Below, in pieces: positions 1 through 31,376 of a stretch of DNA of 31,376 bases (positions are counted from its first letter, which is position 1; each line of letters opens with the position of its first letter). The DNA comes from a virus. The position numbers and the translations under genes were made by a program. Location: the UHGV virus genome UHGV-0241516, one strand, 5' to 3'. The notes beneath the pieces are model-generated. The model did not search any database. It worked only from the letters and a program-made list of their open reading frames with translations, and was not told the origin of the DNA.

Positions 1-136
1 AGTTGTGGTATTTTCAGGGTAATCACCCGGAGCTGTGATTTCTTTTGACTCTCCCGTTTTGGTGCTATAGACGATTTCACCGCGATGGTCTGGCACATAT
101 TCCCATGAGTTAAAATTTGCAGAACGACAGATAGCA
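1..136. repeat. Copy A of a 136-bp perfect direct repeat (identical to 595-730); truncated by the window edge
   Basis: Read directly: 1-136 is base-for-base identical to 595-730, and identity stops at 137/731. On the minus strand copy A keeps the tfa reading frame but has an in-frame TAA at plus 158-160 just upstream and no ATG. Confidence 0.9.
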
Positions 137-219
137 GCAGGCAGAAACAACCCGCCTTAACGCTGTGCTGGATTACATTGACGCGGTGACGGCAACAGAT
201 ACCAGCACCGCGCCGGATG

Positions 220-912
220 TCATCTGGCCTGAACTGCCGGAGGCGTAGGCCATTCAATATCTGGCGCCCCGGAAGTATCGACCAGTTCCAGTGCGTCCAG
301 ATAATCCAGCCACGAATTATATTGTGCCAGTTCCTCGCCTTTCAGACGACCAATAGCGGCTTTACCGGGCCATTGTTTACTGTTCATGTATTCGTTGGCC
401 TGGTTAATCAATAATTGCCTCTCTGATTCGGCCTGTTCAATAAGTTCCTCAATCAGACTGATGGAGGCCATTGCAGTATCAATCAGTGACTGGCGCTGTG
501 CTTCTGCCGTGTCTACTGCGACGCTATGCTGTGCCTCAGTATCGGTCACCCATTTCTCACCATCCCATTTATCGTATGGTGTTAACGGGGCGATAGTTGT
601 GGTATTTTCAGGGTAATCACCCGGAGCTGTGATTTCTTTTGACTCTCCCGTTTTGGTGCTATAGACGATTTCACCGCGATGGTCTGGCACATATTCCCAT
701 GAGTTAAAATTTGCAGAACGACAGATAGCATAACCCACCTTATATGTGCCAGGAGCATCTAAACAGGAATATGCGGGGATACCGACACCCACAGCAAGAT
801 ATTCAATTGATGCAGAAATATACTCCCGTGTCTCACTGTCATAGTTATAAACGGTAATCTCTCCTGCCTTTGTGGCAATAAATTTATTATTTAAGATGGC
901 GTTATACATCAT
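220..912 (-). CDS. tfa: Tail fibre assembly protein (Tfa chaperone)
   Basis: 230 aa. C-terminal half (…[13 protein letters not shown]…[18 protein letters not shown]) resembles lambda Tfa-family chaperones as recalled. Sits directly downstream of the tail fibre gene. Stop TGA at 220-222. Confidence 0.8.
595..730. repeat. Copy B of the 136-bp direct repeat, internal to tfa (codons ~62-106)
   Basis: Identical to 1-136 (see copy A). Confidence 0.9.
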
Positions 913-1736
913 GCAGCCCTCACAATGTAATTAAATGAAATATTACGTGGGCGTGTCTCTGCTGCACCGACAATACTGGTGCTCAACCCCGTTGCCGTTC
1001 GTTTGTTATTTTTATTTCCTTCAATCAGACAGTTGTAATCATCATTACCAATTAACGAATTGGTGGCATCAATACTGTCCGGGGACAAGGCATTAGTAGT
1101 GGAACTTAAAGTCAGCATCTCGTCTGAACTTGGAAGATTTTTTAATGGTGTTTCATTGCGTGAAATACCCGCGTAAAAAAAGGACTCATGCCTGTGAGCT
1201 TCAAAAGAGTCATCCTGAAGACTTAGCAAGGCTCGCCCCGCATCCACTCCACGTCCATCATCCCAGCCACGAATAAATTCACCGCGTAAATCAGGCAATT
1301 TATTGGTCGGGTAAGCCTTTGCCAGTTCCGGGTATTCTTCAGCAGAAAAAGCCGCACCATTGCATTTCAGCCAGCCTGTTGGCGGAGTGGCTGAAGGCCA
1401 CGGAACAGGCACCCCAACCGGTAATGCAGAGCCTTCTCCCAAACCAAGGTTTTCGAGAGCCGTTTTCACCGTGCCATCCGATTTGATATCGCCAAACGGA
1501 TTCTTGCGGCTTAACAGCAGCGCACGAAGCGCGGTAAGCAACTGGTCGTGCCGCGCCTTCTCCAGGCTGGCACCGGATGCCTCCACCACGCTGCAGAGTT
1601 CTTCCTGCAACATATCAAAGTAGTCATCATCCAGATCGGTGGCAGGCGTGCCAGTCTGGGGGTTACCACGGGTAAAACCGTTCTTACCCGCGCCGAACTT
1701 ATCCTTCTGCGCGGTTTTCGTGTCTATACGATGCAT
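909..1736 (-). CDS. Tail fibre protein with phage tail-collar domain
   Basis: 275 aa. Tail-collar-like motif ([32 protein letters not shown]…[12 protein letters not shown]) and typical fibre C-terminus ([16 protein letters not shown]). ATG at 1736-1734. Lies just before tfa. Confidence 0.8.
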
Positions 1737-1739
1737 GGA

Positions 1740-2324
1740 TTACTCCGGATATTTAAAAATTACGTAGGTATGCGACGGGCAGAGTTTGTTAAGCACACAT
1801 TCGACAACGGTGTCGCCCCAGATACGCAGTGCGGAATCACAGGGATCGCCACATGTCATCCAGGTGGTGTTGGTGGCGGCTGGCATGTTGATCTGCCAGT
1901 AATACCGCCATTCCGGCGCATTCACCGCGTCAGTACAGGCCGATGAGCAGGTGAACGTGCTTTTGTCGTATCGCGTGATGGTAGCATCTGGTCTGCCCAG
2001 GGCAGCAAGCTGTGCAAGATAAAAATCCTCGTTGATGCCACCCGACAGGTTAACCTTCGCATCCAGCCGTTGCTGGCGCTGGCGAAGGGTCTGTGTCCCT
2101 GTAGGAATACATTCATCCGGCAGGCCGCACAGACGCTCCCAGCGGTTTATCAGTTCGGTGGTGGTGCGCGGATCCAGCTCCCGCATCAGGGCATCCGCAC
2201 GCTGATGAACACGGGTTAATGACGGTGCCGTACCGGCAATCGCCGGATCGCTGGCTGACCACGCCGGACCGGGCGGCAGCAGTGCCGACAACAGACGGAT
2301 GTAATCATCGTTTGTCACGTCCAT
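1740..2324 (-). CDS. Mu gp48-like baseplate/tail protein (DUF2313-like)
   Basis: 194 aa. Position between the baseplate J-like gene and the fibre gene matches Mu-like tail order. Family assignment from memory. Confidence 0.65.
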
Positions 2325-3373
2325 GAAATCGTCCCCAGAACCGCCAGTTCATTTTTTGCAATGGAGATATTGTCCGCCGGTGCAAGCAATTGATGGCTGT
2401 ATTCCCCGTTCGCACCGGAAATCGCCTCACTGATACGCGATACCTTCAGTTCTCCCTGCGGATAACCATCACGCAGCAGGAACGAACGCAACTCCGCGGT
2501 AATGGCAGCCCGTATTTCTGGTGTGTCCGGCGTCACGCGGATATGAAAATCCACCGTATGCGCCGCCGGCCTGAACACATACAAATCAGAGCCTGCCACC
2601 GGGGCCAGTGGCCCGATATGTTGTCTTGCCGCCGTTTCCGTTGATTCTTCCGGAATGGGATTAATCAGGTCACTGCCGGCAATCATCACACCGACAGTCC
2701 CCGTTCCCATCCAGTGACGGTATGTCCATGCGCGGGTAATGCCGGGCACTTCTTTAGCCCAGACGACATAGTCCCCGTCAGCCCCGCCCTGCGGCGTCCA
2801 GTAATACCGCTCAATGACGCGGGCGCGCCACGTTTCCAGATCTTCAGTATCGAATCCGCCAGTCAGGGTATCTGCCACACCGGAAGACGGCAGACCATTC
2901 ACCGGCGTGACCAGGATTAATGCCGTACCGTCGTCAGCGTTACCGACCGCGCCTGCAGTTGAGCAGGCGATCGGCACGCGCAGGACTCCACCTGAGCTGG
3001 TTGCATCAGAAGTTGCCGTGTACTGAACCAGGTCATCGCGCTGAATAACACTCCCGGCGGTCACCTTCAGGCCATCGCTGACACCTTCCCAGCGCATATA
3101 CCCGCTGGCAGACGTGGCCCCCTTGCGCGGACACCGTTTCATCGCAGCATGTCGCGCCAGCCAGGACTCATCGCACAGGTCAGGCAGCATGTTCATTGCC
3201 AGATAATCGATGTAACCGTAAACCGTATGCAGCGCCGCCGCATACACCTTTGCCCGCACGTCTTCATCCATGCGCCGGAGCGTGTCGCTGACGTCCAGCC
3301 TGGCGAATAAATCGTTACGGAGCATACTGATATTTTCTGCCAGCGTCGGGCGCTGAAATTCACTGTCCGCCAT
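2315..3373 (-). CDS. Baseplate J-like protein (Mu gp47-like)
   Basis: 352 aa. ATG at 3373-3371 checked. Position and size fit baseplate J family in the Mu-like tail cluster. Confidence 0.75.
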
Positions 3374-3788
3374 GCGTTATCGCACTCCACAGATCATCAA
3401 AAGAAATCATTACCGGTCCGTCACGACGCCAGAGAGTGATACTGTTACCCAGTTCATTAATCCCGGTGCGGCGGATATCCAGATCAATACGGGACACCAC
3501 ACCGTCATCAATCATCCATTGCAGGCATTCGCGGATATACCCCCTTACCGTCTGCACCAGCTGATTGGTCAGTTTGCCGCGCTGAAGCAGCCACAGCCGG
3601 GAGCCGTAACGGTCATTCTGTACCGCAGGCCAGGTATCCCCCCACCATCCCATCGGGACGTCGGCATTGTCATCAGGCTCCGCCCGCCGCCAGGTAAACA
3701 GGGAAATCACCACGGCGCGGGTCAGCGGATCCAGCGGTGCGCTGGCGCAGGTGCGTTTACCGTTCACCGTCAGCCACAGTTCCATCAT
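3360..3788 (-). CDS. Mu gp46-like baseplate protein
   Basis: 142 aa, overlaps neighbours by a few nt. Size and order match Mu-like baseplate. Confidence 0.65.
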   Translation of the reverse strand: MMELWLTVNGKRTCASAPLDPLTRAVVISLFTWRRAEPDDNADVPMGWWGDTWPAVQNDRYGSRLWLLQRGKLTNQLVQTVRGYIRECLQWMIDDGVVSRIDLDIRRTGINELGNSITLWRRDGPVMISFDDLWSAITHGGQ

Positions 3789-4333
3789 GCCTCCATCGCT
3801 TTATCCGGTTTGTCGGTGTTACTGCCCTGACCGTTCTCTCTGTGACAATGGCCGTTATAGGCAAGCCGCATCGCTGACATGGTGGTGCCGCCGGAGTCGC
3901 ACAGGTCTTTCACCTGTCCGGTCACTTCCAGGTCCATTTCAAAACGTGCTCTGGGCGCATTGCGAAACGTGATCGTTTTACCTGCACCGTCCACCACGAT
4001 CCCCTCCCGGGTCAGCGTCACAGACTGCCCCTGATCGTCATAGACAGCCACCTCACCCGTCTGCAGCCCTTTCAGGCGGTAGCGCCGGTCCGACACCGTA
4101 ACAACCACCGCATGAGAACGGTCGCCATCCGGAAACAACACCACCGCTTCCGCACCGCTGTTTGCCCTTGCGGTAAAACCGTAGGGTTCAAGATGTTCAA
4201 CCCCGGCTTTGGGTTCACCGGCAATCAGGGACACATCCACGGTCTGACATTTCGTGGCGGCACTGATGCTTTTCACCACTGCCCGCCCAATCAGGCCGAG
4301 AAGTTGTCGCTGCATGGCTTCAATCGTCCTCAT
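3785..4333 (-). CDS. Baseplate assembly protein V-like / spike (Mu gp45-like)
   Basis: 182 aa. Size and position between hub and gp46-like genes. Confidence 0.7.
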   Translation of the reverse strand: MRTIEAMQRQLLGLIGRAVVKSISAATKCQTVDVSLIAGEPKAGVEHLEPYGFTARANSGAEAVVLFPDGDRSHAVVVTVSDRRYRLKGLQTGEVAVYDDQGQSVTLTREGIVVDGAGKTITFRNAPRARFEMDLEVTGQVKDLCDSGGTTMSAMRLAYNGHCHRENGQGSNTDKPDKAMEA

Positions 4334-5412
4334 CAGAACGGGTCCTCCTGTACTCTGGCTTTTTTCTTTTTCCGCGCGCCGGGGGCTTCAGGTTCAGGCA
4401 GATAAGCATCAGGCGGGCCGACACGGATTTCCGTCAGGGTGCCGTTCTGGTCCTGAGTAAACGTGACTTCCGAAACAAGCAGTTCGGTATTGTCAAAACC
4501 ACAGACCGGATCAAAGACAATCACCCGCTGGTTGGGTTGCCACAGCGTACCGTTACCCTGTCGCCAGCCCTGCACCACATAGGTGGTTTCATCCGTCCGC
4601 GCCGCCCGTTGCCGGGCTTCAAAGTCAGCACGCGCAATACAGCCTGCCCCCGTAGCCTGCCCTGTCTGCCTGATATACATCGGACGGTAACGGGCAATAA
4701 ATGCGTCCTCTGTGCGGGCCCGCAGCGCGGTGGTGGTGGCCTCACCGAAATCATCGTCGTTTCCGGCACGCTGCCCCGCCACCTGGTAAACAGAAAACCG
4801 CTCCCGGATACTCTTCTCCGTATCACAGGAAAGGATGTTTTCCCCAAGTACCAGCGCGGTATGTGCCCGCGTTGAGCCAATACCGCCAATCACCAGCCTG
4901 CCGTGCGGGTCGTCGTAAGCCAGCGCCTGCTGCTGACCGAGTATTTTGTTGATTACCTCAATCACCGTTTCACCGTGATCAGGCTGAACATCAGGAATAA
5001 CACCCGACGGCGCACCGCTGTTCACCACCTCAATACCGAAAGGCGCAGCAAGCGCCTGCGCAATCTGCACCAGCGAGCGTCCGTTAAACTGTGTCGGTTC
5101 GGCTGCACAGTCAATCAGGTCAGCCGTCAGACTACGTCCGGCAATACCGGTGCTGACCGAACGGGCATCGTACCGAACGGGCGTCGCCTCCACCCAGCCG
5201 GTGATCACCAGCTCATCACCAATCAGCACTTCCACTTTTGAACCGTTTTTAATGCGCGGCTGAAGCGTGGTGATACCCTCATCTCCCGGCCACTGGCGAG
5301 TGATCTCCACACTGAAATCCCGCGCCAGCCGTTCAATACCGGCACCGATGCGCACCGATGTCCAGCCATTCCACTCCCGGCCATTTACCCGTAGCGTGAC
5401 GTTATCGTTCAT
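4333..5412 (-). CDS. Baseplate hub / tail protein (Mu gp44, P2 gpD-like)
   Basis: 359 aa. Follows the DNA-circulation gene as in Mu. C-terminus is Lys-rich (GARKKKKARVQEDPF). Confidence 0.7.
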   Translation of the reverse strand: MNDNVTLRVNGREWNGWTSVRIGAGIERLARDFSVEITRQWPGDEGITTLQPRIKNGSKVEVLIGDELVITGWVEATPVRYDARSVSTGIAGRSLTADLIDCAAEPTQFNGRSLVQIAQALAAPFGIEVVNSGAPSGVIPDVQPDHGETVIEVINKILGQQQALAYDDPHGRLVIGGIGSTRAHTALVLGENILSCDTEKSIRERFSVYQVAGQRAGNDDDFGEATTTALRARTEDAFIARYRPMYIRQTGQATGAGCIARADFEARQRAARTDETTYVVQGWRQGNGTLWQPNQRVIVFDPVCGFDNTELLVSEVTFTQDQNGTLTEIRVGPPDAYLPEPEAPGARKKKKARVQEDPF

Positions 5413-6779
5413 TGCACTGGCACCTTCAGAGGGATCACCGGCACAAAGCCGGGATGCGTAATGGCATTACGCCGGATAATGTCCGCGTCACGCGCCGCGT
5501 TATCAAACCAGGTCGCCGCCAGCACCAGCGCGGGTAAAACCTCATCCGGCGTGCGCTGAATGATCCGTGCAGACTGTTCAAGGCGCGTGTTGATATCCGC
5601 ATTCAGATCTGCTTTCACCCGGCGCAGCGCCAGAAACAGCGCATCACTGGTTGTACGGGACAACTCCTTATCAATTGCCGTATTCAGTGTGTCGCGAATG
5701 TCAGTCAGTTCTTCCCACGTCGGCAGGTCAACTGTGTTTTTCACCGCCGGTGCATTGTTCAGTGCCGGATGCGTGACGGAAGGCCAGCCAGTGCTCTGCG
5801 CAGGTGTTGTTGCCTGCCCCACTGCGGCATTCTGCATCACCGCGGAAGTTGTTGGCGTAGGCAATCGGGTGACGGCATACGCCGCTTCGCTGATTGCGGT
5901 CGTACGAAGGGTGCTGGCAACCACGTTACGCTGCTGCGTAGCCGTGGCGGTGGTTTTACTGTCCGTTTTCCAGACGCCGCGCGGTTGCAGATCGCTGCCG
6001 AGGCTGACACCGGAAAGCGTTTTGATCATGGTGACCAGGTCGCTGGCGTTACCATAAAGGCGTTTCCCGGTACGCCACATTTTCTGCACCTGCTCAACGA
6101 AATTTTTGCCTGACGATGGCGGCGGCAGAAGTACCGAGATATCCCCCTGCAACAGCCTGGCGGCATCCGATACGGCAGAATCCACCACTTTCATCGCATC
6201 AGAAACATACCCAAGCATTGTGCTGGCATTACCGACGACGTCGTTCTGCACAAAATCTGCCACGCCATCGATACTGAAACTACTGAAACTGTCACTGATG
6301 CAGTCATCCAGTGCAGAACAGGATGACATCAGCGTCTGCGCCGTCGCCGCACCTGATGTGGGGTAAGAGAGTTCTCCCGCTTCGACAAACTTCAGGTCAA
6401 AGCGGACAATACGCCCTTCACTCTTCGATGTGCTGACCCGAACCTCTCCGTCAACACAGACTTTCAGCTCACCGTAAGTCGGATGGACAAGCGTGCCGGG
6501 ACCGGGTTTATTCAGCGCGTCAATCAGGCGATCGCGCTGGTCAAAGCAGTCATCTCCCACCACATAAGCCGTGATGGACGGGCGGAAAGTGATTTTCCCC
6601 AGGTCTTCGGTATAGGGTTTGTCGCGGTTCGGGTATTCGTGCGTTTCCACACGACGACCGGTTCCCGCACTTTCTTCTTCAACCTTAAACGGCACACCGC
6701 GAAATGACGCGTCCTGAAGTCTGTCTTTCCACGTCATATAAACTCCGTACATAAAAAATCCCACCGGAGTGGGACTCAT
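5409..6779 (-). CDS. Mu N-like DNA circulation protein
   Basis: 456 aa. N-terminal MTWKDRLQDASFRGVPFKVEEE…HEYPNRDKPYTEDLG matches the DNA-circulation N-terminal domain as recalled. Directly downstream of the tape measure. Confidence 0.75.
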   Translation of the reverse strand: MSPTPVGFFMYGVYMTWKDRLQDASFRGVPFKVEEESAGTGRRVETHEYPNRDKPYTEDLGKITFRPSITAYVVGDDCFDQRDRLIDALNKPGPGTLVHPTYGELKVCVDGEVRVSTSKSEGRIVRFDLKFVEAGELSYPTSGAATAQTLMSSCSALDDCISDSFSSFSIDGVADFVQNDVVGNASTMLGYVSDAMKVVDSAVSDAARLLQGDISVLLPPPSSGKNFVEQVQKMWRTGKRLYGNASDLVTMIKTLSGVSLGSDLQPRGVWKTDSKTTATATQQRNVVASTLRTTAISEAAYAVTRLPTPTTSAVMQNAAVGQATTPAQSTGWPSVTHPALNNAPAVKNTVDLPTWEELTDIRDTLNTAIDKELSRTTSDALFLALRRVKADLNADINTRLEQSARIIQRTPDEVLPALVLAATWFDNAARDADIIRRNAITHPGFVPVIPLKVPVQ

Positions 6780-6797
6780 TAACAGATTAATTTTTCA

Positions 6798-8633
6798 TTA
6801 CCTGCCAAAGCGCGTATAGCCAACATCATGGCTGACATCAAAACCGCTGGATCGCGTTTCCATAACCCGCATACCCGGAGGCGAATTCACAAAAGAGACC
6901 TTGATCTCACCATCAACTTTTGGCGCAGAAGCTTTGTTAATCATGAAGGGATTCAGGCCTGTGGCACCGGAGGCGTTGTTTGACTGAGCCGGATCTACCG
7001 CCGGATAAGGTGTGTATCCCCGCGCCGGTATTCCCGTCCCATAAGCATCATAAGCACCCGCGCCCCACTGCGCAGAGTTAATGGCATCGACCGTGTCACC
7101 GGAACTGTCGGTAAACCACTCAATAATTGGCTTCAGCTTGTCCCACATATCCTGAAACCACTTAACAACCGGTCCCCAGTTATTGATCACCATCCCCAGC
7201 GGCGACCAGGCAAAAACCTTCTTAAGAAGTTCCCAGCCAGTCTCAAAATAAGGACCAATGGTTTCCCAGAGTTTCTTAAAATAAGGTCCGACAACATCCC
7301 AGTTAGTGATAATTAATCCCGCAGCGAGGGCTATCGCCGTCGCAATCATGCCAATCGGCGTCATCGACATGATCCTGCTGACAATACTGATGGCACCGCC
7401 AACGCCCATCAATCCCAGTTTCAGAATCGCAAGACCGGCAGCAAGCCCGACGACGCCGCGAATAACCCGGGGATTTTCATCCGCAAACTTCGTGAATTTT
7501 TCCCCTAACTCCCCCAGCCATTGCGTGATATTTTTAGCGTCACCAGAAAATGCGCCGCCAATAGCCGCAAGGCCGTTAGTTGCGGTCCCCGTCATTGCCT
7601 CCCACAGGTTGGACAGCGTACCAAGCTGAGCCTGAACACGTTTATTCAGGCTGGCCTGTTTATTCATCTTCTGCTGGATCTGATCGTAGCCATCCTTTCC
7701 TTTATCGATCAGCGCATTGACCACCTGAAGGGTTTCGGCATCATCACCAAATATTGCCTTAAGTACACCGGTTCGCTTAACGTCGGTCAGTTTTCGCAGC
7801 TTTGCCAGTTGCCTGAACATGTTATCAAGACCGCCAAAACTCCCTTTGCCATCAGTAAAATCGAGCTGTACCCCGAGTTTCTGGCGGGCCATGATTTTAT
7901 TGACGTCCCTGATTTTCTTAACGCTTAATCCGGACTGGATAACTTTTCGCAGGGCATTACCTGCCGACTCCCCGTTCATCCCCATCTGATCCATCATGAC
8001 ACTGATGGGGGCAAGACTCTGTGCAGCCTGAAGACCGTCCTTATTCACCATTTTCAGAACAGAACTGGTTTTAGTGAAGAAGGACAACATGTTGGTATCA
8101 TCAACGCCCAGATAAAACGCCTTCTGGATAGTGTCGAACAGCCCCATCATGTCTTCTGACGCCGTTCCGGTAGCATCCTGCATCTTTGCAGCAAACTCAG
8201 CAGCCGCTTCCGGTGTTTTTTTCAGTTGTACCGCAAGATAAGCTGTCGCTTTACCCACACCACCAAGAATGTTTTCTGCCGGGATCCCCTGACGCACCAG
8301 CATCTGCATCATGTTCTGGAAATCAGCCGTTGTACCGGGTAGCTGGTTACCCAGGCCAATAGCCAGTTTATTGATGTCCTGAAAGCTCTTTCCAACCTCG
8401 CCGTTCGCATCCATCATGGCGACTTTCAGCCCGGTGGCGGCGTTTTCCTGATCGGCATAAGATTTCAGGGAAAGCGTCAGACCCGCTGCCAGTCCGCCAC
8501 CAAGCGCCAGCCCACCCTGTGACGCTTCTTCCGCCTGGCGTTTAAATCCCCGGATTTTCTTTTGCATTTTCGACAGCGCGGGAGAAAGCCTGTCGACACC
8601 GGTGATCAACGCCTTAAGCTCAAATTCAGCCAT
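6798..8633 (-). CDS. Tail tape measure protein
   Basis: 611 aa, Ala/Gly-rich with long hydrophobic segments (GVVGLAAGLAILKLGLMGVGGAISIV…). Follows the frameshifted chaperone pair. ATG at 8633-8631. Confidence 0.85.
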   Translation of the reverse strand: MAEFELKALITGVDRLSPALSKMQKKIRGFKRQAEEASQGGLALGGGLAAGLTLSLKSYADQENAATGLKVAMMDANGEVGKSFQDINKLAIGLGNQLPGTTADFQNMMQMLVRQGIPAENILGGVGKATAYLAVQLKKTPEAAAEFAAKMQDATGTASEDMMGLFDTIQKAFYLGVDDTNMLSFFTKTSSVLKMVNKDGLQAAQSLAPISVMMDQMGMNGESAGNALRKVIQSGLSVKKIRDVNKIMARQKLGVQLDFTDGKGSFGGLDNMFRQLAKLRKLTDVKRTGVLKAIFGDDAETLQVVNALIDKGKDGYDQIQQKMNKQASLNKRVQAQLGTLSNLWEAMTGTATNGLAAIGGAFSGDAKNITQWLGELGEKFTKFADENPRVIRGVVGLAAGLAILKLGLMGVGGAISIVSRIMSMTPIGMIATAIALAAGLIITNWDVVGPYFKKLWETIGPYFETGWELLKKVFAWSPLGMVINNWGPVVKWFQDMWDKLKPIIEWFTDSSGDTVDAINSAQWGAGAYDAYGTGIPARGYTPYPAVDPAQSNNASGATGLNPFMINKASAPKVDGEIKVSFVNSPPGMRVMETRSSGFDVSHDVGYTRFGR

Positions 8634-9044
8634 GTGTGCGTTTCTCCTGCTCTATCCTGTTTGCCTGACTGACCAGCAAGGGAATTTCACTGATCGGCAT
8701 ATTCAGCAATTCGAAGGGATTAATGCGCCAGTAACTGGCGCAGTCAAAGAAGCGATCAGTGAGGTATTCAGCCGTCAGGCCTGGAGGAAAAAACCGGCCA
8801 CAAGCCACGCCGCTGCATTCAGGTCTGCCGGAGACATCTGGTCGACAGAGCTTTGCGGCACTTTCGCCAGCCGCACGATGTATTTCGATACCACATGCGC
8901 CAGAAGTCTGACGGACTCATCCTGATTCATCTGGTAGGGATATCCCAGCTCGCGGACATCTTTCCCGGTGGGCTCATCAAACTCCAGTACGGAGAGTGTC
9001 TCGCCATGAGCGGTAATCGGTTTCTTTAACTCAAGCTCTTTCAT
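8626..9044 (-). CDS. Tail assembly chaperone, predicted -1 frameshift fusion product (~139 aa)
   Basis: The -1 frame stays open from the slippery site to a TGA at 8628-8626, overlapping the tape-measure start. Same layout as the conserved G/GT-type chaperone frameshift between tube and tape-measure genes. Confidence 0.65.
8775..9044 (-). CDS. Tail assembly chaperone, short (zero-frame) product
   Basis: 89 aa. ATG at 9044-9042 overlaps the tube stop (TAATG). Ends TGA at 8777-8775. Contains slippery T_TTT_TTC (plus 8787-8793) near its 3' end. Confidence 0.8.
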   Translation of the reverse strand: MKELELKKPITAHGETLSVLEFDEPTGKDVRELGYPYQMNQDESVRLLAHVVSKYIVRLAKVPQSSVDQMSPADLNAAAWLVAGFFLQA

Positions 9045-9400
9045 TACTGGTAATCCCCTTCTTCACCGTGGAACTCAAGATCGACCGTGCCTTCTTCGGC
9101 ATTATGGTTCGCTTCGCCGTGCAGCCAGGCAGACGACAGTACATAGACCTGACCGTTTGCCAGCTCGGCAGTGATGGTCATCTCATCAGACGAGGTGATT
9201 TTGCTCACCGGAAAATTCTTCGGCACCTTGAAGGTCCCTTTGACATAAGGCGCACGGTGAGTTTCCTTGCGGTCCACTGAACCGTCCAGGCCGATGATGT
9301 CATCATTGACCGTCCTGTTCATGGGCACCTCAATGCCGCCGGTCAGCGATAGCTGCTGACCGTCAATTTTGAAATAACAGGTTCCCCCGATACGGGCCAT
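9044..9400 (-). CDS. Tail tube protein (Mu gpM-like)
   Basis: 118 aa, immediately downstream of the sheath gene. ATG at 9400-9398, TAA at 9046-9044. Confidence 0.8.
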   Translation of the reverse strand: MARIGGTCYFKIDGQQLSLTGGIEVPMNRTVNDDIIGLDGSVDRKETHRAPYVKGTFKVPKNFPVSKITSSDEMTITAELANGQVYVLSSAWLHGEANHNAEEGTVDLEFHGEEGDYQ

Positions 9401-10896
9401 TATGCAGACTCCTCTGAATACTGAAGACGGAACTGGTTAACCACGGCAAAGACACGCAACTGGTTAACATAGTCAGGCGGGAACAGCGTGTTCAGGCGGT
9501 TCGGATCGCTGGCATCACGCTCCACAACCAGGTACTGCTTAAACAGTTCGTAGTTTTCCACGATCCCCGCACGCTCAAGCTGACGGTAGGTTGCCAGCAG
9601 TTCCCCTTTGATCACCGCCGGTGTGACAATCGCCTGACCGGGACCAAAGCGGGTACCGTCGCTGGCAAGCTTGTGACGCCCGTACTTACTGGTAATGACG
9701 GATTTCAGTTTGCGCAGCACATACGCGCTGGTATGCAGCGTCTCGCTGTCGAGGTAGCTGTTATCCGCAACACCGTAAGCGTTTTTCCTGTACGTGGTGA
9801 CATCACGCTGAATGCGCAGCACCCCGCTTTCGACATACGCCGTTGCCACGCCATGAGACAGCAGGGTCTGTTGTTCGGTCATCGTGAACCGTTTCCCCTT
9901 CGGCGCAGGCAGCATACCCACCAGCTCACCGGTCTGCGTGGGACGTGCCGGATCGTTGCGAATAAACACCGCTGCGCGGGCGGTACGGCTTGCCGCCAGC
10001 TCGTCGGCAGGCGTCTGGGTCTCTTTTTCGTATCCCGCCAGGGTAATGTGCTGCTGGTTAAACTGGTCACCTGCGTTCACCAGTTCTGACAGCGTGCCGA
10101 TCTTTGCCGTATACACATGACCATACAGCTGACGCGCATAGCTCCAGCGACCGCTGGTATCGTTCATCTCTGTCACCAGCGTGTTAACGGAGGCCGTGTC
10201 GTTGAACGGCAGGCCAATATAATCAAACGGCTCATCCGCCATTGCAGCCACCGCGCCGGTGAGAACCGGAGCGCCCGTTCCGGCGCTCCCCGTCGCCACA
10301 GCAATCTGTACGCCCGCTGGCAGCACTTCGCCCCCACCAAAGCCGTAGTAATTGAGGCTGACAGGAATTTCATTCCCGCAAAGCCCCTTATGACGCGCGG
10401 TCAGCGTGACCACGCCTGCCGAAGATGAGGCCGTAAACGGCAGGGCCGGAACGGCATTAATGGCATCTTTGATACTGCTGGCAATCGTCGTGACGTTATC
10501 GCCGTTGGTCACCGGTGCCTGCACGCGGGTACGTCCCACATAAACATTCACCGTGCCGGTTTCGGTTGCCGCCCCGGTCACCGTCAGCGTAACCGTTGCC
10601 GCCGCGCCCGTGGATTCAGGAACGGCAATTACATACAGTTCACCAAACGGGTCGGTCTGGCGATAAGCCTCGACCATACGCGCCAGCTGACTTCCCGCAC
10701 CACAAATCTGGCGTGCATAGTCTGCCGATGGCATCAGCACCAGACTGTTGGCAACAATCTCTGCACCGTTATTGGCATGACCAATCAGCAGCGATGCTCC
10801 GCTGTCCTGTGCAGTATTCGCCGCCGAGTTATCCATTTCCGCATAAAAAATCGGAACCAGCGTATTCGACGGAATGGTGTTAAAGCTTATCGTCAT
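9400..10896 (-). CDS. Contractile tail sheath protein (Mu gpL-like)
   Basis: 498 aa. Size and position (before tube, after head-tail joining genes) typical of myovirus sheath. Confidence 0.85.
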   Translation of the reverse strand: MTISFNTIPSNTLVPIFYAEMDNSAANTAQDSGASLLIGHANNGAEIVANSLVLMPSADYARQICGAGSQLARMVEAYRQTDPFGELYVIAVPESTGAAATVTLTVTGAATETGTVNVYVGRTRVQAPVTNGDNVTTIASSIKDAINAVPALPFTASSSAGVVTLTARHKGLCGNEIPVSLNYYGFGGGEVLPAGVQIAVATGSAGTGAPVLTGAVAAMADEPFDYIGLPFNDTASVNTLVTEMNDTSGRWSYARQLYGHVYTAKIGTLSELVNAGDQFNQQHITLAGYEKETQTPADELAASRTARAAVFIRNDPARPTQTGELVGMLPAPKGKRFTMTEQQTLLSHGVATAYVESGVLRIQRDVTTYRKNAYGVADNSYLDSETLHTSAYVLRKLKSVITSKYGRHKLASDGTRFGPGQAIVTPAVIKGELLATYRQLERAGIVENYELFKQYLVVERDASDPNRLNTLFPPDYVNQLRVFAVVNQFRLQYSEESA

Positions 10897-11058
10897 CGGT
10901 ATTCACCTTTTTATTCACGCGCCGGATATCACCCGCTGCTTCACGGCGCAGCCAGTAGTTGTTCTCATCAACATTTCGCCCCTCGGCGGGCAAAAGGTCG
11001 CCGCGGGCAGGGTCAGGAACTGACCGCCCTTTAACAGGTTTCACAAACATGAAGATTC

Positions 11059-11619
11059 TCAGGAAGGAAGGGTTATTTCGGTGTGATGTTCGATATCGCC
11101 GTCAGGCCCGTTACCGGGATCGAGATAATCAACATCAATCGCCAGCGTTCGCAGTTCATCCAGACTGTTCAGGTCATCCTGCTGGCGGGTATCGTCTTCG
11201 GTCAGCTCGCTGATGACCGAAAAATCGAACTGATAAATCAGCTCATGACGATTCAGATCCAGCAGCGTGCCGCCGTCATAAGTAATCGGGTTACCGCACG
11301 CTTCCGGGTTCCAGCCCAGCATGGCCTTAAAGAGCATCTGCCGGACATCGTCCACCACATCATACGAGGCAAACTGACCGCGCTCATCACGCCCGTTACT
11401 CAGTATGACAACCACGGAGAAGCCCTCTTTCAGCTCCTGCCAGTAGTCGGTCTGGCTTTTGTTTTCTCCCGGAGAATCATCACCCGGTACAACATATGCC
11501 GCCGGGAGTTTCAGCTTTCCGACCTCCGGCAGATTTTTGAACTGGGCCGCGCCTGCAACCCGGTTTTCAAAATACGGACAACGGGCACGCAGTGCAGCAA
11601 TAACAGGCGTCAGTTTCAT
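11059..11619 (-). CDS. Putative tail completion/terminator protein
   Basis: 186 aa, between the gp10-like gene and the sheath gene. Assignment by position only. Confidence 0.5.
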   Translation of the reverse strand: MKLTPVIAALRARCPYFENRVAGAAQFKNLPEVGKLKLPAAYVVPGDDSPGENKSQTDYWQELKEGFSVVVILSNGRDERGQFASYDVVDDVRQMLFKAMLGWNPEACGNPITYDGGTLLDLNRHELIYQFDFSVISELTEDDTRQQDDLNSLDELRTLAIDVDYLDPGNGPDGDIEHHTEITLPS

Positions 11620-12134
11620 CTGTGTCGTCGCTCCGGCTTCAGTGATTTACGCAATTCCCGCGCCAGAAAATAGCGTGTCCAGCTGCGGTTCTTTTCAAGC
11701 GTTTCCACCATGAAGTTATTACGTGGAGCCAGTCGCCAGCCGCTGCCACCGGATGCACCACGATGATGGCTGCGACGACGCTTTGCCCCTCGCCTCACGC
11801 CATAGAACAAAAAAGCCGGATAAAAATCACCGGTGATACGGCGGTTTCCCTCTCCATTACGCTGGTTAGGGGCTATACGTGCCATAAAACCAGGGCGATG
11901 TTTACTGGCTCTGGGTACCATATACCCAATCGAACGTGCCAGGCGTCCGGTCTGATAACCGGGGTTTTCACCCGGTGCCGACCGCGCACGGCGCATCACC
12001 AGCCGACGGGCATCACGCATATGACGCTGACCAATCGTGACAAACGCCCGCCGGACACGGGCGCGGTTAAAGCGCATCTCCGCGGGCTGCTGAAAATCAA
12101 CGTGCAAAAAGGAAGTCGTCATTGTTGCCTCCAT
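11616..12134 (-). CDS. HK97 gp10-like virion morphogenesis protein
   Basis: 172 aa, Arg-rich, in the head-tail joining cluster. Family from memory. Confidence 0.55.
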   Translation of the reverse strand: MEATMTTSFLHVDFQQPAEMRFNRARVRRAFVTIGQRHMRDARRLVMRRARSAPGENPGYQTGRLARSIGYMVPRASKHRPGFMARIAPNQRNGEGNRRITGDFYPAFLFYGVRRGAKRRRSHHRGASGGSGWRLAPRNNFMVETLEKNRSWTRYFLARELRKSLKPERRHR

Positions 12135-12507
12135 GACTCTGCCTATATTCGCCCAGCTCCGTACACTCCAGCAGCAGAAAGCGCCGCGCCCCGTTCAGAT
12201 CGCGCTGACGTTTCACCCGGTACACACTGTCATCACAGACCACCTCATAATCAGCAGTGATCCCCCGGCGGTAGCGAATGGTGATGTAATGGGTGATGGC
12301 GTCCCCGGTCTGCGCGGTTTCCTGCCAGGTGGTGGCACTGGTCTGGATAACCTTCGCCCATGTCCGGAACGTAACCGGGTATTGAGACTCCACACCAAAG
12401 TTATCCGCGGGCATATCCACCCGCTGGCGGATCAGGACGCGTTTATTCAGTTCACCGGGGTCCGGCAGAATGTAGGTTGCGCTGGTCTGCGCCTGACGAA
12501 TTTTCAT
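12097..12507 (-). CDS. Head closure / head-tail adaptor protein
   Basis: 136 aa, directly after the gp6-like connector gene. Confidence 0.6.
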   Translation of the reverse strand: MKIRQAQTSATYILPDPGELNKRVLIRQRVDMPADNFGVESQYPVTFRTWAKVIQTSATTWQETAQTGDAITHYITIRYRRGITADYEVVCDDSVYRVKRQRDLNGARRFLLLECTELGEYRQSHGGNNDDFLFAR

Positions 12508-12827
12508 TGCGGAAAGTACCTGTACGGGCCGACAAGCCAGCCAAAACTCTGCGGCATGTCGAGTTTCTCCACTTCCGTAACCGACGAGCGGTTTTCGTAA
12601 AAATGGCTGATAAGCATCAGCATCCCCAGGCGAATATCATCCGGCAGGTGCAGCCCGTCTGGATCGCTATCCGGAATGGTTTCATCCGGTGCATAGAGCT
12701 TCCGGTTCAGATACGTTTCCGTCCGCTTTTGCGCCGCACAGGCCAGCAGTTGCAGATGGCGGTCATCAGCATCGAAATCCTCATCCAGCCGGAGTTGGGC
12801 TTTAATCTCTTCCATTGTCAGAAGCAT
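12504..12827 (-). CDS. gp6-like head-tail connector protein
   Basis: 107 aa. N-terminal MEEIKAQLRLDEDFDADD… is typical of gp6-like connectors as recalled. Confidence 0.65.
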   Translation of the reverse strand: MLLTMEEIKAQLRLDEDFDADDRHLQLLACAAQKRTETYLNRKLYAPDETIPDSDPDGLHLPDDIRLGMLMLISHFYENRSSVTEVEKLDMPQSFGWLVGPYRYFPQ

Positions 12828-12829
12828 AC

Positions 12830-13030
12830 TCAGCCCTCTTTACTGGTCGTGGCTTTTTTCTCTTTTGCCGCTTTACTGCTTTTTGCACTGATTCCGCGCT
12901 CTGCTAACCCGGCCTGAAGTGCAATCTCCTGCACCCGGGCAGGAAGCGCCCCGTCGTCATACTCACCGGCCCGAATGACCTCAACACGCATACCGTCCGG
13001 TGACCATTTCAGATCTTGTTTCAGGATCAT
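12830..13030 (-). CDS. Small hypothetical protein (66 aa) downstream of the capsid gene
   Basis: ATG at 13030-13028. Lys-rich C-terminus. Function unknown. Confidence 0.5.
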   Translation of the reverse strand: MILKQDLKWSPDGMRVEVIRAGEYDDGALPARVQEIALQAGLAERGISAKSSKAAKEKKATTSKEG

Positions 13031-13049
13031 GATTCTTCACCCGTCAGAA

Positions 13050-13074
13050 CAGGGGGCGCGGTTCCGCGCCCCTG
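13050..13074 (-). promoter_or_regulatory. GC-rich stem-loop (~10 bp stem, 1-nt bulge) just 3' of the capsid gene, no U-tract
   Basis: Read directly: CAGGGGGCGCG-gttc-CGCGCCCCTG, 6 nt after the capsid stop. No T-run on either side, so not a canonical intrinsic terminator. Confidence 0.5.
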
Positions 13075-13079
13075 AGTGA

Positions 13080-14285
13080 TTACGCCGCTGCAATCTTCAG
13101 CAGTTTGATGGCCTGCGAATCGACCAGCATCCCGCCGGTGCGCTTGGTGGTATAAAAACCGACAAACGGTTTATTGGTGTACGGGTCACGCAGAATGCGG
13201 GTGCCGATACGGTCAACGATGGTGTAACCCCGTTTGAAGTTACCAAATGCAATGGCTTTCGCATCAGCGGCGATATCCGGCATCTGTTCGTTTTCAGCGA
13301 TACCGTAACCCGCCAGAGAGGACGGCTGCCCCAGCTCCAGCCCCGGACGCCACAGATAGTTACCCTCGCTGTCTTTCAGCAGACGGATGGCAAACAGGCT
13401 ATTGTTGTTCATCATGAACTTCGCGCCGGTGCGGTGTGCCTTACGCAGCGTGTAAATCAGTTTGATAATGGCGTCTGCGGTCACCGCCGTCGCGTCGCCG
13501 GATACAATATGCTGAAGTTTGCCGAACGCCCGGACCTTATCGGTTTCATCCGTGGATTCATACGCCAGGAACCCTTTCGGCTTCTTGGTACCATCGCCGG
13601 TGGTAAAGGCAATTTCTTCCTGTTCGGCAAATTCGGTTGCCAGCTCGCTGTTGATCCATGCTTCCACGTTGAAAAAGGCATCATCCAGCATTTTCTGGGT
13701 GGCCTGCGGGTTACCGTAGATTTCCCCCATGAAAGGTTCAATCAGGCCCAGTTTTGAGGTGGCAGTCTGGGAGCGCGCGTCAGTCTCGCCAACCCATCCG
13801 GAAGCCGTGCCGCCCAGATTCACCAGTTTTTTGTAGTCGGAACCACCAACGGTGATCACCGTGGCTTCCTGGCGCATCACCACTTCATCTTTCAGCAGGG
13901 TGAGAATGTTGCGATCCAGTGCTTCCGGCACGGCATAGCCGCCGTCTTCATCGGTGCCCACCTGTAATGCCTTGCGCTCCAGATCGCGCAGACCATCTTC
14001 ACGGCCTTTACGCAGGAAGCCCACAAACGCTTCTTTATGCTCGGTGGCCAGTTTATTTTGCGCACCACCTGCCGGACGTTTCAGCTCAAGCAGCTCTTTT
14101 TCAAGATCGCTTTTGAGGTTTTCCAGCTCGCTGAGTTTCCCGTTCAGGGTTTCCACCTGCCCGGCAAGCTTGCCTTTTTCCTGCTCAATCGCATCCACGC
14201 GCTTGTCGTTCTTTGCTTTGAAGTCGTCAAACTTCTGCTGCAGCTCCTGCGCGACCTGTTCGACATCTTTAATATCAACCGCCAT
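13080..14285 (-). CDS. Major capsid protein, HK97 family
   Basis: 401 aa with coiled-coil-like N-terminal delta-domain region (…ELQQKFDDFKAKNDKRVDAIEQEKGKLAGQVETLNGKLSELENLKSDLEKELLELKR). Follows the prohead protease. Confidence 0.9.
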   Translation of the reverse strand: MAVDIKDVEQVAQELQQKFDDFKAKNDKRVDAIEQEKGKLAGQVETLNGKLSELENLKSDLEKELLELKRPAGGAQNKLATEHKEAFVGFLRKGREDGLRDLERKALQVGTDEDGGYAVPEALDRNILTLLKDEVVMRQEATVITVGGSDYKKLVNLGGTASGWVGETDARSQTATSKLGLIEPFMGEIYGNPQATQKMLDDAFFNVEAWINSELATEFAEQEEIAFTTGDGTKKPKGFLAYESTDETDKVRAFGKLQHIVSGDATAVTADAIIKLIYTLRKAHRTGAKFMMNNNSLFAIRLLKDSEGNYLWRPGLELGQPSSLAGYGIAENEQMPDIAADAKAIAFGNFKRGYTIVDRIGTRILRDPYTNKPFVGFYTTKRTGGMLVDSQAIKLLKIAAA

Positions 14286-14299
14286 CGTATTTCTCCTGA

Positions 14300-14986
14300 T
14301 TAGAAGTTCAGATTTTTCAGTGCATTCAGTGCAGAGCCCACATCCTCAGCGTCGCGCAGGGACAGTGCGCCATAGCCCCCGGCCATGAATGCTTTGGCCT
14401 GGGTACGGGAGAGTCCGACATCACGCAGGACTCTTTCGATTTTTTTCTGTTCGGGGATTTCCCCGCGGGCCAGTGCGTTCTTGACGTCGCTGATCCGCGC
14501 CTCGTCGTTAGACGGGAACGTCACCAGGCTGACTTCCCAGAGGTCGATTTCTTTCAGCAGAAAGGCTTCTTTGCTCCGGTCGTATTCCCAGTCTTTCAGG
14601 ACGTACCCAATAGAAAGGCCGGTTAACGAACCGGCCTTCATGTGTGCATGTGCGCGTTTTGCGAGGGGATCATCATCAATAAGCAACCGTCCCCTGACGT
14701 AAAGCCCGACATCGTCTTCCTTCATTTCGGTGTAAACACCGATGGGTTCATCCATGCGGTGCTGCCAGAGCAGCGCAGGTAACGCTTTTCTGTCACTCCA
14801 CGCCCGCAGGGAAGCAGCAAATGCCCCGGACATCACCACATCATCGTGGCTGTCCTTTACACCAAAGACGGAGCCATACCCTTCAAACTCACCGGAGTCA
14901 CTGACAGATTTCAGACTCAGCGGTACATCAAGACGTTGTTTCGTCTGCATTGGCGTTATCCTTCTGCTTACCGGCTTTACTGCCAT
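14300..14986 (-). CDS. Prohead protease, HK97 family
   Basis: 228 aa, between portal and capsid. N-terminal motif …EFEGYGSVFGVKDSHDDVV… as recalled for this family. Start uncertain; overlaps portal 3' end. Confidence 0.85.
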   Translation of the reverse strand: MAVKPVSRRITPMQTKQRLDVPLSLKSVSDSGEFEGYGSVFGVKDSHDDVVMSGAFAASLRAWSDRKALPALLWQHRMDEPIGVYTEMKEDDVGLYVRGRLLIDDDPLAKRAHAHMKAGSLTGLSIGYVLKDWEYDRSKEAFLLKEIDLWEVSLVTFPSNDEARISDVKNALARGEIPEQKKIERVLRDVGLSRTQAKAFMAGGYGALSLRDAEDVGSALNALKNLNF

Positions 14987-16169
14987 CGGAGGGTTTCGTG
15001 GTCATGTTCATCGGTGTGAGATAGACATCACCACCGGGACGCGGATTCATATCTTCCAGGTCGCGGCAGTCATTGGGAGAGTAAATTCCCCAGTTAATCC
15101 CGGTGGCGTAGGCTTCAAAACGGGACTTCATATCCCCGCGCAGTAACGCCCCGGCGTTAAATTTGGCGTAATAAACGCCCTGCTTACTTTTTCGTACCAG
15201 TCCGGTGTTGATCCGCTGTTCGATGCGGGTCAGATACGGCACCAGTGAATAGTTGATAAATCCAAGCCCCAGTTCTTCGATATTGTTGAAGGTGGCGCGA
15301 TCGGTGTTCTGCACCATGTGCAACGGTACCCGGAACAGACGACAGATTTCTTCAAGTTGAAACTTGCGGGTTTCCAGGAACTGGCTGTCCTCGGCGTTCA
15401 GCGCCATCGACTTCCAGTCCAGCCCCATCTCAAGGATCATCGGGCGGTGAGCATTGCCAAGCCCGGTGTGACGCTCCTCAAAATCTTTCTTCAGGCGCTC
15501 GTAAGCCTGATCTGACAGCGTCTGCTCTGTACGCAACACACCCGACGTCACCGCGCCATTGCTGAACAGTCTGGCCCCGTGCTCTTCGGTCGCTGCCGCC
15601 AGCGATATTGCCTCGCGGGCATAGGCGATGGGATTCAGCCCCACCAGTCCGTCCAGCGTCAGCGTGCGCACATGCCAGATATCCTCCTGGCTCAGTACAT
15701 CCGTGGAGCCATCCGGGAATGTGACCTGATAGACCGGCTCCCAGCTACTGTTAAGCTTCGGTACCACACAGCCGGGATCGACGGGCAGCAGTTCAGCCAC
15801 TTCGCCAAATGCTTTCACTTTGTAGGCGTAAAAGTTTCCCCGCAGGCACAGACAGGTGACCACCAGCTCCCAGAACTCCTGCGGCGTCATATAGCCATTG
15901 GGATGCGTGGAGATCAGCTTATGCAGACGTTCGCCAGTGGCTCTCTGCTTCAGGCTGCCGTTCAGGTGATACAGGTTGCAGGGCAACATCCCGACCGACT
16001 CCGCCAGCACCCTGACGCAGGAAAAAACCGCCGTCAGTCGCATGGCCCTCTGGCTGCTGATCTGCTTTCCGGTATAGGTGTCGTATGACAGCCCGATAGC
16101 ATCCACCAGCTCTGCTGGCGTGGTCACCGGTGCGTCACTTTTTCGTTGAAATAATCCCGAAAAGAACAC
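14928..16169 (-). CDS. Portal protein, HK97 family
   Basis: 413 aa. GTG start at 16169-16167 overlaps the upstream small-ORF stop by 1 nt. Sits between terminase and protease. Confidence 0.85.
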   Translation of the reverse strand: MFFSGLFQRKSDAPVTTPAELVDAIGLSYDTYTGKQISSQRAMRLTAVFSCVRVLAESVGMLPCNLYHLNGSLKQRATGERLHKLISTHPNGYMTPQEFWELVVTCLCLRGNFYAYKVKAFGEVAELLPVDPGCVVPKLNSSWEPVYQVTFPDGSTDVLSQEDIWHVRTLTLDGLVGLNPIAYAREAISLAAATEEHGARLFSNGAVTSGVLRTEQTLSDQAYERLKKDFEERHTGLGNAHRPMILEMGLDWKSMALNAEDSQFLETRKFQLEEICRLFRVPLHMVQNTDRATFNNIEELGLGFINYSLVPYLTRIEQRINTGLVRKSKQGVYYAKFNAGALLRGDMKSRFEAYATGINWGIYSPNDCRDLEDMNPRPGGDVYLTPMNMTTKPSDGSKAGKQKDNANADETTS

Positions 16170-16351
16170 TATTTACCTCCACCAACAGACATCTGTGTAC
16201 GGTCGAGATATCGCGCTACCAGCCACGACCAGAACAGGCACAACGCCCCGGCAACAACAAACCCCGCCGGGGGATAAATCAGCCAGGCACCATACGCCAG
16301 CAAAAGCACCCCCAGCACGCCCACCAGAGGCGCGAGAATCAGCATGATCAT
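16169..16351 (-). CDS. Small hydrophobic membrane protein (60 aa, two predicted TM helices)
   Basis: ATG at 16351-16349 with GAGG 5 nt upstream. Couples TerL stop to portal start. Function unknown. Confidence 0.6.
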
Positions 16352-16362
16352 AATTACCTCAG

Positions 16363-18096
16363 TTAAAGCGAGCGGATCCCGTAGGACTCAATGTGGTCGG
16401 ACAGCGTGTCTTCTTTCTCATACAGCATGGCTCTGCCAACCGCCATAATCAGCGCAACTGCACCATCGATTTTGTTTTCCGCCTGCTCTTTGACGGGCTT
16501 CACCACATCATCGTTACCCGGAATGGTTTTGCCGACCACGTTGCCGATACACCAGGTCATGATGGGATTGCCGTCATGATGAAAGCGCCCCGATTCAATT
16601 GCCGCTTCCAGCTCTTTCATCGGGTCGGACATGTTGGTGTAGTTCTGAATGATGGTGATGGGATTCAGGTCTTCATCAGCAAGGTCATGTGACAGCCCGG
16701 TCGCCCCGAAGGGGTCGATGGGTGACTCGCTGACCGGGCTGATTTTGTTCGCTGCTTTGGCCTCTTCGAGGATGTAGCGATAATCCACCTCTGCACCATC
16801 GGTAACGGTCAGGACGCCCATTTCCACCCATTTCTGAAAGCGTTCGGCTGTCCGGCGATCTTCATTTTTCTCGACGCTGTACACCGTGTCATACGGTACC
16901 CAGAAACGCGGGGCCACACTGTAGTAATGCGTTTTACCGTCAATCTCGCGGGTATAAAGTCGCGCCATGCTGTTCATATCCAGCTTACGCGCCAGGTCAA
17001 AGGCCAGAATGCACGGCTGCCCCTCGAACTGCTCAAGGGTCAGTGATTTATCCTCGCAGCTCTGCCAGCTCACCAGGTTGAAATACGCCGAACGCGCCGA
17101 CACCCAGATATTGAGGTGTTTTGTTTTAAAGACGTTTGCCAGACGGGCGTTATTTTTCGCACGCTGCTGCTGACTTAACAAAAATTCGCGATAAACCGAC
17201 ACGCCAATATTTGGATTGGCTTTTTCCAGCACCTGCGGGTCGGTCCAGTCGTCACCTTCATCAACGGTATAGATGATCCCGAACAGTTCATCGTTGGGCA
17301 CCGAGCCGTTGAGCATCTCGATGACTTCCCGCCGCTTGTCGTAGCACGGCCCCTCAATGTTGTACCCGGCAGTAGTAATGGCCCACATCAGTGGCTGACG
17401 TCGCGCCCCCATCCCGGTAAGCATCGTGGTGTAAAGCGCATCGGTGGCGTGCTCGTGATATTCATCCACCACCGCACAGTGGGGTGATGATCCATCACCG
17501 GGGTTACCGATCAGCGGTTCAAACCGCGCGCCATCCTCCGGACGGTTCATGTTTGAGGCGTTAACCTCAATCCCGAACGCTTCCGTCAGCATGGGCGTGC
17601 GTTTACACATCAGTCGCGCCGGGCGAAAGACTTCCCACGCCTGTTTCTCTGTCGTGGCACCGGAATACACTTCCGCGCCAAACTCGTTATCACAGGCAAA
17701 ACAATACAGGGCAACACCGGCAGAGATTGCCGATTTGCCGTTCTTACGGGGGATTTCGGTATACACCTCCCGGAAGCGGCGCAGCCGGGACCCTTTATTG
17801 ACCCAGCCAAACGCACAGCAGACCACAAATAGCTGCCACGGCTCCAGCGTGATGGGCATCCTCTTGAATGCCCACTCACCCTTGGTGTGCGGCAACAGCT
17901 GAATAAATTTGGCGGCCCGTTCAGCCAGGTCCTTGTCGAAGCGGTAACGAAACGACTTACTTTTTTCCGCCATCAGGTCATCAAGATGGCGCTGGCAGGC
18001 CTGAATCACAAACTGGCAGGCCACAATCTTTCCGCGAACGACATCCCGGGCATACTGATTGGCAGCATTTACGTTGGGGTAAGATTTCCGGCTCAT
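16363..18096 (-). CDS. Terminase large subunit
   Basis: 577 aa. Size and position right after the small terminase. Overlaps TerS stop (18093-18096). Confidence 0.9.
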
Positions 18097-18587
18097 GATT
18101 CGATGATTTTCAGAAACGGGTTAGTAGCTTTCTTCTGCCCCGCCAGGCCAATCAGACGCTGGCGGCTGCTGGGGTCGAGTCCGAGCATTGCCCCCGTGCT
18201 GCTCATCTCGGACTCCTGTTCTTTTTTGGCGGTCAGCTCAGGATTTTTGACCATACCGCCCATTGCACCGGTGATGGTGTTGCCCTGTCTGGCAATATTT
18301 TTCACGGCACGTCGCCAGAACTCATAGGCCACACACCACCGCTCAAGCACCGCGAGGTCAGTCACGCACAGCAGGCCCTGACCGCAAAGTTCTTTAGTTG
18401 TCAATTGCCACATGATCGTGGCGAGAGGGAGATCTTCTTCAGCGAACCACTCCGGTGGCTCAACACCTTTGATGGGCGTAAAAACAGGTTCATCTTTATT
18501 CAGGGCTCGCTTGCCGGGGTTTCCGGCCAGCGCCTTGCGCGCCGTTGGCTTGGGGCGACGCCCGGAACGCCCCGCCGTTCCAGCCAT
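18093..18587 (-). CDS. Terminase small subunit (P27-family-like)
   Basis: ORF track starts at GTG 18596. ATG at 18587-18585 has AGGAG 8 nt upstream and is preferred. Basic N-terminus. Confidence 0.75.
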
Positions 18588-18637
18588 ATGCGGCACTCCT
18601 GGTTAAATTTCATTTTTCGCGGGTATAAAAAAACGAT

Positions 18638-18686
18638 GGGGCGGGCAGTCCGGAAGACGTCAGGTCACAGGGATTTGACCCGCCCC
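18638..18686. other. Candidate cos/terminase-recognition region: GC-rich 8-bp inverted repeat
   Basis: Read directly: GGGGCGGG (18638-18645) and CCCGCCCC (18679-18686), 33 bp apart, in the HNH-TerS intergenic gap. HK97-like cos phages place cos between the HNH and small-terminase genes. Confidence 0.35.
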
Positions 18687-18712
18687 TCCCCTCTGGCAGT
18701 GGGAACTGGTTC

Positions 18713-19063
18713 TTACTTAATCCGTTCACGGGCCGTCTTCGCCTTATGACACGGCCAGCACAGACTCTGTAGGTTACTGTCTGCATCGGTGCCGCCATGC
18801 GCTTTAGGGATGATGTGGTCAACGGTTTTCGCCTCGCGCACCACACCGGCACGCAGGCACAACTGGCACAGGCCTTTGTCACGCTTCAGCACACGCGCGC
18901 GGATAACGTCCCACTTCGAACCATAACCGCGCTGATGACGGGACTGGCCAGACTTGTATTGCTTCCAGCCTTCGCTTTTGTGGCTTTCGCAGTAGCCTGA
19001 TGGGTCAGTCGTGGTATGGCGGCAGCCGCGAACGCGGCAGGCTTTTGGGGTTCGTGGAGGCAT
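18713..19063 (-). CDS. HNH endonuclease (terminase-associated)
   Basis: 116 aa. Cys pairs (CRVRGC…C) plus HIIPKAHGGTDADSNLQSLCWPCHKAKT are the HNH signature. Directly upstream of TerS as in HK97. Confidence 0.85.
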   Translation of the reverse strand: MPPRTPKACRVRGCRHTTTDPSGYCESHKSEGWKQYKSGQSRHQRGYGSKWDVIRARVLKRDKGLCQLCLRAGVVREAKTVDHIIPKAHGGTDADSNLQSLCWPCHKAKTARERIK

Positions 19064-19190
19064 CTATTATCCCTGTAGTTTTCGTTAAATATCTAACCAT
19101 AACTGCAATCAGAAACCGCTTTAACACGGTTTGCTAAATAGACTTTTCAATCCAATGAATAAACGGCAAGTAAATACCAATCGTTCATTT

Positions 19191-19625
19191 TCATTTGAAT
19201 ACAAACTGTTCTGAAAGAATATTATGACAAATATATTTCGCCTGAATACTATTATCTCTCATTCTAATATATTCTTTGTGGGCAACAGATAAAGAACGAC
19301 AACCGCTGTTTACACGTGGGTATTTTTCCAACATATGTTCGCATATCAAAAAAGCATTATTAATAGCATTTAATTTATGGCTTAACTCTCGTAGCTCGGC
19401 CCTTTTTTCAATACGAACATTACGACTAAGAGATAAAGGTAGCTGTGATAATGCATTTGAATAATCAGCCACTGCCATTTTCAGAGCCATTTTGGCCTTC
19501 AGAGCCTCCTGTCGCCGCCAAACATTCATTGCCCAAAAACCTAATGTAACAGTTACAATTGAACCTAAAGCCGATACAGCTGACCACACAGTTCCCCAAG
19601 GCCAGTTAAGTAATGTATGCCACAT
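19191..19625 (-). CDS. Moron: membrane-anchored protein of unknown function in an AT-rich island
   Basis: ORF track start is GTG 19637; second ATG at 19625 has GGAGG 5 nt upstream. N-terminal hydrophobic helix, then a ~100-aa soluble domain. Local GC is visibly lower than the flanking phage genes. Confidence 0.6.
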   Translation of the reverse strand: MWHTLLNWPWGTVWSAVSALGSIVTVTLGFWAMNVWRRQEALKAKMALKMAVADYSNALSQLPLSLSRNVRIEKRAELRELSHKLNAINNAFLICEHMLEKYPRVNSGCRSLSVAHKEYIRMRDNSIQAKYICHNILSEQFVFK

Positions 19626-19993
19626 CATAACCTCCACTGAATGAAAAGGTTAGTTTATCGTAAGTGAACATCACTGGCACTATCTAAAGATTAGCTGCTC
19701 TACTAGTTGTACTCTCGATAATCTAAACAAAATGATACGTAATAAACCTGTTCATGACTAGCTCTACTAGACACATGTTTAATCATCTACAAACGATTTG
19801 TACAAACTTCCACTTTCATATTGGTCCAAAATGTTGGACTAATAGTTAATCACGATGCATATTTTATGTAAGCTGCTACATTACACTATAAAAACGCTGG
19901 CGTCTGAATTTAAGCCCATAAGTTTTATAAAATTATCATAATACACAGCTTTATTAGGCGCATTCGCACTGATAATGAAAAATATAACTCGAG

Positions 19994-20266
19994 CTATTTG
20001 TCTTTCGAATGCAAAATAGCGCGCCGTGATTCAATCTTTCTGATTCCAGTTTTATCAAAATTACATTGTCCCAAGGCTGACAATAGAGCAACATTCAACT
20101 CCAGACTGGTACCATACGTCAGCGGATTGGGTATAAACGGTACAGGAGTATCAGAAGTCAGGCTGGCTGGCAGTGGTGCCACCGGAGCGCTCACGTAAAC
20201 CGTTCGCGAATTTCCGCAACCGGTCAGCAGCGGCAGCAGGCACAGGACGTGAAGCACAATCATCAT
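19994..20266 (-). CDS. Rz1-like o-spanin lipoprotein (+1 frame, overlapping Rz 3' end)
   Basis: ATG ATG at 20266-20261. Signal peptide with lipobox LLTGC, Pro-rich mature part. Overlaps the last ~115 nt of Rz and extends past its stop. Confidence 0.65.
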   Translation of the reverse strand: MMIVLHVLCLLPLLTGCGNSRTVYVSAPVAPLPASLTSDTPVPFIPNPLTYGTSLELNVALLSALGQCNFDKTGIRKIESRRAILHSKDK

Positions 20267-20543
20267 CCGCAACAGCCACTTTGATATCTTCCTGGGTTCT
20301 CTGTGACTCCAGTGCGATCTGCTGTTTTGCATGCTGGTTAACCTCTATAACTGTATTGACGATTTGCAGTGATTGCAGGACGTTACGGGTAATGGCTGTT
20401 GCAGATTCAACATTTTGTACAGCCTCATCAGCACGTTTCTTTTCGTGCTGATATTTGCTGTAGTAGTGGTTGGCAGACCAGATGAAAGAACCGATGACAG
20501 TAAAGAAGAATGCAGCGATAACCAGCTTATAGCTCAACTTCAT
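20151..20543 (-). CDS. Rz-like i-spanin
   Basis: 130 aa with N-terminal TM helix and coiled-coil periplasmic domain. Immediately follows the endolysin. Confidence 0.8.
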   Translation of the reverse strand: MKLSYKLVIAAFFFTVIGSFIWSANHYYSKYQHEKKRADEAVQNVESATAITRNVLQSLQIVNTVIEVNQHAKQQIALESQRTQEDIKVAVADDDCASRPVPAAAADRLRKFANGLRERSGGTTASQPDF

Positions 20544-21003
20544 TTACCACCCCACCAGCCTCTTTAAACCGGGAAATCAGGTCACCGATTTTATGTTCAT
20601 ACTGACCGTAACCTGCACCAGGTAACGACGCCCAGATATTGCTGCAACGATCGATAGCCTGACGGATATCACCGCGATCAATCATCGGTAAAGCGCCACG
20701 CTCTTTAATCTGCTGCAATGCCACTGCGTCCTGGCTTTTGGGGGAGAAGTCTTTCAAACCAAGCTGTTTACGGTAAGCATCCCACCAGCGTGAAAGAAGC
20801 TGATAACGTCCGGCGGCTGTTGATTTGAGTTTGGGGTTTAACGTGACAAGTTTGCGAGGGTGATCAGAGTAATCAGTAAACAGTTCGCCGCCAACAATAA
20901 CATCATAACCGTGGTTACGTGTCGGTTGTCGCCCGTTATCCGTTCCTTCTGACCATGCAACCATATCCAGGAAAGCTTTACGCTGGGAATTTAGTACCTG
21001 CAT
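20527..21003 (-). CDS. R: Endolysin, lambda R-like lytic transglycosylase
   Basis: 158 aa, near-identical over most of its length to lambda R as recalled (…QRKAFLDM.AWSEGTDNGRQ.TRNHGYDVIVGGELFTDYSDHPRKLVTLNPKLKST…). Confidence 0.95.
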   Translation of the reverse strand: MQVLNSQRKAFLDMVAWSEGTDNGRQPTRNHGYDVIVGGELFTDYSDHPRKLVTLNPKLKSTAAGRYQLLSRWWDAYRKQLGLKDFSPKSQDAVALQQIKERGALPMIDRGDIRQAIDRCSNIWASLPGAGYGQYEHKIGDLISRFKEAGGVVNEVEL

Positions 21004-21006
21004 AAA

Positions 21007-21342
21007 TTACTCCTTCGAGCTACCAAACTTGTTACCGATTACTCTCATTGCAGCCCCACGAATAGCATCGACACCGATCAGCCCCACCCCACCACCAATG
21101 GCAACAGAAAGCGATTTAGGCCATCCGACATACTCAAGCGCGGATGCAAAGGTCAACGTCAGAGCGCCACATAGCAAAATCTCGAGCGTTTTTCGCTTCC
21201 AGCCACCACCACCGCCAAAATAGGCGATGCGCAAACCAGCCATAACAATCGACATAATCACTGCGCCCAGCGGCGTATCTCCACGCCACCAGCTCTGAAA
21301 CAACTCCAGCCAGTCCGGCCAGGTATTTGGGTTATGAGGCAT
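21007..21342 (-). CDS. Putative holin (three predicted TM segments)
   Basis: Chosen start ATG at 21342 has GAGGTGAGAG ~9 nt upstream. The ORF track's longer frame starts at 21438 and overlaps the methyltransferase. Directly upstream of the endolysin. Confidence 0.6.
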   Translation of the reverse strand: MPHNPNTWPDWLELFQSWWRGDTPLGAVIMSIVMAGLRIAYFGGGGGWKRKTLEILLCGALTLTFASALEYVGWPKSLSVAIGGGVGLIGVDAIRGAAMRVIGNKFGSSKE

Positions 21343-21418
21343 TTCGTCATCTCTCACCTCGCGATATTTGCGGGTGCTGTGTTGGAAATAAAAAGGCCAC
21401 GCAACGTGGCCACCAGAA

Positions 21419-22471
21419 TTATTTCCCCACCAGTTCACTTACCTCTTTCACCGTCTGATTAAACCGCTCTGACTCAAGTTCAACACCTAACGCCCGACGC
21501 CCCAGCGCCATTGCCGCTTTTATTGTGGAACCGGATCCCATAAAGAAATCAGCAACCAGATCGCCTTGTCGACTACTGGCACTGATTATTTGCCGGAGCA
21601 TATCCGCAGGCTTCTCACACGGATGTTTACCCGGGTAGAACTGAACGGGTTTATGCGTCCAGACGTCGGTATAAGGCACGGAAACTGATACGGAGAAATA
21701 GCGCCGGAGAGTTTTAAACTCATCCAGCAATTCATAATATTTGCGATTCAGTGAATCATAAGATGCCACCAGCTGGTGGTGTGGTTGTTCCAGTTGTTGT
21801 TCCTGAAACTTCTCTGCCGCTATACGGGAAAACAGTGCCTGCAACTTCCGGTAGTCAGCCTCATTCGGCAACTGCCACTGACTGGCACCAAACCAGTGGG
21901 AAACCATATTTTTCTTACCAGTGGCTTCGGCAATCTGTTTTGCCGTTATACCCAGTTCGGCACGAGCATCCCTGAAATACGATATCAGCGGTGCCATTAT
22001 GTGCTGTTTGAGTTCCCTTTCTTTTGCCGCATAGCCGTCACTTTTGCCGCGATATGGCCCCTGGTAATGTTCAGCAAACAGAACGCGCTCTGTGGCAGGA
22101 AAATATGCGCGCAGACTTTCTTTATTACACCCATTCCAACGTCCGGACGGCTTCGCCCAGATGATATGGTTAAGCACGTTGAAACGTTCACGCATCATGA
22201 TCTCAATATCAGATGCCAGGCGATGCCCACAGAACAGGTAAAGGCTTCCGGCAGGTTTCAACACCCGCCAGAACTGGGCCAGACAGTGGTCCAGCCACTT
22301 AAGGTAATCTTCGTCCCCTTTCCACTGATTGTCCCAGCCGTTGGGTTTCACCTTGAAGTAAGGCGGATCGGTAACAATCAGGTCAATGGAATCATCAGGC
22401 AGGGACTGAATAAAATGCAGGCAATCAGCGTTGATTAAATCAACACTGTTTATTTTTACAGTATTTTTCAT
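21419..22471 (-). CDS. DNA methyltransferase, beta-class (N6A or N4C), orphan
   Basis: 350 aa. DPPY (motif IV) near the N-terminus and FFMGSGST (motif I) near the C-terminus. No restriction partner seen. Confidence 0.8.
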   Translation of the reverse strand: MKNTVKINSVDLINADCLHFIQSLPDDSIDLIVTDPPYFKVKPNGWDNQWKGDEDYLKWLDHCLAQFWRVLKPAGSLYLFCGHRLASDIEIMMRERFNVLNHIIWAKPSGRWNGCNKESLRAYFPATERVLFAEHYQGPYRGKSDGYAAKERELKQHIMAPLISYFRDARAELGITAKQIAEATGKKNMVSHWFGASQWQLPNEADYRKLQALFSRIAAEKFQEQQLEQPHHQLVASYDSLNRKYYELLDEFKTLRRYFSVSVSVPYTDVWTHKPVQFYPGKHPCEKPADMLRQIISASSRQGDLVADFFMGSGSTIKAAMALGRRALGVELESERFNQTVKEVSELVGK

Positions 22472-22621
22472 GGATCAGTAAGCGTAACTCTGGTAGGCTC
22501 ACTCTGCTTTTGCGCTAAAGCAGTGGGCCGTGGTTCGCTTGTGACCAGTAGGCATGAGCGAATGGCTGGCAGGTGCTACCAACACCCACCAGCCGCCCAT
22601 TTTCACAGCAGGAAACCGCCA

Positions 22622-22849
22622 TTACTGGCAGCGTCTGAATTTATTCCCGTACCCGCCGTTATCCTTCGCCAGACCCGCCAGAACTAACTGAGTCAGTATT
22701 AACTGGCACCGGGCTTCGCTTACTCCGGTAGTTCTCGTCATCATGCGTGGCGTTACCCACTTGTCAGCAGGTAAGAAATGAAGGACTGCGGCGGCGGTTT
22801 CTGTCATATCTTGCTGTTTTAGCATGTCTTTTTCCCTTCTGGTTAACAT
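22622..22849 (-). CDS. Small hypothetical protein (75 aa), possible winged-helix
   Basis: ATG at 22849-22847 with weak RBS. Function unknown; could be spurious. Confidence 0.4.
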   Translation of the reverse strand: MLTRREKDMLKQQDMTETAAAVLHFLPADKWVTPRMMTRTTGVSEARCQLILTQLVLAGLAKDNGGYGNKFRRCQ

Positions 22850-22946
22850 GACATACCAATAACTCTTGTCTAAAAAGCCAGCAAGATAAAAAGTCAGTAT
22901 TCACGACCACCAGCGTGTTTACTGTGCTGCACCAAGTTTACAGGTA

Positions 22947-22972
22947 CAAAAAAACCGCTCAGCGGCGGGTTT
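22947..22972 (-). terminator. Terminator-like hairpin with T7 tract on the minus strand
   Basis: Minus strand reads AAACCCGCCGCTGAGCGG followed by TTTTTTT (plus A-run 22948-22954). Stem is short. Could be tR'-like. Confidence 0.35.
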
Positions 22973-23144
22973 AAGTTGTGTGGCGAAGTAACCACTCTTA
23001 ACACAGTAATCTAGAAAATGCGGACCGCGTTAGTGATTTTTATCTGTTTTTCCATTATTTTTTTGCCACACAGCTTAAAACGAAAAATAAAGCAGGCGTT
23101 GCCAAACCTCACGGTGACAGTTGGCTTAGAATGAGGACATATTT

Positions 23145-24164
23145 TTGGATAAGTTTGATGAGATTCATGTAGACATTGAATCTGAGCAGCAAGCCTTCGA
23201 TTTGCTTGAAAGCTATCTTGATGGTTATGGTTTACCTGACAGTTTAAGTTTCAACGGATGGCCAAACCTTACCATCAGATTAACCGGTGAAAAATTCAAC
23301 AGATCGCTAACACCTTCAGTTATGAAGGGATTTGTTGAAATGCAAGCTCAAATCAACAAATCATATGCCCTTGCCAAGTACGGTGTCCCTGACGTCCGCA
23401 AACTGACCAAAGAAGAACTTGATGCCCTAGAAATAGAAGTTACGGTAGAACAGGGTTCTTCAATAGTAGAAATCAACATTGATGGCTTTTTAACCAAACT
23501 CACACAGGAACTTGTTGGTAAAATGAACGCAACTGAGATCATGTTTACTGTTCTCGGCGCAGCAGTCATCTGGGGCGGAGTAACAGTATTTAAACGGTTC
23601 TTGGACAACCGTAAAGATATTCGCCTTGCAGAAATTGCTAAGGATGGAGAGAAAGAACATCTCCGGACTATGCAGATCATGAGCGAGCAAGAAACTAAAC
23701 GCCTGCGGGTTATTTCAGAAATGATTGCGGAAAAACCACTTCTCGATAACATGGACCGTATGTCGTATGACGCTAAAACCCAAATGGTCAAATCCTTTGT
23801 GCGTTCAGATAACGCTCAAATTGATGGCGTTACTATTGATTCTGAAATGGCGAAAGAGTTGGTTACGAATGCTCGTAGACGTTCATCAGAAATGAGGATT
23901 GATGGTATTTACCGAATTGAAGAAGTCAATAATACTGACCCAGAGAGTTTCAAAGTTAAGGTCCGACGCGTAGATACCGACCAACGTCTAACCTGCGTAG
24001 TTCAGGATGTTTTCCTTGATGAATCCGGAAACAAAGAAGCATTGCAGCGAGCTGAGTGGGAAAGAAAGCCTGTACATTTGAGCATTAACGCAAAACACGT
24101 CGATGGTGACATTAAGTCAGCAGTAATTCTCTATGTTCGAGATGTGGAACAAAAGCCCGAGTAA
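23145..24164 (+). CDS. Moron: 339-aa protein of unknown function with a central predicted TM helix, opposite strand to the prophage
   Basis: TTG start at 23145 with GAGGA 7 nt upstream; no in-frame ATG upstream after the stop at 23127-23129. Hydrophobic IMFTVLGAAVIWGGVTVF mid-protein. Lower GC than flanks. Ends 14 bp from the convergent Q stop. Confidence 0.7.
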   Translation: MDKFDEIHVDIESEQQAFDLLESYLDGYGLPDSLSFNGWPNLTIRLTGEKFNRSLTPSVMKGFVEMQAQINKSYALAKYGVPDVRKLTKEELDALEIEVTVEQGSSIVEINIDGFLTKLTQELVGKMNATEIMFTVLGAAVIWGGVTVFKRFLDNRKDIRLAEIAKDGEKEHLRTMQIMSEQETKRLRVISEMIAEKPLLDNMDRMSYDAKTQMVKSFVRSDNAQIDGVTIDSEMAKELVTNARRRSSEMRIDGIYRIEEVNNTDPESFKVKVRRVDTDQRLTCVVQDVFLDESGNKEALQRAEWERKPVHLSINAKHVDGDIKSAVILYVRDVEQKPE

Positions 24165-24178
24165 TCGGGCTTCAATAA

Positions 24179-24556
24179 TCAATCTTTAATTTCGGGGTCC
24201 ATCTCTAGACTAATTTCCAGCATCGATAGGCAGCCATCAATAAACCCCTCAGCCATCTGTATCTCAATGCGTATTAGTTTCTCATCCTTTTTACGAGCCT
24301 TGGCGAGCTTTCTTTTAGAGATACCGTATAGGTAATGGGCAACAAGAAGCGAATGTTCGTCCGGCCTTTTTTGCCTTAGACGAGCAAGACAACCTTCAAT
24401 AATTAATGCATCACTATCTGAACATGCCTGACGTGTTTTGCTTGTATAGGGAAGAAGCCCTTTAAACCCAGCAGCTATAGGAGAATAGTCTACTCCTGAA
24501 CTATCACTCGCCGCCCATGCTCCCCAACGATCCAGAACCATTTGAATATCACGCAT
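24179..24556 (-). CDS. Late-gene antiterminator Q (QuuD-like)
   Basis: Preferred ATG at 24556 with GGAGA 6 nt upstream. MRDIQMVLDRWGAWAA…IAAGFKGL… matches the QuuD-like Q N-terminus as recalled. Upstream of the lysis cassette. Confidence 0.7.
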   Translation of the reverse strand: MRDIQMVLDRWGAWAASDSSGVDYSPIAAGFKGLLPYTSKTRQACSDSDALIIEGCLARLRQKRPDEHSLLVAHYLYGISKRKLAKARKKDEKLIRIEIQMAEGFIDGCLSMLEISLEMDPEIKD

Positions 24557-24573
24557 CAACTTTCTCCACAAAA

Positions 24574-25569
24574 TCAGGCCAGCACGCCAATTGCCAGCGC
24601 ACGATCGATAAAACGAAATATCAGCTCCAACTGAGAGCCATACTTTTCTTCAAATACCACGGTATCCGCATGCAGCTCGTCGTGATGCTTTCTGCACAAA
24701 GGCAGCACGAAGAGGTCATGCGCTTTTGTACCCATTCCACCCTGACCGTGGCCTATCAGGTGGTGGGGATCATCTGCAGGCTTTCCACAACATGCACACG
24801 GCTGCGTCTTAACCCAGCGCGTGTACTTTTCGTTAACCCAGCGGCGACGTTTGGGACGTAACATAAAAGACTCCGGCGACTCCGGATCCACTTTCAGCGC
24901 CAGCACCTTTTTCGCTTTATCCTGGATGATGCTGGTGGCAGGAACCGAAGGCACAAGGTCACTTTCCCGGGTGACAGACGGCACAACAGGCTTCGGTAAT
25001 CTCAGTGCCTTACGGGCTGCGCTTTCCGGTAAGGCATCCGCCAGGTCATTACGAACCAGCCACCAGCACAGTTCCGGCATTGTCACAACGTGACTGTCAT
25101 CAAAACCGAGATCCCGACGCACGACAGACAACACCCAGCGGGCACAGTTATCCGTTGCCATTGATTCCAGCCGTTCCGTGAATTGATCGCGCAGCTGGTT
25201 ATCGCAGTGCCAGCACAGACGGATTGCGCCCGGAGCATGTCGCATTGTGGTCATGTTCTCGCTGTGCCAGCCGGAATGAGGCCACTGACAGCCTTTTTCA
25301 CGAAGTAACCAGCTTTCAAGACATTCCACGCCACCAGCACGACGGATCACTGCCTCATTACGGAACACGGCCCGAACGGCAGGATCATCCGCCAGTGGTT
25401 GTGATGCCGCCGGAACGGCACCACTGGCAAAAGATGAATAACGTTCCGGCTCAGGCTCCAGCAGGACACGCCCCTGCATAAACAGGGGCATCAGCTCTGA
25501 ACCAGGCCTGAATAATACGATCCCCATACGCGGGGCAATTTCAGGGGTCAGTAGTGCTCTCACGGTCAC
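24574..25569 (-). CDS. DUF968-like protein with C-terminal HNH-type motif
   Basis: 331 aa. C-terminus CACCGKP…HHLIGHGQGG…CRKHHDELH is HNH/zinc-finger-like. GTG start is uncertain. Confidence 0.6.
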   Translation of the reverse strand: MTVRALLTPEIAPRMGIVLFRPGSELMPLFMQGRVLLEPEPERYSSFASGAVPAASQPLADDPAVRAVFRNEAVIRRAGGVECLESWLLREKGCQWPHSGWHSENMTTMRHAPGAIRLCWHCDNQLRDQFTERLESMATDNCARWVLSVVRRDLGFDDSHVVTMPELCWWLVRNDLADALPESAARKALRLPKPVVPSVTRESDLVPSVPATSIIQDKAKKVLALKVDPESPESFMLRPKRRRWVNEKYTRWVKTQPCACCGKPADDPHHLIGHGQGGMGTKAHDLFVLPLCRKHHDELHADTVVFEEKYGSQLELIFRFIDRALAIGVLA

Positions 25570-25570
25570 C

Positions 25571-26368
25571 TCAATGAACGGTATCGAGCAGCTTTAACAG
25601 CTCAGGGAATCGGGATTCGAAGAAATGCGGCTGCGTCTCGCGCGGATTTGCAGGACTGGTAATGTTCTTGCCGAACATGCAGCCTTTCGCCGTCAGCGAC
25701 CAGAATTTTTTGATGTTGTTAATCGCGGTACGGCTGTATCGTTCGCGTTGTTCAACGATCCCCAGCTTCGCCATCTGGTGATATGCCTGATTAGCTGTCA
25801 GGCGGATACCATACTGCCTCAGCAGTGCACTCAGTGACAGCGTGGGGCGGCTTGAGCCATCAGGCGCGTCAGCAGGAGCATCAATGGCATAGCGCGGTGC
25901 CAGATTCGGTAAGCCAACAGCCTCCTGGAGTTTCTGACAGGCACCAAGCACTGAAGAGTTAGACAGGTTTAATTCCCGGCGCATAAAGTCCAGCAGAATC
26001 ACACCAGCCTGCATCTTGTCAGCAGCCTGTCCGGATAATTTTTCCGGTGCGCTGGTTACCATGTCGAAAGTACGGATCACCTTCAGATGGAATGACGGGC
26101 TGATCCACATTGCATAGGCATACACCAGTTCTTTGCAGACATACGTCCCCTGGTTATTTCCGCCACGAATAACGTTAACTGGCTCTATATTGACCGAGTT
26201 GCAAATCTGCAACTCGCTTATTAAACGTTCAGTTTGCTCATTGCGGAGCCAGAATGCAGGCTTATGCTTATCCAGAGAACCGGCAGCCCTGTGCAGATCG
26301 TTCAGGCTGTAACGTCCATAAGCATCACGACGAACTTCAATACCATCAATGACCATCAGATTATTCAT
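25571..26368 (-). CDS. KilA-N domain protein
   Basis: Preferred ATG at 26368 with GAGGAG 9 nt upstream. N-terminal MNNLMVIDGIEVRRDAYGRYSLNDLHRAAG… is KilA-N-like. Confidence 0.7.
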   Translation of the reverse strand: MNNLMVIDGIEVRRDAYGRYSLNDLHRAAGSLDKHKPAFWLRNEQTERLISELQICNSVNIEPVNVIRGGNNQGTYVCKELVYAYAMWISPSFHLKVIRTFDMVTSAPEKLSGQAADKMQAGVILLDFMRRELNLSNSSVLGACQKLQEAVGLPNLAPRYAIDAPADAPDGSSRPTLSLSALLRQYGIRLTANQAYHQMAKLGIVEQRERYSRTAINNIKKFWSLTAKGCMFGKNITSPANPRETQPHFFESRFPELLKLLDTVH

Positions 26369-26387
26369 ACTTCGTTTCTCCTCTTGA

Positions 26388-26777
26388 TCAGGCGGCTGCA
26401 CCCGCCGTTTTCTCGTACTTACTGATAGTGATCTCGACCTTCCCTTCCGGGATAACCGGTCCCCACTCCACCAGCATTCTTTTCACCTGGCTGTCGTCTT
26501 CCCACACACCCGCGTGGGTCAGGGCGTCAAACAGTGCCTTGTTATAGTTGTCCAGATCGCGGATCCGGTTATCCGGAGGAAACAACACGATCTCCACTGA
26601 AGCAGGTGCCGACGTTGGTTTTGGCAGACGACGTAACTGCTCAACTATTGCTGCACACGCCGCGCTCTGAAATTTTCGCCCCGCCGCGCTTATCAGGCTC
26701 TTACCAGCAAATGCCCCTTTGTTGGGGTGTCGCCAGTACGTGTTCACGCTGGGCGGGAAAGGAAGGATCAACTTCAT
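26388..26777 (-). CDS. rusA: RusA Holliday-junction resolvase
   Basis: 129 aa with RusA-like motifs (…PPSVNTYWRH…RDLDNYNKALFDALTHAGVWEDDSQV…). ATGA overlap with the upstream gene. Confidence 0.85.
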   Translation of the reverse strand: MKLILPFPPSVNTYWRHPNKGAFAGKSLISAAGRKFQSAACAAIVEQLRRLPKPTSAPASVEIVLFPPDNRIRDLDNYNKALFDALTHAGVWEDDSQVKRMLVEWGPVIPEGKVEITISKYEKTAGAAA

Positions 26778-27100
26778 ACTTTCAGGCCCCTCTCATGTAA
26801 CCAGTGGGCTGCACGCAGCCTGGCGTTTTCCTCACCGGCAAGCAGTGAGCGGATAATCCCGACCGCCTCGCTGTCGTCGTCCTTCACCGCGGTATGAAGC
26901 GTGATGCCCCGGGCCACGCCACGCTTTATCGTGATGACGCCTTTTTTCTCCAGTGCGCGAAGATGCTCCACCGCTGCATTCACTGAACGGTATCCCAGCA
27001 TGGTTGCCACCTCCTGATTGGTTGGCGGGAAGCCACGTTCTTTCTGATAAGAAATCAGCATATCCAGCACCTGCTGCTGGCATTGAGTTAACGTCGTCAT
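26774..27100 (-). CDS. LexA N-terminal DNA-binding-domain-like protein, no peptidase domain
   Basis: 108 aa. Residues ~6-65 parallel the LexA wHTH (TxxQQxVLDxI…GxPPTxxEVAxxLGYRSxNAAxEHLxALxKKGVIxI). Ends long before any S24 domain could fit. Confidence 0.6.
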   Translation of the reverse strand: MTTLTQCQQQVLDMLISYQKERGFPPTNQEVATMLGYRSVNAAVEHLRALEKKGVITIKRGVARGITLHTAVKDDDSEAVGIIRSLLAGEENARLRAAHWLHERGLKV

Positions 27101-27750
27101 GCCGCCATCTCCCTGACCAGTTTTTCTGCCTGCTGGCGAACCTGCGCCAGAAAGGCCTCACCACATGCCTCAAGTTCATCGCGCCCGATGTAGCTGATTG
27201 CCGGTCCCTTCCAGGTCTTGTCGAAAACAGCAATAGCACCAGCGAAGAAAGCGCCTGTCGGCACCTGCTTCTCATCCTTCGGGATAAACCAGGCAGGCAG
27301 TTCAAAACCAATACGCCCGCGAATAAAAGCAATATGATCTGCATCTTCCGGCCACCACACTTCGCTGGTGGCAGCTTTGATCAGGAAAACATAGCGCCCG
27401 CCTTTATCACGCATGGCACTGGCATGCTTCATGATGTAACGCATGCCGGTGATGTATTGCCCCTCATGCTGACTGGCGCGGCTGTATGGGGGATTACCAA
27501 AGGCAGCACCTTTAAGCTCCGCAAGGCGTTCTGACCAGTCATGCGCCAGCGCGTTGTCTTCCGCCGTGTAATACGCAGCACATTTGGCGTTATCACCGTC
27601 AGTGAACAGATCCAGAACAAACGGGCCAAACAGGGTGTTAATTCCCCAGAAAATGTTGTCCGGCGTGCGCCACTGATCGCCCACTTCCTTCAGTTCATGG
27701 GCTGGTTTGTTCCGCAGTTCCGCCAGCGCCTGGCAATATTTATTACTCAT
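27097..27750 (-). CDS. Phage Dam-like N6-adenine methyltransferase
   Basis: ATG at 27750 overlaps the upstream stop (TAATG). NPPY motif (GNPPYSRA). Confidence 0.8.
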   Translation of the reverse strand: MSNKYCQALAELRNKPAHELKEVGDQWRTPDNIFWGINTLFGPFVLDLFTDGDNAKCAAYYTAEDNALAHDWSERLAELKGAAFGNPPYSRASQHEGQYITGMRYIMKHASAMRDKGGRYVFLIKAATSEVWWPEDADHIAFIRGRIGFELPAWFIPKDEKQVPTGAFFAGAIAVFDKTWKGPAISYIGRDELEACGEAFLAQVRQQAEKLVREMAA

Positions 27751-28238
27751 TAAGCCCCCACGTAATTCCCTGAGAGATACCACTCTTCACCTGATGCAGC
27801 CTGCTTACTGCTTTTCCGTAAACACCGTTCACGACGCGCCAGAAAATTGTTTCGTTCTGGCTGGGAGTGGCTTTCACGGAATGCCGCCATCCACACGGTT
27901 GCAGCACGACGGTATAAGCCCCTGGACTCCAGTTCTTCAGCCTGGCGGGTCAGGCACAAAATCACCTGGGGATCGTTAGTGCCGACATAGAAATTGCGCA
28001 CAGGTCTGGTTTCTCGAACTGGTTGTGGTTCCGGTTCCTGCGCTCTCTCAGTCAGGCGCGGGAAATGTCTGCGTGTATCTCCTTCACAACGGTGAGCCAC
28101 ACGCCCACTCTGACGTAACTTGCTTGCTGACTGCAGAACGCGCTGCCGTGAGTAACCTGCAAAAGCATCCGCAATGTCTCCGGAAGTACATCCCGGATGG
28201 GCTTCAATGAATTTCTGAACTTCATTCAAAAGACTCAT
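27750..28238 (-). CDS. PerC-family-like transcriptional regulator with N-terminal wHTH-like region
   Basis: Preferred ATG at 28238. Motif AEELESRGLYRRAATVWMAAF resembles the PerC core (LE..GLWRRAA..W) as recalled. Confidence 0.5.
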   Translation of the reverse strand: MSLLNEVQKFIEAHPGCTSGDIADAFAGYSRQRVLQSASKLRQSGRVAHRCEGDTRRHFPRLTERAQEPEPQPVRETRPVRNFYVGTNDPQVILCLTRQAEELESRGLYRRAATVWMAAFRESHSQPERNNFLARRERCLRKSSKQAASGEEWYLSGNYVGA

Positions 28239-28240
28239 GA

Positions 28241-29182
28241 TCACCCCCTGAATCCTGCCGGGATCTGGCTGTAGTCCACGTTGTCGTAACTGGATTTGAA
28301 GTACGGGTCTTCGCGTTTTTCGGTGTACGTGCTAACGGACGGTGATAAGCGCAGGGAAAGCTCATCCCATTTTTCCCGCAACTTCGACGGGCTGAGCACG
28401 TTACGGCACCAGAACGGATCGCGGCTGACGCGGCTGTACATCTCGCAGATTTGTTTGTGAGTACGACCATCCTGCACACACATCAGGCGAATTTCGTTTG
28501 CCCAGGCTGTCCAGTTCGGTTCTTTGGGACGAACCACCTCGCCGTCACATTCGGCGGCTTGCTCGTACAGGGCGATGATTTTTTTCCAGAGCCACTGTGC
28601 GCAGGTCAAATCATCCTGCGTTCCCCACTGGCGCTTTTTAGGGCTGAATACAACCGCATCAGGATGGCGAGTTAAAAAATCCTGTTCATCCGTCTGCGTG
28701 TCCGGTTGCGAAGCGTCCGGACGAGAAGGTTTTTTATCTGACGGATCATGTTTTGATTTTACTGACGGATCCCCGCCAGATTCTGACGGGTGAAAACCCG
28801 CTTTTTTGCCAGATTTCGACGCATCAAATTTTGACGGGTCAGATTTTGATGCGTCAGATTTTGACGGGTCAGAATCTGACAGTTGAGAAAATGCCGCTGC
28901 CTGAAGCTTCGCAACGTTAAGCTGATAAACATTCGACGCATTGCGGTTACCCTGGCGACGCGCCTTACGCGTTAACCAGCCTTCTGCTTCCAGCCGTGCG
29001 ATAGCCGTTCTGACGGTACTCATTCCCGCGCCAATCTGGCGGGCAATGGTTTCAATTGATGGCCAGCACACACCTTCGTCATTACTGAAATCAGCCAGGC
29101 GGGCCATAATTGCCACGCTGGATAATTTCATGCCTGATGCAGCGCAACCATCCCATACATAGCCGGTTAATTTAGTGCTCAT
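28241..29182 (-). CDS. Replication initiator, lambda O-like, with ori iterons inside the gene
   Basis: 313 aa. N-terminal HTH-like region, then a linker of repeated SDxSK pentapeptides encoded by the iteron array, then a C-terminal domain. ATG at 29182-29180. Confidence 0.7.
   Translation of the reverse strand: MSTKLTGYVWDGCAASGMKLSSVAIMARLADFSNDEGVCWPSIETIARQIGAGMSTVRTAIARLEAEGWLTRKARRQGNRNASNVYQLNVAKLQAAAFSQLSDSDPSKSDASKSDPSKFDASKSGKKAGFHPSESGGDPSVKSKHDPSDKKPSRPDASQPDTQTDEQDFLTRHPDAVVFSPKKRQWGTQDDLTCAQWLWKKIIALYEQAAECDGEVVRPKEPNWTAWANEIRLMCVQDGRTHKQICEMYSRVSRDPFWCRNVLSPSKLREKWDELSLRLSPSVSTYTEKREDPYFKSSYDNVDYSQIPAGFRG
28735..28885. repeat. Iteron array (putative ori): 4 tight 15-bp tandem repeats plus 3-4 degenerate copies
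   Basis: Read directly: 15-bp units at 28811-28870 (AGATTTCGACGCATC / AAATTTTGACGGGTC / AGATTTTGATGCGTC / AGATTTTGACGGGTC), degenerate copies at 28735-28792 and 28871-28885. Confidence 0.75.
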
Positions 29183-29191
29183 GACCGACCT

Positions 29192-29530
29192 CTATTTCCC
29201 TGAATTTACGACGAAACTGTTCGAGCGGGCTGAAGCACTCATGCTCATAACCTTCGCGGAGGTAGATAACCCGTTGTGTTTCCGGCTCCCAACGAATGAC
29301 TCTGACGGGCACTCCGTAGTGATCTTTGAACCAGCGGTTAACTTGTCGCAAAGGACTGTCTCCTTCTGCCGGTTGAAATCACCCACAGCCCACTCTGCAA
29401 AGCTGTGGGTTACAATTTCCCTGTCACCTGGTACATTTACTGCATAGCAATACTCCACCTTCGCTTTTCCACCCGGTACAGGAAGCGCAATCAGTTGCGA
29501 GCGACGGTAGTGTGTTGTTAAACTGTTCAT
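29192..29530 (-). CDS. Hypothetical protein (112 aa) coupled between CII-like and O-like genes
   Basis: ATG at 29530-29528 overlaps the upstream stop (ATGA). Ends 10 nt before the O-like start. No recognisable motif. Confidence 0.5.
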
Positions 29531-30090
29531 GCGTTAGTTTCTCCACAGTCACGACACGCCACGGCGCCCGGAGCTGCACACTCGCGGGCGTCATTACTTT
29601 CTGAAATGCAAAAAATTTTGTAGACCAGTGCTGCATGCTCCTGCAGCTTCGAAATTGAGAGGTACAGCTCGTCGTTAATTGCTGTCTTCTCATGCGGTTC
29701 CACTACACCGTCTTCAATTGCTGAACGAATCTGTTTTGAATAACTGCCGATCTGTTCAATGACTTCCAGCAGGCGCTGGTTAATATCGGCGTTGTCCACA
29801 TCCTCGACGTCAGGAAGAGACACAAAGACGCCATTTGCAGACTGCGCCACAGCGTCAGCAATGAAGTGAGTTCCACCAGCACGTTGCAAAATCATTGCCC
29901 ATCCCAGCGGGAAAATCTGATCGCCATCGGCACGAAGGCGGTTAAATAATGCGTTCTCTGTTACATCCAGCCAGTCAGCTGCTTCAGCGTAACCACCCGG
30001 CAACTTTGCGATAGTTTTTCTGACAGCTTTCACGTACCACTCAGGCTGTTTTTCTACTTTCCAGTGATGCTTACCCACGGTTAGCCTCAT
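29527..30090 (-). CDS. Early regulatory protein, CII-like (CP76 family) or YdaT-like; uncertain
   Basis: 187 aa, immediately downstream of the Cro-like gene. Family tentative. Start could be ATG 30090 or GTG 12 nt in. Confidence 0.45.
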
Positions 30091-30121
30091 CGTTCTGTGG
30101 TTAAAAATTGAAAGTGTTCTG

Positions 30122-30322
30122 CTAATCTTTCGGATAGATATCCGGTCTTAAGTCAGATTTCGTAATTGCACCTGACGTGCATTGCTCAAGTTTTTTAGCC
30201 AGCACAAAACTGGCTTTTTTATAGCCATTGAAAACCAGCCGTAAGTAGCCAGGTGTTGAGCCAACTTTTCCGGCCAACTCGCCCTGCTGTTCTTTGGTTA
30301 AAGAGTCCCAATACGCTTTCAT
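30122..30322 (-). CDS. Cro-like HTH repressor
   Basis: 66 aa (MKAYWDSLTKEQQGELAGKVGSTPGYLRLVFNGYKKASFVLAKKLEQ…). ATG at 30322-30320 with GGAGG upstream. The ORF track's 167-aa frame is a spurious upstream extension. Confidence 0.75.
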   Translation of the reverse strand: MKAYWDSLTKEQQGELAGKVGSTPGYLRLVFNGYKKASFVLAKKLEQCTSGAITKSDLRPDIYPKD

Positions 30323-30412
30323 ACAATATGTACCTCCGGTGTACATATTACATGATTGAAATGAACCTTCAAGATACTTGTACCTTAACGGTACAAGGGT
30401 TTTAATTTCGTT
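30323..30412. promoter_or_regulatory. Immunity switch: two palindromic operators and candidate divergent promoters
   Basis: Palindromes AATATGTAC-N7-GTACATATT (30325-30349) and CTTGTACC-N5-GGTACAAG (30377-30397). Candidate PR-like promoter on minus: -35 at plus 30367-30372, 16-bp spacer, -10 at plus 30345-30350. Candidate PRM-like on plus: TTGTAC (30378-30383), 17 bp, TTTAAT (30401-30406). Confidence 0.6.
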
Positions 30413-31087
30413 ATGAAAACAATCCATGACATCCGGCGGTCTAACGCCAGAAAACTGAGAGATGGTGTTGGCGGGAATTCTTCCTTTGCCACTATGATTG
30501 ATCGCGAGCCAACCCAGACCAGCAGGTTTATGGGAGATGGTGCTACTAAAAATATCGGTGACAGCATGGCACGACACATCGAAAAATGTTTCGACCTGCC
30601 TGTCGGATGGCTCGATCAAGAACACCAGACAACGAACATCACAAAAAAACCTGATGTTTCAATCACTAATAAACAAATCACATTAGTCCCTGTCATATCA
30701 TGGGTACAGGCCGGAGCATGGAAAGAAGTTGGATATTCTGAGGTTGATTTGAGCACAGCAGAAACGTATCCCTGCCCTGTACCCTGTGGGGAAATGACTT
30801 ATATCTTGCGGGTGATAGGTGATTCAATGATTGATGAGTACCGCCCGGGAGACATGATTTTTGTCGATCCTGAAGTACCTGCCTGCCACGGTGACGACGT
30901 TATTGCATTGATGCACGATACAGGCGAAACCACCTTCAAAAGGTTGATAGAAGATGGGACACAGCGTTATCTCAAAGCGTTAAACCCAAACTGGCCTGAG
31001 CCTTACATTAAGATCAACGGTAATTGCTCTATAATTGGTACAGTGATTTTCTCAGGAAAACCAAGAAGATACAAAATCAAAGCCTAA
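30413..31087 (+). CDS. CI-like repressor (HTH + S24 LexA-like autocleavage domain)
   Basis: 224 aa. ATG at 30413, TAA at 31085-31087. C-terminal half has the S24 peptidase signature (…VIGDSMIDEYRPGDMIFVDP…). Confidence 0.85.
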   Translation: MKTIHDIRRSNARKLRDGVGGNSSFATMIDREPTQTSRFMGDGATKNIGDSMARHIEKCFDLPVGWLDQEHQTTNITKKPDVSITNKQITLVPVISWVQAGAWKEVGYSEVDLSTAETYPCPVPCGEMTYILRVIGDSMIDEYRPGDMIFVDPEVPACHGDDVIALMHDTGETTFKRLIEDGTQRYLKALNPNWPEPYIKINGNCSIIGTVIFSGKPRRYKIKA

Positions 31088-31099
31088 TCAATGTTTATG

Positions 31100-31122
31100 A
31101 ACCTGCTTCGGCAGGTTTTTTT
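31100..31122 (+). terminator. Rho-independent terminator after the repressor gene
   Basis: AACCTGC-ttcg-GCAGGTT then TTTTTTT, 13 nt after the CI stop. Confidence 0.8.
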
Positions 31123-31126
31123 ATAC

Positions 31127-31154
31127 TTGACAATGTACCTTTGAGATACATAAT
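31127..31154 (+). promoter_or_regulatory. Near-consensus sigma70 promoter (PL-like) with operator-like TGTACC motifs
   Basis: TTGACA (31127-31132), 16-bp spacer, CATAAT (31149-31154). TGTACC at 31134-31139 and 31154-31159, the same hexamer found in both operator palindromes. Confidence 0.6.
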
Positions 31155-31321
31155 GTACCCAAGCGAAACAACGAACAGGCAGGACGCCCACGAAGTAGCC
31201 GCCTGGGGCATATGAAGTCCAGGATGATTCGTTAGCAACAAAAAAGCGCCCTACAGGACGCTTAGCTCTTTAACAATCTGGTCCCCATCAACAAGTAACT
31301 GATAACTTGAGGAGGTGTGAA

Positions 31322-31376
31322 ATGCACAAAACAGAACCCAAAATCGTCGCGCCTGGCTACACAGATGAGGAAATTT
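31322..31376 (+). CDS. 5' end of a plus-strand early gene (runs off the window)
   Basis: ATG at 31322 with GAGGAGG 6 nt upstream; MHKTEPKIVAPGYTDEEI… Only 18 codons visible. Confidence 0.45.
   Translation, partial: MHKTEPKIVAPGYTDEEI

Follow-up and report, generated by a model that had tools for sequence, protein, structure and literature searches.

The 90-bp spacer between the divergent cro and cI genes of this virus is, as judged from its sequence, the region that controls lysis and lysogeny in a common prophage family of E. coli and Shigella that includes e14, SfV and SfIV. We put at roughly 85% the probability that it serves a lambdoid prophage of the e14/SfV/SfIV type as its OR control region and follows the lambda plan in doing so. 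The window, by which we mean the whole 31,376-nt stretch of viral DNA that was analyzed, carried this spacer at 30323-30412 (exactly 90 bp in the ORF map), and from it an SOS-cleavable CI and a small Cro would be read divergently around three operators of the form (A)TGTACC-N5-GGTACA(T). From 30300 to 30430 the sequence was 100% identical to what lies between ymfT(croE) and ymfK(cohE) in prophage e14 of the K-12-lineage genome that was compared, so that the findings made in K-12 and described below concern the same sequence.

The genes on both sides of the spacer were those of a lambda-type switch, namely a divergent repressor with HTH and S24 domains and a small Cro-like HTH protein. The cro-like gene (30122..30322, minus strand, with its ATG at 30322..30320) was assigned by its ORF and by homology as the 66-aa homologue of ymfT/croE of e14, and its product shared 65 of 66 residues with K-12 YmfT. 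The protein gave weak Pfam matches to YdaS and HTH_3 and fell into PHROG 35, "transcriptional repressor"; the gene is labelled Cro in the GenBank records of SfIV and SfV. The cI gene (30413..31087, plus strand) encoded a repressor of 224 aa, assigned by its ORF and by identity as YmfK/CohE of e14, with 224 of 224 residues the same as in K-12. The C-terminal domain of CI was a Peptidase_S24 domain (E 1.5e-26) homologous to the C-terminal domain of lambda CI (E = 2e-9), and Ala100-Gly101, Ser138 and Lys176 aligned with A111-G112, S149 and K192 of lambda CI, which form the cleavage site and the catalytic dyad. By this alignment, CI carries an intact self-cleavage apparatus of the RecA-stimulated type. 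The next gene past cro encoded a CP76-type regulator of the phage 186 CII family (29527-30090, minus strand), which was assigned to PHROG 101, "CII-like transcriptional activator", and was not a lambda-type CII; a replication gene also lay downstream of cro.

The original prediction described two palindromes with a common TGTAC/GTACA core, the first of them bracketing the cro Shine-Dalgarno sequence, and both were read in the spacer as described. Palindrome 1, AATATGTAC-ctccggt-GTACATATT, occupied 30325-30349, and palindrome 2, CTTGTACC-ttaac-GGTACAAG, occupied 30377-30397. The cro Shine-Dalgarno sequence, recognized by sequence as GGAGG at 30337..30333 on the minus strand (CCTCC on the plus strand), 10 nt before the ATG, fell within the spacer of palindrome 1 and on its inner edge. 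The 31.4-kb window contained 16 perfect palindromes with an arm length of 8 bp or more and a loop of 3-9 nt, compared with 3.6 ± 2.0 in dinucleotide shuffles, and two perfect-palindrome loci of the window fell within the 90-bp cro/cI spacer. Both palindromes fitted one self-complementary frame, TGTACC-N5-GGTACA. Allowing at most one mismatch, this motif occurred three times in the 31.4-kb window against 0.02 expected, a count reached by none of 300 shuffles; allowing at most two mismatches, it occurred five times against 0.64 expected (again 0/300 shuffles reached that count), and all five matches fell in 30329-31170.

As in a lambda-type control region, three predicted symmetric operators in the spacer overlapped both divergent promoters. 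OR1, TGTACCtccggTGTACA (30329..30345), departed from the motif by one mismatch and lay within the extended perfect palindrome at 30325-30349; it covered the edge of the PR -10, the predicted +1 and the cro Shine-Dalgarno sequence. OR2, TGAACCttcaaGATACT (30362..30378), was degenerate, with three mismatches in the window, and was conserved in relatives, most of which had two mismatches (TGAACC-N5-GGTACT). It was centred at -43 of PRM, over the PR -35, always began 33 bp after OR1 and always abutted OR3. OR3, TGTACCttaacGGTACA (30379..30395, within the extended palindrome at 30377-30397), matched the motif with no mismatch here and in most relatives, and it overlapped the -35 and spacer of PRM (-34..-18), its own N5 being unconserved. 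Half-site tables compiled for each site suggested a 19-bp consensus, ATGTACC-N5-GGTACAT, on which OR3 loses both outer A/T positions. Its outer left base was T in 22/22 versions of the region and supplies the TTG of the PRM -35. The statement that there were only two palindromes, not three, thus held for perfect palindromes and failed for operators, of which there were three at OR and two at OL. A sixth copy of the motif inside cI (TGTACCctgtgGGGAAA, 30778-30794, two mismatches) was kept only in near-identical relatives; it was absent from diverged ones and was thus treated as a probable product of chance.

The sites were compared across relatives. A search with the cI protein yielded 24 genomic loci, 16 of which encoded a CI 73-88% identical to that of the window. 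These diverged loci came from Pseudocitrobacter, Klebsiella, Atlantibacter, Leclercia, Phytobacter, Enterobacter, Pantoea, Trabulsiella, Kluyvera, Limnobaculum, Rahnella, Edwardsiella and others, and a DNA search added two phages, Hafnia yong2 and Edwardsiella EPP-1, that were also diverged. With the close E. coli/Shigella phages included, the set comprised 22 distinct versions of the region, approximately 18 of them with a CI 73-88% identical, from several Enterobacterales genera. Start-to-start distances of 33 and 17 bp between OR1, OR2 and OR3 were invariant in all 22 versions. OR1 stood at the same offset in all relatives with its half-sites conserved, OL1 lay in the PL spacer throughout, and OL2 followed OL1 by 20 bp in most versions. 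The half-sites were at least 90% conserved and the N5 spacers were free, except for the cro Shine-Dalgarno sequence in OR1, whose CCTCC was invariant in the 22 versions, and the TTG of the PR -35 in OR2. The intergenic consensus read TGTACCTCC....TACATatTaCA.ga.t.aaATGAACC..CAAG.tACTTGTACC.....GGTACA...t.T.TAAT......ATG. Conserved half-sites with free spacers are the footprint expected of protein-binding DNA sites, and the pattern supported the proposal that the TGTAC palindromes behave as operators of a lambda-like divergent cI/cro switch. The probable recognition helices of CI (TQxSR) and Cro (GYLRLVF) were conserved alongside the operator sites.

The -10 of the maintenance promoter PRM, TTTAAT (30401..30406, plus strand), was the -10-like hexamer that had been predicted 6 nt before the cI start codon, and it was followed by ttcgtt (6 nt) and the ATG at 30413. 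Base 30413 was both the PRM +1, as mapped in K-12, and the A of the cI ATG. The PRM -35, TTGTAC (30378..30383, plus strand), was weak (3/6), with a 17-nt spacer, and its position was deduced from the -10 together with the mapped start; ACTTGTACC at this position was invariant in the 22 distinct versions. In relatives, a -10 of the nnTAAT type stood 6 nt before the ATG, or 7 nt in two Edwardsiella sequences, and the intervening bases varied freely. Reading of the sequence found no Shine-Dalgarno sequence at a usable distance before the cI ATG. The PRM of lambda has an equal -10-to-ATG geometry, TAGATT-taacgt-ATG.

This arrangement implied a leaderless cI mRNA, which had been suggested in the original prediction and for which a direct measurement exists. 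Transcription starts of MG1655 were mapped by differential RNA-seq by Romero et al. in 2014 (PMC4681348), who found only five leaderless mRNAs, three of them encoding the prophage regulators dicA, racR and ymfK. The ymfK start was placed at 1202156 (TSS RVS_(I)-1202156) with a leader length of 0 (Table S3, PMC4681348), and it was confirmed by RLM-RT-PCR (Fig. S1D, PMC4681348). The conserved -10-to-ATG geometry and the mapping of transcription initiation to the first base of the ymfK ATG in the identical K-12 sequence (PMC4681348) agreed, and the published K-12 experiment establishes that the cI mRNA is leaderless, as from a lambda-type maintenance promoter. The same TSS table, made from exponentially growing K-12, contained no start at the PR- or PL-equivalent positions (PMC4681348), consistent with both promoters being repressed in the lysogen.

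The promoter PR was recognized by sequence on the minus strand, with a -35 of TTGAAG (30372..30367), a 16-nt spacer and a -10 of TAATAT (30350..30345), giving a predicted start at approximately 30338-30340, inside OR1. It matched the sigma-70 consensus at 8/12 positions, under the 9/12 threshold of the promoter scan. The TTG of its -35 (CAA on the plus strand, 30370-72) was conserved although the rest of the OR2 spacer varied, and both this TTG and the TAnnnT of the -10 kept their columns in all relatives, where the -10 read TAATAT, CATAAT, TAGAAT or TATCCT. Other minus-strand promoters upstream of 30350, such as TTCAAT at 30360..30355, were rejected, as they lacked both an A at position 2 and a -35 and stood in an unconserved region.

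A second operator cluster was found on PL, beyond the far end of cI. The terminator scan listed an intrinsic terminator, GAACCTGCTTCGGCAGGTTT followed by a T run (31099..31125, plus strand), which was conserved in relatives. It was followed by a PL-like promoter, TTGACA-16-CATAAT (31127..31154, plus strand), which was found by scan, matched the consensus at 11/12 positions and was invariant in all 22 versions. OL1, TGTACCtttgaGATACA (31134..31150), lay in the PL spacer with one mismatch to the motif, and with none in 13/22 relatives. OL2, TGTACCcaagcGAAACA (31154..31170), began 20 bp past the start of OL1, had two mismatches and covered the +1 of PL and the edge of its -10; in most relatives its left half was conserved and its right half was weak. 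At PR and PL alike, the final two bases of the -10 were also the first two of a 19-bp operator (TAATATGTACA, CATAATGTACC).

The PL leader contained further features. A conserved RNA-like element at 31191-31231, approximately 30-70 nt past the start predicted at about 31161, comprised a stem of CCTGG (31202-06) and CCAGG (31219-23) and an outer pairing of CGAA (31191-94) with TTCG (31228-31). It was common to 11 relatives across genera, even where the flanks had diverged, with compensatory changes at three stem pairs (CCTGG/CCAGG, CCGG/CCGG, CCCCA/TGGGG). An Rfam scan of 29000-31376 at E <= 1 gave no match, this element included. A nut/put-like role in antitermination, or another leader function, is possible for the element; SfIV and SfV were reported to be without an N gene (PMC3851460). 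The first gene past PL was a small ORF of approximately 68 aa (MHKTEPKIVAPGYT...), which began with an ATG at 31323 and ran from 31323 to 31376, off the window end. The SfIV record is without the MHKTEPKIVAPGYT ORF and annotates overlapping minus-strand ORFs instead, and it may be mis-annotated at this gene. The sequence GCTCTTTAACAA, which we take to match the core of the rrn-type boxA exactly, stood in the PL leader at 31265-31276 (plus strand), 47 nt before the ATG of this first leftward ORF, and was the sole match in the window. It was directly preceded by a GC-rich hairpin at 31244-31263. The boxA-like GCTCTTTAACAA was also found in SfIV, in one E. coli locus and in Limnobaculum, and was absent from e14 and SfV; its presence suggests NusB/NusE-dependent antitermination in the leader variant that carries it.

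Placed together, these sites and promoters suggested how the switch would work. In a lysogen, PR and PL would be shut off by CI dimers, which would sit on OR1, OR2, OL1 and OL2. By filling OR1 and, probably cooperatively, the weak OR2, CI would block the -10/+1 and the -35 of PR, while PRM would fire from the A of the cI ATG to give the leaderless mRNA. OR2 spans -51..-35 of PRM, only 1 bp off the -50..-34 of lambda, which makes activation of PRM plausible; occupancy of OR2 by CI could activate this weak promoter from the position at which lambda CI contacts sigma region 4. OR3 overlaps the PRM -35, so that its occupant, either excess CI or Cro after induction, would shut PRM. Upon induction, RecA-stimulated self-cleavage of CI at Ala100-Gly101 would derepress PR and PL. 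This scheme is anchored in the sequence identity with e14, the leaderless ymfK start, the finding that PR and PL are silent in lysogens of K-12 and the conserved sites and promoter hexamers. From these we infer the occupancy of the sites by protein, the order of affinity, the cooperativity, the activation of PRM from OR2 and the start points of PR and PL.

Operator logic may depart from that of lambda within this general plan, and we regard such a departure as possible though distinctly the less likely course. OR3, over PRM, had the best 17-bp symmetry of all sites; a naive reading would have PRM shut first, yet PRM is active in K-12. The distance of 33 bp between OR1 and OR2 corresponds to about three helical turns and OR2 and OR3 stand 17 bp apart centre to centre, and since this spacing is unlike the 23-24 bp of lambda, lambda-style pairwise cooperativity cannot simply be assumed. 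The abutment of OR2 and OR3, the 33-bp distance from OR1 to OR2 and the location of the most symmetric site on the PRM -35 would allow OR2-OR3 rather than OR1-OR2 pairing, or a dominant negative autoregulation by CI. The symmetry of OR3 is that of its 17-bp core, its outer bases having been sacrificed to the TTG of PRM.

A simpler region, with two working operators only, would result if the site at 30362-78 were a by-product of promoter elements and of the OR3 flank. OR2 had 3/12 mismatches in the window, a level at which the window held 11 matches against 9.3 in shuffles, and the PR -35 (CAA) accounts for part of its conservation. Its left half, however, was ATGAACC in 21/22 distinct versions (GTGAACC in the remaining one), though its position within the PR spacer calls for no promoter element. 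The partner GGTAC(T) stood at exactly N5, most relatives had only two mismatches, and the offsets to OR1 and OR3 never varied. A repeat finder also grouped OR2 with OL1 and OL2 independently. These observations made a two-operator region quite unlikely and favored OR2 as a third, weak operator.

The original prediction also allowed palindrome 1 to act in the cro mRNA, as a hairpin that would sequester the ribosome-binding site. Such a hairpin would have the Shine-Dalgarno sequence in its loop, and the AUG in the stem of a 15-bp form, and would limit cro translation. The inverted repeat did extend to arms of 15 nt that were 87% complementary (30319-33 / 30341-55), and an 83-nt RNA, if started upstream at the PR -35, folded at -19.8 kcal/mol (z = -2.3) with a 15-bp stem covering the AUG. 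Variation of the right arm in relatives, from GTACA to ATACA, would keep G-U pairing possible. However, the 5' arm of the hairpin (30349..30341) coincided with the positionally conserved PR -10 (30350..30345) and its discriminator, so that the predicted start at approximately 30338-40 would fall in the loop and the RNA would have no 5' arm. An RNA beginning at 30340 was unstructured (-5.6 kcal/mol, z = +0.78), and the 33-nt core hairpin was unremarkable (-8.7 kcal/mol, with 24/200 shuffles folding as well). No conserved minus-strand promoter was found further upstream of PR, 30351-30360 being variable. The operator motif recurred at four other places without a ribosome-binding site, which fits a DNA site. 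Neither palindrome was explained by a known RNA family, as the Rfam scan of 29000-31376 (E <= 1) gave no match. With the PR start as predicted, the mRNA would not contain both arms, and the sequestering hairpin was set aside as very unlikely in favor of the DNA operator OR1.

Palindrome 2 could likewise be read as an intrinsic terminator or attenuator acting on rightward transcription into cI, such as that from an establishment promoter. It was listed by the terminator scan (stem 30377-97, tail GGTTTTAATT) and, as RNA, folded at -11.4 kcal/mol (z = -3.3). The T-rich tail, however, is the PRM -10 and was not conserved as a U run in relatives (e.g., AGAATGTCTAAT, CACTGTTTAAT), for which reason the candidate terminator was rejected. 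Its loop varied, its stem was the operator consensus common to four other sites, and termination right before cI would defeat establishment transcription. We therefore judged this function highly improbable and retained palindrome 2 as OR3.

The LexA box is CTGT-N8-ACAG. That host LexA rather than the phage repressor binds the sites, which would explain the LexA-dependent induction of e14 that a 2024 study ascribed to weak LexA boxes and found to depend on LexA cleavage (PMC11228462), is hardly credible, as TGT and ACA stand 11 nt apart in the operator motif against 8 nt in the LexA box, the flanking C and G are missing, the sites track the phage-specific CI/Cro pair across genera and CI itself has an intact self-cleavage apparatus. 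Nearly all e14 genes were strongly induced by DNA damage in that study, whose authors invoked weak LexA boxes (PMC11228462), and such induction is as expected of a self-cleaving CI. By combining RecA-stimulated cleavage of YmfK with operators on PR and PL, the arrangement described here offers what would be a simpler route to e14 induction than LexA boxes. This route would likewise depend on SOS-level RecA.

Any novelty implied for the region could not be upheld, as it is the ymfT-ymfK spacer of K-12 e14 base for base and is already annotated in the SfV record. The match to the K-12 copy indicated that the region is real and orderly, yet already known. Both the repressor and the intergenic region were 100% identical to those of K-12, placing the virus in the same immunity group as e14 and SfV, and PL, OL1 and OL2 were identical to those of K-12 e14 save for 2 bases. 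The "putative operator region" of the SfV GenBank record maps exactly to 30328-30396 of the window, that is, OR1 through OR3. SfV is also annotated with a terminator after cI, and the annotated terminator and "promoter" of the Ayreon record equal the cI terminator and PL. The immunity region and its leaderless repressor mRNA are thus already known, and the operator region was already marked in the SfV genome record. In the searchable literature, which was without Allison 2002 on SfV and Mehta 2004 on e14, no study was found in which YmfK or YmfT had been tested on these sites by binding, footprinting or mutation.

As a discovery, the region carries small weight, as an e14-type immunity region resides in E. 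coli K-12 itself. The value of our analysis lies in annotation, which now sets out the geometry of five operator sites and three promoters explicitly, with backing from cross-genus conservation. The same cI/cro module, annotated as ymfK (LexA family) and ymfT (YdaS family HTH), was present in 1324 of 5426 complete E. coli genomes (~24%), K-12 included, and it is also carried by Stx2c, Cdt-I and Shigella serotype-converting phages.

Among close relatives, the DNA of the region was 99% identical to Shigella phage SfIV and 95% identical to SfV, and over cro-cI-PL the window was 96-99% identical to the Shigella phages SfV and SfIV and the cdtI, Ayreon, 2H10 and Stx2c phages. In SfV and Ayreon, the right half of OR1 is TATACA instead of the TGTACA of the window, and there are small spacer changes too. 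The window belongs to a complete phage resembling SfIV and e14 is a remnant; their flanking genes differ, and the two sequences diverge approximately 90 nt past PL. Like ymfK, racR of Rac and dicA of Qin are prophage-repressor genes with leaderless mRNAs in K-12 (PMC4681348); their repressor families and operators differ.

The likeness to lambda lies in architecture. Both switches have divergent cro and cI genes, the latter encoding an HTH domain and a self-cleaving S24 domain; both have three 17-bp operators in approximately 90 bp, a -10 standing 6 nt before the ATG of a leaderless cI, and further operators on PL after cI. In both, the middle operator adjoins the PRM -35, centred at -43 here and at -42 in lambda. 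The components themselves differ. The operator sequence is unrelated, TGTACC-N5-GGTACA here against TATCACCGCCAGTGGTA in lambda, and the operators are spaced at 33 and 17 bp instead of 24 and 23 bp, so that OR2 and OR3 abut here. OR3 is centred at -26 rather than -19, and two OL sites were detected where lambda has three. By sequence, the Cro protein here is a YdaS-type HTH protein outside the lambda Cro fold family, and the CII-like protein belongs to the CP76 family of phage 186.

Follow-up and report, generated by a model that had tools for sequence, protein, structure and literature searches.

How SfV/e14/ST64B-type prophages that lack an N gene drive their long early operons is a question for which we know of no explanation so far. 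The virus genome UHGV-0241516 raises this question at its very end, where a promoter just past a repressor gene is followed by a long untranslated leader. We revisited this locus in the whole stretch of 31,376 nucleotides, referred to here as the window, and in its relatives. A sequence-only reading had described a terminator, the promoter TTGACA-16-CATAAT with TGTACC copies and, further on, a gene with a strong ribosome-binding site, and each of these was found in its place, the start position agreeing to within a few bases. The immunity region is laid out as follows.

30122-30322, minus strand: cro; the OR region sits between this gene and cI
30329-30395: OR region, two perfect 17-bp dyads TGTAC-N7-GTACA (30329-30345 and 30379-30395), which define the operator consensus
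30413-31087, plus strand: cI-type repressor gene (ymfK family), with an HTH N-terminus and a Peptidase_S24 autocleavage domain
31099-31122, plus strand: intrinsic terminator of the cI transcript, with an 8-bp stem, a TTCG loop and T7
31127-31154, plus strand: pL, with -35 TTGACA (31127-31132), a 16-nt spacer and -10 CATAAT (31149-31154); predicted start near 31161
31133-31151: OL1 operator, ATGTAC-CTTTGAG-ATACAT, which fills the pL spacer and has one mismatch to the OR dyad
31153-31171: possible OL2, ATGTAC-CCAAGCG-AAACAA, which covers the last bases of the -10 as well as the start site
31309-31376, plus strand: ribosome-binding site GAGGAGG (31309-31315) and start (ATG, 31322-31324) of a gene for a 68-aa protein, cut by the window end

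The stem of the cI terminator (31099-31118) reads GAACCTGC-TTCG-GCAGGTTT, with the T7 tract at 31116-31122, has a fold energy of -11.6 kcal/mol on the plus strand, and is kept in relatives by compensatory changes such as AACCTGC/GCAGGTT versus AGCCCGC/GCGGGTT. The pL promoter matches the consensus at 11 of 12 positions and is the best promoter match between 29900 and 31376; its -35 starts 40 nt past the cI stop codon and is co-directional with cI. The TGTACC copies overlapping it, at 31134 and 31154, carry the same hexamer as the OR palindromes, as had been claimed from the sequence (30329, 30379 and, on the minus strand, 30390), and TGTACC occurs 22 times in the window against an expected 10.0 +/- 3.2. 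Only three TGTAC-N7-GTACA sites with at most one mismatch are present in the 31 kb, with about one expected by chance, and all of them lie in the immunity region, being the two perfect OR sites and 31134-31150 in the pL spacer. The -35, the -10 and the OL1 half-sites are invariant in about 20 distinct diverged relatives, and OL1 keeps its half-sites around a hypervariable central 7 bp, forming a perfect palindrome in several species. In the possible OL2, whose centre is 20 bp from that of OL1, the left half is conserved and the right half is never GTACA in relatives; this site is not significant alone, because with two mismatches (31154-31170) it belongs to a class of which chance alone would give about 12.

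With these OR-type half-sites, a promoter right after the terminator of the repressor gene and a leftward operon that ends with xis-int next to a tRNA-Thr, we are confident that the promoter and operators after cI are the pL/OL unit of an SfV/SfIV/e14-type lambdoid prophage, as had been supposed. Promoter, operator and terminator are textbook elements that are annotated already in related phages: the SfV record gives a terminator and an operator region, and the Ayreon record a terminator and a promoter. That pL lies on the same strand as cI had been regarded as an oddity, which it is not, since cI and pL are both leftward in lambda. From the operator signature we infer that the repressor binds at pL/OL and, as the operators lie inside and over pL, we propose that the ymfK-type repressor shuts the promoter in the lysogen. 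The pL sequence is identical in the e14 element of E. coli K-12, where it lies in the ymfK-ymfJ intergenic region and ymfJ comes next. Expression of ymfJ, intE and ymfM has been reported to be induced late in the SOS response, which was attributed to a CI-like repressor (PMC11002266).

The sequence beyond the window end could be read in an E. coli prophage, L004, which is 100% identical. In L004 the repressor gene is named 'ymfK: LexA family protein' by RefSeq and pL heads a leftward operon in the order 68-aa gene, yfdR, yfdT, xis, int, followed by tRNA-Thr and proA; a convergent moron follows the 68-aa gene. An N-like, recombination or integrase gene had been anticipated immediately downstream of the leader. 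Instead, the first gene (L004 CDS 7623-7829, corresponding to the window from 31322 onward; WP_000549623.1) encodes a member of phrog_1744 (E 6e-35), a PHROG of unassigned function, and no arginine-rich motif was found in this 68-aa protein (MHKTEPKIVAPGYTDEEI...). It belongs to the left operon of the same prophage and not to an unrelated adjacent element. The downstream proteins had no Pfam or PADLOC assignment and matched only PHROGs without a function. N, cII and cIII have been reported as missing from SfIV, SfV and SfII (PMC3851460). Consistent with this, the RefSeq annotation of L004 holds no N gene, there is no arginine-rich small ORF from 26 kb to the window end (31.4 kb), and none of the 10 annotated element contexts lists an N gene.

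The ATG at 31322 lies 168 nt past the -10 hexamer, which from the predicted start gives a leader of about 161 nt. Its elements are as follows.

31170-31233, plus strand: conserved structured leader RNA of 64 nt, identified by covariation, RNAalifold and a covariance model (89.5 bits, single copy)
31170-31175 with 31228-31233, plus strand: P1, the closing helix of the leader RNA, with covariation
31178-31180 with 31186-31188, plus strand: putative P2 of the leader RNA, with GGA in the loop
31202-31206 with 31219-31223, plus strand: P3 hairpin of the leader RNA, with covariation
31238-31263, minus strand: hairpin (31244-31263) with A6, which reads T6 on the minus strand; together an intrinsic terminator for transcripts arriving on that strand from the convergent moron
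31264-31276, plus strand: boxA-like sequence AGCTCTTTAACAA(T), the only exact boxA copy in the window

More than 100 variants supply the covariation that proves two helices of the leader RNA, P1 and P3. In a MAFFT alignment of 107 variants, compared with 500 shuffles and with slid controls, pairing cells made up 93.4% of the helices against 70.3% in the shuffles, and double changes were seen in 10 of the 14 pairs. The covariation score was 0.557 against 0.148 when shuffled, a value reached in 0 of the 500 shuffles, and the slid controls did not exceed 0.135. RNAalifold gives identical helices, and we regard the structured RNA as almost certainly real. Neither P2 nor a loop-junction pseudoknot has covariation support; none is available there, since these columns do not vary, in part as a consequence of how the search pattern was built. 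The invariant unpaired blocks are CCCACGAAGUAGC, GGCRUAYGAA and AUGA, with about 30 invariant unpaired bases in all. In the stems A.C mismatches, which would be G.U if the opposite strand were the RNA, are more frequent than G.U pairs, although they come from two clades. This comparison was ambiguous as to the strand, which was settled by promoter orientation instead. A promoter with at least 9 of 12 matches within 70 nt upstream of the RNA was present in the plus orientation in 155 of 195 contexts and in the other orientation in 3 of 195.

Structure in this leader is local. Prediction of its RNA structure, which the sequence-only reading had recommended, gave nothing for the 161 nt as a whole, which is not unusually structured (MFE -39.2 against -38.5 +/- 3.7 kcal/mol in shuffles, z = -0.19), and succeeded for the 64-nt RNA that covariation supports. 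Among the 4227 covariance models of Rfam, none matched the plus strand over 31170-31233 even at E <= 10. The matches that were obtained at E <= 10 in 30000-31376 (STnc370, STnc50 and rsmX) are at chance level and caused by the cI terminator, and at the gathering threshold Rfam finds only tRNA on L004.

The leader RNA is present in 1493 of 5426 E. coli genomes (27% of the complete genomes, about a quarter), is unannotated in every one of these, and extends to about 76 Enterobacterales species and one T5-like phage. In K-12 e14 it lies at about 1,202,111-1,202,177 of NC_000913. It is 80-95% conserved in unannotated DNA of about 50 phages with differing flanks, is found downstream of unrelated repressor genes, and has at least 120 loci in IMG/VR. 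In the T5-like phage PR1 it follows a pre-early promoter, and CGCTCTTTAAAAA lies 7 nt further on. P1 begins about 9 nt past the predicted start site, the same position being found in more than 100 contexts, and the distance from the promoter varies, with P1 about 9-35 nt past the -10 in most loci; across contexts the RNA is the first structure in the transcript. The first gene after it varies, as does its distance (about 20 to more than 170 nt). The window and 80 genomic loci of 8-15 kb each contained no second copy, on the pR side or elsewhere, and with a single left copy some other device would have to serve the rightward operon. The 64-nt RNA is apparently undescribed, with an earlier description still possible in the literature on put-like RNA, SfV or e14.

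Downstream of the structured RNA, at about +104 of the leader, GCUCUUUAACAAU (31265-31277) is identical at 13 of 13 positions to the boxA of the rrnB leader, which was read directly; the boxA consensus is GCUCUUUAACAA. Only the exact copy counts, as boxA with mismatches is not enriched in the window (12 found, 6.7 expected), and a boxA-like site with two mismatches inside cro was judged to be chance. In untranslated RNAs, boxA has been shown to shield the transcript from Rho (PMC7665894). The A6-hairpin-boxA unit recurs, and wherever it does boxA is kept, in at least five different downstream contexts and in PR1; a boxA-like sequence lies within 200 nt of the leader RNA in 21 of 113 variants (about 20%), including PR1. 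On this sequence evidence we put the chance that boxA is functional in the pL leader at about even. The hairpin before it has -11.5 kcal/mol on the minus strand and -7.5 on the plus strand, a U.G pair on the minus strand being a C.A mismatch on the plus strand, which has no U tract either, so that it is a good terminator for the opposite strand only; on the plus strand it is placed like rrn boxB, immediately before boxA.

The whole is in our view probably best explained by a pL/OL unit with a leader RNA and a boxA that act on elongating RNA polymerase. According to this model, the cI transcript would stop at its intrinsic terminator, and six bases on the near-consensus sigma-70 promoter would start. 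OL1 in the pL spacer would be an operator of the same type as both OR sites, and a weaker second site would cover the -10 and +1. Once RecA had stimulated autocleavage of the repressor, pL would fire leftward through the 68-aa gene, past the convergent moron and on to yfdR...xis-int. In place of N, this phage would carry a 161-nt untranslated leader with the 64-nt RNA and then the hairpin and the rrn-identical boxA. The boxA would recruit NusB/NusE (with NusA, NusG and SuhB), in the manner known from rrn operons and CRISPR leaders, and thereby suppress Rho, and the structured RNA would be a cis-acting elongation or antitermination element that is putL-like in function and has another fold. The hairpin may have a second role on the other strand, where it would keep transcripts of the moron from entering pL and cI in the antisense direction.

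The most likely role of the leader would thus be the N-independent antitermination of pL transcription. The earlier suggestion that so long a leader could hold an antitermination site has held up in kind, with an rrn-identical boxA and a covarying RNA at the putL position; its function we infer. That the structured RNA itself acts in antitermination or antipausing is possible, although we would stop short of calling it probable, and that it represents a second, structurally unrelated class of cis-acting RNA-polymerase-modifying RNA, a functional analogue of HK022 put, is put forward more tentatively. The need for antitermination is not obvious, because strong co-directional intrinsic terminators are scarce in the left operon of this prophage and were present in only 25 of 60 sampled leader-RNA loci. 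The presence of boxA with the leader RNA in only a fifth or so of the variants and a P2 without covariation also count against it, as do the excess of A.C over G.U in the stems, GGA motifs that would suit CsrA and the statistical weakness of OL2.

Among the alternatives, a docking site for CsrA or another host RNA-binding protein, which would tune mRNA stability, Rho access or translation and leave RNA polymerase unmodified, survives best, although we think it unlikely. CsrA prefers A(N)GGA in hairpin loops and paired sites. The paired GGA sites of the leader RNA match this preference: the P2 loop has GGA in 173 of 177 variants, despite changes in loop bases and length (AGGAC, AUGGA, AAGGAAA), and a second GGA (GGAUGA) follows about 40 nt downstream in 161 of 177. 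The CsrA-bound leaders of flhDC and pgaA likewise carry, at the mRNA 5' end, one GGA in the loop of a short hairpin and another about 40 nt further on, and unpaired bases that never change point to a partner conserved in the host. However, the largest invariant blocks of the RNA, CCCACGAAGUAGC and GGCRUAYGAA, would be left unexplained by CsrA, no Shine-Dalgarno sequence is covered, given the changing identity and distance of the first gene, one GGA is missing from a few variants, and CsrA ranges far beyond the Enterobacterales, to which the leader RNA keeps. It differs from the flhDC and pgaA leaders in these large extra blocks and in having no overlap with a ribosome-binding site, and a CsrA site here is a candidate.

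The location right behind the promoter and the covarying helices around many invariant junction nucleotides give the RNA the look of an aptamer, and in the window a hairpin lies 10 nt past it, as could be expected of a ligand- or signal-sensing, riboswitch-like leader that gates early-left transcription or translation. We nevertheless consider such a leader quite improbable. After P1 the variants differ completely, being followed by the hairpin and boxA, by a Shine-Dalgarno sequence about 20 nt off or by other RNA modules, which leaves no conserved expression platform; the hairpin is a poor plus-strand terminator, and there is no Rfam match.

Since it comes before any other structure of the transcript in every context, the RNA could mainly be a 5' stabiliser of the pL mRNA or, given that in the class to which the window belongs a hairpin lies about 85-100 nt from the start, be released as a small RNA that ends at 31244-31263. 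Both are very improbable. The single-stranded 5' ends that result from the variable distance between promoter and P1 are too long for classical 5' protection, and a stabilising hairpin would not need the roughly 30 invariant unpaired bases. A small RNA is opposed by the fact that most variants have no hairpin after the leader RNA and that in the window the hairpin has no U tract on the plus strand.

We attach very little weight to a classical lambda N/nutL system, in which boxA would be part of a nut site read by an N-like protein encoded elsewhere. The boxA in the pL leader is of consensus quality, and N-like genes can be oddly placed, as in the case of mEp021 Gp17 (PMC11893012). However, N is reported to be missing from SfIV, SfV and SfII, is not annotated, and has no arginine-rich small ORF to stand for it in the immunity/early region; the stretch downstream of cro has no boxA-like site to correspond to the nut sites that lambda carries in both operons, the sole near match, with its two mismatches, being inside cro, and the order of hairpin and then boxA is that of rrn and opposite to that of lambda. 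Lastly, chance promoter matches do occur (1.7 expected in the 1.5-kb stretch scanned), but a moron promoter that ignores the repressor, or a consensus match that arose by chance and has no tie to immunity, is scarcely credible for a pL that matches at 11 of 12 positions, is invariant in all relatives, carries in its spacer an operator dyad with conserved half-sites and a variable centre, and is induced by SOS with CI-like kinetics in its K-12 copy.

RNA-only antitermination by put is, to our knowledge, regarded as a rarity of HK022-like phages. If the put-like reading is true, the leader RNA would provide processive, terminator- and Rho-resistant early transcription, alone or with an rrn-type boxA, and would serve N-less lambdoid phages (SfV, SfIV, e14, ST64B, ZF40, mEp237 and others) as well as a T5-like pre-early operon. 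It would then be among the commonest phage regulatory RNAs in the Enterobacterales, and be present in E. coli K-12 itself. Even as a site for CsrA or another host factor, it would link the output of prophage induction to host physiology. An unannotated RNA proven by covariation at the exact putL position, and sometimes joined to an rRNA-type boxA, is in any case a concrete and testable candidate, and since K-12 has it in its e14 element, its function can be decided with available strains, SOS induction, simple reporter fusions and the RNA-seq and CLIP data that are public.

Compared with known systems, the immunity regions of SfV, SfIV, Ayreon and K-12 e14 are the same element, with cI, terminator, promoter and operators 98-100% identical. 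Public records of these annotate at most a terminator, a promoter and an 'operator region', whereas the leader RNA, boxA and reverse terminator are unannotated. Ayreon, cdtI and Stx2c phages have another leader module behind the same promoter; no BLAST link to put was found for this Ayreon-type leader, which has CGGCG-N11-CGUCG.

The lambda pL/OL unit shares with this locus a strong sigma-70 promoter after the repressor gene and on the same strand, overlapped by OR-type operators, at the head of a leftward early operon that ends with xis/int, and a long leader with boxA. Lambda has three operators, compared with one strong and one weak here, and an N gene, where the first gene here encodes the 68-aa protein of unassigned function. 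The boxA is rrn-type (GCUCUUUAACAA) and not the lambda variant, the hairpin stands before boxA and not after it as in lambda, and the conserved structured RNA at the 5' end of the leader is an addition that is not part of the lambda unit. With the rrn leader (boxB-boxA-boxC) the locus has in common the identity over the 13 nt of boxA and a hairpin immediately upstream like boxB and, with rrn and CRISPR boxA alike, an untranslated RNA that follows a strong promoter and would otherwise be exposed to Rho. The differences are that a phage early operon is concerned here, that no boxC-like UGUGUGGG follows boxA, and that the hairpin, unlike rrn boxB, has its higher stability and the build of a terminator on the opposite strand.

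The putL RNAs of HK022 and HK639 resemble the leader RNA as RNAs of about 65-70 nt that begin a few nt past the pL start of an N-less lambdoid phage. Put is likewise highly conserved across phages of differing immunity and essentially restricted to the Enterobacterales, which suggests a host target, namely RNA polymerase, and HK639 has the left copy only and no putR, as is the case here. Words shared by eye (CGAAC, GGAUGA) had made homology with put a candidate. This was rejected, since the covariance model of the leader RNA has no match on HK022 putL/putR or HK639 putL, and a putL BLAST search gave 24 records, none shared with the leader-RNA matches; 'CAGGAUGA', which is common to both, is the P3 3' strand and junction in the leader RNA and a loop in put. 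Rfam holds no family that detects HK022 put. Put promotes the readthrough of terminators in cis, in dependence on the beta' zinc-binding domain. In their architecture the two RNAs differ, put being a pair of neighbouring stem-loops, with a triplex but without a helix that closes them, whereas in the leader RNA P1 closes around a small hairpin and P3. The leader RNA is also far more widespread, with 1493 E. coli genomes compared with 24 phage records for put.

N-less lambdoid prophages have in their early-left leader, together with an rrn-type boxA, a structured RNA that is apparently undescribed and very common. It lies in the immunity region at the right end of the window, where the terminator, near-consensus promoter, TGTACC pair and downstream ribosome-binding site with ATG listed by the sequence-only reading are all present (31099-31324):

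30122-30322, minus strand: cro-like gene
30413-31087, plus strand: cI-like repressor gene, Peptidase_S24 at the C-terminus
31099-31122: intrinsic terminator past the cI stop, 8-bp GC-rich hairpin and T7 tail
31127-31154: promoter (pL) TTGACA-16-CATAAT, 11/12, top promoter match of the region
31134 and 31154: TGTACC copies
31309-31315: ribosome-binding GAGGAGG, with the start codon ATG at 31322

The palindromes of the OR region, between cro and cI, give the dyad TGTAC-N7-GTACA. With at most one mismatch, for which about one site per window is expected by chance, this dyad occurs in the whole 31-kb window only at 30329-30345 and 30379-30395, both perfect dyads in OR, and at 31134-31150 in the promoter spacer (OL1). 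The second TGTACC is part of a two-mismatch site (31154-31170), a mismatch level that is frequent by chance. About 20 diverged versions of the promoter, from E. coli and from genera that include Atlantibacter and Enterobacter, all keep the -35, the -10 and the half-sites of OL1 unchanged. Variation is highest in the 7 bp at the centre of OL1, several species have a perfectly palindromic OL1, and the terminator stem carries compensatory substitutions. Conserved half-sites around a variable centre are the signature that would be expected of a dimeric-repressor operator, and compensatory stem changes that of a real terminator. In the IMG/VR relative L063 the operator-containing segment is tandemly duplicated, with ATGTACCCCATGGACACACA present twice between the -35 and the leader. 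By eye, pRM (window 30323-30412) reads TTGTAC-17-TTTAAT and leaves about 7 nt up to the ATG of cI, which suggests that the cI mRNA is leaderless, as in lambda; pR reads TTGAAG-16-TAATAT on the minus strand and is overlapped by the operator at 30329-30345, and OR shows no more than two evident operators, spaced 50 bp apart.

The window region is 98.5% identical to the Shigella phages SfIV and SfV and 100% identical to prophages of many E. coli genomes, whose repressor goes by the name ymfK. Annotation in the SfV record covers the terminator and a 'putative operator region', that in the Ayreon record the same terminator and promoter, and in the e14 prophage of K-12 an identical terminator, promoter and OL1 are located between ymfK and ymfJ. 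Past the promoter, the order in the identical prophage of E. coli strain S163-2 is a hypothetical gene of 68 aa, a convergent gene of the 'ECs1072 family' (144 aa), yfdR, a gene for a phage protein, yfdT, xis, int, tRNA-Thr and proA. This operon context, ending in xis-int, identifies the promoter-operator as this prophage's own counterpart of pL/OL, and the proposed resemblance to a PL/OL unit is borne out, the operator type matching that of OR. Its position on the same strand as cI, which had been noted as a contrast to PL/OL, is the normal arrangement, since lambda pL is also on the strand of cI. As first described, the unit is thus an ordinary pL/OL that has been annotated before. A ymfK-type repressor would repress pL, for which K-12 expression data give indirect support: ymfJ, intE and ymfM show late SOS induction, which the authors explain by the CI-like repressor being cleaved slowly (PMC11002266).

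The first gene, read from the identical prophage, is not the N-like, recombination or integrase gene that had been envisaged; its 68-aa product belongs to phrog_1744, of unassigned function, and has neither an arginine-rich motif nor a Pfam family. N, cII and cIII are absent from SfIV, SfV and SfII according to the SfIV paper, and a heuristic scan of 26-31.4 kb revealed no arginine-rich small ORF. The 3' ends of the 68-aa gene and the 144-aa gene (phrog_5286) overlap by 29 nt (S163-2 prophage, L004 7623-8235; window 31322 onward, past the window end), two minus-strand terminators lie behind the latter, and neither gene has a Pfam or PADLOC match; together they may be a pair of the moron or defence type, with antisense interplay. 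The interval from the ECs1072-family gene to yfdR (L004 8379-8698; L001 5640-6100), where only a frameshifted hypothetical gene is annotated, is GC-rich, non-coding in look and shared with Ayreon and SfIV, and it matches no Rfam family at the gathering threshold.

The suggestion that the leader, of about 161 nt, could hold an antitermination site led to the more interesting part of the unit, the structured RNA and the boxA. The fold of the leader as a whole is unremarkable (z = -0.19), but a local element of 64 nt (31170-31233, plus strand) contains covarying helices:

31170-31175 with 31228-31233: helix P1, both-side changes in 5/6 pairs
31202-31206 with 31219-31223: helix P3, both-side changes in 5/5 pairs
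GGC/GCC, 3 bp: putative helix P2, without covariation support because it is invariant

When 107 distinct versions are aligned with MAFFT and the structure derived by eye is applied, 93.4% of cells pair, compared with 70.3% in shuffles, and the covariation score is 0.557 against 0.148, a value reached by 0/500 shuffles, with slid controls at no more than 0.135; one P1 pair is CG in 31, GC in 27, AU in 21 and UA in 18 versions. RNAalifold independently gave the same helices. About 30 unpaired bases (CCCACGAAGUAGC, GGCRUAYGAA, AUGA) are invariant, which is partly built in by the search pattern, and the same blocks appear in BLAST matches found without it. About 50 temperate phages that otherwise differ, among them SfII, ST64B, ZF40, SPN3UB, SEN34, mEp237, mEp460_4F5, phiNP, YeP1-3, AH07 and pAEv1818, have positions 31167-31232 conserved at 80-95% in DNA that is unannotated, directly downstream of an unrelated repressor gene in every annotated case; in Providencia phage PR1, which is T5-like, the element is in the terminal repeat and precedes the pre-early genes A2 and A1. 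At least 120 loci were recovered by an IMG/VR pattern scan, and about 76 species by a one-genome-per-species scan, all Enterobacterales except for chance or contaminant matches. Of 5426 complete E. coli genomes, 1493 contain it, and it is annotated in none. The copy in K-12 MG1655 e14 (70.5 bits; L243 3612-3678, minus strand; NC_000913 about 1,202,111-1,202,177), between ymfK and ymfJ, has a variant P3 loop and is without the hairpin-boxA unit; it offers a ready experimental system for direct testing in E. coli K-12. Each locus has one copy, and none was found on the pR side in the window or the genomic loci. In 155/195 distinct contexts the 70 nt upstream of the element include a sigma-70 match of at least 9/12 in the plus orientation, compared with 3/195 in the opposite orientation and 16/195 control windows, an enrichment which argues that the RNA is the first structure of a promoter-proximal transcript.

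By comparison with other phages the leader is a mosaic. Ayreon, cdtI and Stx2c phages have cI-pL in common with the window and diverge about 15 nt past the start, SfV diverges at about 31236, and Kati and other phages share sequence only from 31170 on. In Ayreon, cdtI, Stx2c phages and 2H10, the same cI-terminator-pL/OL is followed by another conserved non-coding module of about 110 nt in place of the element (Ayreon, L003 4888-5000; window 31180 onward); also unannotated in P1, P7, D6, phiV10, mEp460 and Stx2a phages, it has no BLAST link to put, the antiterminator RNA of HK022 and HK639. Many phages (for example at the IMG/VR loci L011 2060-2130, L013 and L024) have a second recurrent motif, GCGCAGCAGG-N8-12-ACGTTCCGCCAGCCTGGCGATAAGGGCAA with the hairpin CGCCAGCCTGGCG, after the element, and a few (L044, L111) have it before the element; this motif may be another leader RNA module.

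Only for the minus strand does the hairpin at 31244-31263 score as an intrinsic terminator (-11.5 kcal/mol, U.G pair, T6 tail; plus strand -7.5 kcal/mol, C.A mismatch, no U tract). Both this hairpin and a second minus-strand terminator, located within the 68-aa gene, are placed behind the convergent moron. In the 3 kb downstream of the element at 60 sampled loci, anti-pL intrinsic terminators number 2.1 per locus and co-directional ones 0.47 (4-5x), which suggests that reverse-oriented morons or insulators are widespread in early-left regions. Directly 3' of the hairpin is AGCTCTTTAACAAT; the window has a single copy of the 11-mer GCTCTTTAACA, and GCUCUUUAACAAU matches the rrnB leader at all of 13 nt. 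The order of the E. coli rrn leader, boxB hairpin and then boxA, is the same here. Several downstream contexts that are unrelated to one another have the A6-hairpin-boxA unit after the element, CGCTCTTTAAAAA lies 7 nt after the element in PR1, and a boxA-like sequence is present within 200 nt in 21 of 113 variants.

An rrn-identical boxA and a conserved structured RNA are therefore present in the leader, and antitermination itself we infer from them. The boxA would act against Rho (boxA-Nus complexes shield untranslated RNAs from Rho; PMC7665894), and the reverse hairpin would insulate against moron transcription. Most speculatively, the structured RNA would modify elongating RNA polymerase, as put does. 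This is proposed because of its promoter-proximal position and the absence of N, because loops invariant across unrelated phages imply a conserved host-type target, and because the RNA is associated with boxA and is found at the pre-early promoter of a T5-like phage. Counter to it are the lack of put homology, the single copy per phage and the few strong co-directional terminators downstream (at least one in 25/60 loci). A credible alternative is that the RNA is a CsrA binding site, which GGA in the P2 loop (173/177) and on the 3' side (161/177) would fit. A riboswitch is argued against by the lack of a conserved expression platform after the element.

With regard to known systems, Rfam 15 has no match to the element and no family that detects HK022 put either. 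Membership of the put family was rejected: the covariance model of the element has no match on HK022 putL/putR or the annotated HK639 putL, BLAST with putL retrieves a separate set of 24 records, and put, which by cryo-EM has two adjacent stem-loops and a triplex without a closing helix (PMC9378689), differs in topology from the element with its closing helix P1. Besides the putL-like RNA, the HK639 record has an annotated 'M3-like RNA' behind cII in its right operon (L010 37910-37969). The element may nevertheless be a functional analogue of put.
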